Made by a program: the position numbers and the translations under genes
Notes under the pieces: generated by a model
What the model saw: the letters and a program-made list of their open reading frames with translations, nothing else
Told to the model about the DNA's origin: nothing
Databases searched by the model: none
IMG/VR virus record: IMGVR_UViG_3300008107_000028
Location: 34,195-98,194 of that record
Direction: 5' to 3' (one strand)
Length of the DNA stretch: 64,000 nucleotides
DNA from: a virus
Taxonomy: Duplodnaviria; Caudoviricetes
Shown here: in pieces, positions 1-64,000 of the stretch
Position numbering within the stretch: position 1 is the first letter of the stretch
How the letters are laid out: the number at the start of each line of letters is the position of its first letter

Positions 1-70
1 TTGGTTAGAAACGGCAAAAAAAGAATTTTTCTTCAAAAATAAACGTGATGTAAATTATATTGAATCATAA

Positions 71-769
71 ATGCCGAGAAAAAGAACCCAAAAAATATAT
101 TTTGGGGAGGATCAAGAACAAGCGGTAATAAGATATTTAGAATCTGAATCCGAGGACGATAGAAATAAGATATTCAACGAATATTTAAGAGAACCCCTGA
201 TTATAATGGTCGAATCAATTATTCGACGTTATAAATTGTATAGAAAAGATTTAGAGTTTCAAGAAATACATGATGATACCATGTCATTTTTGATTACTAA
301 AATCAATAAATTTGACCACACAAAAAATCACAAAGCATATTCATATTTTGGAACTATTTGTAAGAATTACCTAATGGGAGCAATTCAGAAAGACACCAAA
401 GAAATGAATAGAAGCGTATCATATGATGATATCTCATCGTCGATAGAAGAAAGTCCCGAACATTCGTACACCATTGATGACGATGTTTTAGATTATAGAG
501 ATGTCATAATCAAGTTAACCATTTCTTTAGAAGAATTCATGGAAAAAGAATCTTTAACTGAAAATGAACAAAAACTTGGATATGCGTTATTGGAAATTTT
601 TAGCAATTTTGATAAAATATTCCAAATTGGTGATGGTAACAAATTCAATAAAAACTTGATTTTACTATCATTAAGAGAAATGACTTCACTTTCCACTAAA
701 GAAATTCGAATATCACTAAAAAAGTTTAAAAAATTATATGATGGTATTTTGAGTGGGTTTTTAGAATAA
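71..769 (+). CDS. Phage RNA polymerase sigma factor-like protein (T4 gp55/late sigma-like)
   Basis: Region-2-like motif KFDHTKNHKAYSYFGTICKNYL resembles the gp55-family 'F(D/N)..K..NPFAYFTQI..NAF' motif; HTH-like C-terminus. Confidence 0.6.
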   Translation: MPRKRTQKIYFGEDQEQAVIRYLESESEDDRNKIFNEYLREPLIIMVESIIRRYKLYRKDLEFQEIHDDTMSFLITKINKFDHTKNHKAYSYFGTICKNYLMGAIQKDTKEMNRSVSYDDISSSIEESPEHSYTIDDDVLDYRDVIIKLTISLEEFMEKESLTENEQKLGYALLEIFSNFDKIFQIGDGNKFNKNLILLSLREMTSLSTKEIRISLKKFKKLYDGILSGFLE

Positions 770-784
770 ATCTATTTATTTGTT

Positions 785-1159
785 ATGAGAGGAGAAAGAA
801 AAAACATAACATTAGATGTTGATTCCGCTTTAGCACTAATGCAAGAAATATATAATGATGTTGTTGAAAATAGAAATACCGCATCTACAATCATGCGTAA
901 AATGATGTCTTTCATGAAAGACGCTGAGGATATGAGTGTTATTGGTCCTGTAATTAAGGAACAACAAAAAATTTTAAATGACTGTACCGAAAAGAAAATT
1001 TCACTTGTAAAATTACAAGGTGTTTTATTAAAACAAACTCAGGGGGGTTCGAAAGGATCACCTATGGGTAAATTGAGTTTATCAGACGAGGACAGAGATT
1101 TACTTGATAAATTATTAACTGATGACGAAGATAAAAAAAACGAGAATTATAAATTGTAA
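785..1159 (+). CDS. Hypothetical helical protein
   Basis: 124-aa ORF preceded by TATTTATT (773-780); stop overlaps the next start. Confidence 0.6.
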   Translation: MRGERKNITLDVDSALALMQEIYNDVVENRNTASTIMRKMMSFMKDAEDMSVIGPVIKEQQKILNDCTEKKISLVKLQGVLLKQTQGGSKGSPMGKLSLSDEDRDLLDKLLTDDEDKKNENYKL

Positions 1160-3150
1160 TGAGTTTAAAGAAAAAAATAAATGAATTATTAGCCAAAATT
1201 GAGGCAATTGATGCAACGAAAACAAATGAAAATACACTTGATTCTCGTTCATTCAATGATCTTGCCGATCTCGTTACAAAAGATTTACCATCAAGTAAAG
1301 AATTAAGTCAAAAATTAGAAGGTTTAAAATCCTCAAGAAAAAATAGAAATAGAAAAAAACAAAATAAAAAGGATATATTTTCTGAAATACTTGGTCCATT
1401 AAATAAGATTTTAGAAAGTGGTAGAAAGGCTGATGATTTCGATAAATTCGCATCGACACAAAGATTAAAAAGACACGCAATTGATGCCGCAGATTCAACT
1501 GTAAATAAATCCAAAGAGATTGTTATGGATTGTGTGAAAACAGCATTGTTTTCTAATGGTGGAGTTTGTGGTAATAATAAGACATTTAGTGGTTGTACAT
1601 ATGATCAAGTTACACTCAAACCAAGAGAAATAGATTTTTTAAATATTTTGACAATTACCCCAAATAGTGATTTGGGTAAAATTATATACGAACCAATAAA
1701 AGAATCGGGTAAAGAAAAGGTAAACAGAAATCTTTTTACCACATTCCAAGGTACTCCCTATCAATTTGATACACCAAGTAATAAAACATTATTTACCATA
1801 AATTGGGATGATTCTAATCAACGTTTTAATATCACAGGATTAACACAAGGTAGTTCACCTGGTAACTGTGGGGTTGATGTTAAGGTTGAGGATTTTTTGG
1901 ATGATTATTATAGTAGTATTGAAATGCCGGATATAAAAACCATTTTAAAAAATGCTATGATAATGACATTAAATGCTGTCAATACTAACCCAATATCTAC
2001 AAGTGGAGGAGGTGATACTGTAAATGTAAGTTTTGATAGTGCAATTAATGATTTAGAAAGATTATTGAAGAAAATTATGTCTTTCTGTGGAAATCAAACA
2101 AAACGAGATGATTTAAAAAATCAGAATCCAACTGACATGTTTGATGAGAACGATGAAGATAAAGAATTTTATTTCAATTTTGACGACGTGGAAGGAATTG
2201 ATCTTGATGATGAGGATGCAAGACTGAGAAAAGTTTTAGTATTTCAAACATGTAATAATTTTGAAGTTCCAGTAAACACACAAATTGTAGAAGATTTCAT
2301 ATTTTTAGAAAATAAAAAAAGTGCAAACGATTTAATTAATTCAACTCTTAACAAAGCCGCAGCAGACGCATTTGAACAATCAGACGGATCTTTCGATTTA
2401 CCAAGTTTTCAATTATCATTAAATATAAAATTTTTAATCAACATACCTAAAGCAATAATCCAAAGTATTTTATCGCCAAAAATTTTCTTACCTATAGTTG
2501 CAATATATAAATTGTTTTCAGTAACGATAGATGGTACTGTTCAGGCTACCATGGATATTAAACTTTTCATGAAAAAATTATCCAATATGTTTTATTGTAT
2601 AATCAAAGAGGTTTTTTGGACATTCTTGAGAGATTTTTGGAAAAGAATTAAAAAAGATATTAAAAATTTTATAAAAGATGTTGCGGCAAAAATAATAAAA
2701 TCCAAGTATAAAAAATATTACATGGTAATATCCGCATTAATTGCGTTTTTAAAAGAAATAAAAGAAGACGATATAGATAGTTGTGCGGAATTAATTGAAA
2801 CCATAATAAAATCAATAGACAAAGGAATTGAATCTGCCGGTGGATTAGATCTCAAAATCCCAAAACCATTATTGGCGTTATCAGAAAAATTACCATCATT
2901 GAACAGTGCAAAAATTATGATGGATACAATATCTAAATTACAGGCAAATGGTATTGATGTCGGACCAATAAATGGAGAAAACAATGGTTTTGTTTCGGCA
3001 ATATCCTCTATGATGGATTCACTTGTAAAAAACTTAGCAAAGGCACCAATGTCAACAACTAATGCGAGACCAATAACTGTTGTGACACCTTTAGGACCGG
3101 GAATTATTCCTCCATTTACAAATAACAGTACGGGTCTTTTTAATACTTAA
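1159..3150 (+). CDS. Large hypothetical protein, possibly virion/baseplate-associated
   Basis: 663-aa ORF in an operon with a gp5-like gene; no recognisable catalytic motif. Confidence 0.5.
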   Translation: MSLKKKINELLAKIEAIDATKTNENTLDSRSFNDLADLVTKDLPSSKELSQKLEGLKSSRKNRNRKKQNKKDIFSEILGPLNKILESGRKADDFDKFASTQRLKRHAIDAADSTVNKSKEIVMDCVKTALFSNGGVCGNNKTFSGCTYDQVTLKPREIDFLNILTITPNSDLGKIIYEPIKESGKEKVNRNLFTTFQGTPYQFDTPSNKTLFTINWDDSNQRFNITGLTQGSSPGNCGVDVKVEDFLDDYYSSIEMPDIKTILKNAMIMTLNAVNTNPISTSGGGDTVNVSFDSAINDLERLLKKIMSFCGNQTKRDDLKNQNPTDMFDENDEDKEFYFNFDDVEGIDLDDEDARLRKVLVFQTCNNFEVPVNTQIVEDFIFLENKKSANDLINSTLNKAAADAFEQSDGSFDLPSFQLSLNIKFLINIPKAIIQSILSPKIFLPIVAIYKLFSVTIDGTVQATMDIKLFMKKLSNMFYCIIKEVFWTFLRDFWKRIKKDIKNFIKDVAAKIIKSKYKKYYMVISALIAFLKEIKEDDIDSCAELIETIIKSIDKGIESAGGLDLKIPKPLLALSEKLPSLNSAKIMMDTISKLQANGIDVGPINGENNGFVSAISSMMDSLVKNLAKAPMSTTNARPITVVTPLGPGIIPPFTNNSTGLFNT

Positions 3151-3151
3151 T

Positions 3152-3355
3152 ATGGAAAAGGAAAAACTATTAGAAATTATCAGTGATATAAAAAATAAAT
3201 CTAACAAAGATTTATTTTCCGCAATTGAAATATTAAGTGATGAATTTGAAAATACAAAACAACTAATAGTTGAAATGACCAAACATTTGGATATTATAGA
3301 AGAATATTATAATATGATAAATAATGAAATTAAAAAAAGACATGAAGGATTATGA
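3152..3355 (+). CDS. Small coiled-coil hypothetical protein
   Basis: 67 aa, tightly packed between its neighbours. Confidence 0.6.
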   Translation: MEKEKLLEIISDIKNKSNKDLFSAIEILSDEFENTKQLIVEMTKHLDIIEEYYNMINNEIKKRHEGL

Positions 3356-4869
3356 AAATTATTGATTTAGGTATATGTCTTGATAATATTGATCCGAAAG
3401 GTTTAGGAAGAATTAGATGTATTCGATATAATGATTATATATCAGGAAAAGAAAAATCTATAAAATATACTCTATGGGATAAAAGTGATCCATTTGTTGC
3501 ATCACCATTTTTACCAACAAACATTAATTTTATACCAGAAAATGGTCAAGCAGTTAAAATAATTAATTATAATCCAAACAAAGAAACTGTTAACCAAGAA
3601 TACATTGCGGGTCCTTTTACAACAACATATGATTTTAATAATCAAACATATTCACAACAAATATCTAACACAACATATGGTATTTTCGTACAAGATAAAC
3701 CTGATATAAGAGATGATTCTGGAACATATAGAGGTAAGACAGAAAACTGTTTTGCAAACGAAGAAGATTATGCTGTTTATGGTAAGTCAGGTTCAGATTT
3801 ATTATTCACCGAAAATGGATTACAATTAAGAGGTGGAAAATTATTATCTAAAGATGCTGCGAGTGTAAAAAATAAAGAGATATTAATTAATGAACCAATT
3901 TTTGCAAAAAAATCTTCAAACTTATACTTAAAGAAATTTCCTAAAAAAATGGTTCTTAAGGAGAGGGAGATTACACAAAGAAACTATGAAATAAAAAACT
4001 TAAATTATTTAGTCGAATATGAAATAGACTCACTATCCCCAACTGAATCAAATCCTGCAACAATAAAAATCTTTGTTTATAAAGTTTTATCTGAGTATGG
4101 TAATGTCTTTAAAACTGATTTTTTTAATATTGCCACAGAGGCACCAGGAAGTTTACTACAACTCATCAATGAGGACAACTCTGCAACTACACCTACTTTT
4201 ACAGAAACCATTACAGATATTATTGATGCATCTAAACAAGTGAGATCAATTATATTTGATATTCACGATTTAAATTTATCTGAAGTTAACCCTTTATACA
4301 CCGATGAAGATATTCATCCTTTTTATTTTAGACCATCTAAATCAATGGTATCGCTGTCACCTGCAAATCCAACAGAACAGACAAATAAAGAATACTTTAT
4401 ACAAAATACATCAGTTGCAAGAGTTGGACCAACCGCAGGATTAATTTGGTCACAAAACAGTGTTAAGGTACCATTTAAAGATGGTGTTCAAATAGAAAAA
4501 TATTTAGAAATTGATGAAAATACACCCGAGCAAACTTTTTCGGCCATAAAATCTGATAAAATATATTTTCTTTCTACTGATTTAGGTGATAACGAATCAT
4601 CTACACCTGTACCCTTTTATGATTTAGATAAGTATGAATATACACAAGAAAACTATGTCAAAGACATAGATCCAAATACATTTTCAACCGTAAGAGGGGA
4701 AAATTTATTGGCGGTATTAAGATCAATAATTAATGTGATTTTCACCCATAGACACAATCTTCTGAACTCAATAATTGGACAAACAGATTATTCGGAAGGT
4801 GAAGAATTAAAAAGATTATTAGAAACTCTCGAAAACGACATCTTAAATAAGTCAATTAGAATTAACTAA
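3352..4869 (+). CDS. Baseplate hub/spike-like protein with a gp5/VgrG-type N-terminal OB fold
   Basis: N-terminal 'CLDNIDPKGLGRIRC...P.NGQAV.I' matches the gp5 OB-fold signature; C-terminal HRH motif as in spike tips. Confidence 0.6.
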   Translation: MKIIDLGICLDNIDPKGLGRIRCIRYNDYISGKEKSIKYTLWDKSDPFVASPFLPTNINFIPENGQAVKIINYNPNKETVNQEYIAGPFTTTYDFNNQTYSQQISNTTYGIFVQDKPDIRDDSGTYRGKTENCFANEEDYAVYGKSGSDLLFTENGLQLRGGKLLSKDAASVKNKEILINEPIFAKKSSNLYLKKFPKKMVLKEREITQRNYEIKNLNYLVEYEIDSLSPTESNPATIKIFVYKVLSEYGNVFKTDFFNIATEAPGSLLQLINEDNSATTPTFTETITDIIDASKQVRSIIFDIHDLNLSEVNPLYTDEDIHPFYFRPSKSMVSLSPANPTEQTNKEYFIQNTSVARVGPTAGLIWSQNSVKVPFKDGVQIEKYLEIDENTPEQTFSAIKSDKIYFLSTDLGDNESSTPVPFYDLDKYEYTQENYVKDIDPNTFSTVRGENLLAVLRSIINVIFTHRHNLLNSIIGQTDYSEGEELKRLLETLENDILNKSIRIN

Positions 4870-4891
4870 TTGATATTTATTAAATAAAAAG

Positions 4892-6289
4892 ATGTCATAT
4901 TTCCGTTCATATTTTGAGAAAAATAACACAATTATAAAAGATTCGGTGGTTAACACCTCCAAAAATCCATCAACCGAAATTTTTTACGGTGACAAATTTT
5001 CTAAATTTATCTTTAAAATTGATTTTGAAGATTTAAAAAATAAAATTACCGGTGGGGATTATGTTATAACCACAGGCACCACTCATACACTTAATTTAAC
5101 AAACACAATATTTGGCGATGAAACTTTTTTAGGTGCAAAAAGAGGAACGGGTAGACAAAGAACAAATTCCTTTGATTTAATTTTATTTAAAATAAATGAG
5201 TTTTGGGATGAGGGTTTGGGTTTTGATTATGAAGAAGGTTCTTATGATTTCACAAGTGGAAATAACACATACGACGAAAGACCCTCGAATTGGTTCAATA
5301 GGACAACACTTTACGAATGGACAACTGAAGGTATATACGGAACAACACCTGATATAATCTCAACTATTCATTTTGACAAAGGAAATGAAAATATAATGGT
5401 TGATATTACCAATTATGTTAATGGTATATTAACAGGGGGTACTGTAAATCATGGGATAGGTCTTGCATTTTCTATACCGTATCAAGATATCAAAACAGAA
5501 TTTGAACAATCCGTAGCGTTTTTCACAAAATACACACAAACATTTTTTGAACCGTTTGTTGAAACTTTTTTTGACGATAGAATTAATGACGATAGATTAA
5601 ACTTTGTTGAAAAAGTTGATCAAAATTTGTATCTATACATAACTAAGGGTACTAATTTTTATGATTTAGATTCAAACCCAACCGTTGACATATTGGATAG
5701 TAACAATACACCAATTCCAAGTTTAACAGGATTAACATCCACAAAAATAAGAAAAGGAGTATATAAAGTTACATTTGGTATTGATGGTTTATTATGTGAC
5801 GGAAAACGATTTTTCTTTGACAAATGGAAAGGATTAACAATAGATGGGGTTTCAGTATCAGATACAACACAAAAATTTATTCCTAAACCATATACAAGTT
5901 TATATGGTATTGGTGATAACCCAAAAGATTATAAGAGATATGTTGTACAATTTTATGGTATAAAACAAAATGAAAAAATTATAAGAGGAGAAAAAAGAAA
6001 AGTTGTATCAATTTTGAAATCTATAGAAAATCCAATTTCAAATGTTTTTGACGATGTATTTTACAGAATATACATTAAAGAAGGTAGAACAAATGTAGTT
6101 GTTCACGATTGGACACAAATGGATACAACAAACGAAAACTCCTTTACTTTGGATACTTCAATATACATACCAAGAGAATATTACGTAGAAATAAAAGCAA
6201 AAATAAATAATGAAGAGATTTTCTTTAATGAAGAAATAAAATTTGAAATTCTTTCAGAAAGGGCTTCATTAATGAACAGCGTATCATAA
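4892..6289 (+). CDS. Putative virion structural protein (beta-rich)
   Basis: 465 aa rich in T/N/G/F; TATTTAT motif at 4874-4880. Confidence 0.5.
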   Translation: MSYFRSYFEKNNTIIKDSVVNTSKNPSTEIFYGDKFSKFIFKIDFEDLKNKITGGDYVITTGTTHTLNLTNTIFGDETFLGAKRGTGRQRTNSFDLILFKINEFWDEGLGFDYEEGSYDFTSGNNTYDERPSNWFNRTTLYEWTTEGIYGTTPDIISTIHFDKGNENIMVDITNYVNGILTGGTVNHGIGLAFSIPYQDIKTEFEQSVAFFTKYTQTFFEPFVETFFDDRINDDRLNFVEKVDQNLYLYITKGTNFYDLDSNPTVDILDSNNTPIPSLTGLTSTKIRKGVYKVTFGIDGLLCDGKRFFFDKWKGLTIDGVSVSDTTQKFIPKPYTSLYGIGDNPKDYKRYVVQFYGIKQNEKIIRGEKRKVVSILKSIENPISNVFDDVFYRIYIKEGRTNVVVHDWTQMDTTNENSFTLDTSIYIPREYYVEIKAKINNEEIFFNEEIKFEILSERASLMNSVS

Positions 6290-6310
6290 ATTAATCAATA
6301 TTTATAAAAT

Positions 6311-6781
6311 ATGAAAAAGTTAGACGAAATTATAAAAAAACACTTGAAACAAATAACTGAAGAACAGAATCATGAAAACTACATGTTTTTTGGAAATATT
6401 GAACAAATGAAAAGACAGTGTGATCTTTTGATGAAAGAAGATCACGATATGATCGATGGTATATTAAAAGAACATGATTGGGCTCAAGATCATATTGCAG
6501 AGGCCAAAAGTTTATTAGACCAAGTTTTCGATTTCCTAATGAACCAAACCAAAGGAGATGGAGAAGAAAAATCAGTAAAAGCTGACACTTCTCAATTTAG
6601 TCTAAACGAAATGGAAGAAATTGATGAAAGTAAAAATTGTCCCACGGATCCTGCAAAATGGGCAGCATCTAAAGCGGCGGCCAAAGCTAAATTTGATGTG
6701 TACCCTTCTGCATATGCAAACGGTTGGGCAGCAAAAAACTACAAATCCAAAGGTGGTGGATGGAGAAAATGTAAAAAATAA
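6311..6781 (+). CDS. Hypothetical protein, probable head-associated processed protein
   Basis: Acidic N-part with (I/L)xE motifs; basic C-terminal 'KFDVYPSAYANGW...GGGW' domain typical of large phages. Confidence 0.55.
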   Translation: MKKLDEIIKKHLKQITEEQNHENYMFFGNIEQMKRQCDLLMKEDHDMIDGILKEHDWAQDHIAEAKSLLDQVFDFLMNQTKGDGEEKSVKADTSQFSLNEMEEIDESKNCPTDPAKWAASKAAAKAKFDVYPSAYANGWAAKNYKSKGGGWRKCKK

Positions 6782-6784
6782 ACC

Positions 6785-6925
6785 ATGAAAGAATTTATCA
6801 AAGATTTAGAAACATTTCTTAGAAAAAATTGGAGACCTATAGTAATTATATCAGGAGTACTTATACTCCTTAATTATTATCCCGATATTAAGAGTGGGAT
6901 TATGGATGGTTGGTTAAATAAATAA
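6785..6925 (+). CDS. Small single-TM membrane protein (46 aa, missing from the ORF track)
   Basis: Translated by hand: MKEFIKDLETFLRKNWRPIVIISGVLILLNYYPDIKSGIMDGWLNK*; fills the gap between neighbours. Confidence 0.65.
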   Translation: MKEFIKDLETFLRKNWRPIVIISGVLILLNYYPDIKSGIMDGWLNK

Positions 6926-6929
6926 TAAT

Positions 6930-7679
6930 ATGAATATCATTGTATCTAAAGAAGATAAGGATTACATAAACGAATGTCTTGAATCAGGTGAAGTTTTAAA
7001 AGAGGACTTAAGAAGATGGTTCAAAGAGAAATGGGTAGATGTTAGTAGAAAAGTAAAAGGTAAACACCCACCTTGTGGTAGAAAAGATGCTGATGGTAAA
7101 GCATATCCAAAATGTAGACCATCAAAAAAAGTATCGAAAGAAACACCAAAAACAGCATCTTCTTACAGTAAAAAAGAAAAGAAATCAATGACTTCTCAAA
7201 AAAGAAGAGCCGAAAAAAAAGACCCTAAAGTCGGAAAGGGAAATAAACCGACAATGACAAAATTTGATGAAAATATGGAGAAAAGAACTGTAATTCAAAT
7301 AACCGAGGAACAATTTAATAGATTATTTAACTATAATGAACAAGTACCCGTACTAATGTACGAAGACGAATTTGGGTCAATTCAAAATACAAACTATGAA
7401 TTAGATGATTTATTAAATGAAGCCGAATACCAAGGTCGTAAAGTACAATTAGGTAAAATAATGCAAGGAGACGTAAAGAAATTCAAAGTTTACGTTAAAA
7501 ATGATAAAGGTAAAGTAGTGAAAGTTAACTTTGGATTTGGTGGAAAATCTGCTAAAGGAAAAGTTATGAAAATCAAGAAAAATAACCCTGAAAGAAGAAA
7601 ATCATTTAGAGCGAGACATCATTGTGATAATCCAGGTCCACGTTGGAAACCAAGATATTGGGCATGTAGAACTTGGTAA
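6930..7679 (+). CDS. Basic two-domain hypothetical protein, probable head internal protein
   Basis: 'LRRWFKEKWVDV..CGR..YPKCRP' and 'KVVKVNFG..RKSFRARHHCD..RYWAC' modules seen in large phages/viruses; VLKE and LLNE cleavage-like sites. Confidence 0.55.
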   Translation: MNIIVSKEDKDYINECLESGEVLKEDLRRWFKEKWVDVSRKVKGKHPPCGRKDADGKAYPKCRPSKKVSKETPKTASSYSKKEKKSMTSQKRRAEKKDPKVGKGNKPTMTKFDENMEKRTVIQITEEQFNRLFNYNEQVPVLMYEDEFGSIQNTNYELDDLLNEAEYQGRKVQLGKIMQGDVKKFKVYVKNDKGKVVKVNFGFGGKSAKGKVMKIKKNNPERRKSFRARHHCDNPGPRWKPRYWACRTW

Positions 7680-8120
7680 TTAGTAAAAAATTACATTAAT
7701 ATTACATTCAAGGAGAAGTTGGTAGGATTTACTTTGTGATTCGTCCCACTTCTCCTTATTTTTTGTGGTACAAATATGTTTACAGTAAACGACCCTGATA
7801 CCGCAGTTTACAATTCCTCTTGCACAATCCATACAAGGTAAACCAGATGTTAAGTATATTGTGGCACCTTTTAAAGGAGTACCAACACGAGCGGCGTTAT
7901 ATATTGCATTACGTTCCGCATGTTCAAACCAGAAGTATTTTTCAGGTCTTTCCTGACGTTCTTCTTTAGAATCGTCCATTCCCCTTGGAAATGAATTATA
8001 ACCCGTAGAAAGTACCTCATTATCCTCTCCAACAATAACAGCACCTATCTGTGTAGATTGATCTTTGGATTTAAGTTTAACTTGTTCTGCAATTCCTAAA
8101 AAATATTCGTTCCAATTCAT
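7680..8120 (-). CDS. dCMP deaminase
   Basis: HAERNAI and PCMDC zinc motifs; TGYN motif. Confidence 0.92.
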   Translation of the reverse strand: MNWNEYFLGIAEQVKLKSKDQSTQIGAVIVGEDNEVLSTGYNSFPRGMDDSKEERQERPEKYFWFEHAERNAIYNAARVGTPLKGATIYLTSGLPCMDCARGIVNCGIRVVYCKHICTTKNKEKWDESQSKSYQLLLECNINVIFY

Positions 8121-8431
8121 ATTAATTTATTCGGTATCCAATACCATATTCTTTCTTCAGAATATCTGTTTAGTGATTTCCCTTCTTTTTTTTCTATTAA
8201 TTTACTTATTTGTGATACGTGATCTTTGTTTTTAATATCTACTCCAACCATATAACCATTCCCGTCTTTTATATAAATTGTGTCTTTCGTTGGTTCAACA
8301 TATTTTCCTTCATCATAAAGTTTCAACATTTTCACCATTTCGTCCTTCTTCATTTTACATTCAATTCCTCTTGAATATATCATTTTTTCAAGGACATCTA
8401 ACCTTAATTTACTATAATCTGTATCTGACAT
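8117..8431 (-). CDS. Hypothetical protein with an N-terminal HeH/SAP-like helical motif
   Basis: Start reassigned to MSDTDYSKL (8431), downstream of a TATATTTG promoter; the longer ORF runs through the capsid terminator. Confidence 0.55.
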   Translation of the reverse strand: MSDTDYSKLRLDVLEKMIYSRGIECKMKKDEMVKMLKLYDEGKYVEPTKDTIYIKDGNGYMVGVDIKNKDHVSQISKLIEKKEGKSLNRYSEERIWYWIPNKLI

Positions 8432-8470
8432 ATTGCAAATATACAAAATAATCTGGAATATACCAAAAAT

Positions 8471-8496
8471 AAAAAACCCCCAATTTCTCGGGGGTT
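8471..8496 (-). terminator. Intrinsic terminator after the major capsid gene
   Basis: AACCCCC/GGGGGTT stem followed by a U-run on the minus strand. Confidence 0.75.
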
Positions 8497-8517
8497 CTTT
8501 ATATATCAAGATAAAAA

Positions 8518-10236
8518 TTATCTTAAAGTGTCCAAACTGAATGTTTGTAATCCGAAACAGTTGATCACACCGAAGTAACGGTTGTTAACCATTTTCTTCG
8601 CGTATCTTGTCATGATACCCTTGATTGGGGTAAAGTTGAACGGATTGTACATAGTTGGGGTCAACTGTAAAGGTACATATGGTGCGTAGATGTAACCAGC
8701 GTCTAACAATGACTTACCTTTGTGTCCCATGATAATTTTACCAGCTGGTAAATATGGATCACGGTAAACTTGATAACGACCTGCTATTGAACCGATTTTC
8801 TCGATACCCATGTTGTACTGATCTTGCTCAGGATGAGCATTTGATACGTGGAAATACTCTAAATCATCTAATACAGCAGAAACTTCTGAAGATACAACGA
8901 TCCAGTTAGCACCACCTCTTAAAGTTGATTTATGGATTTGAGCAGAAACCTGATTGATCTTAGTGATCAAAGTTTGGTTCCAGTCTTTTTGAGTGTAACC
9001 AGCGAATGCTACACCACCATTACCATATCTCCATTCGTTATAGTCCCACTTAGCAGTCCAAGCGGCACCTTTACGAAGGTCACGAAGGATTTCACGATCG
9101 ATTTCAGCTGCGATTTGCTCAGATAACAATGCTGTTAACTCAGCTTCAGCGTCGATGTTGTGGAATGCACTTACGTCTTGAGCCAATTCAGGAGACCAGC
9201 TTGCTCTTAATTTTCTTTCAGTTACAGAAACTGTTACTGATTGAAGATCAAAAGAAACTTCACCGATTGTCTCTTCGAATTCTAAAGTTGCATATGTTTT
9301 GTATGTAATCTTTAAGTTAGCAAGAGACAAATCATTACTACTGAAATCTGAATCAGTGAAACCAGATGTTGCACTGTAAGACTGAAGGTCTACACTCAAA
9401 TAGATTTTACCTTCTTCATCACAGATGTCAGAGAATTTATTAAGGTTTGTACCACCTTTTTGACCATATTCTACGATACCTTTACCGTATTTTTGTGTAA
9501 CAACGTTGAAATTTTTAACACCGTTGTTTGCAGTTGTGTTACCAGTAACTTCAACAGCAAGAGAAGCTAAAAATTCTTCAGTGTCCATAACGTTACCGTT
9601 AGCACCGATCATTTTACCTTGACCATCTTTACTGAAACCAGTAAGAACAACAATTACACTTGATAATGACGCACCACTTAAGTTAGCGGTTGTCTCAGAT
9701 GCTGCTCCGTTAGAGAAAGTAACCCATGCACCAGGTGCAGCTGTAGTTACAGTAGCATCACCTTTTGAATAGTCAAATAGACCTTGATCCGCAGCGTCAC
9801 TATTTTCATAAAAACGATCATAAAGACTTCTTGGATCTGTATAACCTGCTTGAGCATCTGTGTCGGTTGTATTAGGATAACCGAAAGGTGCCTTTTTAGT
9901 GTCCTGAATCTTTGGTAAGAAATAGAACAATTTACCAATTGGTAAGTTCATAGCTTGTACAGACACGATGTCGTTAGCTAATAATTTAGAGAATACACGA
10001 CGGATAATTGGGAATACCACGGTCTCAAAAGAACCTGAAGCGTCAGATACTGCTGCTTCGTTGATTAAATAAGACGCTTGGTTTTCATACAATTGCGCGA
10101 TGTTATCTTTTTGGTGACCTTCAAGACCCTCAAGGAATCCGAGATCATCCCATTTTTTAATGGTATCTTCTTTGATAACACGTAAGTGCTTAAGACCGAT
10201 GTTACCAACCATACCTGATTCTAATAATGCTCCCAT
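8518..10236 (-). CDS. Major capsid protein (T4 gp23 family)
   Basis: 'RKLRASWSPELAQD...H.IDAEAELT.LLS..I..EIDREI', 'YAPYVPL', 'GIMTRY' gp23 motifs. Confidence 0.97.
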   Translation of the reverse strand: MGALLESGMVGNIGLKHLRVIKEDTIKKWDDLGFLEGLEGHQKDNIAQLYENQASYLINEAAVSDASGSFETVVFPIIRRVFSKLLANDIVSVQAMNLPIGKLFYFLPKIQDTKKAPFGYPNTTDTDAQAGYTDPRSLYDRFYENSDAADQGLFDYSKGDATVTTAAPGAWVTFSNGAASETTANLSGASLSSVIVVLTGFSKDGQGKMIGANGNVMDTEEFLASLAVEVTGNTTANNGVKNFNVVTQKYGKGIVEYGQKGGTNLNKFSDICDEEGKIYLSVDLQSYSATSGFTDSDFSSNDLSLANLKITYKTYATLEFEETIGEVSFDLQSVTVSVTERKLRASWSPELAQDVSAFHNIDAEAELTALLSEQIAAEIDREILRDLRKGAAWTAKWDYNEWRYGNGGVAFAGYTQKDWNQTLITKINQVSAQIHKSTLRGGANWIVVSSEVSAVLDDLEYFHVSNAHPEQDQYNMGIEKIGSIAGRYQVYRDPYLPAGKIIMGHKGKSLLDAGYIYAPYVPLQLTPTMYNPFNFTPIKGIMTRYAKKMVNNRYFGVINCFGLQTFSLDTLR

Positions 10237-10266
10237 TTTTTTGTTTTTTTATTTTTTTTTGGTTTA

Positions 10267-11514
10267 TTATTTTATTTTACTCATCAAATCTTTCATTCTT
10301 CTGAATTGTGGATTTTCGTATGCTTTTGATTCCGCCAATACTTCTTTAGAAGTTGATGTTTGAGGAGTGTTAGAGATTTTTTCTACAACTGTTTCGGTTA
10401 CCGGTTTTTTAGTTTCCAATTCAGCCTTTATTGTTTTAAATAAGCCCTTAGACTCATTCATAGTAGAAACTGAATCAAATCTCTTTAATATGTTCAATTT
10501 CTCCTGTTTAGTTGTGGAATGTTCCGTGAAAAGACGAGTTGCATAAGCAAGATTTGCATTGAAGACTGCAACTTCATTTAATTTCTCTTTGAATAAAACT
10601 AATGCCTTTTTATATTCGTCATTTTGTTTTTTCAATTTAGAAACTTCTTCATTGATTGCACCTCCAGGATTTTTATTCATACCTTTACTACCAGCCATGA
10701 ACTTTGTACCACCGTTACCCTTTTTTTGAGCTGCGAAAGTACGAGATGACTCGTGAGCTTCGATTTCTTTTGAATCTTTTTCTTCTTCCTCTTTAGTTTC
10801 TTCTTCCTCTTCTTCATCTAATTCGATTTCATAAAGAGTTTCTTCGTTTTCTAAAGAAGATTCTTCGTCTTCCATAGATGATCCTTCGTCACCCATAGAA
10901 GATAATTCCTCATCTTCCATTGGTAATGATTCTTCATCCATTTCACTTTCTTCTCCGTCAAGTTTAATTATGTATTCGTCACCATCTAATTCAAGTTCGA
11001 TGTCATCACCATCTTTCTTAACTACTACGCCATCTTCGGGTTTCATAGCTTTGAAAATTTTGAGAACCTCTTCATCGGACGCAGATGTCATGTCCATGAC
11101 ATCATCATCAGAATCAATAGACGGTTCGTTACCCATAGGTAATGCGTCATCCATTGTGTCATCATCAGAGTCATCGTCCATAGACAAATCGTCACCGGAA
11201 TCCATAGAATCGATTCCTTTACTTGAATCTTCGTCATCTGCAGATAATTCGTCTGACTCATCGTCTCCTACTTCAGGTTCATCACCTTCTTCAGAATCTT
11301 CATCATCAGGCTGTTCTGCCACATCTTTTTCTTCTTCTTCAGGATTTGTTGTTTCTTCTTCAGATTCAACTTCTTCCTCTTCTTCTTCTTTAAGCAATTC
11401 GTTTAGTTCTTGTTTCATTGTAGAAGCAAGTATACCTTTTGCATTTGCTTTTACAGCTTCTTCAAGAGTTTGTACTTGAAGAAGTGCTTGTTCTAAAATT
11501 GATTTTTCACTCAT
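10267..11514 (-). CDS. Prohead core/scaffold protein
   Basis: Very acidic with coiled coils; lies between the protease and capsid genes as in T4-like phages. Confidence 0.8.
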   Translation of the reverse strand: MSEKSILEQALLQVQTLEEAVKANAKGILASTMKQELNELLKEEEEEEVESEEETTNPEEEEKDVAEQPDDEDSEEGDEPEVGDDESDELSADDEDSSKGIDSMDSGDDLSMDDDSDDDTMDDALPMGNEPSIDSDDDVMDMTSASDEEVLKIFKAMKPEDGVVVKKDGDDIELELDGDEYIIKLDGEESEMDEESLPMEDEELSSMGDEGSSMEDEESSLENEETLYEIELDEEEEEETKEEEEKDSKEIEAHESSRTFAAQKKGNGGTKFMAGSKGMNKNPGGAINEEVSKLKKQNDEYKKALVLFKEKLNEVAVFNANLAYATRLFTEHSTTKQEKLNILKRFDSVSTMNESKGLFKTIKAELETKKPVTETVVEKISNTPQTSTSKEVLAESKAYENPQFRRMKDLMSKIK

Positions 11515-11594
11515 TTGTGTAAATTTATTTTTATATAAATATTATGGATTTGATAAAAATTTTGATTTTAATATCATAAACTAAAGAAAATCAC

Positions 11595-12278
11595 TTATTT
11601 TGATAAAAAAGAATCGAGATTACCCATTAGTTTTTTCATTCGATCATCAACTAACGGTTTTGAATTGATATCTTCTTGATATTGTTCTCTTTCAGATTGA
11701 TCTTTAAAAATATATGCACCTGGTGTTGAGGGAGATGATACTAAGTCAAAACATACTAATTCAAAATCATCTTGAACTATATTTTGACCTTTGATTTGTT
11801 TAAGTGATCCTACACCACGAGATGAGATACCTAAGGTTGCGCCATTCATTAATAACATTGCAGCTTGATCACCCTTAGTGGATACTATTCCCATCTTTTT
11901 CCAACCTGGTGAAGTAAATAATTTAATTTTACCCATTAAGATTTTACCATCCCACCATGTTTCAAGAATTGAATGTGAAACTCTATCTAAATCTATTAAA
12001 GAAGATGACGGATGATTTAATTCATTTAACGCACTACCCTTTTTTATAATTGATTGATATTTTTCATTCTCTCTTTTGAGTAATGATTCGGGGTATATTC
12101 TTCCGTTTTTATTTGGTGTATCGAACTTTTGTAAAACGGCATAAAGAATGATGTCTTCAGAGAAGTCAACATTCTTCATTTCCGATATAATTTGTTGATT
12201 ATCTTTAGGGGAAACATGACCAGCATCATATTCAATTAAAATCCCCTTTCCAACTTCGTTTGGACCTAATATCTTCAT
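11595..12278 (-). CDS. Prohead core protease (T4 gp21 family)
   Basis: 'NKNGRIYP', 'ELNHP', 'GISSRGVGSL', 'DLVSSPS' motifs. Confidence 0.95.
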   Translation of the reverse strand: MKILGPNEVGKGILIEYDAGHVSPKDNQQIISEMKNVDFSEDIILYAVLQKFDTPNKNGRIYPESLLKRENEKYQSIIKKGSALNELNHPSSSLIDLDRVSHSILETWWDGKILMGKIKLFTSPGWKKMGIVSTKGDQAAMLLMNGATLGISSRGVGSLKQIKGQNIVQDDFELVCFDLVSSPSTPGAYIFKDQSEREQYQEDINSKPLVDDRMKKLMGNLDSFLSK

Positions 12279-12315
12279 TTATACTTTTATTCATATAAAT
12301 ACATCGATATCTATA

Positions 12316-12738
12316 TTATTTTTTTGATTTGTTAAAATTAAATAGTTTTTTATCTTCCAAACCCTGATCAATTATTTTTTCATGTATATCTTTTATTGTG
12401 AATTTAACGTCTTTTGATTTAACGTCAAATTGATTCTCAACGTATAAAGTAACTTCCAAGTTCATAAACGATCTTTTTTCTAACTTTATACCTTTAGTTC
12501 TAATATCTAAATCTACAATAGATTGTTTCTTAAATAACTTAGAACTATAATTGTAGATAATTTCTTTAACTTTTCTTCTTGATCTTGATATTGTCATTTC
12601 ATAATCACTATCAATTTCAGGTTGAATCCAAGAATTAAGTTTTAAATAAATTGTTTTTAAATTCTTGTAATCAACAGTGCCGTAACCAATTTTAACATCT
12701 TTGTATACTCCCAAAGGAATATATTTACCAGTTTTCAT
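12316..12738 (-). CDS. Hypothetical protein in the head module
   Basis: 140-aa ORF, divergent from rpsU. Confidence 0.6.
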   Translation of the reverse strand: MKTGKYIPLGVYKDVKIGYGTVDYKNLKTIYLKLNSWIQPEIDSDYEMTISRSRRKVKEIIYNYSSKLFKKQSIVDLDIRTKGIKLEKRSFMNLEVTLYVENQFDVKSKDVKFTIKDIHEKIIDQGLEDKKLFNFNKSKK

Positions 12739-12843
12739 TATTTTATCATATTATTATAATTTTATGGTGTAATAAAAAATAAAGAAAATAATTGATAAAA
12801 CAAAAAAATATTTTTATTATATTTGTGATATAATTATTAAAAT

Positions 12844-13035
12844 ATGATCATCATCGAAGTAAACAAAGAAAAAAACATTGAGTCCGCACTCAGGACTTAT
12901 AAAAACAAAGTTCAAAAGTCGAGACAAATACAAGAACTTAGAGATAGACAGACATACAAAAAACCCTCAATAAAAAAGAGAGAACAGGTTTTAAAAGCTA
13001 TCTATGTACAAAAAGTAAAAAACGGTCTTAATTAA
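12844..13035 (+). CDS. rpsU: Ribosomal protein bS21 (phage-encoded)
   Basis: MIIIEV..NIESALRTYK.K....ELRDRQTYKKPSIKKR...KAIY matches the Bacteroidota bS21 pattern; TATATTTG promoter upstream. Confidence 0.93.
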   Translation: MIIIEVNKEKNIESALRTYKNKVQKSRQIQELRDRQTYKKPSIKKREQVLKAIYVQKVKNGLN

Positions 13036-13045
13036 GACCGTTTTT
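13018..13045. terminator. Perfect 28-bp palindrome, probable bidirectional terminator overlapping two convergent stops
   Basis: AAAAACGGTCTTAATTAAGACCGTTTTT. Confidence 0.75.
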
Positions 13046-13765
13046 CAATTCAGATAATCTGAAATAATTTAATTTAGAGGGTTTGATAGAATTAACATGT
13101 GTTTTCACATTAGTTAATTTGTTTGTTAATTCATCTTCTTTAGATTCTAAAAGCATCGATTCTACTTTATTTAAAATATCTTCTTTCAATTCTTTAGTTT
13201 TAGATTCCAAATCTTCATTTGTTAATGATAGTATATTTTTTAATTCTTCTTTTTGGTTTTCTGAAAGTGTATTGTTATATAAAATATTAAAATTATTTGC
13301 TAAAACAGCATGTAAAAGATTTTCATTAACGGTATGATTAGTTTTATCAGTGTCCTTTACTTCTTTTTTGGTTGTTAAGTGTTCAACTAATTTCTTTTTT
13401 GCTAACACCTTTTTATCGATATTTTTTAAATTATCATCTTCTAAAAGTTGATCTATTGAATTATATAATTCATTTTCTTCAATTTGTGTGTCGTGTACTG
13501 ACATGTTTATTACTTCACAAAACTGTTTAATTTTTTTTGCTTTTTTCTTCAAAATGGTTTCAATCTCTTCAACATATAATTTTGCGGTTTCTTTATCGTC
13601 AAAATATTTGTTTTCAATTTCTTCGTAAAACAAATACATTTCTTTGAAATCTTTATTTTTTTTAACTACTTTAATTAAATTTTTTGTATTACCTAAACCC
13701 CCCTGATGATATGATTCAGTTATTTTTTTCAAGAATTTGGTTTTTATTTTTCCGAAATTGTTCAT
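13028..13765 (-). CDS. Hypothetical head-module protein downstream of the portal gene
   Basis: 245-aa helical K/E-rich ORF directly after the portal gene. Confidence 0.6.
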   Translation of the reverse strand: MNNFGKIKTKFLKKITESYHQGGLGNTKNLIKVVKKNKDFKEMYLFYEEIENKYFDDKETAKLYVEEIETILKKKAKKIKQFCEVINMSVHDTQIEENELYNSIDQLLEDDNLKNIDKKVLAKKKLVEHLTTKKEVKDTDKTNHTVNENLLHAVLANNFNILYNNTLSENQKEELKNILSLTNEDLESKTKELKEDILNKVESMLLESKEDELTNKLTNVKTHVNSIKPSKLNYFRLSELKNGLN

Positions 13766-13768
13766 TTT

Positions 13769-15586
13769 TTAATCGTTTAAAATATCGTTTAATTTATTTT
13801 CTATTTCATAAATATTCTGTTGAGCCTTCTTTACATCAAATAAATCGTCAAAAGATAATTTTTCATCTCCTAACATACTTAATATTTTTGATTTGTTTGA
13901 CTCTGAAAGAGGTTCACTTGGTTCTGAACCACCTGCTGCGGGTGCTGGTGATGGTGCCATACCACCCATGTCCCCACTTGGTGCGGCCTCTCCTGTTGCC
14001 CCCTGCGCCTCTAATTTTTCTCTTTCTTCTTCAGAAATTCCATATTTTTTATCAACCTCATCAAATACTCCTGAACGTTTAATAATGTTTTGAGTGTTTG
14101 TTAACTCAAATCCCATGGCACGTTCTAATCTTTGTTGTTGAAGATCTAAAATAACTTCCGATTCACTCATACCTAAAATATTCTTTTTAGCCCATGTATG
14201 AGAAACAGGTAATATACCAATTTGAGATTGATCTGAAGTCGCATCTTTATACAATGTTATCTTTTCTTTCCACTGCTCAATTCTTAATAGGTCGGATTGT
14301 GCCGATGGGTTTGTTAAACCGAGATTAAAATTATTTAATTCATCTTCCAATCCCATCAAATACAAATGTACAAGAGCAATTTTATTTAATTCTTGTATTA
14401 AAGATTTTTGTATTCTGTTTATGGTTCTTGCAAAACGTATATCCATTAATGCAAGAGTCTTACCTTCCCCAACAACTTCTTCAAAACCTAAAAACGCTTT
14501 AGGAATACGTAACGCGGCCAATAATTTCTTTTGGATATATTCAATATCGGCAATTTCACCTAAGTTTTGTGCACCTTGTAATGTTTCGATAGGGTTAGTT
14601 ACACTATAATCTCTTACAGGTATAAAATAATCTTGATCTACCGCCATTTGATTATACCTCATATCAACTTGACCATTTCTTGGATCGGGTATAACGTCTC
14701 TTTTAAATTTATTTGCAACACGTTGTACATACGGTTCAATATCTTTATCGTCCATATTTCCTACGAATACTTTGAATACACGTCTTTCAGGTGCTCTTGA
14801 TGTTCTATAGATTAACATTGCATCTTCCGCAAGTAAAAGTTGTTTCCAAATTCTTCTAATCTTGTCTAACATTGAGGTGCCATATGGTAATTTTCTATCA
14901 TCACCTAATAATCTAAAGTGTGCAATTTCCCATGCTTGAAATTCAATGTCTTTATTTTTCCATGCAAATCTTAATTCTCTACTTGGTATTTTATAATCTT
15001 TTTCTTGACCTGGTACTTTCGATGCGGCACCTTCCATTCTTTCTATTTCAATATTTGGAAGTTGTTGACAACCGATAATACCTTTTTCTTGGTCAACTTT
15101 TAAATAAACAAAGTTGTCACCGTACTTACACAATCCACGTGTCCACATTTGTAAGTTAGTATTCACATCTAATTTATTATAAAATAAATCTTCTAAAATT
15201 GTTTTAACTCTATCTGAATCTGAATATATAGTCAAAATTTGACCCTTCTCAGACATCGTTGTCGATTCCTCTGCGTAGATATCTAAGGCTGCAGATATTT
15301 CAGGTGTGAACTCCATTGATTCATAATCATAATATGCCGATAATCTATTAGGTTCATAATACACCGATTGATTATACAACGATTGATCTAACTTAGTCCA
15401 TTTATCTGCAATATATTGAGATTGTTGAGCTTGTAAGAGTTTTTGTTGATACTCTTCTTTACTATCAGTTTTTAATAATTCGTCTTTATTAAAATTAAAT
15501 GAAGGAGTATTTTCTGGTTTTACTTGACCAGGAAAACCAAACATCCTTGTTAATTTTTGAAAAACGGTTACATTTTGATTCGCCAT
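13769..15586 (-). CDS. Portal protein (T4 gp20 family)
   Basis: 'WKQLLLAEDAMLIYRTSRAPERRVFKVFVGNM', 'DYFIPVR', 'DIEYIQKKL..AL.IP'. Confidence 0.96.
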   Translation of the reverse strand: MANQNVTVFQKLTRMFGFPGQVKPENTPSFNFNKDELLKTDSKEEYQQKLLQAQQSQYIADKWTKLDQSLYNQSVYYEPNRLSAYYDYESMEFTPEISAALDIYAEESTTMSEKGQILTIYSDSDRVKTILEDLFYNKLDVNTNLQMWTRGLCKYGDNFVYLKVDQEKGIIGCQQLPNIEIERMEGAASKVPGQEKDYKIPSRELRFAWKNKDIEFQAWEIAHFRLLGDDRKLPYGTSMLDKIRRIWKQLLLAEDAMLIYRTSRAPERRVFKVFVGNMDDKDIEPYVQRVANKFKRDVIPDPRNGQVDMRYNQMAVDQDYFIPVRDYSVTNPIETLQGAQNLGEIADIEYIQKKLLAALRIPKAFLGFEEVVGEGKTLALMDIRFARTINRIQKSLIQELNKIALVHLYLMGLEDELNNFNLGLTNPSAQSDLLRIEQWKEKITLYKDATSDQSQIGILPVSHTWAKKNILGMSESEVILDLQQQRLERAMGFELTNTQNIIKRSGVFDEVDKKYGISEEEREKLEAQGATGEAAPSGDMGGMAPSPAPAAGGSEPSEPLSESNKSKILSMLGDEKLSFDDLFDVKKAQQNIYEIENKLNDILND

Positions 15587-15644
15587 GTATATAAATAGTT
15601 TTCTTTAATAATATAAACTTAATCTTTATCTTTTCAAAGTGAAA

Positions 15645-17420
15645 TTATCTTGGTTTTCCAAATAACCAATTATAATCTCTATACATATCTTTTGATAATT
15701 TTGTATTTTGATCAGGGTAATAAATTTCTTTATTATTCATTTGCATTGAACCCACATGATCTAATGATGTTCCGTATGAATAAAATGATTTTTGAGGTTC
15801 ATATGTTCTTTCGGACATAGTCCAAGATTCCATCATTGCGATATTTTTGGCTGTATTTTTTTCTAACTGATTAAAGGAAATATCACCAGCATAAAGAGCC
15901 ATAGATAAACTCATAATAGAATCATCATGGGCACCTTTCATGTGATCAGGTCTACCATTTATATAAACAAAAGTGTTTAATTCATTTAATAACCTATTTG
16001 ATCTGATTGCAAATCCTTTTCTTACCTGTTCTTCAAAAGACGCAACAATTTGTGTTCTTTTATTATTGAAATTAATACCGGGAATTTTTTCCATCATTTT
16101 TTTGTTGTATTCCCACATATTTTGTGTGTTGATACCATCAATGAATAAATTACGATAATTCATTTCCTGTAATTTTCTTGATGTTGCAACTCCCATCCCT
16201 CCTGTGATATCAATTACAATAAATGCATTGTACAATACACCCCATTTGTATGCAACTGATGCAAGATCATCCGGAGGTATTTTACCGATATATTCTAAAA
16301 CTTGTTCTCTATCATCAAAATCAATTATATTAATTGATGAGAAATCTTCACTATCTCCTCTACTTACATCGACACCCATTATATATCTGTGTTCTTGAAT
16401 TGGCTCTTTCCATTGCCATAAAGTTCCTTGCATATATTTTTCTATTGGAACTCTTATCATATTCTTCGCAATATTGTCTTGAACCTCACTTGGAATCACA
16501 CCATCACCCGAACCTAAAAAGTCACACTCCAATTCTTGTGCAATCTTTCTTCTATCGTATTTAAACTTTTTTGACATTGATTCGAACCATGATGAAAAAG
16601 GTTTATACCCCTGATCCATGTACTCGTTATATTTTTCAATATCGAAATCATACATAACAACTTCGTCATCATTATATTGTTCTCTATTTAACATATAATG
16701 AACAATATCACTACATTTGACCCATCTTAAATCTTTGGTATATCGAGGATCCTTAAACCAACGTAAATCAGTAATATGGAAATCGTTTAAACCTCTAATC
16801 GCTTGATCATATACACCATAGTAAATCGGATCAAAACCATTTGGTGTTGAGATTAATATAATTTTACCACCTGTAGACAATGACGCCATAGATGCCGCCC
16901 AAAAGTCTTCTCCGGCTTCAATATACGCAGCCTCATCAAATACAAGTATAGTCGGAGTATAACCACGAAGAGCATCCGCAGATGTTGCAACTGCTTTAAC
17001 TTCACAACCATTGTTTAATCTAAATCTACTCTCAGAGTTTTTGTCAGGATGAAATCCCACATTAATCCATTCGGGCCATTGATCTAAAAACGCTCTAACT
17101 TTGTTAGCCATTTCAATTGCGGTATCTCTTTTGTTCGCAATAATCAACACTCTTTCAGGATTTTCAGGTTTAGCTGTTTGTAAAATTTTTGAAATCCATG
17201 CAGCTGTTACTGTTGAGACACCAGCCTGTCTATATTTTCTTGTAATATTTTCGTTATACTTTTCATAGTCCTGAATCAATTGAATTTGATCAGGAAACAA
17301 TTCTAATGGTACGAATTTTTTTTGTGTATTATCGTAAGTTTGTAAATAAGTTCTAAGAGCATAAGGAGCATCTTTAATTATTTTTGCGTACTCTTTTATT
17401 TGTTCTATTCTTGTATTCAT
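15645..17420 (-). CDS. Terminase large subunit (T4 gp17-like)
   Basis: Walker A 'KYRQAGVST', Walker B 'LVFDEAA', 'ISTPNG', nuclease 'GVDVSRG' and 'HDDSIMS'. Confidence 0.96.
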   Translation of the reverse strand: MNTRIEQIKEYAKIIKDAPYALRTYLQTYDNTQKKFVPLELFPDQIQLIQDYEKYNENITRKYRQAGVSTVTAAWISKILQTAKPENPERVLIIANKRDTAIEMANKVRAFLDQWPEWINVGFHPDKNSESRFRLNNGCEVKAVATSADALRGYTPTILVFDEAAYIEAGEDFWAASMASLSTGGKIILISTPNGFDPIYYGVYDQAIRGLNDFHITDLRWFKDPRYTKDLRWVKCSDIVHYMLNREQYNDDEVVMYDFDIEKYNEYMDQGYKPFSSWFESMSKKFKYDRRKIAQELECDFLGSGDGVIPSEVQDNIAKNMIRVPIEKYMQGTLWQWKEPIQEHRYIMGVDVSRGDSEDFSSINIIDFDDREQVLEYIGKIPPDDLASVAYKWGVLYNAFIVIDITGGMGVATSRKLQEMNYRNLFIDGINTQNMWEYNKKMMEKIPGINFNNKRTQIVASFEEQVRKGFAIRSNRLLNELNTFVYINGRPDHMKGAHDDSIMSLSMALYAGDISFNQLEKNTAKNIAMMESWTMSERTYEPQKSFYSYGTSLDHVGSMQMNNKEIYYPDQNTKLSKDMYRDYNWLFGKPR

Positions 17421-17461
17421 ATATAATAAATAGAAAAAAGGTGGTAAAAACCACCTTTTTA

Positions 17462-18778
17462 TTATTCTTCATCATCGGGTCTTCGTATTCCAAGACTTCC
17501 TAAGAAATCATCGAGATCATCATCTTCTGTCTCGTCCGATATATCATTTAATGTTTGATCAAATTGATCCATAGTTTCACTATAATCATAATCATTTATT
17601 TCTTGTTCAATTGCTCTATATAGTAAATTCATTAGTTGTCCACCTCTTTCTGATTCCGATAACACTTCTTTCATAAAAACTAAAAACTCTTTAGCGGGTT
17701 TTTGAATTATATGTGAAAAAAGTATTAATTGCATTCTGTATTTATCCTCATCAACTAAAATTTCTTCAGGAAAACGATTTCTAACTTTTTCCCAAATAGC
17801 GGGACCTAAACGTAAGTCCCACATTTCTTTTTCTAACGTATCCTCGGATTGTTCAACATCACTGAAATCCATTTCATTACCTTCTTCATCTTGTGGTCTT
17901 CCTTTTATTGATATAACTTCCATTATACCTTTTATCAATTCATGAACTAATATTGGAAAATTTACCGCTCTTGCAATAATTGTAGGAGGTTCAGTATTTC
18001 TATCGACAGATTCCTTTCCCCCAACACTTGCGGGACCTCCGCCACCTCCCATCATCATTTTCATTTGATCGTCACTTAATTGCCAATATAATGTATCATT
18101 TACTGACATTAATATACCATATAAATTCACCAAATCTTCCGTTCCTGTAATTTCTCTAATCTTTTCTGAAACCATATGATACATGTAGTGTCCTTTTTTT
18201 GATGCACCTTGTATCATAGAATTTATTAGTCTTCTTTTAGCCTTTTCCAAATCCAAAGTTTCTAAGTCATCAAATAAATCTTTTTCAATTTCAACCTCAT
18301 CAATATTTTGATCATCACCCATTTCTCTATTAAAATCATCAGTACTAATTTCTCCCATCCCAACTATTTTCGCGTCGAAAATAAAATCTTCATCACTTAA
18401 ACCCATTTCTTTTTTTACTAATTCGACTGCTAAATTTTGTAACTGTTGTCTATACCTACCTTCAATGTTAACAATTCTATTATGGGAATCCATCATCATC
18501 ATAGTGAGAGGATTCATACTACCTTGTACTGTTGATTGGTTACCCAATCTGGTGTATTGTCTTACTTTATTTACAACTTCTTTATACCTTGTCGATGCTA
18601 ATATTTCTTGGAAATTTTTATTAGGTTCTTCGCCTGTTTTTGGTAAAGGTATTTTTTTTAAAGGTGTATCACCTGTAGAAAGTTTTCTTTCTATATCACT
18701 GTGAGGTCTATCCCCCGTTTCATAATCCATCGCCATTTCATTAATGATAGACAAAAATTTTTTCTTAGTCAATTTCAT
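17462..18778 (-). CDS. Hypothetical protein upstream of the terminase gene
   Basis: 438 aa; N-terminal IINE cleavage-like site; acidic tail. Confidence 0.6.
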   Translation of the reverse strand: MKLTKKKFLSIINEMAMDYETGDRPHSDIERKLSTGDTPLKKIPLPKTGEEPNKNFQEILASTRYKEVVNKVRQYTRLGNQSTVQGSMNPLTMMMMDSHNRIVNIEGRYRQQLQNLAVELVKKEMGLSDEDFIFDAKIVGMGEISTDDFNREMGDDQNIDEVEIEKDLFDDLETLDLEKAKRRLINSMIQGASKKGHYMYHMVSEKIREITGTEDLVNLYGILMSVNDTLYWQLSDDQMKMMMGGGGGPASVGGKESVDRNTEPPTIIARAVNFPILVHELIKGIMEVISIKGRPQDEEGNEMDFSDVEQSEDTLEKEMWDLRLGPAIWEKVRNRFPEEILVDEDKYRMQLILFSHIIQKPAKEFLVFMKEVLSESERGGQLMNLLYRAIEQEINDYDYSETMDQFDQTLNDISDETEDDDLDDFLGSLGIRRPDDEE

Positions 18779-19524
18779 TACTTATTTTCTTTTAATGCTT
18801 TTGGTTTAGGGTTTTGTCCAGGACCTGGTTGAAATGGTGTTTTTCTTGGATCTTTTTTTGGTGGTTGTTTTGTACCCGGATCTTTAGTTGGCGTTTTTGT
18901 TGGTGATGGTTTTTCTTTAGGTTCTGCTGCCGACACAATAGAATCATATGTCATAAATTCAGGAATACCATTGTGACCTTTTTTTACGTTAGACCCAACT
19001 TCAACATCTGAAGTTTTAGATTGTATTAATTCCATAATTTCACCTTTTGATGTAAAACTATGGAAATTGTTTTCCGCTAAAGTTTTAACCCAATTTTTTA
19101 TTTCAAAATTTTCTTTTTTAATTTCTTTCTTACTAACGTCTTTACCTTTTTTATCACTTTTAATTACTTCTTTTTTCTTTTCTTTTGATAATCCAATTGA
19201 AGATTTTTCTTCTTTAGTATCTTCTTTTTTTAATTTACTTTTCTTTTTTGAAGAATCTTTAGAAATTTTGTTTTTTTCTTCTTTAGTTACTTCAACATGA
19301 CCTTTTGCTTTCATATCTGCAACTGCCTTTGGGTTATTTATAAGATTATTTACTTCAGCGGCGTCATCTGCATTATTCATACTCAAAACTCTAACTTGTT
19401 TTGTGGTTGCTTCACCAATAATCCTTTCATATAAATGAACTAATTGTTTATCATTAAATTTAACTAAAGTCTTGTCTGAAAATCCTTCTTTCAAAAGACT
19501 ATTAACTATTTGTTCTCTTTTCAT
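18778..19524 (-). CDS. Hypothetical K/E/P-rich protein, probable head-internal
   Basis: Low-complexity charged ORF coupled to its neighbours. Confidence 0.55.
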   Translation of the reverse strand: MKREQIVNSLLKEGFSDKTLVKFNDKQLVHLYERIIGEATTKQVRVLSMNNADDAAEVNNLINNPKAVADMKAKGHVEVTKEEKNKISKDSSKKKSKLKKEDTKEEKSSIGLSKEKKKEVIKSDKKGKDVSKKEIKKENFEIKNWVKTLAENNFHSFTSKGEIMELIQSKTSDVEVGSNVKKGHNGIPEFMTYDSIVSAAEPKEKPSPTKTPTKDPGTKQPPKKDPRKTPFQPGPGQNPKPKALKENK

Positions 19525-19922
19525 ATATTTTTAAATTTTATTTCTTCCTTTAGTAAATGATAATTTCTTAATTTCAGTTTTTTTGTAACTGATTCAACAG
19601 TTTCACCAAACCTGAAAAAGATTCTGTCGTTATCAGAATCAAAATCAAATTTCTCCCATGCGAGAGATATGACACCATCAGCGGCGTCTATAACACCAAA
19701 ATAATCCGAATTTTGTATTAATTCAAGTTGTAAATCACTATCTTTCAGTAGTCCAACCATATCGATAAATTCGATACTTGGGGATTTAGATGATAATGTT
19801 GCTGATGCGGGAATTGTGTACCACTCTTCTATGTCAAGCTCAGTCGATTCACTAAAAATAAATTCGTACTGTTTTTGACCTTTGTAATCTGAACCGATTT
19901 CATTGACATAGATAAGATTCAT
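19521..19922 (-). CDS. Hypothetical protein
   Basis: 133-aa ORF within the operon. Confidence 0.6.
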   Translation of the reverse strand: MNLIYVNEIGSDYKGQKQYEFIFSESTELDIEEWYTIPASATLSSKSPSIEFIDMVGLLKDSDLQLELIQNSDYFGVIDAADGVISLAWEKFDFDSDNDRIFFRFGETVESVTKKLKLRNYHLLKEEIKFKNI

Positions 19923-19923
19923 T

Positions 19924-20940
19924 TTAATTGAAATATTTGCTCAATCTTTCGCTAATTGCTTGATTTATATCATTTTTAATTTCATCTAAATCCAATTCTC
20001 TAATTTCATCCTCTTCTTCTTTTACTTTAGATAAATCGGCATATGTAGAAAGATTTATTTCATCAGTTTCAACAGGTGTGTCTATAAACTCTTCTAACGC
20101 TTTCATAGAATCATATTCACCTAATTCTTCTTCACTTGATGGTTCTTCAGCTGGTATTTCTTCACTTGGTGGTTCTTCATCTGAAGTTTCTTCACCACCT
20201 TCCATACCTTCTTCTTCACGTTCGAATTTTTTTGCGATTTCCTCTAAATCTTCAAAATCTAATTTATCCAAATCAACTGCAGATATGATCATGTTAAGTA
20301 CATATTTAATATCATCACTTTCCATTCTATCTTGTTGATCTCTAAGTTCTTGACCAAGTTTACCCGCAAATTTTTGAACTTCAGCCATGTATGATGATCT
20401 TTTACCACCTTCTTCGCCTGCACCCATATCTTTTGGTTCACCACTCTCATCGCCAGATGGAGGGGGAACGTCACTACCCATATCACCAGATGGAGGAGGA
20501 ACGTCACCACTTTCATCTCCTAATGGTGCAGGAGGTGGAGGAGGTGGAGGTGCATCTAAAGATGGTTCAGACATTGGAGACTCTTCTTGAGGTTTGTTTT
20601 GTTTTAAAACATATTTTGTCGCCTCTTGTAATTCTTCCTGACCTTTTAATAGTTCTAATCTTTTTAGTGCTTCAGAATATGAAGAAAATCTATTTTTGTT
20701 CTTCATAAAGATTCCGCCTATATAATCAAGCGATGATTCATTCAATCCTCTTTTAACGTAATATCCATCTTTTTCTTTAACAATACCAAAAATACCACCG
20801 GTAGTTGATTCTTTAACTAACTCAGCTTTCTTTGTATTTTGATTATTCTTATTTTCTTTGTAGTAAGTTAATTCGAGGATTCTTTTCAATTTATCATCAC
20901 TGTTTAACTTTTCACTACCTAAAGGTTTTAAATCTGCCAT
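19924..20940 (-). CDS. Acidic Pro-rich hypothetical protein (scaffold-like)
   Basis: 338 aa with poly-Pro and E/D-rich tracts; TATTTATA upstream. Confidence 0.55.
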   Translation of the reverse strand: MADLKPLGSEKLNSDDKLKRILELTYYKENKNNQNTKKAELVKESTTGGIFGIVKEKDGYYVKRGLNESSLDYIGGIFMKNKNRFSSYSEALKRLELLKGQEELQEATKYVLKQNKPQEESPMSEPSLDAPPPPPPPAPLGDESGDVPPPSGDMGSDVPPPSGDESGEPKDMGAGEEGGKRSSYMAEVQKFAGKLGQELRDQQDRMESDDIKYVLNMIISAVDLDKLDFEDLEEIAKKFEREEEGMEGGEETSDEEPPSEEIPAEEPSSEEELGEYDSMKALEEFIDTPVETDEINLSTYADLSKVKEEEDEIRELDLDEIKNDINQAISERLSKYFN

Positions 20941-21010
20941 TTTTGTAATATTAAGATTTTGTTATTCTTATCCTATAAATACATAGATATGTTAAAAAAA
21001 ATATGGGTAT

Positions 21011-21793
21011 TTATTGTGTTAAGGACAATTTTTTATTTATTATGTCGGATTTTAAATCCAATATTTTACCAATATATCCGTTTCTTCTAAGTAATTTAAA
21101 TGTTAAATTTTCATATGAATATTCACCACCTTTTTCTAAACCACTTTGTCTAAATGATTTAATTTTTTTATAAAGATTTTTTGTTTCTTTTGAAACGTCT
21201 TTATTTGAATTGAATTTTGAGACTAAGTCGTCTATTTGTTTCTCGTATTCGTCACCTTTTTGTAGAATTTTACTATCGTCAATCTTAGGGTCCATTTTTT
21301 CGGGAACAACAACCCATTTATTATTTAAAACAGAGTACACACCCGAAGATATGTGTTCTTGATGTATGTCCTGAACATACATCTCAACTTCAAACCCTTT
21401 TATTTTTATGTCTTGTTTTGATTTCCAAACTTTTTCTTTTGAATCAAAAAAATCGTCGATTATTTTGTGAAAAACTACCGAATCTTTTGTTTCAGATTCA
21501 TCAAATTCATCTTTATCAATTAATATATGGATATCAACGTCAGAAAATTCTGACCAATTGTAATTAGCTAAAGACCCTGTAAATAATACATCGTGAACAA
21601 AGAAATCAATGTCAATAAAATCAAGATATTGTTCTACAATTTTCAGTATACCTTTTCTAATATCTTCTTTAAGTTTATAATCCTCTCCGATTCTATCGAA
21701 TATTTTATTACAGAGGGTATCTTTTCCCTTAAAAGATTTTAAAATCTTTTTGTTAAACTCTTTGTCTTCTATTAATTCTTCAAATAAACTCAT
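21011..21793 (-). CDS. Pol-beta superfamily nucleotidyltransferase
   Basis: 'FTGSLANYNWSEFSDVDIHIL' GS...DxD motif; 'EVEMYVQD' third acidic residue. Confidence 0.8.
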   Translation of the reverse strand: MSLFEELIEDKEFNKKILKSFKGKDTLCNKIFDRIGEDYKLKEDIRKGILKIVEQYLDFIDIDFFVHDVLFTGSLANYNWSEFSDVDIHILIDKDEFDESETKDSVVFHKIIDDFFDSKEKVWKSKQDIKIKGFEVEMYVQDIHQEHISSGVYSVLNNKWVVVPEKMDPKIDDSKILQKGDEYEKQIDDLVSKFNSNKDVSKETKNLYKKIKSFRQSGLEKGGEYSYENLTFKLLRRNGYIGKILDLKSDIINKKLSLTQ

Positions 21794-22032
21794 TGTATTT
21801 TTGTGTAACTATATTTTTTAATGTTCTCGTTAAAGAACTTTCCCTGAGACTCCGCCATTCTAAATTTAGTAAACATAGTCCAAGGAACTTTATTATACTC
21901 ATAAATACTTCCATTATTGAATGTCACCTGTAATGTTTCTGATTCCGTATCATATGACGCAGATTTGAGGTTGCTTGACTTAATTTCGATAAAAATTACT
22001 TTTCCTTCAATTTTTTCAGTTAATATTCCCAT
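21790..22032 (-). CDS. KTSC domain protein
   Basis: 'SSNLKSASYD....L.V.FNNGSIYEY.KVP.......AESQGKFFN..IK'; start reassigned to MGILTEK. Confidence 0.9.
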   Translation of the reverse strand: MGILTEKIEGKVIFIEIKSSNLKSASYDTESETLQVTFNNGSIYEYNKVPWTMFTKFRMAESQGKFFNENIKKYSYTKIQ

Positions 22033-22100
22033 GATCTTTTTTTTAAAAATATAATAAAAAAACACGATAAAAAAAATCCCCCAACTTATGGGGGATTTTT

Positions 22101-22469
22101 CTAATTTAAGGAAACTAACCTTTCTAATGACTTCTTTTTATCAATGGGTAATGTTAGAATTAACACACCATTTTCAACTTTTCCTTCTATGTCCTTTTCT
22201 TTAACATCTTCGGGAATGTAGTAAGACTTGATAAAATTATTAACAAAATAATGGTCATCAGTCTTTTCATTTTTTTCAAATGAAATTTTTAAAATACCAT
22301 CTTTTGTTGTAATTTTAAGGTCTTCTTTGGTTAAACCTGGTACACTTATAAAAAGTTTATAGTCATTGTCTGACTTTTTTAAATTTGTTTGAGGTGCAGA
22401 CAAAAACCTCGAGGTTTCAAAAACCTTGTCAAAGGTTTCAAAAAACGGGTCTTTAAATAATGTAATCAT
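22101..22469 (-). CDS. Small heat-shock protein (Hsp20/alpha-crystallin)
   Basis: 'VPGLTKEDLKI', 'IEGKVENGVLILTLP'. Confidence 0.93.
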   Translation of the reverse strand: MITLFKDPFFETFDKVFETSRFLSAPQTNLKKSDNDYKLFISVPGLTKEDLKITTKDGILKISFEKNEKTDDHYFVNNFIKSYYIPEDVKEKDIEGKVENGVLILTLPIDKKKSLERLVSLN

Positions 22470-22493
22470 AGTTATTAATTTTTTTATAAAAAA

Positions 22494-22565
22494 TACAAAC
22501 TATGTACCAAAAAGATTAGATTGACATTATGACATTAAATTTTAAAATAATATGACATAATGTCT
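22494..22565 (-). promoter_or_regulatory. Putative sigma54-like promoter with TGACA repeat operator/enhancer sites upstream of hsp20
   Basis: Minus strand TTGGTACATAGTTTGTA (GG-N10-GT); TGACA-N3-TGACA at 22522-22534 and TGACA-N3-TGTCT at 22553-22565. Confidence 0.5.
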
Positions 22566-22625
22566 ATCATTTGTTTTTAAGAATGATTTTTATTATATTT
22601 GTTTAATAACTATAAAATTATAAAC

Positions 22626-24644
22626 ATGGCGGTAGATTTTTTTGAAGAAGGACAAACAACCAACCCTAAAAAAATTAGAAAAGGGTCAAATACACCTATT
22701 CTTGATAATTTTTCAAGAGATTTAACTCGACTTGCAGAGGAAGGTAAAATCGATCCTGTTGTCGGGAGAGATAAAGAAGTAAAAAGAATTGCTCAAATTC
22801 TTTCACGCAAGAAAAAAAATAATGCAGTGATAGTTGGAGATGCGGGTGTTGGTAAATCTGCACTTGTAGAAAAACTTGCATTGATGATTAATAAAGGAGA
22901 TTGTCCGAGTAATTTAATTGATAAAAGGATCGTATCATTAGATTTAACCTCTTTAGTTGCCGGTACAAAATATAGAGGTCAATTTGAAGAAAGAATAAAA
23001 GCAATTTTAAATGAATTACAAGAAGTTACAAACGTTGTAGTTTTCATCGATGAACTACATACTATGGTAGGTGCAGGAAACGCAAGTGGATCAATGGATG
23101 CGGCCAATATTTTGAAACCCGCACTTGCAAGGGGCGAATTACAATGTATTGGTGCGACAACGTTTGATGAATATAAAAAACATTTAGAAAAGGATTCGGC
23201 ACTTGTTAGAAGATTTCAGAAAATTATTTTAAAAGAACCCAATCAATTAGAAACAATCAACATTTTAAATAATTTAATCGGTTCGTATCAAGATTTTCAT
23301 AAAGTAAAATACGAAGACGGTGTCATTGAAACTATTGTTAAGTTATGTGCTCGATATATTACTGATCGACAATTTCCTGATAAGGCAATCGATGTCTTAG
23401 ATGAACTCGGTTCAGAAAAAAGAGTCTCGTCTAAAGTACCTGATATTATTGAAAAATTAAAAAAAGATTCGGAGGAATTAAAAGAAAAAAAATTTCAAGT
23501 TGTTAAATCTCAAAATTACGAACAAGCGGCAAAATTACGAGATGAAGAAAGAAAAATATTACTAAGACTTGATGAAGAAAAACAAAAATGGTTAGATAAA
23601 TTAAAAGATAATAAAACACCAATAACCATTGATGATGTTTATGAAATTATTTCAAACATAACAGGTGTACCCATTTCTAAATTAGATAAAAAAGAGACTG
23701 ATAAGTTACTTAAAATGGAAGATATTCTCTCATCTAAAGTAATTGGTCAAACGGAAGCAATTTTAACAATATCTAAAGCGGTTAGAAGGAATCGTGTTGG
23801 TATTAAGGACGCAAATAAACCAATTGGATCATTCATTTTCTTAGGATCCACGGGTGTTGGTAAAACATTCTTAGCCAAATCAATTGCGGAATTACTTTTT
23901 GGTGATCCTGAAAAAATTATTCGTGTTGACATGAGTGAATTCATGGAAAAACATAATGTGTCTAAATTAATTGGTTCTCCTCCAGGATATGTTGGTTATG
24001 ATGAGGGTGGTCAATTAACAGAAAAAATTAAGAATAATCCATTCTCTGTTGTATTGTTTGATGAAATTGAAAAGGCACATAAAGACGTTTTTAATATCCT
24101 ACTTCAAATTTTAGATGAAGGACATTTAACTGATTCATTCGGAAGAAAGGTAAACTTTACTAACACAATTATTATCATGACATCAAATGTTGGTGCAAAA
24201 AAAGTTTCGGATTTTGGTGGAGGTGTTGGATTCGCAACATCGTCGTCTGAACAACAAAAATATGAGGTAAAAAAATCAATTATACAAAAGGCTTTAAAAC
24301 AACAATTCAATCCTGAATTTTTAAATCGAATTGATGATATTATTTTATTCAATTCATTAAATGAAGAATCACTTAAAAAAATTATTGAGATCGAGATTGA
24401 AAAATTATCAAAAAGACTAAAAGAAAAAAACTATACTGTAAATTTTGATAAATCTGTGATCAATAAAATATACGAACTAAACTCACAAGAAGAGTATGGT
24501 GCAAGACCCTTGAAAAGATTGATTCAAAATTTATGTGAAGATTTTTTAAGTGAGGAAATTTTAAGGGGAAACATAGTAGAAAATGATCCAATAACCTTGA
24601 AATATAAAACGGATAAATTAGTAATTCACAAAAAAAGTTTATAA
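22626..24644 (+). CDS. clpC: ClpC-type AAA+ unfoldase lacking the N-terminal Clp-repeat domain
   Basis: Two AAA modules ([16 protein letters not shown]), UVR-type M-domain '[12 protein letters not shown]', ClpP-docking 'VGF' loop. Confidence 0.88.
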
Positions 24645-24683
24645 ATATTTGTTTTTTTTAAAAATTATATATATTTATATTCT

Positions 24684-24786
24684 TGTAGGTTCTCTTTGTC
24701 GATAACCTCTTCGTTTTTTTCTAAAAGTAAGTGGAGTTGAATCCACCGAAAGACCTTGAAACCCCGACAACTTGTTGGGGTTTTTT
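24684..24786 (+). ncRNA. Putative small RNA 'A'
   Basis: TATTTATA at 24672-24679, internal hairpin GTGGA/TCCAC, terminator 24759-24786, no ORF; complementary to the minus-strand RNA at 46608-46650. Confidence 0.55.
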
Positions 24787-24816
24787 ATTTTCAATAATTT
24801 TATGTATATTAGTCCT

Positions 24817-25014
24817 ATGAGAAAATATGCTTTTATTATGACAATCATTGCAACAATTGCAATGGTGTCCTGTGGTAGCGGGTCAACCACAACAGAAACA
24901 ACTGACTCTACTGCGGTTCAAGTTGATTCATTGGCGGTTAGTGCAAATGATTCAACTGTTTCACAAATCCCAACTGAAAAAGTTGAGAAATCTGAGACTG
25001 AATCGGCGAAGTAA
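24817..25014 (+). CDS. Small lipoprotein
   Basis: MRK + hydrophobic stretch + MVSC lipobox, T/S/D-rich tail; start reassigned. Confidence 0.75.
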   Translation: MRKYAFIMTIIATIAMVSCGSGSTTTETTDSTAVQVDSLAVSANDSTVSQIPTEKVEKSETESAK

Positions 25015-25070
25015 AACTAATGAACCGGATTTTTCCGGTTCATTTTTCTATTTATATTAAATTAGTGAAT

Positions 25071-25490
25071 ATGGAATACATCGGAGAATTAATTTTATTA
25101 AGAGGACTACCGGGTAGCGGCAAAAGTACTCTTGGTGAAATTATATTATATACACGTGGATCGGATAACACAAATGCGGTATTGTCTGCTGATGATTATT
25201 TTATTGACGTTAATGGTAATTATAATTTTGATTACACAAAATTAAAAGAGGCTCACAATGATTGTGTATTAAGATGTGTTGAAAGAATGAAAAATCAAAT
25301 CGTTAAAATTGTTGTGGCTAACACATTTACACAAGAATGGGAAATGGAAAAGTATTTTGAAATTGCAGAAAGATACAAATATAGAGTTCATAGTTTAATT
25401 GTTGAAAATAGACATGGTAGTGAAAATATACATAGTGTACCAAAAGATAAACTTCAACAAATGAAGGAGAGATTTCAAATCAAACTCTAA
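25071..25490 (+). CDS. Polynucleotide kinase-like P-loop protein (AAA_33)
   Basis: 'LLRGLPGSGKST', 'SADDYF', 'VANTF', 'HSVP'. Confidence 0.85.
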   Translation: MEYIGELILLRGLPGSGKSTLGEIILYTRGSDNTNAVLSADDYFIDVNGNYNFDYTKLKEAHNDCVLRCVERMKNQIVKIVVANTFTQEWEMEKYFEIAERYKYRVHSLIVENRHGSENIHSVPKDKLQQMKERFQIKL

Positions 25491-25550
25491 TGAGTAAGTT
25501 TTTCGTTTCCTACGCATATCCGAAAAAAGAAAAAAAGAAAAGATTATTTA

Positions 25551-26615
25551 GTGTTATCAATATTAGAAAAATATTATCAAAATGGTTTGGTTTTAAAACA
25601 AACTCATCCGACTCTTGATCTATCTATATGGAACTATTCCCCAAAAGTTCAGTACGAAAAATTATGGGATGATGTCACTAAAATTTGTAGAGGTTTAGTT
25701 ACAAACTCCGAAGGAAAAATAATCGCAAGACCATTTAAAAAATTTTTTAATTACGAAGAACATTCTGTGAATGAAATTCCAAATGAATCATTTGAAGTTT
25801 TCGAAAAAATGGACGGTTCATTAGGAGTTGTTTTTTATTATCACGGAGAATGGCACATGGCAACAAGAGGATCATTTATCTCCAATCAATCTCTTGTTGG
25901 TCTCAAAATGTTAAAAGAACTTTCGATTTTAAAAAATTATCCATCAACGGGTTTAAATCGTAATTGGACTTATCTATTTGAAATAATATATAAAGAAAAC
26001 AGAATCGTTTGTGATTACGATTTTGAAGGTTTGGTTTTACTTGGTGCATATGAAACAGAATCAGGTAATGAAATTGATTTTGATATATTAAAACATAAAG
26101 TAGGTCTTTTTAATGATGTTAGAATAGTTAGAAAATATAATGGTATTAATGATTTCAAAAAATTAAAAGAAACGATTGCCGATGATCGAGAAGGTTATGT
26201 TATTCGTTTTAAAAACGGATTTAGAATAAAAATAAAAGGTGAAGAATATATTCGTTTACATAGAATATTAACAAATATATCCAGTAGAGATATTTGGGAA
26301 CACCTTAAAGATGGAAAATCCTTAGATGAAATTCTTGATAAGGTTCCCGATGAATTTTATAATTGGGTTAAAGAAACTAAAAATAACTTAAATGATGAAT
26401 TCACAAAAATTGAAAATGAATATAAATGGATTTACAAGATTATTACAAGATCATCAAATTCAACAGAAAGAAAAGTTTTTGCAGAATATGCATTGAAATA
26501 TAAACATTCATCTATATTATTTTCAATGTATAATAAAAAAGATTATAAAAAAATAATTTGGAAACTATTATATCCAAGTTACACAAAACCATTTAAAAAT
26601 GATAAAGAAAATTAA
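25551..26615 (+). CDS. RNA ligase (T4 Rnl1-like)
   Basis: 'CRGLV', 'RPFKKFFN', motif I 'EKMDGSLG', 'EGYVIR', 'KIKG.EY'. Confidence 0.9.
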   Translation: MLSILEKYYQNGLVLKQTHPTLDLSIWNYSPKVQYEKLWDDVTKICRGLVTNSEGKIIARPFKKFFNYEEHSVNEIPNESFEVFEKMDGSLGVVFYYHGEWHMATRGSFISNQSLVGLKMLKELSILKNYPSTGLNRNWTYLFEIIYKENRIVCDYDFEGLVLLGAYETESGNEIDFDILKHKVGLFNDVRIVRKYNGINDFKKLKETIADDREGYVIRFKNGFRIKIKGEEYIRLHRILTNISSRDIWEHLKDGKSLDEILDKVPDEFYNWVKETKNNLNDEFTKIENEYKWIYKIITRSSNSTERKVFAEYALKYKHSSILFSMYNKKDYKKIIWKLLYPSYTKPFKNDKEN

Positions 26616-27075
26616 CGTTTACTTAGATGATGTAAGAACACCAACTGAAGGTGATTGGGAAGTTGTTAGAAATTATGATGAATTTGTTTCAATAATAAAT
26701 TTACGTGGGTTAGAAAATATCGAAACGATATCCTTAGATCATGACTTGGGTGAAGGGGCAATGATTGAATATTATACAAATGTAAAAAATAATTTTACCT
26801 TAGATTATAATAATATACAAGAAAAAACTGGATACGATTGTTGTAAATTTTTGATTGATTTAAGTATGAATAAAAATATCCTACTGCCTCAAGTCTATGT
26901 TCATTCCGCAAACCCGATCGGTAGTGCAAATATGATGGGTTATATTAATAATTATTTAATGAATTGTCGACTTCCCCAAACATGTGTTAGAGTACAAATT
27001 CCACATACAATTGATGAAAGTCACCAAATTCCACCTGAGGCCAGAAAGGCAAAATGGGATAGAAGTAAAAAATAA
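26599..27075 (+). CDS. Cyclic-phosphate processing receiver-domain protein
   Basis: 'VYLDDVR', 'ISLDHDLG', 'TGYD', 'VHSANP.G' motifs; adjacent to the RNA ligase. Confidence 0.8.
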   Translation: MIKKINVYLDDVRTPTEGDWEVVRNYDEFVSIINLRGLENIETISLDHDLGEGAMIEYYTNVKNNFTLDYNNIQEKTGYDCCKFLIDLSMNKNILLPQVYVHSANPIGSANMMGYINNYLMNCRLPQTCVRVQIPHTIDESHQIPPEARKAKWDRSKK

Positions 27076-27131
27076 TTTTTTTATTTTATAAATTTTTATA
27101 TTTTTGTTTTACACTTATTAAACTAAAAAAC

Positions 27132-27455
27132 ATGCCATCTAAACAAAACGAATTTTACAAAAGATTAGTCTTTAAAGGAAAATACAACGAGTTCAAAGAC
27201 TTTTATGATGAGAACAAAGAAATGATTTATAAATCCATAATTGAAGTTTTTCAAGGGTTTAAAAATACAAGAAAAAAAAGTTTATCGTTGTATATATCGG
27301 CTAAAATTAAAGGATTGGAATGGGATACTGAATTCAACTTTAAAAAAGATGAATGTATTATTTTAAAAAGAGATCTAATGCCATATTTTGAACAAACGGA
27401 AGATTATGAAACTTGTTCTGAAATAATTTCTTTACATAAAGACTTGACAAATTAA
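27132..27455 (+). CDS. Hypothetical protein with a C-terminal UVR-like motif
   Basis: 'FEQTEDYETCSEI'. Confidence 0.55.
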   Translation: MPSKQNEFYKRLVFKGKYNEFKDFYDENKEMIYKSIIEVFQGFKNTRKKSLSLYISAKIKGLEWDTEFNFKKDECIILKRDLMPYFEQTEDYETCSEIISLHKDLTN

Positions 27456-27474
27456 AATATTTTGTCTATAATTT
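27444..27474 (+). promoter_or_regulatory. Promoter TTGACA-N17-TATAAT driving small RNA 'C'
   Basis: TTGACA at 27444-27449, 17-nt spacer, TATAAT at 27467-27472. Confidence 0.7.
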
Positions 27475-27477
27475 AAT

Positions 27478-27542
27478 TGTATCGAGAGGTACATTTATTG
27501 TTTTTTGTCAACCCCCCGATGTTTTTACATCGGGGTTTTTTT
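27478..27542 (+). ncRNA. Putative trans-acting antisense small RNA 'C' targeting the leader of the 27541-37239 operon
   Basis: Promoter, ~30-nt unstructured segment and terminator (27510-27542); 27481-27509 is 27/29 identical to 37285-37313. Confidence 0.7.
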
Positions 27543-28887
27543 ATAGTATCATTCTACTTCCAATTAAAACATTATGTAAGATTGGTGAATTCGGCATAGT
27601 GTTTACACTTAATTTATAATTTAAACTTAAACCAAATCTTTTACTTAGTTTATAATCTATGGATGATCCCAATAAAAAACCAAGATTTCTATTAACCGAA
27701 GACTTTTTTGTTTGAGTATTGTAACTAATTGGTGATGTCATAATAAAAACCTGAGGTGACAATGTAATTTTTTTACTGTAAGAATATGGTTTTGTCCAAA
27801 ATCCAACCGCAGATGTTACAACATTATAATCGAATCCTGTGTTTGTTGTATTTCTCAAAACTAAATTTATTGCACCTAAATTATAACCATATGTTCCATA
27901 CTTAGGATTTGGTCTTACGTAAGTATAAGATAATAAGTTCATAAAATTACCATCCAAATAGGCAAATGTAGTTCCATATGAATGTATAGCCTTTAGTGTT
28001 CCTTCTTCAAATTCCATTTTTGTGTATCCTCCACTTAGTGCGAATTGTTTTAAATTACTCCATATCATGGCATTTGCTGAAAATGTTTCATCTCCAGCCA
28101 TACTCGCTCTACTCCAACCCAATCCAACAATCATGTTTAATCTTTTGTCAGGATTTTGTGCTGCGGTCAAATCGGAGGCAAACATCATTGGATTTAAATT
28201 TCCATTTTTCTTTTTCTCCTCCTTTTTTTCTTCTTTTTTTTCTTCTTTTTTTTCTTCTTTTTTTTCTTCTTTAGATTCTTCTTTTTTAGATTCCTCTTTC
28301 TTTTCCTCACTTTTACTTTCTGATTTAGATTCCTCTTTTGATTCAGATTTAGTTTCTGATTTTGACTCAGATTTAGTTTCTGTTTTGGTTTCGGTTTTAC
28401 TTTCCGAAGAAGATGATGACGAATTGCTACTTTGTGAGGAAGATGATGTGTTGTTACTTGTTGATGGTGGTGTTGAAGAAGATGTAGATACGGATGATGA
28501 TGCCGCTGATGATGCAGAACTACTTGCAGCAGAGCTTGCCGATGAACTCGCTGCGGTACTTGCTGCTGTTGATGCAGCTTGAGACGCCGCTTGAGATACT
28601 GTATTTTGAACGGTTTGTTGTACTACTTGACTTGTTGGGCAGGCCATTGAGGAATATTGTGCAAAAACTGTATTCAACCATGTTTGAACTGTACCATTCG
28701 CAACCTCAATCGGAGTAAAAGTTCTGACTTGATTATAAAAAGAAACTACCGCATTACCATTTACATACGTCGTTGTCACCGTTTTAACTTCTCCTGTACA
28801 CTTATCTACATATGTTTGTGTATAAGTTTGTCCATTTACTTTATAAACGAACAATAATATTAATATACTTATTAAACATTTTTTCAT
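27541..28887 (-). CDS. Exported protein with a low-complexity S/E/K linker and a C-terminal outer-membrane beta-barrel
   Basis: Signal peptide; S/A-rich then EEKK repeats; alternating amphipathic strands in the C-terminal ~220 aa. Confidence 0.65.
   Translation of the reverse strand: MKKCLISILILLFVYKVNGQTYTQTYVDKCTGEVKTVTTTYVNGNAVVSFYNQVRTFTPIEVANGTVQTWLNTVFAQYSSMACPTSQVVQQTVQNTVSQAASQAASTAASTAASSSASSAASSSASSAASSSVSTSSSTPPSTSNNTSSSSQSSNSSSSSSESKTETKTETKSESKSETKSESKEESKSESKSEEKKEESKKEESKEEKKEEKKEEKKEEKKEEKKKNGNLNPMMFASDLTAAQNPDKRLNMIVGLGWSRASMAGDETFSANAMIWSNLKQFALSGGYTKMEFEEGTLKAIHSYGTTFAYLDGNFMNLLSYTYVRPNPKYGTYGYNLGAINLVLRNTTNTGFDYNVVTSAVGFWTKPYSYSKKITLSPQVFIMTSPISYNTQTKKSSVNRNLGFLLGSSIDYKLSKRFGLSLNYKLSVNTMPNSPILHNVLIGSRMIL
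28204..28600 (-). repeat. Low-complexity coding repeats (EEKK, SESK, ASSS)
   Basis: Tandem 12-nt TTTTTCTTCTTT-type units. Confidence 0.8.
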
Positions 28888-28890
28888 TTA

Positions 28891-29733
28891 TTAAAAATTC
28901 AAACCAAATCCAAATTGAGTATAATTTCTAATAGGATCAGTATCTATTTTAAGTGTCAAATTTTTTACATCTCTCATAATACCAACCTTTGCGGTAACAA
29001 AGTTTGAATTATATTTTGGAAAAGTGATTTCACCAATCGCATCTTTCCCTCTCCATCTAACAATTTCATTTCCAAATCCAATCATTGCATGAAATCCAGT
29101 TCTTTTGAATCTTTTACCACCACCAAGGTAGATTGTTTTTTCTTTAATTAAATCATTAATTAATGGAAAGTCAACTTGTGTAATTCTACCATATGGAAAA
29201 AAAGTTGATCGGTCTGGTTGATATGTCGAAACAAAATCTACCATAAAATAGTTTTTTCCGCCAACGGCAAATGATGCACCAATTTGGTTATTAGTTGTTT
29301 TATGTAAACCAAAATTTATTATTGGTTTTTTACCTCTAATAGTATCTCTCTTACCATTTTCGTAAACATAAATTCTTTGTGGTTGACGATACCCCCAATC
29401 ATTCCAATACCAAGACGGTTGCCAAAAGTTCCAACCAAATCCAGGTGCTCCCCACATATCCCATCTATTCCACCCCCATCCAAATCCACCAACCCACGGG
29501 TCTCTTACAATGATATTAGAACCTGGTCTTGTTCTTACAGGTCTATCATACCCTCTTGATGGTGGTTGACTTCTCCAATCACTAACATCATTTCTTTGTG
29601 GAATTGATTGTTGTACGGATGGAGTACTTCTTTGTGGTGATGATTGTTGTTGAGGTGGGTTACTTCTCCAAGATGAAACTTGTGAAAATGTTATCACAGG
29701 AATTAACAATAATAATATTAATGACTTCTTCAT
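28891..29733 (-). CDS. Putative outer-membrane beta-barrel protein with a W/G-rich N-region
   Basis: Signal peptide; ends in YTQFGFGLNF (terminal Phe beta-signal). Confidence 0.65.
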   Translation of the reverse strand: MKKSLILLLLIPVITFSQVSSWRSNPPQQQSSPQRSTPSVQQSIPQRNDVSDWRSQPPSRGYDRPVRTRPGSNIIVRDPWVGGFGWGWNRWDMWGAPGFGWNFWQPSWYWNDWGYRQPQRIYVYENGKRDTIRGKKPIINFGLHKTTNNQIGASFAVGGKNYFMVDFVSTYQPDRSTFFPYGRITQVDFPLINDLIKEKTIYLGGGKRFKRTGFHAMIGFGNEIVRWRGKDAIGEITFPKYNSNFVTAKVGIMRDVKNLTLKIDTDPIRNYTQFGFGLNF

Positions 29734-29818
29734 AATTAAAGTGTTTTATAACATATAAATATTAAAAAGGGGGTTATAAACCCCCCCTTATTATATTTTA
29801 ATTAATATGTTGTTTTTG

Positions 29819-30547
29819 TTATTTTGGGAAAACACCCTTTTTTACTAATTTATCTAATATGTTTGCACATGCAACATCTAATGCTTTTTTTGTTGCAATT
29901 GATATTGTTGATTGATTGAACTTAATTGGATCAACAGATGCGTCTGAAACCAAAGTTAATTCTCTTGTAGTTTTCGATTCACCTAACCCTGAAGCGGCAA
30001 TTATAGCACCCGTTTCGGCATTCGTAAATCTAACTTGAAGACCCAAACGAGTCACCATATTATCTTTAATACCATTTTTTAAATTGATGGTTTCATCTTC
30101 GGATACTGAGTAATCATAAACTTCAATCTCAACAAAATAATTTGCCAATTTAATTTTTCCTCTACCTTCTATTTTATTTTCAGATATACCGGCATTTGAT
30201 GCTTTGAACTGTTGAACCATTCTGTTTTTTATTTCCGTTTTATCTTCGGTAAATTCAAAACGATTAAGGTTATCCAAATATTCTAATACAATATTTGCAA
30301 CACCCAAACCAACTCTTTTCTCTTTTAATTCAGGGTACATATCATATACCTCTTCACCAATACCACATTTCAATATTTGAATATTCTTTTTGGGACCTTC
30401 GTAGTCTAAAAATGCTGAAATATCTTTTTTCTTTTCAAATTCTGCTTTATATTCTTCTGTTTTTGTAACACCTATCGTTTGTGCATTAAGTGAGTTGCTT
30501 AAAACAAAAATTAATAACAAACTTAAAACTAAAACTAATTTTTTCAT
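29819..30547 (-). CDS. CsgG/HfaB-family (curli assembly/secretion channel-like) protein
   Basis: Signal peptide; 'GLGVANIVLEYL..LNRF', 'LANYFVEIEVYDYS', 'LGLQVRFTNAETGAIIAASGLG'. Confidence 0.7.
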   Translation of the reverse strand: MKKLVLVLSLLLIFVLSNSLNAQTIGVTKTEEYKAEFEKKKDISAFLDYEGPKKNIQILKCGIGEEVYDMYPELKEKRVGLGVANIVLEYLDNLNRFEFTEDKTEIKNRMVQQFKASNAGISENKIEGRGKIKLANYFVEIEVYDYSVSEDETINLKNGIKDNMVTRLGLQVRFTNAETGAIIAASGLGESKTTRELTLVSDASVDPIKFNQSTISIATKKALDVACANILDKLVKKGVFPK

Positions 30548-30599
30548 ATTCTTTATTTTATAAATATAATAAAAGAGGGAGTCAAACTCCCTCTTTTAA

Positions 30600-30857
30600 T
30601 TAACCTTCGACTTCTTCATCTTTTTTATTGTGTTTGTTGTTTATATACTTGTCCACCGAGGCAATACCGAAGGCACCAAGTGTAATAACCAAGAAACCAT
30701 CAAAGATAAATTCGTTAATAAGTAATTCTTTACCTAACCAACCTGTTACGAGGTCAACTACTAAAGCTAATACCATACAAACGAATGATGCAAAACCGAC
30801 TACCGATTTTTCGTTGATTGTGTTGTTGTCGTTAAATAATTCTTTAAAAAATCCCAT
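30600..30857 (-). CDS. Small 2-TM membrane protein (holin-like)
   Basis: Two hydrophobic segments and a charged C-terminus. Confidence 0.6.
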   Translation of the reverse strand: MGFFKELFNDNNTINEKSVVGFASFVCMVLALVVDLVTGWLGKELLINEFIFDGFLVITLGAFGIASVDKYINNKHNKKDEEVEG

Positions 30858-30892
30858 AATTTGTGTTTTGTGTTTTGTGTTTTGTTTATGAT

Positions 30893-31561
30893 TTAACCCT
30901 CTATATGGTCATCAGGGTCAGGATCCTTAATTTTTCCACACTTCAGACATTCTAAATCACCGTCACCATCTGAGTCACCCCAAATATGTTCACATTGTCT
31001 ATGCGCGAAATACATATCAATTTTACCATCACCATCAAAGTCAATACCATCCATTTGTCCATCACCATCTTCATCCACTTCAACGCCTGTTCTACCTGTC
31101 TTTGGAGTTGTTACGGCATCGGTAATTTGTGTTTCAACTACAGTTTCTTTTGGTTTATTAACTTCAATCATATTAATTTCATGTGCATGATTTGCAGCTT
31201 GAACAAATGCATCGGGTATTAATGGTGTAACAGGTTTATCACTTTCTTTCATATCATTTGTGTTTGAAAGAGAAACCCCATCCTCTTCGTCCATTTTTTG
31301 AACTAACATCTTATCCTTATCAGTATCACTAAACCAATAGTCAATGATTTTACCATAGGAACCGATGAAAGCACCTAATAAAAGAAGTAATAATTCTTTC
31401 CACTCACCACCAATCTCATTCTTACCTATAATAGCTGCGAAAATACCCCCCATTATTAACATAAACCCCCCAAGAACGATAGCTGTGATAAACCATCTTC
31501 TTTTCATCATAGAGTTTAATAATTCTTTAAAACCTGTTGGTTGTTGATTGTTTTCCATCAT
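30893..31561 (-). CDS. 2-TM membrane protein with DxDGDG calcium-binding-like repeats and a C/H zinc-finger-like tail
   Basis: DEDGDGQMDGIDFDGDGKID; CEH.WGDSDGDGDLECLKCG. Confidence 0.6.
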   Translation of the reverse strand: MMENNQQPTGFKELLNSMMKRRWFITAIVLGGFMLIMGGIFAAIIGKNEIGGEWKELLLLLLGAFIGSYGKIIDYWFSDTDKDKMLVQKMDEEDGVSLSNTNDMKESDKPVTPLIPDAFVQAANHAHEINMIEVNKPKETVVETQITDAVTTPKTGRTGVEVDEDGDGQMDGIDFDGDGKIDMYFAHRQCEHIWGDSDGDGDLECLKCGKIKDPDPDDHIEG

Positions 31562-31573
31562 TATATAAAAATT

Positions 31574-31894
31574 TTACCACTCAGCTGGTTTTTCTTTAAA
31601 CTCATCACCGTCTTTTTTCTTAACAGGTGCGGGTTTTTCTTTTATTGTTTCTTTTTCTTTGATTACAACCGTTTTACCGCCGGCACCTCCAGCCGCTTGT
31701 TGCTGTTGATTTGAGTTTGTAATATTAATTACTGGTGCCGCTTGCTGTACTGGAGTAGCTTCTTTGTCTCCACCTCCAAATAATGTGGTGACCCATACAC
31801 CACCTGCGGTTACTACGGTACCGGCTACTCCGACAATGGTCTTCTTTAATCCTGACCATGTACCATCATTTGTGCTTTCTACTTCTTCTGACAT
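31574..31894 (-). CDS. Small membrane-anchored hypothetical protein
   Basis: One hydrophobic segment, Q/A-rich linker. Confidence 0.6.
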   Translation of the reverse strand: MSEEVESTNDGTWSGLKKTIVGVAGTVVTAGGVWVTTLFGGGDKEATPVQQAAPVINITNSNQQQQAAGGAGGKTVVIKEKETIKEKPAPVKKKDGDEFKEKPAEW

Positions 31895-31911
31895 AATTTG
31901 TGTTTTTGTGT

Positions 31912-32283
31912 TTATAGTTTATTAAAATCGGTTATTCCTAATTCTTTATCGTTTTGATCATATAATCCTATTCTATATGCGGAGGACGGTAAAGCATTGG
32001 TATATACTTTAAGTATATTGTCTCCAACCTTTACGTTCACAGTTTCTTTAGAAATCACTTTGTTACCAATATTAAAAATCTTTATAGTTACTGTTTGGGC
32101 GACGTCACTTTTTACGTTCATTGCCACTTCTGATGTAACAAAAGGAGTCTCTAATTTTATACCAACCTTGGAGGTTATTTCTAAAGCGTTTGGTGTTGGT
32201 GGTAGAGGAGGTTCAACGAATGGAGTTTTTCTACATCCGAGAATAAATACGGCCGCGATTAATGTAATAATTAATTTTTTCAT
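31912..32283 (-). CDS. Lipoprotein with an Ig-like, T9SS C-terminal-domain-like fold
   Basis: Lipobox FILGC-RK; 'VTIKIFNIGNKVI...GDN...LPSSAY.I' resembles the Por-secretion CTD/FlgD-Ig pattern. Confidence 0.6.
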   Translation of the reverse strand: MKKLIITLIAAVFILGCRKTPFVEPPLPPTPNALEITSKVGIKLETPFVTSEVAMNVKSDVAQTVTIKIFNIGNKVISKETVNVKVGDNILKVYTNALPSSAYRIGLYDQNDKELGITDFNKL

Positions 32284-32293
32284 TGTTTTTTGT

Positions 32294-32641
32294 TTAGTTT
32301 AATATTAATAACGTTCTACCTATTTGGACATTATTAACATCCTCTAAGGATAAATATAAATATCTAATAGGCAACGATTTTGTATATATATTCAAAGTAT
32401 TTTGTCCGATTTTTCCGGCAATTCTTTCTCTTGTAATTACCTGTTGTCCGACAGAATCAAAAAGAGTCATCGTGTGTATTCCTTCTGTCTTTAAATCAAA
32501 ATTTAATTCATCTCCATTAGATACCTTGAGTTCTTTTACAGAAAACACGTCCACTTTTCCAATAGAAGAAATTGGCTCGGGTAAATTTGTTTTTCTACAT
32601 CCTGATATAAAAATCAAAAAACATAATAATACAATTCTCAT
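32294..32641 (-). CDS. Lipoprotein, paralog of 31912-32283
   Basis: Lipobox ISGC-RK; shared 'G.N.L..YT..LP...Y.L.L.D.N..' pattern. Confidence 0.65.
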   Translation of the reverse strand: MRIVLLCFLIFISGCRKTNLPEPISSIGKVDVFSVKELKVSNGDELNFDLKTEGIHTMTLFDSVGQQVITRERIAGKIGQNTLNIYTKSLPIRYLYLSLEDVNNVQIGRTLLILN

Positions 32642-34950
32642 TCTATTCTAATTTTAATGCTACCGCCCATTTTGGTAACCGCCTCATTTGTTGCGATTGA
32701 CACCAACCCGAGCGAATTTGTTATTTTTTTATTCAACTTAAAAGATAATTTGTATTCTGTGGTATTATCTAAAATCCCCCCACTCATATTCAACGACCCT
32801 AAATTTATATTATCACCTCTATCATTACCAAAGTTTATCGGTGATCCGGCTGTTTTAAATTGTGTTCCACTATATTTTAAAATTGAGTTATCGTAATTGA
32901 TTCTAAATTGTGTTCCAACAATATCATTTGTATTTGGATTAAACTTTACTATGACAACCAAACTATCACCGATAATTTCAGATATTACATAAGCACTTGG
33001 TTCGGAAGAATTTTTTGATATACTGTTTGACATAGAAGTAATTGAATTTATCTGATTGGCAACACCATTCGTAACAGTTTGAGATGGTGAATGAGACATA
33101 TTCACATCTCCTTTCCAAAAGGCGTTCAATGTGAAGGCGTTTAACAACTGAGTTGAGCTCAGTGTCAAGTTACTATAACTGTCTGAAGTTGCATTTGGAT
33201 ATGACATCCAATTACTTTTTGTTACCGCATCGTAATCAGATTTTGGTAACAATTTAATAAAAGATTGTAAATTATTTGTTGTTAATAATGATTCTTGACC
33301 TAATAAATGTCTTAATAATTTAAAACAATCTGCTTCATTAAATTGGCCATTTTCATCTACATCTGCGTTCATAAATTGTATACCTGAAGTGAAATAGTTA
33401 CTTGTATTTCCGAATATTCCACCGTCTGCAAATTCTTTAAAAGCAAGATATACATCCGATACCGTCACTATTCTATCTAACATTGAAGTTATAGTATCTG
33501 CTATTGGATTTTGGAATTGTACCATTTGCGGTTTATACACCATTTGATTTGAAAAACTTATTGTTGATGTGAAAGCATAATCAGTATTCCAACCATTTAC
33601 ATTTCGGATATTCGAATTGTATATTGATGTTCCATCAGTTACTTTTGTAAGTGGTGATGGAACTCTATATTGTGCCCACGCAGCATCGCTACTTAAATAT
33701 GTCACAGGCCCATCATATGTATCTAATATTTTTGCACGCGATATTGTTGATGGAACTGTATTGCCAAATGTTCTCATATCAATTAAAAGCCGACTATCAC
33801 CATTTAACCAACTTGCATTTGGATTGGTATACGAATATTCGACTTGACCAGAATTTATGTTTGCGGATATTCCACCAACAACTTTAATTGTATCTGAAAA
33901 AGAACTCATATCCACTCTACCAATATTATTTAATGATGTATAATTTTGTGAGAATGGTGTCCAAACATTATTAGATTGTGAATGTGTTCTTAATGCGAAT
34001 CTACTTGCCGTAAGATTGTTAAAATTAAAAGTATATTGAACTCTAAACACATCTCCATTTGAATGTATTACACTATTAGAATAAAATTCAGTAAATGTTT
34101 GGTCATCAGGATTTGTCCATGTTCCATACTCAATTACATAAGGATTATTCCAATTGTTTGATAAATCGTTCCAACAAGCTGCACCATTCCATTTTGCTAC
34201 TGCATAGTTTTCACTACCATTACTACCATTTGGTTCACCACCACACCAGTTGTTATATACACCTACTATGTTTCCGTTTAGTTGTCCATTTGCGGTTTTC
34301 ATTACTGTCCCCTTTTCAGGCCCAGCATCAATTACCCATCTTCCATCCACAACTTCATCCGTTGCTGCAAACCATACATTCGTTGCAGGAACATTTACTC
34401 TAATAAATTCTTCTTCAGATGTGGAGGTTATTGTTACCAAATATCCCGACTGTCCTTTGAATGTACTTAATAAAGACCTTGCTCTTGCGTTTGTATATGT
34501 AGTTCTATCAGCGGTTGCGGTTAGTGGTTTATAAAAGTGTCCATTAACTCCGTTGTAAAAAAATCCAATTGGATTGATAGTTGCCGCAACTGATAATTGA
34601 ACATTACCAACTACTGAACCTGTGTTTACTTTCAAAGATGCTAATGCTGTATTAACATTGGCGATTGTTCCCGTTACAACTAAACGAGTTTTATTACCAT
34701 TTAAAGTAAATCCACTTGCTGCTGTTAAACCTGTTGTTGTGTTAAGATAAAATGTAGTACCAGATGGTGGATTGATTAAACTAATTGAAGCAAGTAATGT
34801 TTCAGTTGCGTTAAATCCACTTAATACAAATCCACTGGCATCCTGTCCAATGGTGTTTATGGCAAACGATTTGGGTTCAGGTGCCGTTACCGACTGCCCA
34901 AACCCAAAAGTTGTGATTATAGATAATAGAATTACAAATAATAATCTCAT
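32638..34950 (-). CDS. Exported adhesin-like protein with C-type lectin, dockerin-like and cohesin-like domains
   Basis: Signal peptide; CTLD motifs 'NGHFY', 'YLVTITS.EE', 'YNNWCGGEPN', 'WNDL'; 'ADVDENGQFNEADCFKLLRHLLG'; C-terminal 'GTQFRINYDNSILKY'. Confidence 0.75.
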   Translation of the reverse strand: MRLLFVILLSIITTFGFGQSVTAPEPKSFAINTIGQDASGFVLSGFNATETLLASISLINPPSGTTFYLNTTTGLTAASGFTLNGNKTRLVVTGTIANVNTALASLKVNTGSVVGNVQLSVAATINPIGFFYNGVNGHFYKPLTATADRTTYTNARARSLLSTFKGQSGYLVTITSTSEEEFIRVNVPATNVWFAATDEVVDGRWVIDAGPEKGTVMKTANGQLNGNIVGVYNNWCGGEPNGSNGSENYAVAKWNGAACWNDLSNNWNNPYVIEYGTWTNPDDQTFTEFYSNSVIHSNGDVFRVQYTFNFNNLTASRFALRTHSQSNNVWTPFSQNYTSLNNIGRVDMSSFSDTIKVVGGISANINSGQVEYSYTNPNASWLNGDSRLLIDMRTFGNTVPSTISRAKILDTYDGPVTYLSSDAAWAQYRVPSPLTKVTDGTSIYNSNIRNVNGWNTDYAFTSTISFSNQMVYKPQMVQFQNPIADTITSMLDRIVTVSDVYLAFKEFADGGIFGNTSNYFTSGIQFMNADVDENGQFNEADCFKLLRHLLGQESLLTTNNLQSFIKLLPKSDYDAVTKSNWMSYPNATSDSYSNLTLSSTQLLNAFTLNAFWKGDVNMSHSPSQTVTNGVANQINSITSMSNSISKNSSEPSAYVISEIIGDSLVVIVKFNPNTNDIVGTQFRINYDNSILKYSGTQFKTAGSPINFGNDRGDNINLGSLNMSGGILDNTTEYKLSFKLNKKITNSLGLVSIATNEAVTKMGGSIKIRIE

Positions 34951-36596
34951 TATTCAACTACGAGTTCTATTTTGTTACCTAAAGCATCAACAGCATCGGC
35001 TAAAACGAAATAGAATAATCCCGCAGTATTCGCTAATGATACTTTTGGTGTAAAGATTAGTTTATATGGTGTTCCTGTTTTAATTCTGGCAGTCTTCAAT
35101 TGGTCAATAGAACCAAATGTTAATCTACCATTATCATGTGTTGAGAAATTTGTTATTGTTGATCCCGCATCAAATATTACATTTTCTAAAGTAAGTTTAG
35201 TTGAGTCATAATTCATAATAACTTCTAAACCTGCTAAACCTTCTTTAGTTAATCCACCTGTTAATATAACTTTACCATTTTCTAATTTAGATACAACTGT
35301 TAATTTAGCTGTCTCCAAAGTTTTATCTTGATAACCAACTGACATAGTTTGTATACCACTTTCGGTTGAACCATTTTTAGAATTTGTAAACACACCACTT
35401 GATATACTTGAAGCAATTGCCGAAGTTGACGATGAATGTGACCAATCTAAGTCACCACCCCAAGCAAATACAGCATTTACTGTTTGAATTGGTGTTGTGA
35501 TGTATACTCTATTTCTCGTTGTTCCATCTAACCAACTTTGATTTAATAAACCACTATACCATCTTACACTTGTTGAAGTTGAAGTTGGTATTAAAGCACT
35601 TGTTGAAACATTTATACCCATAACATGAGCAAAAAGAAAATATGCATCACTTTCATTAAAGTTATTATCATTAAGTGTAATATTTCCAATTCTTTTTTCT
35701 AAAACAGGATATTGAAAATATGTAGCATTACCACTTATATCTGTTTGTGTATGTCCTAAAAATGCTTTATACGCATCGGTTACTGTTATAACATTATTCA
35801 TCCACGATTTTTGAAAAGCGGCACCAACGAATACACCTAAACTATCACCAACTCTTACACCTGAAGTAAAAATTGCTTCTCCACTGGCATCAAGTGGTCT
35901 TGTTTGTAATGGTTGTTGTGACCAATCAATATCACCACTACCATCGTTCTTTAATCTCATTAATTGAACTGAGTGATCTGTAATTGTATATCCTTGTGGA
36001 AATAAAACTTTAACTTTAAACTGAGAAGTATTACCAATAACGCCTGTTAAAGATAAATCGGTAACATCTGTATACACTGGTGATATATTTACTGAGGCAT
36101 CGTTAATTGCGTACGACATATCAATTTTATGAATGTCAGTATATTCACCCAAATCTTTTACCACAAATTTTTGAGTTGCAATATCACCGTTTATTGATGC
36201 ATCTGTTCTTTGAACAGTTAATTGACCCACATTCCAATCATTATTAATTGTGTAAGACCAAGGTGTTGCCAAATATTGTGCATATAATGAAGTGTCGGGA
36301 ACATTTGATGAAGGAGTAAATTTGTAGTTCGCCCATTCAGTAAAATATGTTTGGGTTGAAGAACCTTGACTGAAAAAAGTACTATTAGGTACCATAGTCA
36401 AAGCCTTGTTATTATACTGATATCTCATCCAAAAATAACGAGGTGTTGTCGTCCCTCTTTCAACTGTATATTTTACAGTAATTGTGTCACCTACCCTATA
36501 TCCAGAAGTTGGTGTTACAGTTTGGTTTACTCTTAATTGAGAAAAAGTAGTCGTAGTAATTGACAAAAATAAAAATAAATTAATTAGTTTTTTCAT
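34950..36596 (-). CDS. Exported protein with cohesin-like and degenerate dockerin-like domains
   Basis: Signal peptide; 'VGDTITV..MRYQYNNKAL', 'ITVTDAYKAF..FNESDAY', 'W.GDL..SHS', 'AGLEVIMNYDSTKL'; C-terminal half parallels 32638-34950. Confidence 0.65.
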   Translation of the reverse strand: MKKLINLFLFLSITTTTFSQLRVNQTVTPTSGYRVGDTITVKYTVERGTTTPRYFWMRYQYNNKALTMVPNSTFFSQGSSTQTYFTEWANYKFTPSSNVPDTSLYAQYLATPWSYTINNDWNVGQLTVQRTDASINGDIATQKFVVKDLGEYTDIHKIDMSYAINDASVNISPVYTDVTDLSLTGVIGNTSQFKVKVLFPQGYTITDHSVQLMRLKNDGSGDIDWSQQPLQTRPLDASGEAIFTSGVRVGDSLGVFVGAAFQKSWMNNVITVTDAYKAFLGHTQTDISGNATYFQYPVLEKRIGNITLNDNNFNESDAYFLFAHVMGINVSTSALIPTSTSTSVRWYSGLLNQSWLDGTTRNRVYITTPIQTVNAVFAWGGDLDWSHSSSTSAIASSISSGVFTNSKNGSTESGIQTMSVGYQDKTLETAKLTVVSKLENGKVILTGGLTKEGLAGLEVIMNYDSTKLTLENVIFDAGSTITNFSTHDNGRLTFGSIDQLKTARIKTGTPYKLIFTPKVSLANTAGLFYFVLADAVDALGNKIELVVE

Positions 36597-37239
36597 CTGT
36601 TAATAGTTTAGTTACAAGTTTATCGGCCGTTTTTTTCAAAGCGTTAGAAAGTGAAGTTTGATTAAACTTACCTCCTTGATCAACAATTAACGTTGACATA
36701 GAAATTTCAGAAGAAGATTCTTCTACTAAGACTTCTTTTTCTTTTTTACCATCTTTATAAAGAATACCCTTCATTCTAATAACGACCTCTTCTTCATTTT
36801 TGTGAAATACTGATACGTTTTTCTTTGTTGTTAAAACGTCAAAATAAACAATTTCTACTTTTAGTTTATTTGGTGCGTTAGGTGACAGTTCATATTCTTT
36901 ATCTTGAAGGTACTCTTCTAATATATTCTTGACACCAAATTCTAAATTTCTATTACCCGCTAATTTTCCTATTTTAACTTTGTTTTCAACACTTTCAACC
37001 CATACGTGTTGGTCTTCTTCGTAATATATATTTGATGGGTCATTTTTGAATCTTCCATCAAACTTTACCGTAAAAGAATTTACTAAATTCCTAATAACAT
37101 CGTCTTGTCCTGTTGCTTCTAAATAAACAAAATAAATTTGAGTAAGTAGTGCTAATGACACGAACGCCACAAAAAGGTATATCACCATGAATACCATTTT
37201 GTCTAACATTAAATTAGTGATTGATTTAATTTTTTGCAT
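36580..37239 (-). CDS. Membrane-anchored, CsgG-related protein (first gene of the operon)
   Basis: N-terminal TM; shares 'GV.NI..EYL' and 'KFNQ...S.A.KK' with 29819-30547. Confidence 0.55.
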   Translation of the reverse strand: MQKIKSITNLMLDKMVFMVIYLFVAFVSLALLTQIYFVYLEATGQDDVIRNLVNSFTVKFDGRFKNDPSNIYYEEDQHVWVESVENKVKIGKLAGNRNLEFGVKNILEEYLQDKEYELSPNAPNKLKVEIVYFDVLTTKKNVSVFHKNEEEVVIRMKGILYKDGKKEKEVLVEESSSEISMSTLIVDQGGKFNQTSLSNALKKTADKLVTKLLTDEKTN

Positions 37240-37324
37240 AAAAATCCTGTTTTAAGTGTCTCAGGATTTTTTGGGCATCAAAAAATCGAGAGATTCATTT
37301 ATTGTTTTTTGTCTTCAATAAATA
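37240..37324 (-). promoter_or_regulatory. Operon leader: TATTTATT promoter motif, uORF1 MNLSIF* (37298-37278), coupled uORF2 MPKKS* (37278-37261) and a 10-bp hairpin abutting the ATG
   Basis: Read from sequence: TGATG overlap; AAAAATCCTG/CAGGATTTTT arms at 37271-37262 and 37249-37240. Confidence 0.65.
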
Positions 37325-37328
37325 TCTC

Positions 37329-37700
37329 TCAGTAAAGTAGTTGCCGGTATTTTGCCAAAATTATTTTGCCGAGCGAGATTCGTGTTTCAACCTGAGGTAT
37401 AGAAAATTCAACTATTTCACGTATTTCATCTATATATATGTTATCCTCACCATACAATTTAGGATTTTCTGAAATATATACATATCTATGTTTGTCAAAT
37501 ATTTTTTTTATATTATTATAATCCTCTTTAAATGAATTTAACTCTTTTATCATACATTCCATGTGCAATAAATGAGGAGATAATTTTTTTTGAATAAAGG
37601 AATCATCAACTTTTTTTAGATATGATAATAAAACATATTGTTTATGTTCAAAATCTATCGGAGATTCTATGTACCATTGCAACGTAATTAAATCTTCCAT
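37329..37700 (-). CDS. Hypothetical protein
   Basis: 123 aa; 'W.....IDFEHKQYVLLSYL' resembles a conserved Bacteroidota hypothetical family. Confidence 0.6.
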   Translation of the reverse strand: MEDLITLQWYIESPIDFEHKQYVLLSYLKKVDDSFIQKKLSPHLLHMECMIKELNSFKEDYNNIKKIFDKHRYVYISENPKLYGEDNIYIDEIREIVEFSIPQVETRISLGKIILAKYRQLLY

Positions 37701-37754
37701 AAAATTTCCTTTTTATATAAATATTTCTTATATTTTCAATATAAATTGATTTTT

Positions 37755-38534
37755 ATGACTTTTAAACACCTTACTGACTTAGAAATCCAACAAATGACAT
37801 TTGATTGGAGATATAGAGGTTTCACAATTCTTGAGTTACTAACAGAAGAAGAATGTGACGAAATAAATGATGAACTCGAACGTCTTAGAGAAAAACGTAT
37901 GGGTACAATCACTGAAGACGGTAAACCATGGGGAGAGTGGGATCCATTTGCTTATCCACATAAGTTATCAGATAAACTTGAAAAACTTTTTGCTCACCCT
38001 AAATTAATTGAAGCGTGTGAGTTTTTAATGGAAGGTGAATTAATGGGAATGCAAAGCTGGGCATATTTCAAACCCCCTGGTCAATTAGGTAGAGATCAGC
38101 ATCAAAACGCGTTTTACACAGGTTGTAAACATAATGAGATTATCAACACCGCATTAGCATTAGATAATCACGACGCCGCAAATGGTGCCGTTTGGAATTA
38201 CGAAGGTTCCCACAGATTACCAACATTACCAATTGAAGTAGATGAAGAAAGAACAAAAACAAACCCAACATTTTGGAGAAATGAAAGAGGTAAACCTTGT
38301 GTGATGCCAGAAGGACATGATTTTAGAAAAGTTGAAGGTGTTTTGAAAAAAGGTCAATGTGTGTTGTTACATTCACACTGTGTACATGGTTCTGAACCCA
38401 ACAATTCAAATAGAATGAGAAGAAACTTCTTGGGTGGATTCTTGAAAAAGGGTGCGTACTATAATCAAGGTTCACACATGAAAAGAGAACCAATTGATAT
38501 GTATGAATTGAGAAAAAAACATTGGGGAGAATAA
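37755..38534 (+). CDS. Phytanoyl-CoA dioxygenase (PhyH)-family Fe(II)/2-oxoglutarate oxygenase
   Basis: 'YFKPPG...HQN..Y', 'ALD...NGA....GSH', 'HGSEPNNSNRMRR'; the usual HxD is HQN here. Confidence 0.85.
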   Translation: MTFKHLTDLEIQQMTFDWRYRGFTILELLTEEECDEINDELERLREKRMGTITEDGKPWGEWDPFAYPHKLSDKLEKLFAHPKLIEACEFLMEGELMGMQSWAYFKPPGQLGRDQHQNAFYTGCKHNEIINTALALDNHDAANGAVWNYEGSHRLPTLPIEVDEERTKTNPTFWRNERGKPCVMPEGHDFRKVEGVLKKGQCVLLHSHCVHGSEPNNSNRMRRNFLGGFLKKGAYYNQGSHMKREPIDMYELRKKHWGE

Positions 38535-38536
38535 TA

Positions 38537-39286
38537 ATGCCAAAAATTTTTGTTTTCGGCGATAGTTTTAGTGAAGATTTTGAATTCTTTTCTAAACCTG
38601 AATTAAAAAATACATTTAGATACAAATATATTCATGATTTTTTGAACGGAAGAATTCCAAAATCATTTGGTAAAATAATTTCTGAAAAAATTAATTATGA
38701 ATATATTAATAGGGCTGCAATCTATGGATTGGAGAATGAAGGAAATTGCAATGAATCACTTTTCAATAATTTTTGTTTATCGTCTCGTGAAATGAATAGT
38801 GGTGATATTGTATTTTATGGTTACACAGGATTACAAAGAATGAAATGGGCTCATCATAATAAACTAACTTCAGTTCTTCCCAATCAAATACCTGAAAGTA
38901 TTTCTAAAGATGAAAAATTTGCAATTGAGCAAATTATGGTTAATAAAGATCAACCAGCATGGATGAAGGAATATGTTAATAAAGAAATATTATTAAGAGA
39001 ATTTTGTAAATCAAAAAATGTTTTAATATTTTTTTGGTCCTGTGAAAATCAAATTTACAAATACCTGAAAGATTATGTTAGAAGTGAATCATCGTGGCTT
39101 TTAAATAATATAATCTATAATGATATTAATACTACAGACATTTATAATGTTTTAAATAAACTTGGGGGTAAAAGTATAAAACACGAAACAAACGGTGAAA
39201 TTCCTGATGATCATTTTGGAGAATCGGCTCATCAAGTTTTGGCGGATTTATTTTATCAAGATATTATAGATAAAAATTATATCTAA
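38537..39286 (+). CDS. SGNH/GDSL hydrolase-like protein
   Basis: 'VFGDSFS' N-terminal motif; C-terminal 'DDH.GE.AH..LA'. Confidence 0.7.
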   Translation: MPKIFVFGDSFSEDFEFFSKPELKNTFRYKYIHDFLNGRIPKSFGKIISEKINYEYINRAAIYGLENEGNCNESLFNNFCLSSREMNSGDIVFYGYTGLQRMKWAHHNKLTSVLPNQIPESISKDEKFAIEQIMVNKDQPAWMKEYVNKEILLREFCKSKNVLIFFWSCENQIYKYLKDYVRSESSWLLNNIIYNDINTTDIYNVLNKLGGKSIKHETNGEIPDDHFGESAHQVLADLFYQDIIDKNYI

Positions 39287-39326
39287 TACATTTTTTATTT
39301 TAAGAAAATTTTTATATTTTTGTATT

Positions 39327-39340
39327 GTTCTTTGAAATAA
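39327..39340 (+). promoter_or_regulatory. boxA-like antitermination element upstream of the tRNA cluster
   Basis: GTTCTTTGAAATAA, repeated at 39444; GTTCTTTGAA at 41546. Confidence 0.55.
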
Positions 39341-39346
39341 TGAATT

Positions 39347-39433
39347 GCCTTGGTGGTGGAACTGGTAGACACGCAGGACTTAAAATCCTGTGAACCGAAA
39401 AAGTTCGTGCGGGTTCGATTCCCGCCTGAGGCA
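39347..39433 (+). tRNA. tRNA-Leu(TAA)
   Basis: Cloverleaf with anticodon arm CAGGA-CTTAAAA-TCCTG, long variable arm, GGTTCGATTCC. Confidence 0.95.
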
Positions 39434-39471
39434 CAACACTATCGTTCTTTGAAATAAAGGAGAAATAAACT

Positions 39472-39717
39472 ATGGATATACTATCATTTATTTTAGGAAT
39501 GTCCGTTGTGGTGGTTATCGCAGTTGCGGTAGTCGCTGTAATGGCCTTTGTTAGGGTAAAAAAACATAACAAAGATATTGAAGATATACGTCAATGTATG
39601 TCAAGAGATTATGAATATCAAAATAGAGAGCGTGATAATATTGTTCAAGACATATACAGAACATTAGATTCACGACTTGATAAACTTGAAAGTAGAATAA
39701 TAAGCCGTAAGGTATAA
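39472..39717 (+). CDS. Small protein with N-terminal TM and coiled coil, inside the tRNA cluster, with a strong SD
   Basis: AAAGGAG 9 nt before ATG; flanked by a 19-bp inverted repeat (39435-39454 / 39733-39751). Confidence 0.75.
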   Translation: MDILSFILGMSVVVVIAVAVVAVMAFVRVKKHNKDIEDIRQCMSRDYEYQNRERDNIVQDIYRTLDSRLDKLESRIISRKV

Positions 39718-39755
39718 CAATTAAATAAAAACTTTCAAAGACGATAGTGTTAAAT

Positions 39756-39827
39756 GGTCCCATAGTTAAACGGATATAACTACAGATTTCTAATCTGTTA
39801 TTCGTGGTTCGATTCCACGTGGGACTA
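39756..39827 (+). tRNA. tRNA-Arg(TCT)
   Basis: Anticodon arm ACAGA-TTTCTAA-TCTGT; acceptor GGTCCCA/TGGGACT. Confidence 0.95.
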
Positions 39828-39875
39828 CAATCGTTAATTTAAACGATAATTCAAATTATCGTTTAATCTTATGAT

Positions 39876-39947
39876 GTCTCCTTAGCTCAGCGGTAGAGCA
39901 TCTCGCTGTTAACGAGAGGGTCCGAGGTTCGAAACCTCGAGGGGACG
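39876..39947 (+). tRNA. tRNA-Asn(GTT)
   Basis: Anticodon arm TCTCG-CTGTTAA-CGAGA; discriminator G. Confidence 0.95.
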
Positions 39948-39951
39948 CATA

Positions 39952-40025
39952 GGACCCTTAGCTCAGTTGGTTAGAGCAAATGACTCATAATCATTAGGTC
40001 CACGGTTCGAGCCCGTGAGGGTCCA
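39952..40025 (+). tRNA. tRNA with CAT anticodon, likely tRNA-Ile2 (lysidine type)
   Basis: AATGA-CTCATAA-TCATT; acceptor GGACCCT has the C4-G69/C5-G68 TilS determinants; no initiator features. Confidence 0.85.
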
Positions 40026-40082
40026 CAAAGGACTTTAATGAACGAAGTACAAGTTTGGAGTAGGTTAGTCCCACCTACAATC

Positions 40083-40154
40083 GCTCAGTTCGTCTAATGG
40101 TTAGGACGTGTCCCTTTCACGGACAAAATACGGGTTCGACTCCCGTACCGAGTA
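40083..40154 (+). tRNA. tRNA-Glu(TTC)
   Basis: TGTCC-CTTTCAC-GGACA; one A-C mismatch in the acceptor stem. Confidence 0.9.
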
Positions 40155-40168
40155 CTATAAAAATTTTT

Positions 40169-40522
40169 ATGAGTAAAGATCAAATGTATAATTTAATAAT
40201 ATCATTTATATTGTTTACAATTGGATCATTTGGTCATTGGTATATTATGTATTGGCAATTTAAAACACCTAATTGGATAAAAAGTCCGATTCCATATTTA
40301 CTGTCTGTTGTTTGCACATTTTTGTGGATCGCAGCTTCTCACTATGGTGTCAAATCTTTTAATGGTGAAATGTGGAGTAACAGATTTTTATTTTTTGTTA
40401 CAGGAATTCTTGTTGCATCTATATTATATCCGTATCATTTTAACCAACACTTTACAGTCAAAACTTTAACACAATTAATTTTGGCTTTACTTATAATAAT
40501 CGTATCATTATTTTGGAAATAA
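40169..40522 (+). CDS. 4-TM membrane protein (SMR/DMT-like topology)
   Basis: Four hydrophobic segments; start reassigned to MSKDQ after tRNA-Glu. Confidence 0.65.
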   Translation: MSKDQMYNLIISFILFTIGSFGHWYIMYWQFKTPNWIKSPIPYLLSVVCTFLWIAASHYGVKSFNGEMWSNRFLFFVTGILVASILYPYHFNQHFTVKTLTQLILALLIIIVSLFWK

Positions 40523-40535
40523 AAAAATCAAGTTT

Positions 40536-40787
40536 ATGTTATCTACTTATTATGTTATTTGTGTAATTTATTGTTTTTATCAATTGAGTAATCGTTATAG
40601 AAAAGATATGATGCCGGGAGGTTTGGGTGTCACACCTGCGATGGACGCAATTATGGTTATTATTTTAGGTTGGGTGTTGGCTCCTATTGACTTTTTTCTA
40701 ACATGGGTTAGATTATATAAAGAAGCTGAAGAGGCAAGAAGGAGAGGAAATAAACAGATTTTAAATGAAGACGATGAAAAACTTTAA
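40536..40787 (+). CDS. Small membrane protein
   Basis: Two hydrophobic segments. Confidence 0.6.
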   Translation: MLSTYYVICVIYCFYQLSNRYRKDMMPGGLGVTPAMDAIMVIILGWVLAPIDFFLTWVRLYKEAEEARRRGNKQILNEDDEKL

Positions 40788-41235
40788 AACATTATATGGA
40801 ATAAAAATTGATAATTTAATTGATTATATTAAGGACTACATAAAAGATAGAAATAATATTGAAATTTTGATAGGATCAGATTCACAATGTTTTAGAAATA
40901 ATAAAACTGTTTATGGTGTTGTGATTGCATTATACACAGCAGGAAAGGGTGCTCATGTTTTATGTAAAAGAGAAAATGGTCCAATGGAATATAATACACA
41001 AAAAAGACTTTTAACTGAAGTTTGGAAATCTGTTGAAACCGCCGAATTCTTAAAAAATAATGGGTTACCTAAACCAACTTGGATTGATATTGATTTGAAT
41101 CCAGATCCAAAATACAAATCCAACTCTGTCCTGAGACAGGCGGTAGGTTTGGTAGAAGGTATGGGATATAAAGTAAGATATAAACAATTAGGTGCAATGT
41201 CAACATATGCTGCAAATCATTTAGTTAGAATTTGA
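40765..41235 (+). CDS. RNase H-like YkuK (DUF458) family protein
   Basis: 'IGSDSQ', 'RLLTEVWKS.E.A', 'IDIDLN', 'YAANHLVR'. Confidence 0.8.
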   Translation: MKTMKNFKTLYGIKIDNLIDYIKDYIKDRNNIEILIGSDSQCFRNNKTVYGVVIALYTAGKGAHVLCKRENGPMEYNTQKRLLTEVWKSVETAEFLKNNGLPKPTWIDIDLNPDPKYKSNSVLRQAVGLVEGMGYKVRYKQLGAMSTYAANHLVRI

Positions 41236-41279
41236 TTTATTAAAATAAAAATCATATATTATTACTATAATTTAAAATT

Positions 41280-41489
41280 ATGAAGTGTATAAAAAATAGT
41301 ACTACAGGAAACATAATTCGCGTTGAAGATAAACAGGCATTTCAAATAGTCGGTAATACTTGGAAATATGTTTCTAAGGATGAGTGGAGAAAATATAAAA
41401 CACCGCAAGTTGTTGAAACTCAACATGATATGGGTGGATCATATGAAGTAAAAAAAGAAAACAAAAAAAATTTAAAAAAAGTTAAGTAA
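41280..41489 (+). CDS. Small hypothetical protein
   Basis: 69 aa; TTGATT-N17-TATATT promoter upstream. Confidence 0.6.
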   Translation: MKCIKNSTTGNIIRVEDKQAFQIVGNTWKYVSKDEWRKYKTPQVVETQHDMGGSYEVKKENKKNLKKVK

Positions 41490-41566
41490 AAATTTTGTTT
41501 TTGTAAAAAGTTATTGTATATTTGTAAAACAATCGGAAACGATAAGTTCTTTGAATCTAAAATATT

Positions 41567-42366
41567 GGCCGCCTATGGTCGATTAAAATAAACCATGAAA
41601 GTGGTATAAAGTGAATCTGAATTGGTTATTTAGGTTTGCGGTTTCCGAAAGGGAACTCGAGTAGGCAAGCGGGATATCGTCTGACCTTAAGTACTGAGGG
41701 TAACACTGTAGGGAACGTGGTTAGATGACCGAGCGATACCGGTCGTTTGGTTGAGGTGGGAACACCAATAAGAATAACTCGATAGAATTATTGTAAGAAG
41801 TGTAGTTATCCAACTACACAATTGCGAAATTCAATACAATGGGGATCTTAAAACCGAAAGGTATGTTCATGTACAGGTGGTGCTGTTATGATCCTTGATT
41901 TGAATCTACCAAGGTTCTTATCTTGAAGGAATCCAAAAGTATGGAGGCAGGGATGTCTCAGAGGGTAGTTTAGTATCGTGTCATCCAAAAGATGGCATGG
42001 CTGGTTGACGGACCACTACCTTCCAAATCGGTAACTAACTTTGTTAATTAAGGTTTAACAAACTCAAAATTAAACAAGGAAAAGTGTCCGTCAGTCGTTA
42101 GAGACAGGTGACTACATAGTCGTGAGGGGTTCACGGCCACAAAGGGTCCCAAACCCAATGTGAATTACAAGAAAGTTCTCTAATCCCGCAAGGATGAGTT
42201 GGGGTGGCAACCTCAAAGAGTAATCAGTATTGTGAGAGTATCTAATGACTTAAGGATTGGTTAATCTAATTGACCGTCACTGGTTGGTACAGTTCAAAAG
42301 ACTGTGGATAAGAAAGGAAACAATAATCTTTCTAAAGTCAACTATTAAAACTTGTAATCTCAGAGG
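41567..42366 (+). ncRNA. GOLLD-like giant structured ncRNA (~800 nt)
   Basis: ORF-free, GC-elevated, many GNRA-type hairpins; segments I recall as GOLLD-like (GGCCGCCTATGGTC, TACTGAGGGTAACACTGTAG, ACAGGTGGTGCTG, GAAAAGTG, TGTAATCTCAG); near tRNAs in a phage. Confidence 0.75.
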
Positions 42367-42368
42367 AT

Positions 42369-42971
42369 ATGTATGATCATATTACGATAATTGCGGATAT
42401 ACAGAATGAAAATTTTGACATTTTAAACAAGTATTTCGATTCATTAAATGATTCTAATTACATTGATAATGGAATAAGAAATTTTTTAATTTATGCTGAC
42501 GAAAATTATTTGATGAATAATGAAGAATATGTTGAAAAAATAGAAAAATTATACATTTTTAAAAATAATGAAATACGAAATATATTAAATTTATCTCTTG
42601 AATATTTAAGATCTTTATTCTCAATAAGAAGAATTTGGTTAATGTCATATTCACCAAAATCAAACATCAGTTTTCATGTTGATAGTGAATTAAAACGTCA
42701 TTTAATCTGCTTTAATGAAGATGATATGTTTTTTAATTATGAGTGTAATGGTGGTGATCTTCATAAAAGAAATTTATCATATACCGAAAATTTAGAAAAA
42801 ATGATTAATGATCCATTAAAATTTAATGATTTCTTTTTGAAAGATGACCCTAACAATAAAATAATTAATTCGAAAAAAAATAAAATTTACAGTTTTGGTG
42901 ATTGTGGTCATTCTTTTTTTAATGGTTCAGATACAAAATATAGATTTAATTTAGTTTTTGAAATATTTTAA
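42369..42971 (+). CDS. Putative 2OG-Fe(II) oxygenase (Asp/Asn beta-hydroxylase-like)
   Basis: 'FHVD', distal 'HSFFNGS..YRFNLV'. Confidence 0.6.
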   Translation: MYDHITIIADIQNENFDILNKYFDSLNDSNYIDNGIRNFLIYADENYLMNNEEYVEKIEKLYIFKNNEIRNILNLSLEYLRSLFSIRRIWLMSYSPKSNISFHVDSELKRHLICFNEDDMFFNYECNGGDLHKRNLSYTENLEKMINDPLKFNDFFLKDDPNNKIINSKKNKIYSFGDCGHSFFNGSDTKYRFNLVFEIF

Positions 42972-43001
42972 ATATTCAATTTATTTTGTTATATTTCCAT
43001 A

Positions 43002-43739
43002 ATGAAAATTGTTTGCATATCCGACACACATGGTCTTCATAAATCCATGGAACACTTATTACCTGAAGGTGATATTTTAATTCATGCTGGTGATTGCACA
43101 AATGTTGGTAAAGAAAAAGAAATTGAGGAGTTTATATATTGGTTTCAAAATTTAAAAGGTTTCGATACGAAAATTTTTATTGCAGGTAATCACGATTTTG
43201 GTTTTGAACATTATAATGGTGTTAGACATAATAATGAGGCACCGTGGCTACATCATTTATTGAATGAAGAAAACTTATCACAATCGGATGTTGTTTATTT
43301 ACATGATTCCGAATTTATCATTGAGTCACCTGAATTTTCCAGACCAATAAAATTTTATGGATCACCATGGCAACCTGAATTTTATAATTGGGCTTTTAAT
43401 CTTCCAAGAAATGGTTGGGAGTTAGAAGTTAAATGGAAGGACATTCCTGAAGATACTGATGTTTTAATTACACACGGACCACCTCATGGAGTTAGAGACT
43501 TTACACCAAACAATCTACAAGTTGGTTGTGAATTACTAAGGTTTCGCGTGGAACATTTAAATCCACCTGTTCATATTTTTGGACATATACATGGGGCATA
43601 TGGTGCAGCACAAATAGGTGAAACATTATATGTGAATGCTTCTACATGCACTGAAAGATACAAACCAACCAATAAACCAATCATCATTGAATTAAATGAA
43701 TATGATGGTAATATAATTTCTTCTTATGTCGATTATTAA
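43002..43739 (+). CDS. Calcineurin-like metallophosphoesterase
   Basis: ISDTH, IHAGD, AGNHD, THGPP, FGHIH. Confidence 0.93.
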   Translation: MKIVCISDTHGLHKSMEHLLPEGDILIHAGDCTNVGKEKEIEEFIYWFQNLKGFDTKIFIAGNHDFGFEHYNGVRHNNEAPWLHHLLNEENLSQSDVVYLHDSEFIIESPEFSRPIKFYGSPWQPEFYNWAFNLPRNGWELEVKWKDIPEDTDVLITHGPPHGVRDFTPNNLQVGCELLRFRVEHLNPPVHIFGHIHGAYGAAQIGETLYVNASTCTERYKPTNKPIIIELNEYDGNIISSYVDY

Positions 43740-44400
43740 TCCTGTTAGTGTTGTTATATCAACAAGGCAAATAGATGACAAATATTTAGAACATGTTTCT
43801 AAAATGTTTTCACATCCAAAAACTGAAATAATAGTATATGAAAATCAAAATGAATTTTCATTACCATACTTGTATAATAAAGGGTTAGATGAATCAACGA
43901 ATGATATTGTTGTTTTCATGCATGATGATCTAATTATTGAAACTACAAATGTCACAAAAAAAATTGTTAGATTATTTGAGACCAATCCCGATCATGGGAT
44001 AATAGGAATAGCGGGTACCAATAATTTAATTAATGGTATGTGGTGGACAGATAGAAAATCTATGTATGGACAAGTAAAACATGAACATGAAGGTAAAATT
44101 CATAGGAATAATTATTCAGGACCATACAACGAATTTTTAAAAAATGTGGTTTGTATAGACGGACTATTTTTCGCAGTTCACAAAAAAAGAATAAAAGAAA
44201 AATTTGATGAAGAATTTGTTGGTTTTCATTTTTATGACATACCGTTTTGTGTTTCTAATTTTATAAAACAAGTTAAAATCGGAGTAACCACCAAAATTAT
44301 GGTTGTTCATAAGTCAATCGGGATGGTAAATAAACAATGGGAAAAGAATAAACTATTTTTTGAGGCAAAATATGGTAATCTTCTTCCACTGACCTCGTAG
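43726..44400 (+). CDS. GT-A fold glycosyltransferase
   Basis: 'YNKGL...VVFMHDD', 'GIIGIAG', 'IDGLFFA', 'FDE.F.GFHFYD'. Confidence 0.85.
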   Translation: MSIINPVSVVISTRQIDDKYLEHVSKMFSHPKTEIIVYENQNEFSLPYLYNKGLDESTNDIVVFMHDDLIIETTNVTKKIVRLFETNPDHGIIGIAGTNNLINGMWWTDRKSMYGQVKHEHEGKIHRNNYSGPYNEFLKNVVCIDGLFFAVHKKRIKEKFDEEFVGFHFYDIPFCVSNFIKQVKIGVTTKIMVVHKSIGMVNKQWEKNKLFFEAKYGNLLPLTS

Positions 44401-44449
44401 ATGATTTTCTAAATTAAAGAAGTATTTATTTATATAAAAACTTCAAACT

Positions 44450-44644
44450 ATGGGTACAGTTTTATTAATTTTAGCAGTATTAGCAGGTGTGGCATTTCTT
44501 TTAATTAAGAGTGGTAAACTTAGCGATAAAAATGGTAACAATATTCCTGATGTGGTTGAAAAACCTATTGTGGAAGTAGTTGCAAAAGTTAAAAAAACCG
44601 CTAAAAAAGCAACTGCAAAAAAATCAGCGAAAAAATCTAAATAA
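44450..44644 (+). CDS. Small membrane protein with a histone-like K/A tail
   Basis: N-terminal TM, DKNGNNIPD motif, KKATAKK tail. Confidence 0.65.
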   Translation: MGTVLLILAVLAGVAFLLIKSGKLSDKNGNNIPDVVEKPIVEVVAKVKKTAKKATAKKSAKKSK

Positions 44645-44716
44645 TCATTTAAATTTATAGTATTGTGGGTTAAAATTAGGTTTTTAACCCTTTTTTTTCT
44701 ATATTTGTACTATATT

Positions 44717-45122
44717 GGGGGTGCTTGGATTTGACGGGCGTTGATATGGTAAATGGGCACGTAGTCGGATGTCATCTACGACTTAAATCTATGGTGATAA
44801 AAATTAAACGGCAACGTTTACAACAACATGGAAGTATCAGGTCTTCTTGCAACTTCTAAAGTGGCTGCCTAATTAGGTCCCCACTAACGGGTCGATGGAC
44901 ACATAACCTTGGAACAGAAGTCCCTACGGTGTGATACCACCAAAAGAGTGTCAGGGAGTTGTTTTCGGTTCAATCCTATTTAATAGGAACCGACCACAGT
45001 TGTGAGTTCTGATGGAAAAATAAGAACCCTCTATTTGTCAGTTGAGAACTAACTGAATAAACGTGTAGTCCATTTATGATATGGCGGTTCGGACAAGGGT
45101 TCGACTCCCTTCACCTCCACCA
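44717..45122 (+). ncRNA. ssrA: tmRNA
   Basis: 5' GGGGGTG / 3' CACCTCC-A-CCA with G3.U70; GATTTGAC D-loop analog; T-arm GGTTCGACTCC; tag ORF at 44810-44872 GNVYNNMEVSGLLATSKVAA*. Confidence 0.93.
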
Positions 45123-45157
45123 AAAATTAAACCCATCAATTGATGGGTTTTTTTATT

Positions 45158-45646
45158 TTAATCACTTGATTTGTTTATGTTTGGGTCTGACATATTCTGA
45201 ATATACGCATCAACTAACCTACTCACTGCTTCAGGTTTTTCATCTGCTTTGAATTTTACTTTAATTCTGGACATACCAGACCTATCAGTATTTTTACCAG
45301 AATCAACTTCTATACCTTTGATGTTGTGTTCGTACCCTTGTTTTTTGAATAAACCCAATAACGACCTTTTTAGGTCTGAAACATTTGTCTCATCCTCACC
45401 AAATATTAATCTGGCCTCAAATTCAATATCTAACTCGTCTAATCCTATGGAAGAGTGATCCGCCAAAATATAAAGAGGTACATCTAAACTCTTATCTCCA
45501 ATAATGAAGGTATGAAATTTAGGTGTACCATCTTGATTGAAATAGTTTCTAATGGCATTTATATGCTGTCTTTCACTTATACCCTGAGCGACCATGGCAG
45601 CCTCCAAAAGTCCACCAACAAGTTCTTCTATATTTAATCTTGCCAT
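45158..45646 (-). CDS. DUF2589-like protein
   Basis: 'LEAAMVAQ...HIN....YF', 'VPLYIL......LDELDIEFE', 'PEAVSRL'; paired with a paralog. Confidence 0.7.
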   Translation of the reverse strand: MARLNIEELVGGLLEAAMVAQGISERQHINAIRNYFNQDGTPKFHTFIIGDKSLDVPLYILADHSSIGLDELDIEFEARLIFGEDETNVSDLKRSLLGLFKKQGYEHNIKGIEVDSGKNTDRSGMSRIKVKFKADEKPEAVSRLVDAYIQNMSDPNINKSSD

Positions 45647-45696
45647 AATTATGATTTATATTAAAATATAACATAAATCATTCACAAAATCAAACA

Positions 45697-46293
45697 TTAT
45701 TTACTTGGGTCTGCCGTAAGTGGAATTAAAGATGGTTCTAACATTTGAGTTAAATAATCTGATAATTTCAACATACCTTCAGTTGCGGGTAATTGTTCAG
45801 CATGTACTTTTACCTCATATTTTGCTGAGTTATCTGTACTTCTTGTATTCTCTTTGTGTGTGGCAACCTTTCCAGCAACGGTTGCAGAAAATTTCATTCC
45901 CCACCAACTTGCTGATGCTGATGCTGAATATGAAGTCTCACTATCTGAACTTTCCTTTGCGGTTTCAGATGTTTTAACCTCCATTGTGAAACCAATATCG
46001 GCGGATGTAATGGCTAAAGAAGGTAATGGAACTAATGGTAACATAGGAACTTTATTATACAATTTCTGTATAGTTTGTTCACCTGTTGCACCGTCAGTTA
46101 CTACCCTGTTCATTTCTACGTCCAATGAACGAGCACTTGTTTTACCATCCTTATCTTTTTCGAAAGCAACCTCTGAGATATATCTCCAAGTAACTTCGTT
46201 TAATTTTGCTTGACCTTTAGCCATACCGACAATAGGTGAAACAATTAGATCTTCAATTGGAAGACCCGCAAATTGATCTGCAATTCCTGGCAT
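45697..46293 (-). CDS. DUF2589 family protein
   Basis: 'QFAGLPIEDLI.SP.....GQ..L', 'VPML.LVP.PSL.I', 'RSTDNSAKY.V.V.A...EG...L'. Confidence 0.8.
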   Translation of the reverse strand: MPGIADQFAGLPIEDLIVSPIVGMAKGQAKLNEVTWRYISEVAFEKDKDGKTSARSLDVEMNRVVTDGATGEQTIQKLYNKVPMLPLVPLPSLAITSADIGFTMEVKTSETAKESSDSETSYSASASASWWGMKFSATVAGKVATHKENTRSTDNSAKYEVKVHAEQLPATEGMLKLSDYLTQMLEPSLIPLTADPSK

Positions 46294-46344
46294 AAAATTT
46301 GAATTTAGTTTGTTTTATTAACTATAAATACTTCAATAAATCTA

Positions 46345-46548
46345 TTAGGAAAACTTAACCATACCCTTATATTGCCCTTTTATCTTTTCTATCTCAGACA
46401 TTGTTTCTTTGTAGGTTTTAAAAATATCTTCATTAACGGTGAAATTAAAACTTGTTTGACAGTGAGGACATACACATATTGGGTTTTTCATTATAAATTC
46501 TAAAGTTAATCCTAAAGGATTTTTACATGTGGGACAAGGAAACGACAT
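46345..46548 (-). CDS. Small zinc-ribbon protein
   Basis: CPTC...CPHC. Confidence 0.7.
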   Translation of the reverse strand: MSFPCPTCKNPLGLTLEFIMKNPICVCPHCQTSFNFTVNEDIFKTYKETMSEIEKIKGQYKGMVKFS

Positions 46549-46588
46549 AATTGAATATAATAATAAAATATAAAATAATAAACTATAT

Positions 46589-46680
46589 AACGAACAAAGA
46601 GGTCTTTAGGACCCCTTTGCCGAGATTAGAATACCTCCTTTCGTTTTTTCATATTATCACTTAACGGCGACCAAACCAAT
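46589..46680 (-). ncRNA. Putative small RNA 'B' with an extended Shine-Dalgarno-like tract and a mini-ORF MKKRKEVF*
   Basis: TATTTATT at 46691-46698, GAAAGGAGGTATTCTA, terminator-like hairpin CAAAGGGGTC/GACCTCTTTG. Confidence 0.55.
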
Positions 46681-47834
46681 TAAGATCTATAATAAATATC
46701 TTTTAAATTTCTTCTTACAGATTCCTTAATTATTTTTTTTATTTTTTTATTTTCTTCCAATTTTTTCAAATCAGGAACTTTGGATCTTATTACATTATAT
46801 TCATCTTTAGTAATTCCGTCACCACTTGAAATCCAATCTAAATTTTTTAATTCGTCAATTAATTCCTGAGTTAATGAATTACCATGTCTTCCACTAAGAA
46901 ACTTTTTATTTAATAACCCAATTATATCGTTTTCACATCCTATTTTCCATTTGGATTTTTCTAAAGATGCAAGAGAGCAATAATTTTGTGTTTTTTGCGG
47001 TTTTGGTGGAGTTGGTTCTTCTTTGGGTTTTGGAACTTCTGTAGGTTTTGGGTTCGGTTTATTGTCTACTTGTATAACTTGATCTTCTTCAGAATCACTT
47101 TCATCATCGTATTCACCATCAGGTATTAAGGACTTAAATTCGTATGTTCCGGTATATTTTGGATGTGTTATTTTTAAAGTAAAATCACAATAAACTGTAC
47201 CATTTTCATCAGGTTCAGGACATTTGAATTTTACGGTACCTATAGATGTGGGTACCTTTACTCCTTGCAAATATGTAAAAACATTTAGTACGTCTGTTCT
47301 TTTTGTTAATTCTAATACAAGAATTGTGTCTTTATCTTTTTCTATTTCCAATTTTACAACATCAGTGGGATCTTCTAAACTTATAGATTTTTCTAAAATA
47401 CTTACCATCCCGATTTGATCATTTTCATAATCACCATAATATTCTTCAATATCTCTTTGTGGTTGTACACAATAGTTTGTGTTTTTAACAAAAGAAAGAT
47501 CACATGCGTATGTTAAGAAAAAGTCTTGTTCAGACATGTTTCTCATTTCATCATTTTTAACACTTCCTTTGGCAATTTTGTATATGTCTTTAATACCACT
47601 CATTTTTGGATAATCCGGTAATTTTTCAATTGATGAAAAAAACAATTTACCCCAAGCTTGATATAACGCTTCTTTTTGTGATTCATTCTTACCATCTTCT
47701 AATTTTTTAAATGAGTAATATTTTTTTTCCTTACCAACAGGAATAGAAACAGCATGTTTAGTTGAATCATATAGAATTTTTCTAAACTCTTCAGTGGTGT
47801 ATTTTTTTTCTTCTGTTGATTGTTCTTTTATCAT
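46680..47834 (-). CDS. Hypothetical protein, probable head-internal
   Basis: 384 aa; IKE motifs; P/K-rich linker. Confidence 0.6.
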   Translation of the reverse strand: MIKEQSTEEKKYTTEEFRKILYDSTKHAVSIPVGKEKKYYSFKKLEDGKNESQKEALYQAWGKLFFSSIEKLPDYPKMSGIKDIYKIAKGSVKNDEMRNMSEQDFFLTYACDLSFVKNTNYCVQPQRDIEEYYGDYENDQIGMVSILEKSISLEDPTDVVKLEIEKDKDTILVLELTKRTDVLNVFTYLQGVKVPTSIGTVKFKCPEPDENGTVYCDFTLKITHPKYTGTYEFKSLIPDGEYDDESDSEEDQVIQVDNKPNPKPTEVPKPKEEPTPPKPQKTQNYCSLASLEKSKWKIGCENDIIGLLNKKFLSGRHGNSLTQELIDELKNLDWISSGDGITKDEYNVIRSKVPDLKKLEENKKIKKIIKESVRRNLKDIYYRS

Positions 47835-47856
47835 AAAATTTGTAACTTTTTTTGTT

Positions 47857-49779
47857 TTATCTGGTTAATACATGATTCAATAGACTATCGATGTTTCCGT
47901 CGTATCCTTTAAATGTTGTTGTGTCATCGGCAAGTTGTTGATAATTTGGTACCTTTTCCATTAAAATTCTATTAGCTTCGGTTGTGTCAACTTTAGCTTC
48001 CTTAATTGCGATCATTAAATTTTCTTTTGTCATTTCAGGTGTCCCACCCTTTTCTAAATTTGTAAGAATGGCATATAATCCGGGTGATAAACCTTTTGAT
48101 AAACTTGTCATAATATCTTTACGATTAAATTTAAAATTTTTAAACATATAATCGTTCCATATTGTTCTTATAAATGGCCACGGGTTGTCAAGAAACTCAA
48201 CCTCTTCTCCGCCAAACCAAGCCTCATCGTCTACAAATGGTATGTCAATACTTGTCAATTTCCTGTCAAGTAAACCAAGCATTGATTCTAAAAAACCAAT
48301 TGCTAAAGGTGCATATATCAATGTTGACATAACTAATTCACCAAGTTGATATCCTCTGTATTTTGTAGATGATAGTAACCATCCAGGTTGTCCACCATAA
48401 AATTTATCATTTGCATCAATTTCTTTACTAAGTCTAAAAGTACCACTTCTTGCCCACATACCGAGTCTCATGAATCTATTTTTAATTCGTACAGAACTTT
48501 CCACCTCCTTGATATTTTCTGATCCTCTTCCTCTCCAAAATCTTATGAATGCATCTATTTTTGAAACCACTTTTGGGGGTAATAACATTTGTTTACCTGC
48601 ACCAGAGGCACTTTCATAAAATTTTATCCATTCCATGAATATATTTTCATCAAAATTTCCATCAGGATTTTCTAATTTTTTTAAGAATGGTGTCGGCATC
48701 ACATTTTTAGTTCCATCCCAAAATTCTTTTATTTGAGATCTATTAAATTCAGATATTTCTCTTGATAATTTATTTAGTTTATTTAATTTTTCTAAATCTA
48801 TATTATTACCCTTTTCAATATCATCAGATATCTCATCTATTATATTTCTGAATTGAATTTTAATTTCATCTAATTTAGTTTTTGAATTTCCAGCAATTTT
48901 TTTATACAAAGCTCCAACCGTACTACTTAGTAATAAATCATTTTTAAAGAAATATGTCATCAGAAGACTAAAAAAATTGTCATTAGAAACATCAATTTTG
49001 AAATTTCTCTCAATAAATCTCAACATTTCAGGATCCAAAGGCTGACTCAATGAATTTTTTTGAGCAAAAAACGCTTCATAATCACCGTTTTTTGCATGTT
49101 GTATCATCATATTTACATGTTTTTGATCTTCTGGATCTAACCTTTGTAAATAATTTCTGAAGGCATCATCTTGAATTTGACTATTTTTAGGATCTATAAA
49201 AATATCTCTTTTTGTTTTTGGAAGCTTTGTTTCTAAATAATTTAATATTACAGGATCAAAAAATCCACCTCTTTCGGCTTGTAATCTTGCAGTTTCAAAC
49301 GCCTCTTTTTCTCCTGCCTCAGCTAAAGCCTCTAAATCATCTAACGCTTTTCGAGTATTTGGTGCAAAAATATTTTTATATTGTTCTAAAACTGTTTCTC
49401 TTATGTCTTGATATTTTGATTCCTTAAATATTTTTAAAATAAAGTCTTTTGCAAATGCAATGTATTCATCATCAGATCCTTTTACTGCGGCACCCGTATT
49501 AACTTTTTTTGTGTCATCCACTAATTCATTAAACGTTCTAACACCCTTTTGTTCTAATTTATCAAAACTTGATTTTGTTCTTAAACCATTATACGCATCT
49601 TCAAATCTTGATTTAATACGAGTAAGTGCGGGTTCAGAAGAACTTAATAGTTTTTTTAATAAGACTCCACCCCACCCATAAGGGTTACCTGGTCCTGATT
49701 CTTTTAAAATTGATGTGCGTTCATTAATACCCATCAATTTTTTTTGTCTTTCTATTTCTAATAATAATTTATTTTTCAT
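47857..49779 (-). CDS. Large helical hypothetical protein, probable processed virion/ejection protein
   Basis: N-terminal 'LLLEIERQKKLMGINE..ILKE' propeptide-like segment; hydrophobic segment near residue 480-500. Confidence 0.55.
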   Translation of the reverse strand: MKNKLLLEIERQKKLMGINERTSILKESGPGNPYGWGGVLLKKLLSSSEPALTRIKSRFEDAYNGLRTKSSFDKLEQKGVRTFNELVDDTKKVNTGAAVKGSDDEYIAFAKDFILKIFKESKYQDIRETVLEQYKNIFAPNTRKALDDLEALAEAGEKEAFETARLQAERGGFFDPVILNYLETKLPKTKRDIFIDPKNSQIQDDAFRNYLQRLDPEDQKHVNMMIQHAKNGDYEAFFAQKNSLSQPLDPEMLRFIERNFKIDVSNDNFFSLLMTYFFKNDLLLSSTVGALYKKIAGNSKTKLDEIKIQFRNIIDEISDDIEKGNNIDLEKLNKLNKLSREISEFNRSQIKEFWDGTKNVMPTPFLKKLENPDGNFDENIFMEWIKFYESASGAGKQMLLPPKVVSKIDAFIRFWRGRGSENIKEVESSVRIKNRFMRLGMWARSGTFRLSKEIDANDKFYGGQPGWLLSSTKYRGYQLGELVMSTLIYAPLAIGFLESMLGLLDRKLTSIDIPFVDDEAWFGGEEVEFLDNPWPFIRTIWNDYMFKNFKFNRKDIMTSLSKGLSPGLYAILTNLEKGGTPEMTKENLMIAIKEAKVDTTEANRILMEKVPNYQQLADDTTTFKGYDGNIDSLLNHVLTR

Positions 49780-49797
49780 AATACTACATATAAATAT

Positions 49798-52110
49798 TTA
49801 ATTCTTCTCGTTTGGAGATTTAACCGGTTCGGTATTATTTTTTATGGATTCTTGTTCTCTTTTTTTTCTCATAATATCAACTATACTCACGTTTTCATAT
49901 TTTTTCAAATTAATATAGAAATCCTCTGGTAAACCAAGTGTTTTTGCGTGTTCTATCAAGTCTTGATTATTCATTTCTTTTGCTATTAATATTTGTTTTA
50001 CTGTTTCAGACTTTAAATCTTCAACATTTTTAATATTTTTAACCTTTTCTGGTTTTGATAGTTCATTTGTAATATGTATAACTTGCGGTACCGTTAAATT
50101 TTTTAACTCTTCCTTTAAGAAATTTTTTATTTCGGTCATTTCAATAGGTGTAAAGGTGATACCCATATTTGGAAACAAATTGGCAAACGCATCTATAAAG
50201 TTAACCAATGTTGGAGGACCCCCTTCAAATGCAAAAACCTTAAATATTGGTTTTGCCCATATTCTAAATGGTGCCTTTGCAACTTCAACACCTGATTTTT
50301 TAAACCCTTCTGCGGCAATTTTTAATAAAATATCATGATTGGCTTTGATACCTTCTTTAGATAATGACATTGCATTTCTAAAAACATATCTTTGTGTGTC
50401 AGACATTGATGCAACGGCTTTTCTCATACTTTCAGCATCCCCAAAATCTACAGTATTTAATAATTTTAATAGTCCTTCGGATTCTTTAACTGAAATTTTC
50501 CCAACATTTTTTGCGTATGAAACAAATGGTATTACAGTACACATTAATGAAATAAGTGCACCGATTTTATCATTTCTACTCATTTGGTATGTTCCTACTG
50601 TAGAGTTGAAAAGTGCGTCTGCAACATATGGTGTCATAGCTCTAACGGTACCACTTCTTAAAAGTTGTATACCGACAATTCTTGCTGCCCCAATTGCTGC
50701 ACCCTCTATGAATCCTGCAATACCACCACTGGCAACAACTATTGCAACGTTACCGATGATTTGTGCAATTGTGCCGTATTTGTCCCACCACTCATCGAAA
50801 GCTTGACCAAACATTCCAACATCTTTATACCAGTCATCTTTTCCAAAAATAAAATTTATGTTTTTTATTGTTTCATTTTTATTTTTTAGTAATTCAAGTT
50901 GTTTTGGGTCTTCTAAAACATATGTTGATTTTATTATTTTTGTATTATCTATTTTTGGTGCGTTTGGATTTGGTTCTACAACTTTATTTTCAGGATAATT
51001 ACCAAAAATATTTTTATATTCTTCCCTATATTGATTCTCAGCTTCTTTTATTCTTTCATCATATAATTTTTTCTCTTCTGGTGTGATACCGTAACTGAAT
51101 AATGGTGACCAATATTCATTTTTTAAATCTATTAATTTTTCTTTAATAAAATCGACTTCTTTAATTTCAGTATCGGTCAATTTTCCATGAGAAAGTACTT
51201 TTTTTGTAAGAACTTTTAAACGATTTTCTAATGGACTTTTTTTAGAAAGATATTCAGGATATTTTTTCGGATCAAATCCTTTCGGAACAGATTCACCCGT
51301 ACTTGTTTTTCTTTCAAAATATCTTGTTTCCTCATCTTTTGTAATCCCTCTATTTGATTGTAACCACATATCATCCTCAAATTCAAATTTTTGATTTAAA
51401 TCTCTTTGATATCCTTCCATGTATCCATCAACTAAACTATCATAACTCCAAATTATAAAATCTCCAAATCTATTTTTTGATTGTATTTTTTTACTTCTTT
51501 CGGGAGTCATTATAGTTCCACTCGGATTATTCTTTTTCAAATATTCGTATGATGGTGTTGGAGGGGTAGGTCTTTTTTTTCCTAAATAAGTTTCTTTTTT
51601 GTTTGCATTGAAAATCTTAGGACCTAATCTTGGTTGACTCCAATAGTAACGATCCATATCCTGATATGAAATTGTTTTTGGTGGATTTTTAGGATCTTTT
51701 ATCAACGAATTTGATAATGAACTAACATCAACCGAACCTTTAGGTTTTCCATTGGAAAGCGGTCCTCCTTGGTCATATTCGTAACCAACTATTTTACCGT
51801 TTTCAAATTTTGGTGAATAAAATGGTGCTATTTGTTCCGATAATATGGATTCTTTTAACTGGTTTGCTTTACTACGTTTTAAAGTTGAACCAACAACATC
51901 CGACCATTTTGTGACCTTTATTTGGTTCGCAGGTCCTCTTGTGACACCACTCTCCCATTTCCCAACTTCAGGGTAACCAGTACCTCCAGATTGAGTTTGT
52001 GATGTACCAGGATTAGGTTCTGAGTTCGTATCTCCACCTTGTTCATCTATTTCCTTTTTTACAAGTTCGGTAATTAACTCATACTGTCTCTTATTAAGAC
52101 CTATCTTCAT
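49798..52110 (-). CDS. Large hypothetical protein, probable processed virion/ejection protein
   Basis: LITE/IDE/ILSE motifs; Gly/Ala-rich hydrophobic hairpin. Confidence 0.55.
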   Translation of the reverse strand: MKIGLNKRQYELITELVKKEIDEQGGDTNSEPNPGTSQTQSGGTGYPEVGKWESGVTRGPANQIKVTKWSDVVGSTLKRSKANQLKESILSEQIAPFYSPKFENGKIVGYEYDQGGPLSNGKPKGSVDVSSLSNSLIKDPKNPPKTISYQDMDRYYWSQPRLGPKIFNANKKETYLGKKRPTPPTPSYEYLKKNNPSGTIMTPERSKKIQSKNRFGDFIIWSYDSLVDGYMEGYQRDLNQKFEFEDDMWLQSNRGITKDEETRYFERKTSTGESVPKGFDPKKYPEYLSKKSPLENRLKVLTKKVLSHGKLTDTEIKEVDFIKEKLIDLKNEYWSPLFSYGITPEEKKLYDERIKEAENQYREEYKNIFGNYPENKVVEPNPNAPKIDNTKIIKSTYVLEDPKQLELLKNKNETIKNINFIFGKDDWYKDVGMFGQAFDEWWDKYGTIAQIIGNVAIVVASGGIAGFIEGAAIGAARIVGIQLLRSGTVRAMTPYVADALFNSTVGTYQMSRNDKIGALISLMCTVIPFVSYAKNVGKISVKESEGLLKLLNTVDFGDAESMRKAVASMSDTQRYVFRNAMSLSKEGIKANHDILLKIAAEGFKKSGVEVAKAPFRIWAKPIFKVFAFEGGPPTLVNFIDAFANLFPNMGITFTPIEMTEIKNFLKEELKNLTVPQVIHITNELSKPEKVKNIKNVEDLKSETVKQILIAKEMNNQDLIEHAKTLGLPEDFYINLKKYENVSIVDIMRKKREQESIKNNTEPVKSPNEKN

Positions 52111-52177
52111 AAATAATAAATATAAATTTTTTCCTTATTTTTTGGTATAGTACGGGAAAAAAATTGTCATTTATAAC

Positions 52178-52546
52178 TTATTCATCGTAAATTGTGGAAT
52201 CAACCTTTGCAAACATCTTGATGAATTGTCCCGCTTTGGCGTTTGCTTCATCTTCAATCTCACCACCAATGTCAGGTGGTTGTACTTTTAATCTACCCTG
52301 TTCAAATTGTTTATGGTGTACCATTTCATGTGCAATACTTCTCATAACATCAACTAATGCACGGTTTTTAGCACAAACTTTGATAATTTTATTTTCTTTA
52401 GTGTAATCATAATTAGCGGTGGTTTTGAGACCATTCCTATTATTTTGTATTGAAACTGTTGGGCAGTCTTTGAGATCAAGCTCCTTTTTTACAAATTTTA
52501 CAAAATCCTCTAATTTCTGTTTTTTATCTTTATCTAAGAATCCCAT
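52178..52546 (-). CDS. Zincin-like metalloprotease domain protein
   Basis: 'IAHEMVHHKQ...IEDEAN'. Confidence 0.7.
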   Translation of the reverse strand: MGFLDKDKKQKLEDFVKFVKKELDLKDCPTVSIQNNRNGLKTTANYDYTKENKIIKVCAKNRALVDVMRSIAHEMVHHKQFEQGRLKVQPPDIGGEIEDEANAKAGQFIKMFAKVDSTIYDE

Positions 52547-52551
52547 ATAAA

Positions 52552-52791
52552 CTATAAATATATCTGACCAGGTAAGTCGTTATCTTTAAAGAATTCAATT
52601 AAAATTTCAACAACATCAGATTCCTCCAAAAATTCGATATCATTTTTTGTTATAATATTTGGTGAATATAGAATCACATCATTATAGTCTAATTCCACAG
52701 TCCTATAAAAAATGTCTTCATCTTCATTTATAGAAAATTCTACATATAAAAACCCATTAATACCGTCGTATTCTTGCCTTAGTATATTCAT
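52552..52791 (-). CDS. Small acidic hypothetical protein
   Basis: 79-aa ORF. Confidence 0.55.
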   Translation of the reverse strand: MNILRQEYDGINGFLYVEFSINEDEDIFYRTVELDYNDVILYSPNIITKNDIEFLEESDVVEILIEFFKDNDLPGQIYL

Positions 52792-52877
52792 TTATAAACA
52801 CTCATAATTATGTTAAAAATTGACAAAATCTATGATTTATATGTAAAATTTGTTATATTTTTTATATAATTAATGAT

Positions 52878-53204
52878 ATGATGGATTGGTATGTTATAGA
52901 TTATTTGTATCCTAATGCATTAAAAAAATTCATAGATACTATGTTTCCAAACATAGGTATGCCAAGTATTTCAACATTAGAATTTTATGACATTAAAAGG
53001 TTATATAATTTTTTTGATAAGAATGGTGTATATCTCTATGTAGAAATGTATAGTAAAGATCAATGGGTGTTTACAATATCATTAAATAACGGGGTTGTTT
53101 TTGGACCAACACAAAATTCAAAAAAAACAAGAGAAGATGCGGAATGTGACGGATTTTCTGAATGTTTTAAACTGATGGAAAAAATTATACTTGATAAAAT
53201 ATGA
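52878..53204 (+). CDS. Hypothetical protein
   Basis: 108-aa ORF. Confidence 0.6.
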   Translation: MMDWYVIDYLYPNALKKFIDTMFPNIGMPSISTLEFYDIKRLYNFFDKNGVYLYVEMYSKDQWVFTISLNNGVVFGPTQNSKKTREDAECDGFSECFKLMEKIILDKI

Positions 53205-53515
53205 GCAGTATTTATTTTATGAGCATGTCTGTAAATTTTTTAATTCAATCGATAAGAGTTCTACATATTGGAAATTTTGATGAAGAGGAATTGAAAATGG
53301 TTTATAACTATTTTATTTCGGTAGATGAAGAAATCTTAAAAGAATATAACAATACGTGTACAATAATTTCATATGAAAACGATTTAGAACTATACATTGA
53401 AATTTTGAACAAATTGATTGAAATATTTGAGGAAAGGGAAGAATATGAAAAATGCAATTTATTAAAACAAAAAAAAGATTTATCTTTAGATATAATGAAA
53501 ATTAAAAATATATAA
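53201..53515 (+). CDS. Hypothetical protein with a UVR-like motif
   Basis: 'FEEREEYEKCNLLK'. Confidence 0.55.
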   Translation: MSSIYFMSMSVNFLIQSIRVLHIGNFDEEELKMVYNYFISVDEEILKEYNNTCTIISYENDLELYIEILNKLIEIFEEREEYEKCNLLKQKKDLSLDIMKIKNI

Positions 53516-53516
53516 T

Positions 53517-53663
53517 ATGTCACTTTTAAAATTATCAGAAGAAGAAAAGAAGAAAATTCTTGAAAAACACAAAAAAGCAACTAAAGCTCAGAGTGATAAA
53601 AAAGAAGAATTAAAAAAAGGATTACAACAACCTAAAAAACAAGAAAATAAAAAAACCTCCTAA
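53517..53663 (+). CDS. Small basic protein (48 aa, missing from the ORF track)
   Basis: Translated by hand: MSLLKLSEEEKKKILEKHKKATKAQSDKKEELKKGLQQPKKQENKKTS*. Confidence 0.55.
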   Translation: MSLLKLSEEEKKKILEKHKKATKAQSDKKEELKKGLQQPKKQENKKTS

Positions 53664-53908
53664 TCGGAGGTTTCTTCTTTATTTAAGTATTTCGTAAGAA
53701 ATATATACGATAACCAAAAACAACCTGAAATTGAGTAGAAAATCATATCTGCAACCCAATATGAACCACTCAAATCCATTATTAATTTGAAAAGTGCGTC
53801 GTATCCAAATGGGAGAAAGAACATTGCTAATAAAAGAGAGGTATCTTTGTAAAATGTTAATCTCTTTTTTTTGTTTTTTAGTTTTTTTAGTTTGTTCATC
53901 ACCATCAC
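53660..53908 (-). CDS. Small 2-TM membrane protein
   Basis: Basic N-terminus, two hydrophobic helices. Confidence 0.6.
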   Translation of the reverse strand: MMVMNKLKKLKNKKKRLTFYKDTSLLLAMFFLPFGYDALFKLIMDLSGSYWVADMIFYSISGCFWLSYIFLTKYLNKEETSD

Positions 53909-53951
53909 CGTCCATGTTGTTTGTAGTTTTATCTGTTATGTGGCGTTTAAA

Positions 53952-55055
53952 TTATAAATACCCAAAGTTCTTAATTTCTTCTTTAACTCTTTTTAATGCA
54001 GACCCAATAACTTGATGCATATCATAATATTTGTAATCAGCTAATCTACCACCAAAAATATATTTAGTTTCATTCGACATTAATTTTTTATAATCGTTAT
54101 ATCGATTATTATTAATTGTATCGTTTACCGGATAATACTGTTCTCCACTATTCTTAGGATATTCTTTTGTTATTATGGTTGTTGGTTGATTACCAAATTC
54201 AAAATGTTTATGTTCTATGATTCTTGTATATTCAATATCAACATCACCATAATTCATACCAGCAATACCTTGGTAATCTGACATATCCAATCTTTCTGTT
54301 TCAAAATGTAAACTACGATATTCTAATTTGCCGAATGTGTAATTGTAAAATTGATCTATTGGTCCTGTATATAAAACTTTATGTGATATACTATCAAAGT
54401 ATTCTTTATTTTCAAAATAATTTACACCTAATTTAACCTCAACCCCTTTTAATAAATTTTCAAATATTTTGGTATACCCACCAATAGGAATCCCTTGATG
54501 AGTATCAAAATAATAATTGTCATCATATGTTAATCTTATTGGTAATCTTTTTATTATACTTGATGGTAATTCTTTAGGTTCTCTACCCCATTGTTTTGTT
54601 GTATAACCTTTTACAAATATTTCATAAAGTTCGGGTCCAACTTGAGATAATACCCATTCTTCTAAATTTCTTGGGTTTTCATTTTTAATTCTAACCTCAT
54701 TAAGTTTTTTATTTGCGTCTTTTGGTGTTTTGACTCCATATACTTGATATAAAGACATCATGTTAATGGGCAATGAGTAAATCTTGTCTTTATATTTGAT
54801 TTTAGGTCTATAACTAAAATGATTAAATGGAACAATATTATTCACATAATCCCAAATACGTTTATCCGATGTATGGAAAATATGTGGACCATATTTGTGA
54901 ACATTAATATCATCTATATTTTCTGTGTAACAGTTACCACCTATGTGGTTTCTTTTATCAATTACTAAAACTTTTTTTCCTATTTTGTTTAGTTCATTTG
55001 CAAATATTGATCCATATATTCCTGAACCAACAATTAAATAATCATAAAGAATCAC
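53952..55055 (-). CDS. glf: UDP-galactopyranose mutase
   Basis: 'DYLIVGSG..G', 'HIGGNCY', 'HKYGPHIFHT', 'YTTKQWG', 'GRLADYKYYDMHQ'. Confidence 0.96.
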   Translation of the reverse strand: MILYDYLIVGSGIYGSIFANELNKIGKKVLVIDKRNHIGGNCYTENIDDINVHKYGPHIFHTSDKRIWDYVNNIVPFNHFSYRPKIKYKDKIYSLPINMMSLYQVYGVKTPKDANKKLNEVRIKNENPRNLEEWVLSQVGPELYEIFVKGYTTKQWGREPKELPSSIIKRLPIRLTYDDNYYFDTHQGIPIGGYTKIFENLLKGVEVKLGVNYFENKEYFDSISHKVLYTGPIDQFYNYTFGKLEYRSLHFETERLDMSDYQGIAGMNYGDVDIEYTRIIEHKHFEFGNQPTTIITKEYPKNSGEQYYPVNDTINNNRYNDYKKLMSNETKYIFGGRLADYKYYDMHQVIGSALKRVKEEIKNFGYL

Positions 55056-55864
55056 ACTATTTTATTTTTTGCAATCCCCAACTCATCATCTTTATAGTTG
55101 TAAAAATGTTTATATAAATGTATGAATGCAACATCTTCCTGTTCATTCATAGGAACAGACCACCCAGTCTTATCAAAAAAATTACCAAGATTTTTTGTAT
55201 TATACTGACTCCAATCACTCCACCTTCCACAACTAAATCCTGCGTACTGCATAACAAATGATAAACTTGCATCAGACCATTCACAAGGTCTCGTATCCAT
55301 TTTATAAATTAAATCCCAATCTATTTCATTTAATTTATTATAGGCAATTATAAATTTTTCTCTATTGAAAATTGTTCCACCGCAAGCCTGATAACTTTCT
55401 AATGTACCTTCTGGACTCCAATGACCTCTTGTTTGTGATGTTTCACCAAAACGATTTAAAAGATGTTCCCTTAATTCTTTTGTGTACAATGGACCATTTG
55501 CACCCGATAAATCAAATTCAGGAAATTTTGTGATTTCTTTTTTACACCATACATCATCTTCATAATGTAATACCCAATCGACATCTTTTAACGTTGTGAC
55601 ACATGATTCATATATTCTATCTAACCATGCCAAATTTGATTTTAAGTCTTTAACAGGTCTACCTGAATGAGTTGAGTTTATACCCTGTACTGTTGTTTTT
55701 TTATAGTCACAATTAAATTCTTTTGCAACAATTTCCAATATATCACTACCATCTTCATATAATGCAACTGGTATATTTGGATAAATTTTTCTTAATTGTT
55801 GTAACGCCATGTAACAAGCAACTAATTTATAACCCGATTGGTAAAATGCACCTATTTTAATCAT
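55052..55864 (-). CDS. Putative glycosyltransferase (GT-A like)
   Basis: 'WVLHYEDDV', 'CGGTIFN', 'SDA.LS'; lies in a glycosylation operon. Confidence 0.6.
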   Translation of the reverse strand: MIKIGAFYQSGYKLVACYMALQQLRKIYPNIPVALYEDGSDILEIVAKEFNCDYKKTTVQGINSTHSGRPVKDLKSNLAWLDRIYESCVTTLKDVDWVLHYEDDVWCKKEITKFPEFDLSGANGPLYTKELREHLLNRFGETSQTRGHWSPEGTLESYQACGGTIFNREKFIIAYNKLNEIDWDLIYKMDTRPCEWSDASLSFVMQYAGFSCGRWSDWSQYNTKNLGNFFDKTGWSVPMNEQEDVAFIHLYKHFYNYKDDELGIAKNKIV

Positions 55865-57063
55865 AACATTGTATCTTTTCTATTAAACCACTCCCCATTT
55901 AAATCAACTGGCCAATAAACTATTTTATATGGTTTATCAAATGATTTAAATGTGATGTTTATTTCTTCTTTATATTCTTTAAGGTCTTCTCTATAAATAA
56001 CGTTACCTTTAATATCCTCTACACCAATATAAATAAATTTAAAATCTTTTGTTTCGGGTATTTTATATGTTAAGTTAAATTCTTCCTCCACTAATTTATA
56101 CCAATCACTTTCGTCATTTATTGGTGGATTAATACCTTTTAATGTATCAGGATGTAATCTTCTATTTTTAAAATTTATACCCGCATACAATTCATAATCT
56201 CTATGTGTTCTAACATTCCCTAATCCGTAGATAGTTAAATCAATATTATTATCTTCTTCTTGTAACATGTGACGAAGTCTTCTTTTACTATCATTGTCCA
56301 TTTCCCACCAAACTTTTTCAACTGTACCCTTATTTACATTTTCAGGATTAAAATCAGTCCAATGTTTTGTTCTACCTTCTCTTGTATATTCGTGCCAAAC
56401 AATAGTTTTATGAGGGTGAAATAAATCATATCCAAGTGTATATGATCTTATTGATAAACTTATTTCATCTCCGGCAAAGTAAATGTTTGGATCATATTTG
56501 TATTCTTCACAATGAATCCCATATGTAAAAAAGAAGTGACCACTGACGAATCTTGCGGGTATGGGTTTTGTTAAAGATTCCCAATTTGGTATCGAATGAG
56601 GTCTGAAAAGAATTGTACCACTTGGTGTAAAATTGGATGCAACCATTTTATACGGTTCCACATTTAACAAGGTATTATCTGATGGTCTGTACATGCCGGC
56701 ATATGTTGTTATTATTGGCTTTTCAGATCCTGTTAACCTCATCATTTCAATTAATTCTTCATCCCAATTTTGTAGAAACCTATGATGTGAATCTAATTGT
56801 AAGGTATACTTTTCCCCTTTCCATAATTTTTGTATTTCACTACGAGCCCAACAAAGACCTTTACTTTCGTTCCAAGGATAATCTAAAATTGTGAATCTCG
56901 GATCCTCGTGAAATTCACTCATTGTTTCTGTCTCATCTCTTTGCCAACACACACCAAAAGTTAGGTTTTCAGGGTTTTTTGCTTTTTGTATACAATCTCT
57001 GATTGTGGGTAATAATTCAGGATCCCTATACGATGCAATTTGTACAAATATTTTTTCACTCAT
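55861..57063 (-). CDS. GT60-like N-acetylglucosaminyltransferase (Skp1-hydroxyproline GlcNAc-transferase family)
   Basis: 'IFVQIASYRDPEL..TI', 'G.CWAR', 'LQLDSHHRF..WD', 'YDP.IYF.GDEISLSIR.YT.GYDLFHP'. Confidence 0.85.
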   Translation of the reverse strand: MSEKIFVQIASYRDPELLPTIRDCIQKAKNPENLTFGVCWQRDETETMSEFHEDPRFTILDYPWNESKGLCWARSEIQKLWKGEKYTLQLDSHHRFLQNWDEELIEMMRLTGSEKPIITTYAGMYRPSDNTLLNVEPYKMVASNFTPSGTILFRPHSIPNWESLTKPIPARFVSGHFFFTYGIHCEEYKYDPNIYFAGDEISLSIRSYTLGYDLFHPHKTIVWHEYTREGRTKHWTDFNPENVNKGTVEKVWWEMDNDSKRRLRHMLQEEDNNIDLTIYGLGNVRTHRDYELYAGINFKNRRLHPDTLKGINPPINDESDWYKLVEEEFNLTYKIPETKDFKFIYIGVEDIKGNVIYREDLKEYKEEINITFKSFDKPYKIVYWPVDLNGEWFNRKDTML

Positions 57064-57151
57064 ATTAAAATTATACATTTTTTTTACAAAAAAATAAACA
57101 CATACATTTTGTTTTTCAAAATTTTAAGTTTATTTTTTATAAAATACTAAT

Positions 57152-57583
57152 ATGTCAAAAATATATCAACAAATTGTTTTAGATGAGTGTGAAACCATAA
57201 TAATTACATTAACTGAAATGGATTTTTTTAAAGATTATGAGATTGTGGATCTAACATTTGTTAGAAAACATTTATGTGATATTTTAACACAAAAATATAT
57301 AGATGGGTTACTAAATGAAGATGATATTTCAATATTCACTGAAGATGAATTTGAAAAATTACTCAGAGAACTTGCAGCCGGATCAGTTTTGTTTGAATTG
57401 AAAAAAAAGGGGTTTATCGATTCTTATGAAGATGACAATACCGAGGAAATTTTCTTTTTATCTGAAAAGGGTAAGGTATATTTGCAAGAATTGAAAGAAA
57501 ATCCGTCAAATTCCGATAAAGAATTGAAAAATATGTTCCATTTGTTGTTTGGAGATGATAATCAATCTAATTCAAACGTTTGA
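57152..57583 (+). CDS. Hypothetical protein with a winged-helix-like C-terminus
   Basis: 'LFELKKKGFI.......FFLSEKGK'. Confidence 0.55.
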   Translation: MSKIYQQIVLDECETIIITLTEMDFFKDYEIVDLTFVRKHLCDILTQKYIDGLLNEDDISIFTEDEFEKLLRELAAGSVLFELKKKGFIDSYEDDNTEEIFFLSEKGKVYLQELKENPSNSDKELKNMFHLLFGDDNQSNSNV

Positions 57584-58320
57584 TTGAATTTTTTACCTGA
57601 TTTTTTATAACTTTCATTAGTTTCATCTTTTGGATTGTCTGTATATTGCCAATTCCAAGATAATTCGTCTTTAACATCAAACCCAAAAAAAGATAATACC
57701 TGTTTTTGGGTGTCAATTACCTCTTTACCTCTCCAATTTTGACCTGTAGCAACGATACCACAAGATATATCCTTCAAAATATTTGATTCCCCAAGAGTTG
57801 TGTGTCTATTTTCCAACCACGTTAATCTTTCTATAAGATTTTGGTACTGAGCATTCATTTGACCCCATCTTATTGAACCAAAAAATATAACCGCATCAGA
57901 TTCAAATAGTTCTTTTGTTATTTTCCATAACTCATCGTCTGGATTGTTAATACTTCTCCAACATCTATGATTTCCAGTTGGGTTTTTATCCTTATCTTTT
58001 AATTTCGACTTTTTAACGCCGCATGAGTTACCTTCAAAGTGTGAAACATTACCTTCACAATGATGAATTTGTAGTTTTATTGTTTCAAATAGGACACATT
58101 TTGATTTTCCAAGATATGATTGTATTGCTTTAGCTAATTTAGTGGATTTAGGCTCTTCTTTTAGTTCTTTCATTGCCCACTCACCTCGATTAGAGGTTGT
58201 TATAAACAACACCCTTTTTTTACCCTCAAGAAATTTAACAGTTTTAACAAGTTTTTTATAACTCGAATCATCTTTTTTTAGGTTTGGATCGATTTCTTCT
58301 AAGAGTTTTAATAATTCCAT
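57562..58320 (-). CDS. Flavodoxin-like/NADPH-dependent FMN reductase family protein
   Basis: 'TTSNR', 'IHHCEG', 'SDAVIFFGSIRWG...Q.LIERL'. Confidence 0.75.
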   Translation of the reverse strand: MELLKLLEEIDPNLKKDDSSYKKLVKTVKFLEGKKRVLFITTSNRGEWAMKELKEEPKSTKLAKAIQSYLGKSKCVLFETIKLQIHHCEGNVSHFEGNSCGVKKSKLKDKDKNPTGNHRCWRSINNPDDELWKITKELFESDAVIFFGSIRWGQMNAQYQNLIERLTWLENRHTTLGESNILKDISCGIVATGQNWRGKEVIDTQKQVLSFFGFDVKDELSWNWQYTDNPKDETNESYKKSGKKFNQTFELD

Positions 58321-58649
58321 TATTTTTTCTTTTCTTCAATTTGTTGTGACTGCAAACTTTTTTTATAGGTTCTTACCTTCTCTTTCAATTGTGATATAAG
58401 TTTGTTTGCGTTCGATAAATTATTTGAAATACCTGTAATTCTACCATTACAAAGTGGTTTTAACCCATTTGGTACAGAATCATCAAGTTTTCGTAGTTCC
58501 TTCATAGTTTCATTAAGAGAATTTTGTAATTCTTCTAATTTAAACTGAACTCTATTAAATTCCTCTCTTTTAACTTTTGATGTTTCCTCACTTAAAATTT
58601 GTGATAAAACGTTTTTTATTGTATTTTCAGAAATAATCCTCTTTTCCAT
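58320..58649 (-). CDS. Coiled-coil hypothetical protein
   Basis: IISE/ILSE motifs; TATTTATA upstream. Confidence 0.55.
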   Translation of the reverse strand: MEKRIISENTIKNVLSQILSEETSKVKREEFNRVQFKLEELQNSLNETMKELRKLDDSVPNGLKPLCNGRITGISNNLSNANKLISQLKEKVRTYKKSLQSQQIEEKKK

Positions 58650-58721
58650 ATTAATATAAATACTTTTTGTTTTTTAATTTTTTTTTATCCTCTCTTTTTA
58701 TTATATTTTAGTACAAAACTA

Positions 58722-59777
58722 ATGTACATGGGAGAAGTTTATGATATGTTATTTGATTTTGATGATATTCTTATTGAACCGGCAATTCTGTCAAAAATAA
58801 ACTCCAGAAGTGAGGTAAATCCAAGAAATATGTGGGGAAATTTACCATTAATGACAGCACCTATGGATACAGTGGTAGATCAGAATAATTTTCACCTTTT
58901 CAAAGAAAAGGGTATCATGCCGGTTTTACCAAGAATCCCTAATCCAAAAAAAGATTGGGTTGACACTAATATTTTCCTTTCGTATAGTCTACAGGACTTT
59001 GAACAAATTTTCTTAAAAGAAAAAGTCTATGTCCAAGACGGAAGTAGAATCATGGCTCTTATCGATGTTGCAAATGGTCATATGGAAAGTCTATACGATA
59101 TGGCCAAAGAAGCTAAAAAAAGATATGGATATTCAATGTGCTTAATGGTTGGAAATGTTGCGAACCCAAAAACCTTTCAAGAGTACTGTAAAATTGGTGT
59201 GGATGTGGTGAGGATTGGAATCGGAAACGGAAATGGTTGTTTAACAACTGTACAAACAGGTGTTGGGTATCCCATGGCGTCACTTATCGAAGAGTGTAAC
59301 CAGTTGAGGATTTATAATGAATGTAGAACGGAAATAATCGCCGATGGGGGTTTTAAAAAATTTTCCGATATTATTAAGGCATTGGCTTTAGGTGCTGATT
59401 ATGTTATGTTAGGATCAGTTTTGAATAAGTGTTTAGAAAGTGCAGGTGAAACAATAGATGATGAAGGTGAAAAAATTAACCAATATCATGATGATGCTAA
59501 AAAAATGTTTCACGCGGAACTTTCTTTATTTAAGACATTTAGAGGTATGAGTACAAAAGAAGTTCAAAAGTCTTGGGGTAAAGAAAATTTAACAACATCT
59601 GAGGGAGTTGTTAGGAAAAATAAAGTAGAATATACTCTTGAGGGTTGGACCAAAAATTTTGAGGATTATTTAAAATCTGCAATGAGTTATACGGGGCAAA
59701 AAGAACTCCACCGTTTTATTGGTGGAGTAAATTATAATTTAATTAGCACAAACTCCTTCAAAAGATTTGATAAATAA
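58722..59777 (+). CDS. IMPDH/GMP reductase family protein
   Basis: 'APMDTV', 'DVANGH', 'GIGNGNGCLT', 'IIADGG', 'KALALGADYVMLGS', 'FRGMS', 'SEG'. Confidence 0.9.
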   Translation: MYMGEVYDMLFDFDDILIEPAILSKINSRSEVNPRNMWGNLPLMTAPMDTVVDQNNFHLFKEKGIMPVLPRIPNPKKDWVDTNIFLSYSLQDFEQIFLKEKVYVQDGSRIMALIDVANGHMESLYDMAKEAKKRYGYSMCLMVGNVANPKTFQEYCKIGVDVVRIGIGNGNGCLTTVQTGVGYPMASLIEECNQLRIYNECRTEIIADGGFKKFSDIIKALALGADYVMLGSVLNKCLESAGETIDDEGEKINQYHDDAKKMFHAELSLFKTFRGMSTKEVQKSWGKENLTTSEGVVRKNKVEYTLEGWTKNFEDYLKSAMSYTGQKELHRFIGGVNYNLISTNSFKRFDK

Positions 59778-60029
59778 TTAATCGATTCTAAATTCTTTGT
59801 CTTCTTTACCACTAATTTCTCCGTCTCTTTTCATACCCTCTTTAATGTAACCTCTAATTAATTTAGAAACTGTTATTTTTTTATGGTTTGCCACTTTTTC
59901 AATTTCCTTGTAATATGCAGGTACAACTCTAAAAGATAACATTTGTATTAATTGTTTGTGTTTAGGACTTTCTGATCCAACATTATCAGATTTGTTATCT
60001 TCCATTTCTTTATATTTTTTCGACGCCAT
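59778..60029 (-). CDS. Ribbon-helix-helix DNA-binding protein
   Basis: 'LSFRV....KEIEKVA.....VSKLIRGYI'. Confidence 0.65.
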   Translation of the reverse strand: MASKKYKEMEDNKSDNVGSESPKHKQLIQMLSFRVVPAYYKEIEKVANHKKITVSKLIRGYIKEGMKRDGEISGKEDKEFRID

Positions 60030-60100
60030 TATTAGATATTTTTATATAAATATTTGGGAATGTTAATTAATTTTCTTATTTTATACTAAAACGAATATAT

Positions 60101-60457
60101 ATGTCAGAAGAAAAACAAATGAACCCCGTAATTAAACAAATTGAAGATCAATATCCCGAAATGACTAAAGAATTTAAACGCATTATGAGGGAACAATATG
60201 AGACTTTTTGTAGAAAACAGTCAAATTACGGTCCCGATAACATTTCTTTAGGGAGAGATCTTTCAAAAGAAGAGGATAGAAAATTATCACAAATGGGTCT
60301 TTTTTTCCGTATGAACGACAAAATTCAAAGAATTAAACAGTTGGTTGTTTTAGGTAAAGAGGATAACGTTGGGGAGGCAGTTGAGGATACATATAAGGAT
60401 TTATCTGTATATTCAATCATTGCACAATTGGTTAAAAACGGTAAGTGGGGTAAGTAA
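60101..60457 (+). CDS. Nucleotide-modification-associated (DUF1599-like) protein
   Basis: 'KQSNYG', 'RMNDKIQRI', 'EAVEDTYKDLSVYSII'. Confidence 0.75.
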   Translation: MSEEKQMNPVIKQIEDQYPEMTKEFKRIMREQYETFCRKQSNYGPDNISLGRDLSKEEDRKLSQMGLFFRMNDKIQRIKQLVVLGKEDNVGEAVEDTYKDLSVYSIIAQLVKNGKWGK

Positions 60458-60518
60458 AAATAATTCTGGCGGAATTCAATCCGCAATTTTTTAGGGTGGT
60501 ATTTATTAAAAAAAGGTC

Positions 60519-60878
60519 ATGAGAGTTAACACTAATCACCCATCTTTTATTTCTTTTTTAGAAACTGTAACATCTAATATTCTTACAAATGTTAGTGTCG
60601 ACAGTTATTTTTCTCTAAACCAAGAAAAAAAGTTAGGGGTACAATACATGGTTCTGAAACTTATTAAAAGTTCTGTAAAAGTTAGAGCCAAACTTACTGA
60701 TACCGAATTAATAAGTTTTGTTAATATTTTATGGAAGAAAAACGAAGAGTCTGAAAATTATGAATTCGCAGCAATACTGAATGATATTTCTAAAAACTTT
60801 GATAAGGTAAATGAAGTCACAAATACCAAAAAAAGAATAACAAGGAAAATTAAAACAGACACTTCAAAAAATGGGTAG
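60519..60878 (+). CDS. Hypothetical protein with a UVR-like motif
   Basis: 'ESENYEFAAILND'. Confidence 0.55.
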   Translation: MRVNTNHPSFISFLETVTSNILTNVSVDSYFSLNQEKKLGVQYMVLKLIKSSVKVRAKLTDTELISFVNILWKKNEESENYEFAAILNDISKNFDKVNEVTNTKKRITRKIKTDTSKNG

Positions 60879-61275
60879 AAATTATGTAGATTATACTCTT
60901 AAAAAAAAATATATGAATTTCGCCCTGAAGTGGTGTAAAGATTATCTTGGTGAAAACGACAGAAAAAGAACTAAATTAGTTATAAATCTCAGTAAAAAAA
61001 CTAAAAAACACAAAAATGACATTTTTTATGGTCATTACTGTTTTTACAGAAATAAAATAACTCTATATGAAAATTCATGTAAAACTGTTTATGACATAGT
61101 CTCAACAGTGATACATGAATATACTCATTATTTACAGTCGAGAACAAAGTACTTGAATTATCAGAACAACTACTATTATTCTACAAATCCTTACGAAAGA
61201 GAGGCTAAAAGAAACGAAGATAGATATACCAAATTATGCATTCGAGATATTAGAAAATTAATTTACCAATTCTAA
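60871..61275 (+). CDS. Zincin-like metalloprotease domain protein
   Basis: 'TVIHEYTHYLQ...NPYEREA'. Confidence 0.7.
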   Translation: MGRNYVDYTLKKKYMNFALKWCKDYLGENDRKRTKLVINLSKKTKKHKNDIFYGHYCFYRNKITLYENSCKTVYDIVSTVIHEYTHYLQSRTKYLNYQNNYYYSTNPYEREAKRNEDRYTKLCIRDIRKLIYQF

Positions 61276-61458
61276 ATCAGGTATTTCTCTTAAAAAGAGC
61301 AATTCATCTGAATCACTTCTTGATTTTACCACAAGATCACAATTCCATAACTCTTTTACATCGTTTACTTTACCATCTTTAATACCAGACGATTTAAATT
61401 TTCTGTACACCCAGTACAATTTATTATTGAAATTTACCAATTCCTTTGTTAACGTCAT
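61258..61458 (-). CDS. Small hypothetical protein
   Basis: 66-aa ORF within the operon. Confidence 0.55.
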   Translation of the reverse strand: MTLTKELVNFNNKLYWVYRKFKSSGIKDGKVNDVKELWNCDLVVKSRSDSDELLFLREIPDLELVN

Positions 61459-61461
61459 AAA

Positions 61462-62064
61462 TTATTTATGTTCTTTACTATTGCAAATTTTTTCTAACAT
61501 ATCCCATTTATATTTTGGTTTTTCATTTAAAAAAACAAAACACTTCCATTTATTCTGTTTTTCAAAATAAATATGTTTCTCCAAATACGATGGGATTGCA
61601 GCATTTGTTGGGATTCTTTTAACAGGATTATCAAAATGTAATGTAATTAATATTGTTAAATTTTCATTATCATCCCATTTTCTCTCTTGTTCTTCTAAAA
61701 GTCTCCATTCACCCCTATTAAGATATTGATCTTGTAAAATACAATTTAGATAGGAGAACGTTTGTTTTAAATTTTCCATATTATCCGAAAAAGTGGCGGC
61801 AGGTGCCCCATGACCTTTATCGTATATATTTTTTACGTAGTCCTCAGCATCAGATGTTTTTATACCTTTTTCAGTATAAAAGTCCATAGATCCTCTATTA
61901 ACGTTTGTGGGTCTATTTGAAGACCTATATTTAATCCATAAGGGTTGTTCTAAGTTCTGTGAATAAAGGACCTCAAACACGTTATTTTTAACTCTAATCG
62001 TATCCTGAGATAGTAATGTTAAACTAAAAAATAATAAACCTGTAATTAATAGTAATTTTTTCAT
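61462..62064 (-). CDS. Secreted DNA/RNA non-specific endonuclease (NucA/EndoG family)
   Basis: Signal peptide; 'YDKGHGAPAA', 'TFSYLNCILQ...LNRGEW..LE'. Confidence 0.88.
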   Translation of the reverse strand: MKKLLLITGLLFFSLTLLSQDTIRVKNNVFEVLYSQNLEQPLWIKYRSSNRPTNVNRGSMDFYTEKGIKTSDAEDYVKNIYDKGHGAPAATFSDNMENLKQTFSYLNCILQDQYLNRGEWRLLEEQERKWDDNENLTILITLHFDNPVKRIPTNAAIPSYLEKHIYFEKQNKWKCFVFLNEKPKYKWDMLEKICNSKEHK

Positions 62065-62618
62065 ATTTGTTCTTTGATTATATAATTAAATATATCCAAA
62101 GAAGTGTTACTGTGAACGCCAAATTCAACAAAAGGTATACTATTAACCAATAATCGTTTCCTAACATCTTCATCAATTTCTTTAGATTCCTGTAAATTTT
62201 GAAATCTTCCGTTTTCGTCATAAGTCGTATCATCTCTTTTCAATAAAATATTTAAACTGTTATACTTCTTAAATAGTGTAAGAATAAAGTCATCAAAGGT
62301 TTCATCATAGAACATTGATGGATATTCAGGTTGATTATTGTATCTGTTTTTGTAAACCATACCCAAAATAATAGGTGAATCAACAATAATGTATTTTACT
62401 TTACCATACAAACGACTAATGTTTCTATGTTGATTTGCGGTTATATAAAATTGATCTTTTACCGCTGAAAAGTTTTCTTCCCAAGCAACTATTTTTGGAA
62501 ACTCATATGTCAACTCAACATCATAGTGATGTTTTTTCATAATGGTATAAAGTCCTGCAGATTGTGTTGACTTGCCAATGCCTGGACCACCAAAAAAATT
62601 TATGATAACACTTTCCAT
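62061..62618 (-). CDS. P-loop kinase (NadR/AAA_28-like)
   Basis: 'INFFGGPGIGKST', 'IVDSPI', 'GRFQ'. Confidence 0.75.
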   Translation of the reverse strand: MESVIINFFGGPGIGKSTQSAGLYTIMKKHHYDVELTYEFPKIVAWEENFSAVKDQFYITANQHRNISRLYGKVKYIIVDSPIILGMVYKNRYNNQPEYPSMFYDETFDDFILTLFKKYNSLNILLKRDDTTYDENGRFQNLQESKEIDEDVRKRLLVNSIPFVEFGVHSNTSLDIFNYIIKEQI

Positions 62619-62685
62619 GTTTCATTAATATACAAAAAAAGAGGGAGATTTAAAACCTCCCTCTTAAAAATTATTTATAGAATTT

Positions 62686-64000
62686 TTATCTTCCGAATGT
62701 GTAACGAATACCTAATTGTGCTGTCCACACATCAAATACGGATGAATTGTATTGATATGTATCTTTTGCTAAGAAAGTATTCACACCATCTCTTTGAGTT
62801 GATAGTCTATATGTCGGAACATTGTTAGCATCTCTACTGACAAAGTTTAACAATTGTGGTGCACCCGCTCTTTGAGAAACTCCCCATTTATTGTTCAACA
62901 TGTTTCCGAAGTTAAGAATATCTGCTCTGATTTGAAATGCATTTCTCTTTCCTTTAATTTTTACAAATACATCTTGTGCAACTGAAAAGTCGAATCTGTG
63001 TAAGAAAGGAAGTGCTAATGCATTTCTTTCGGCATATTGACCTCTACGTGTTGAAAGGTATGGATCTTGTGCGATGAATGATTCGAAAGCTTCTTGTTGT
63101 TGTGCCTCACTATAAACAGTTGTACCAACAGTTAAAGGTGCAAAACGAATATCTGAACCTTTCAATGGAACGAATAACAAATCGTTATTTGATACTCTAT
63201 CTCCATTTAAGTCACCCGCCACAATATAAGAGAACGGATTGTTTTGAGATCCTACATAACCTAAAGTAAATGTGGTTGCTCCACCATATTTCTTACCATA
63301 ATCTAATCTGTAACCTAATAAACCTACAATACGATTTCTTACTAAGAAAGATGAAGTAGTTAAACCTAAATCGTTATTACCATTAACTGATAATGCCGAT
63401 TGCCAACTACCACTTGCGATTGAACCCGCATCCATGAAATCTTGAGCATTTGCCATAGTGTAGGCAACATAACCCCAAAGACCTTTAGATACTGGCTTTT
63501 CTAATTTAAAAGTTGCAGAACGATTAAATGCACCATTTCTATTTGTAAGAACGGCTGCCATTGAAACGTTATTGTTTACTCTTACAGTTGCATCAGTACC
63601 ACCATAAAGAGGTCTTTGGTCAACTCCACCTAATTTACCAACCGCATCTTTTAAATTAGCGTTATAGTAATGAACAGCATTTAAAGTTCTGTTGTAAAGT
63701 AATTCAACACTTGCAACCAAACCCAACCAAGGTAACTTTTGATCAATAGCTAAGTTGTTTTTCCAAACTTGTGGAAATTTGTAGTTAGGGTCAGTTAATG
63801 CTAAATCAAATGTTGAAGGTAATGTTGGAGTTGAAGGAATAAAGTATTGGTTTGGATTTGCTGTAAAACCATAAGCCGCCGCAGCTGATCCTGATACATC
63901 AATAAATCCTGATAATACACCTGTGTTACCAATTTGATTAGATAAGAACACATAAGGAGGTCTACCAGTAAAGATACCTGTACCACCACGTACTTGTGTT
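62686..64000 (-). CDS. TonB-dependent outer-membrane receptor (Oar-like), 5' part outside the window
   Basis: Frame stays open to the window edge (TQVRGGTGIFTGRPPYV); 'GDLNGD', 'DILNFGNMLN..WG', C-terminal 'WTAQLGIRYTF'. Confidence 0.88.
   Translation of the reverse strand, partial: TQVRGGTGIFTGRPPYVFLSNQIGNTGVLSGFIDVSGSAAAAYGFTANPNQYFIPSTPTLPSTFDLALTDPNYKFPQVWKNNLAIDQKLPWLGLVASVELLYNRTLNAVHYYNANLKDAVGKLGGVDQRPLYGGTDATVRVNNNVSMAAVLTNRNGAFNRSATFKLEKPVSKGLWGYVAYTMANAQDFMDAGSIASGSWQSALSVNGNNDLGLTTSSFLVRNRIVGLLGYRLDYGKKYGGATTFTLGYVGSQNNPFSYIVAGDLNGDRVSNNDLLFVPLKGSDIRFAPLTVGTTVYSEAQQQEAFESFIAQDPYLSTRRGQYAERNALALPFLHRFDFSVAQDVFVKIKGKRNAFQIRADILNFGNMLNNKWGVSQRAGAPQLLNFVSRDANNVPTYRLSTQRDGVNTFLAKDTYQYNSSVFDVWTAQLGIRYTFGR

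Follow-up and report, generated by a model that had tools for sequence, protein, structure and literature searches.

A conserved RNA helix with a boxA in its 5′ arm around a small membrane-protein gene in a phage tRNA array

Antitermination at boxA is textbook knowledge for rRNA operons and for the lambdoid phages of enterobacteria, and NusB/NusE binds boxA in its single-stranded form. In tRNA punctuation, known from the mitochondrial model and from the tRNA cluster of phage T4 with its interspersed small RNAs and ORFs, tRNA processing releases the mRNA that the tRNAs flank. At the RNase III sites of phage T7, which are local intergenic hairpins, the stems left at RNA ends stabilise the mRNA. 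Bacteroidota ribosomes normally ignore Shine-Dalgarno sequences (SDs).

According to the published accounts, 16S rRNA cannot mature without a leader-trailer helix longer than 17 bp, and a tethered boxA was proposed to promote the formation of this helix (PMC10250234). In E. coli suhB, a boxA 6 nt from the SD results in translational repression by Nus factors, and a similar repression in the lambda N leader is modulated by RNase III processing (PMC5725501). In the bS21-responsive gene rpsU, an extended SD of up to 13 bp with a pairing energy below -13 kcal/mol is characteristic, and depletion of bS21 in F. johnsoniae led to more translation of reporters with a strong SD (PMC9976891).

The locus described here lies in the tRNA array of a huge phage of Bacteroidota. 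It is a cassette of some 320 nt in which a conserved helix of 17-21 bp between two distant arms encloses a small gene, ORF81 (Table 1). Like a bacterial rRNA operon, it combines the boxA of the host phylum with a covarying helix around a gene, at least 17 bp long, which can form only after the full gene has been transcribed; unlike in that operon, the helix encloses a translated mRNA, the boxA is inside the 5′ strand, and the module lies in a phage tRNA array. The lambda nutL/N leader is similar in the use by a phage of a host-type boxA upstream of an SD-led gene and in the modulation of expression by double-stranded RNA (PMC5725501, accessible text). It differs in that no boxB hairpin or N-like protein was identified here, in that the host is from the Bacteroidota and not an enterobacterium, and in that the present helix closes a whole gene whereas the one in lambda sits in the leader. 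The 5′ UTR of suhB likewise carries a boxA a few nucleotides before the SD of a protein gene (6 nt in suhB, 0-4 nt in the phage; PMC5725501), but it lacks a complementary arm further downstream and does not lie among tRNA genes, and its outcome, Rho termination, would harm the downstream tRNAs here. With flavobacterial rpsU, the locus shares a rare strong SD where ribosomes ignore SDs, with bS21 at hand (here phage-encoded). The SD of the phage gene is shorter and weaker than that of rpsU (7 nt and -9.1 kcal/mol, against up to 13 bp and below -13 kcal/mol; PMC9976891) and is dispensable in 3 of 23 relatives, and ORF81 is not bS21. As in tRNA punctuation, the mRNA is directly flanked by tRNAs that would release it when processed, and, as at the T7 sites, stems at its ends would stabilise it; those systems have neither a boxA nor a helix that pairs both ends of the mRNA.

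The window, by which we mean the whole 64,000-nt stretch of DNA analysed, belongs to a genome fragment from a Bacteroidota phage of roughly 300 kb with a bS21 gene of its own. The phage fits the group of bS21-encoding huge phages of PMC9723584, a study that also examined metatranscriptomes of lakes. All 17 genomic relatives of its bS21 were from Bacteroidota, and a 4-mer SD core at positions -18 to -4 was found before 5 of 96 ORFs of the record (at least 90 aa, ATG start), compared with a background of 6%. These observations place the host in the Bacteroidota. The tRNA-Leu operon is preceded by a promoter-like box resembling TAnnTTTG, which we take to be the Bacteroidota -7 consensus. In the relatives, TATATTT(G/T/A/C) was found 7-10 nt 5′ of the first boxA copy, and a promoter-like box of the same type precedes GOLLD, the tmRNA and the phage bS21 gene.

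A search with ORF81 found relatives in 33 viral contigs; counted together with the window, they amount to 23 distinct sequences. Gene order was traced through these homologues. The position of the cassette between tRNA-Leu(UAA) and tRNA-Arg(UCU) is largely conserved, and in a minority of the relatives the neighbours differ to some extent. The 254-aa upstream neighbour had no relatives among the viral contigs, and blastn of the phage collection gave tRNA-sized matches only and no homologous locus.

Table 1. Features of the cassette and its surroundings, in window coordinates
Feature	Position	Strand	Basis and remarks
Promoter-like -7 box of the tRNA-Leu operon, TATATTTTTG	39311..39322	+	sequence reading
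boxA copy 1, GTTCTTTGAAATAA, at operon start, just 5′ of tRNA-Leu	39327..39340	+	exact 14-mer repeat of 39444-39457
tRNA-Leu(UAA)	39347..39434	+	ARAGORN (3′ end 39434; 39433 by Rfam); Rfam tRNA, 56.6 bits
5′ arm, AACACTATCGTTCTTTGAAA (outer half AACACTATCG, inner half boxA core)	39435..39454	+	folds, duplexes, covariation
boxA copy 2, GTTCTTTGAAAT, within the 5′ arm	39444..39455	+	match to boxA of Bacteroidota rRNA-operon leaders and spacers
SD-like AAAGGAG	39456..39462	+	9 nt 5′ of ATG; pairs with the 16S 3′ tail
ORF81, conserved small membrane protein, 81 aa	39472..39717	+	33 loci, 46-77% identity
Covarying 19-bp hairpin, loop AGTT, inside the membrane-helix coding region	39503..39544	+	fold and covariation
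3′ arm, TTTCAAAGACGATAGTGTT	39733..39751	+	folds, duplexes, covariation
tRNA-Arg(UCU)	39756..39828	+	ARAGORN; Rfam, 63.6 bits

The long-range helix and its boxA

The first-pass annotation had described a stem of 19 bp with one bulge between the two arms, and both the pairing and the sequence were found as described; the bulged base is a U. The 5′ arm begins 1-3 nt past tRNA-Leu and the 3′ arm stops 4 nt short of tRNA-Arg. The helix was present in the minimum-free-energy and centroid folds of stretches of 321 nt and 581 nt, with z-scores of -6.3 and -6.1, respectively, and 0 of 100 shuffles as stable. In the 581-nt fold, the helix and both tRNAs form side by side. The RNAduplex energy of one flank against the other was -26.0 kcal/mol, a value reached by only 3 of 3000 segment pairs that were taken from the 98-kb record with the same geometry.

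The stem is an RNA structure under selection: all 23 distinct homologous loci have it, with compensatory changes, and its predicted length and energy ranged from 17 to 26 pairs (23 of 23 sequences) and from -22.7 to -33.0 kcal/mol. Eight of its 19 pairs were changed on both sides, and 93.8% of the cells were paired; these values are conservative because the alignment misplaces the 3′ arm of three sequences (L021, L029 and L034), which also pair when duplexes are predicted for each sequence. For the whole structure, 92.0% of the cells were paired, compared with 38-55% after displacement of the partners by 1-3 columns, and none of 500 shuffles reached the observed values. The 5′ arm has an invariant core; the 3′ arm is variable, with wobbles and a shifting bulge, and keeps its pairing with the invariant boxA. 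G.U pairs were present in 9 of the 23 sequences, and in 8 of these 9 the + strand folds better. The strand test on the outer helix is mildly informative, with the + strand more stable in 13 of 23, and the strand is fixed by the G.U-rich internal hairpin described below. In its long range, its length (at least about 17 bp) and its compensatory changes, the helix resembles the leader-trailer helix of rRNA. It would thus act in the same way, but as it encloses a protein-coding ORF and not an rRNA, it falls outside that family.

The arms are not tied to the tRNAs. A tRNA abuts both arms in 11 of the 23 loci and is absent from at least one arm in the other 12; at the 3′ arm, it is absent in 6 of the 23. 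The helix is kept without an adjacent tRNA on one or both sides in L007, L008, L013, L016, L021, L024, L025 and L034. Release of the RNA by tRNA processing, as proposed in the first-pass annotation, is compatible with the 11 loci that have tRNAs at both arms, but the stem is independent of the flanking tRNAs, and with only 11 of 23 loci so arranged such release cannot be the whole story.

A boxA-like sequence had also been noted in the 5′ arm. Direct comparison with rRNA operons of Bacteroidota, in a sample of 31 16S loci, bore this out. Of the 23 loci with at least 200 nt of leader, 18 have the motif 5′-GTTC[T/A]TTGA no more than 400 nt before 16S, and of the 30 with at least 700 nt of 16S-23S spacer, 28 have it in the spacer. 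In the 5′ arm, the corresponding core CGTTCTTTG (39443-39451) does not vary among the 23 distinct sequences. The form found in host spacers, GTTCTTTGACATATTGGGAAA, is nearly identical to the phage copies upstream of tRNA-Leu, and a boxA at the position of copy 1, which matches the boxA of Bacteroidota rRNA operons, recurs in the relatives. Five occurrences of the motif were counted in the 98-kb record, compared with 2.3 expected. Three of the five cluster on the + strand: within 2.3 kb, one precedes tRNA-Leu, one ORF81 and one GOLLD, and relatives have the motif at these three places too. All three are thus in sense orientation; promoter-like TATATTT(G) boxes precede the copies before tRNA-Leu and GOLLD, and the remaining copy lies between tRNA-Leu and tRNA-Arg. 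Judged by its sequence, the 5′ arm carries a genuine host-type boxA, a putative site of Nus-factor binding. In the host rRNA operons examined, boxA lies just 5′ of the leader-trailer helix and not within it.

GOLLD was considered as a second case of a boxA in a helix. In the window, its boxA region can pair with 42257-42308 (-31.5 kcal/mol); no boxA partner was conserved in the seven relatives tested, and this candidate was rejected.

NusB, RNase III and RtcB were found in none of three records: that of the window, a 97%-complete relative and a 46%-complete relative. Because neither NusB nor RNase III was found in any of these, the Nus factors and RNase III of the host would be used. As a control of the RNase III search, the host enzyme was detected in Bacteroides.

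The Shine-Dalgarno sequence and bS21

ORF81 had been credited with a strong SD, unlike the other genes, and this was correct. Its pairing with the 16S tail ...ACCTCCTTTCT (from L054 and L055) covers 7 nt at a predicted -9.1 kcal/mol, compared with a mean of -0.8 and a best value of -8.7 kcal/mol among 104 ORFs. The phage record is otherwise free of SDs and has none stronger than AAAGGAG, which is exceptional for the phage.

Twenty of the 23 distinct relatives have the SD, at a spacing of 8-11 nt, and in these its pairing with 16S rRNA ranges from -7.3 to -12.7 kcal/mol. It is absent in L007, L016 and L023, and L023 lies in a 97%-complete genome that encodes bS21. The gap between boxA and the SD is 0-4 nt in phage; in the relatives without an SD, boxA is 13-15 nt from the ATG. 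The pairing of the ORF81 SD does not reach the value of below -13 kcal/mol that marks the rpsU type. A link between this SD and bS21 is weakened twice over: three of the 23 relatives do without the SD, among them L023 from a bS21-encoding genome, and the SD is weaker than one of the rpsU type.

Readings of the arrangement

We favour the reading that a transcription and processing module in the style of an rRNA operon, made up of boxA and a leader-trailer helix, has been placed around a phage mRNA, and we give it a probability of about 0.5. The arrangement suggests that the phage has borrowed the rRNA transcription and processing machinery of its host for an mRNA. Host RNA polymerase would initiate at the host-type promoter, and the boxA in the nascent RNA would recruit host NusB/NusE (S10) together with other Nus factors. 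The Nus-modified polymerase would be resistant to Rho over the untranslated tRNA operon. The boxA copy after tRNA-Leu may reload the Nus complex once tRNA processing has removed the first boxA. This reloading looks partly redundant, because the first boxA is just 117 nt upstream in the window, and antitermination for downstream tRNAs cannot be its sole purpose, because 6 of the 23 relatives have no tRNA at the 3′ arm.

On emerging about 290 nt later, the 3′ arm would pair with the boxA strand, like the leader-trailer helix around 16S rRNA, and the helix would set the ORF81 mRNA apart as a unit. Since NusB/NusE needs a single-stranded boxA, Nus binding and helix formation would be mutually exclusive, and the probable order of events is Nus binding and then helix formation. 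This unit could be excised by RNase P and RNase Z at the adjoining tRNAs, by host RNase III in the helix, or by both. The helix would bury both RNA ends and so stabilise the mRNA. It would also hide boxA, so that the released mRNA would be free of Nus binding and of any Nus-mediated block of initiation, and the SD, unique in the phage, would then drive or gate translation of ORF81.

If true, this model explains how huge phages protect long untranslated RNA arrays from Rho, and it adds an instance from nature in which the target of a leader-trailer helix is an mRNA. It would also offer a conserved test object for the Bacteroidia, on the use of the sequestered anti-SD beyond rpsU and on the role of phage bS21. 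Our literature search found no report of boxA antitermination in Bacteroidota phages, in phage tRNA or GOLLD operons, or around an mRNA. In the accessible text of the paper on the phage group (PMC9723584), the word boxA occurs 0 times.

Another reading, which we consider unlikely, is a Nus-dependent translational switch of the suhB or lambda N-leader type. In such a switch, the main task of boxA would be to block translation of ORF81 for as long as the RNA is held in a loop by the Nus-modified polymerase; the 3′ arm, as an anti-boxA, would then free the mRNA, whether or not RNase III cuts it. It overlaps with the favoured module reading and the two are not mutually exclusive. A boxA whose end is 1 nt before the SD, and which in the relatives without an SD is just 13-15 nt from the ATG, would suit a switch, and suhB and lambda N are precedents (PMC5725501, accessible text). 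The 3′ arm keeps its pairing with boxA by different means in different lineages, as an anti-boxA would. In addition, the third positions of codons 1-9 of ORF81 are unusually conserved (entropy 0.18, compared with 0.86-0.93 elsewhere), which indicates a constraint at the nucleotide level on the initiation region. However, repression in the manner of suhB combined with Rho termination would cut off the downstream tRNAs, which seems counterproductive.

It is rather improbable that the helix is only a structural insulator, one that sequesters the 320-nt mRNA spacer against tRNA misfolding and leaves clean substrates for RNase P and RNase Z, with boxA serving the operon only and its place in the arm being incidental. 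The arms are close to both tRNAs in the window and about equally close in 11 of the 23 loci, and tRNAs and helix coexist in the 581-nt fold, which would suit an insulator. Yet eight relatives retain the helix without an adjacent tRNA on one or both sides, and the 3′ arm is selected for pairing with boxA in particular.

The favoured module reading could be extended to an mRNA packaged like a pre-rRNA, an extension to which we give little credence. The boxA would tether the nascent RNA to the Nus-modified polymerase, which would chaperone the helix; the excised, stem-closed RNA, possibly sealed by Rnl1, would carry the only strong SD and would be read solely by ribosomes with an exposed anti-SD. 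If this were true, it would amount to a translation channel switched by bS21, in which ORF81 is made before, or apart from, bS21-loaded ribosomes.

The full model of the first-pass annotation seems to us very unlikely: RNase P and RNase Z would excise a stem-closed RNA, a ligase would circularise it, and translation would be gated by bS21-lacking ribosomes with a free anti-SD. Excision by RNase P and RNase Z leaves a 5′ phosphate and a 3′ hydroxyl. Where tRNAs abut both arms (11 of 23 loci), the helix would hold these ends 5-6 nt apart, and the phage has a T4 Rnl1-like RNA ligase (PF09511, 76.7 bits, window 25686-26249) that is also present in the 97%-complete relative. This ligase gene is all that argues for circularisation. 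Against the model, Rnl1 has an ordinary role in the repair of tRNAs, RtcB was found in 0 of 3 records, and a tRNA is lacking at one or more arms in 12 of 23 loci. Gating by bS21 would fit an SD that is the strongest in the record of a bS21-encoding phage, and depletion of bS21 in F. johnsoniae favours reporters with a strong SD (PMC9976891, accessible text). The absence of the SD in 3 of 23 relatives, including the bS21-encoding L023, argues against it, as does a pairing of -7.3 to -12.7 kcal/mol compared with below -13 kcal/mol in rpsU (PMC9976891).

That the arms are the terminal inverted repeats of a small DNA element, of the miniature-inverted-repeat kind, which carries ORF81 and inserts into tRNA arrays, is hardly credible: there are inverted repeats around a small ORF and the neighbours differ somewhat in a minority of relatives, but the cassette mostly keeps its place between tRNA-Leu(UAA) and tRNA-Arg(UCU), the arms evolve unequally (5′ core invariant, 3′ arm variable), G.U wobbles are tolerated in the + strand sense only, the flanks have no target-site duplication and there is no transposase, and the 5′ arm is already accounted for by boxA.

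ORF81 and its internal hairpin

ORF81 had been described as a protein with a transmembrane segment and a coiled coil. One clear membrane helix was found at residues 6-24 (Kyte-Doolittle maximum 3.01), whereas the coiled coil is plausible only, as the heptad periodicity of the C-terminal half is modest (hydrophobic a/d positions 0.43, compared with 0.31 overall). This half is charged (46%) and helical, has no Pro or Gly, and contains the motif LDSRLDKLE. Variability by codon position decreases in the order 3>1>2, a coding-type substitution pattern.

The cluster search with ORF81 gave 310 clusters and no Pfam family. In the family search, all Pfam matches were below the cut-off, the best PHROG match was of unknown function (E 3.3e-4), and the best PDB match had an E of 0.47. 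The Atlas search gave only unnamed viral clusters at 0.92-0.94; the named leads, among them the Mu-like releasin DUF2730, scored 0.82, below the meaningful level, and were rejected.

Contigs of relatives in metatranscriptomes cover parts of ORF81 in X6 and X7 (two runs from two studies; 4 of 16 listed runs were examined), which is a weak hint of its expression; these RNA runs are contigs, in which ends, strand, level and a circular junction are unreadable and uncovered parts are uninformative. No back-joint was listed for these contigs. Parts of ORF81 are also covered by contigs of X1, which is probably DNA. A joint of 39431 to 39801 in X1 (side 21 nt) was rejected as an RNA junction, as it joins the similar T-arms of two tRNAs.

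The hairpin inside the membrane-helix coding region (helix 4 of the structure) is left unexplained by the favoured model of an rRNA-style module. Six of its 19 pairs were changed on both sides, and 98.9% of the cells were paired. Because many of its pairs are G.U, it forms only in the + strand RNA. In one case, a synonymous third position of Ser covaries with the third position of Met/Ile (alignment columns 87 and 126). The hairpin shows cleanly that selection on RNA structure is superimposed here on the code for a membrane helix.

The helix around ORF81

The two arms described in the first-pass annotation were confirmed at their positions and pair over 19 bp, with a single bulged U, around ORF81, an 81-aa ORF between tRNA-Leu(UAA) and tRNA-Arg(UCU). 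Folding of the 321-nt and the 581-nt stretches gave this outer stem both in the minimum-free-energy structure and in the centroid, and its energy (-26.0 kcal/mol) was reached by only 3 of 3000 same-geometry segment pairs of the record.

Relatives of ORF81 were found at 33 IMG/VR loci (46-77% identity), which together with the window gave 23 distinct cassette sequences. All 23 had the outer stem (-22.7 to -33.0 kcal/mol, RNAduplex), as had been expected if it was conserved. In their alignment, 8 of the 19 pairs were changed on both sides, and 93.8% of the cells were paired despite three misaligned rows. Compensatory changes, given as 5′ arm segment with 3′ arm segment, include AACGCTACCG with CGGTAGCGTT (locus L008), CACCACCG with CGGTGGTG (L021), ATATTATCG with CGATAATAT (L029), and AGTTACCG with CGGTAACT (L034). 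For the whole structure 92.0% of the cells were paired, compared to 38-55% with the partners slid; the observed values were reached by none of 500 shuffles. These comparisons indicate that the outer stem is an RNA structure under selection.

Of the 23 loci, 16 had a tRNA directly at the 5′ arm, 17 at the 3′ arm and 11 at both. The outer stem is associated with ORF81 and not with the tRNAs. A 17th case at the 5′ arm is L035, where the upstream tRNA-Leu(UAA), at ~2186-2962, is apparently split by an insertion of ~700 nt that includes a group I intron at 2702-2890 (RF00028, 59 bits). This tRNA was not called by ARAGORN, while its 5′ and 3′ ends are still recognisable.

The variability of ORF81 by codon position (3>1>2) and its in-frame indels across the 23 sequences show that it is a genuine protein-coding gene. 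A wider protein search gave 310 clusters, whose contigs reach 636 kb, and no Pfam family was found for any of the 310. In the product, a single strong membrane helix (residues ~4-27) precedes RVKKHNK; the C-terminal half is charged, helical and free of Pro and Gly, with a conserved motif, LDSRLDKLE. A short hairpin at the stop codon, GCC-GUAA-GG(U), has loop GUAA, GAAA or GUCA in relatives; as a structure it was too weakly supported (3 pairs).

A second, internal hairpin lies in the region encoding the membrane helix. Its 19 pairs, ~8 of them G.U, were 98.9% paired across the 23 sequences, with 6 changed on both sides. One covarying pair joins a synonymous Ser third position to a Met/Ile third position (UA 8, CG 7, UG 4, AU 3). 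Judged from its pairs, the hairpin is formable only in the + strand RNA. Possible roles include a second double-strand-specific nuclease site, a protein-binding site, or a translation pacing element.

Features in and around the ORF81 cassette and elsewhere in the window
Feature	Position	Strand	Remarks
bS21 gene	12844-13035	+	63 aa; PF01165, 44.3 bits
T4 Rnl1-like RNA ligase	25686-26249	+	inside ORF 25551-26615; PF09511, 76.7 bits
PhyH-type dioxygenase	37746-38534		upstream of tRNA block; PF05721, E 3e-20
boxA copy	39327	+	directly upstream of tRNA-Leu, adjoining promoter-like box; recurs in relatives
Five tRNAs	39347-40155	+	
Outer stem, 5′ arm	39435-39454		
Invariant core	39443-39451		CGTTCTTTG
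boxA copy	39444	+	within 5′ arm; recurs in relatives
SD of ORF81	39456-39462		AAAGGAG
ORF81	39472-39717	+	81 aa
Internal hairpin	39503-39521/39526-39544		
Stop-codon hairpin	39704-39713		
Outer stem, 3′ arm	39733-39751		
Nested inverted repeats	39830-39875		tRNA-Arg/tRNA-Asn gap; ATCGTTAATTTAAACGATAATT/AATTATCGTTTAATCTTATGAT
RNase H-like protein	40765-41235		downstream of tRNA block; PF04308, E 1e-17
Promoter-like box	41516-41523		TATATTTG
boxA copy	41546	+	upstream of GOLLD, after TATATTTG box; recurs in relatives
GOLLD RNA	41961-42366	+	Rfam, 317.7 bits
tmRNA	44717-45122	+	Rfam, 110.7 bits; tag peptide GNVYNNMEVSGLLATSKVAA

boxA in the 5′ arm and before RNA genes

The core of the 5′ arm was invariant in 23/23 sequences. 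Because it is unchanged even where the 3′ arm complements only part of it, its sequence is constrained independently of the pairing. The likeness to boxA noticed earlier in this arm proved to be an identity with the boxA of Bacteroidota rRNA operons. Among 16S loci from Bacteroidota genomes, 18 of the 23 with a leader of at least 200 nt had the motif GTTC[T/A]TTGA no more than 400 nt 5′ of 16S, and 28 of the 30 with a spacer of at least 700 nt had it between 16S and 23S. There it usually reads AAGTTCTTTGAAATATTGAG in the leader and GTTCTTTGACATATTGGGAAA in the spacer. Leader and spacer are the boxA positions described in PMC10250234.

The 98-kb record has 5 matches to the motif (2.3 expected in total), and 3 of these 5 recur in position in relatives. 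In the phage, boxA stands before untranslated RNA genes. Copies upstream of tRNA-Leu in relatives also carry the downstream extension of the host (GACATATTGGGAAAA, GACATTGTGAGAAAA); AAGGAG occupies the extension position only in the ORF81-linked copy. The Bacteroidota promoter consensus is TAnnTTTG. Upstream of GOLLD, the promoter-like box is followed by a small hairpin, AUCG-GAAA-CGAU, and then by the host-type boxA. In many relatives GGCCGCCTATGGTC is conserved 3′ of this boxA, and the 5′ end of the GOLLD RNA therefore probably lies ~400 nt before the Rfam match.

In the most likely account, boxA would recruit host NusB/NusE and their partners; neither NusB nor RNase III turned up among the phage genes of the 3 records searched, one of them a 97%-complete relative. 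The boxA after tRNA-Leu would reload the complex within the operon, like the spacer boxA of rRNA operons. The 3′ arm would then close a leader-trailer-like helix, defining and protecting a discrete ORF81 mRNA and hiding boxA. Against this module, boxA lies outside the helix in the host rRNA operons examined, and the model does not account for the internal hairpin. Phage T7 RNase III sites and the mitochondrial tRNA punctuation model are comparable systems. A literature search, mostly of abstracts, found no description of boxA in Bacteroidota phages or in phage tRNA/GOLLD operons, or of a leader-trailer helix around an mRNA. The individual parts are of known kinds; their combination and context are new.

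Translation and fate of the ORF81 mRNA

The main rival, or a refinement, is that boxA would serve Nus-dependent translational repression. boxA adjoins the SD in the cassette as it does in suhB and the lambda N leader, where translation is repressed by Nus factors, an effect modulated by RNase III (PMC5725501).

The SD itself is exceptional, as had been proposed. Its pairing with the 16S tail ...ACCTCCTTTCT, taken from two Bacteroidota 16S genes, is -9.1 kcal/mol, the best of the 104 ORFs in the record (mean -0.8, next -8.7). SD cores before phage genes are otherwise at background level (5/96 ORFs against 6.0%). It is present in 20 of the 23 sequences (8-11 nt from ATG, -7.3 to -12.7 kcal/mol); in three loci (L007, L016 and L023) AT-rich sequence replaces it.

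Gating of ORF81 translation by bS21 would be a reasonable idea in the context of a Bacteroidota host and a phage-encoded bS21. In F. johnsoniae, strong-SD mRNAs are favoured by ribosomes lacking bS21, and the natural target rpsU has SD pairing below -13 kcal/mol (PMC9976891). The idea is somewhat weakened because the pairing of ORF81 falls short of the rpsU level and because L023, a 97%-complete, 324-kb genome that encodes bS21, has ORF81 without the SD.

Circularisation of the ORF81 RNA by the phage Rnl1-like ligase, also present in a 97%-complete relative, would be a further, less probable fate. RNase P/RNase Z ends would be chemically compatible with an Rnl1-type ligase, but T4 Rnl1 already has an ordinary role in tRNA repair. 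RtcB was not found in the 3 records searched.

The phage and its RNA-gene island

The IMG/VR virus record (98,194 bp, GC ~30%), whose positions 34195-98194 make up the window, is 29% complete by CheckV, and relatives of the locus lie on contigs of 298-334 kb. bS21 was also encoded in both relatives' records searched. All 17 confirmed genomic relatives of the phage bS21 (50-58% identity, from 147 pattern matches) were Bacteroidota by record title. The phage fits the freshwater Bacteroidetes huge phages with bS21 (293-331 kbp, 31.0-33.7% GC, 5-25 tRNAs), in which bS21 lies within the structural gene block on the opposite strand; boxA and tmRNA are both unmentioned in the paper on this group (word counts 0 and 0; PMC9723584).

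No SD precedes the phage bS21 gene, which has a TATATTTG box on its 5′ side and is on the strand opposite to its flanking genes. The RNA-gene island around ORF81, comprising tRNAs, GOLLD and tmRNA, is entirely on the + strand. The tmRNA has a TATATTTG box ~9 nt upstream and no boxA. The inverted repeats between tRNA-Arg and tRNA-Asn are 82% complementary and formed a hairpin in the 581-nt fold. ORF81 lacks an upstream TATTTAT, a motif found within 30 nt upstream of 25/96 ORFs in the record, counting the window and the preceding 34 kb (background 0.8%), and most often ending 4-6 nt 5′ of ATG. This motif may be a promoter specific to the phage, yielding mRNAs with almost no leader, or a motif of the initiation region.
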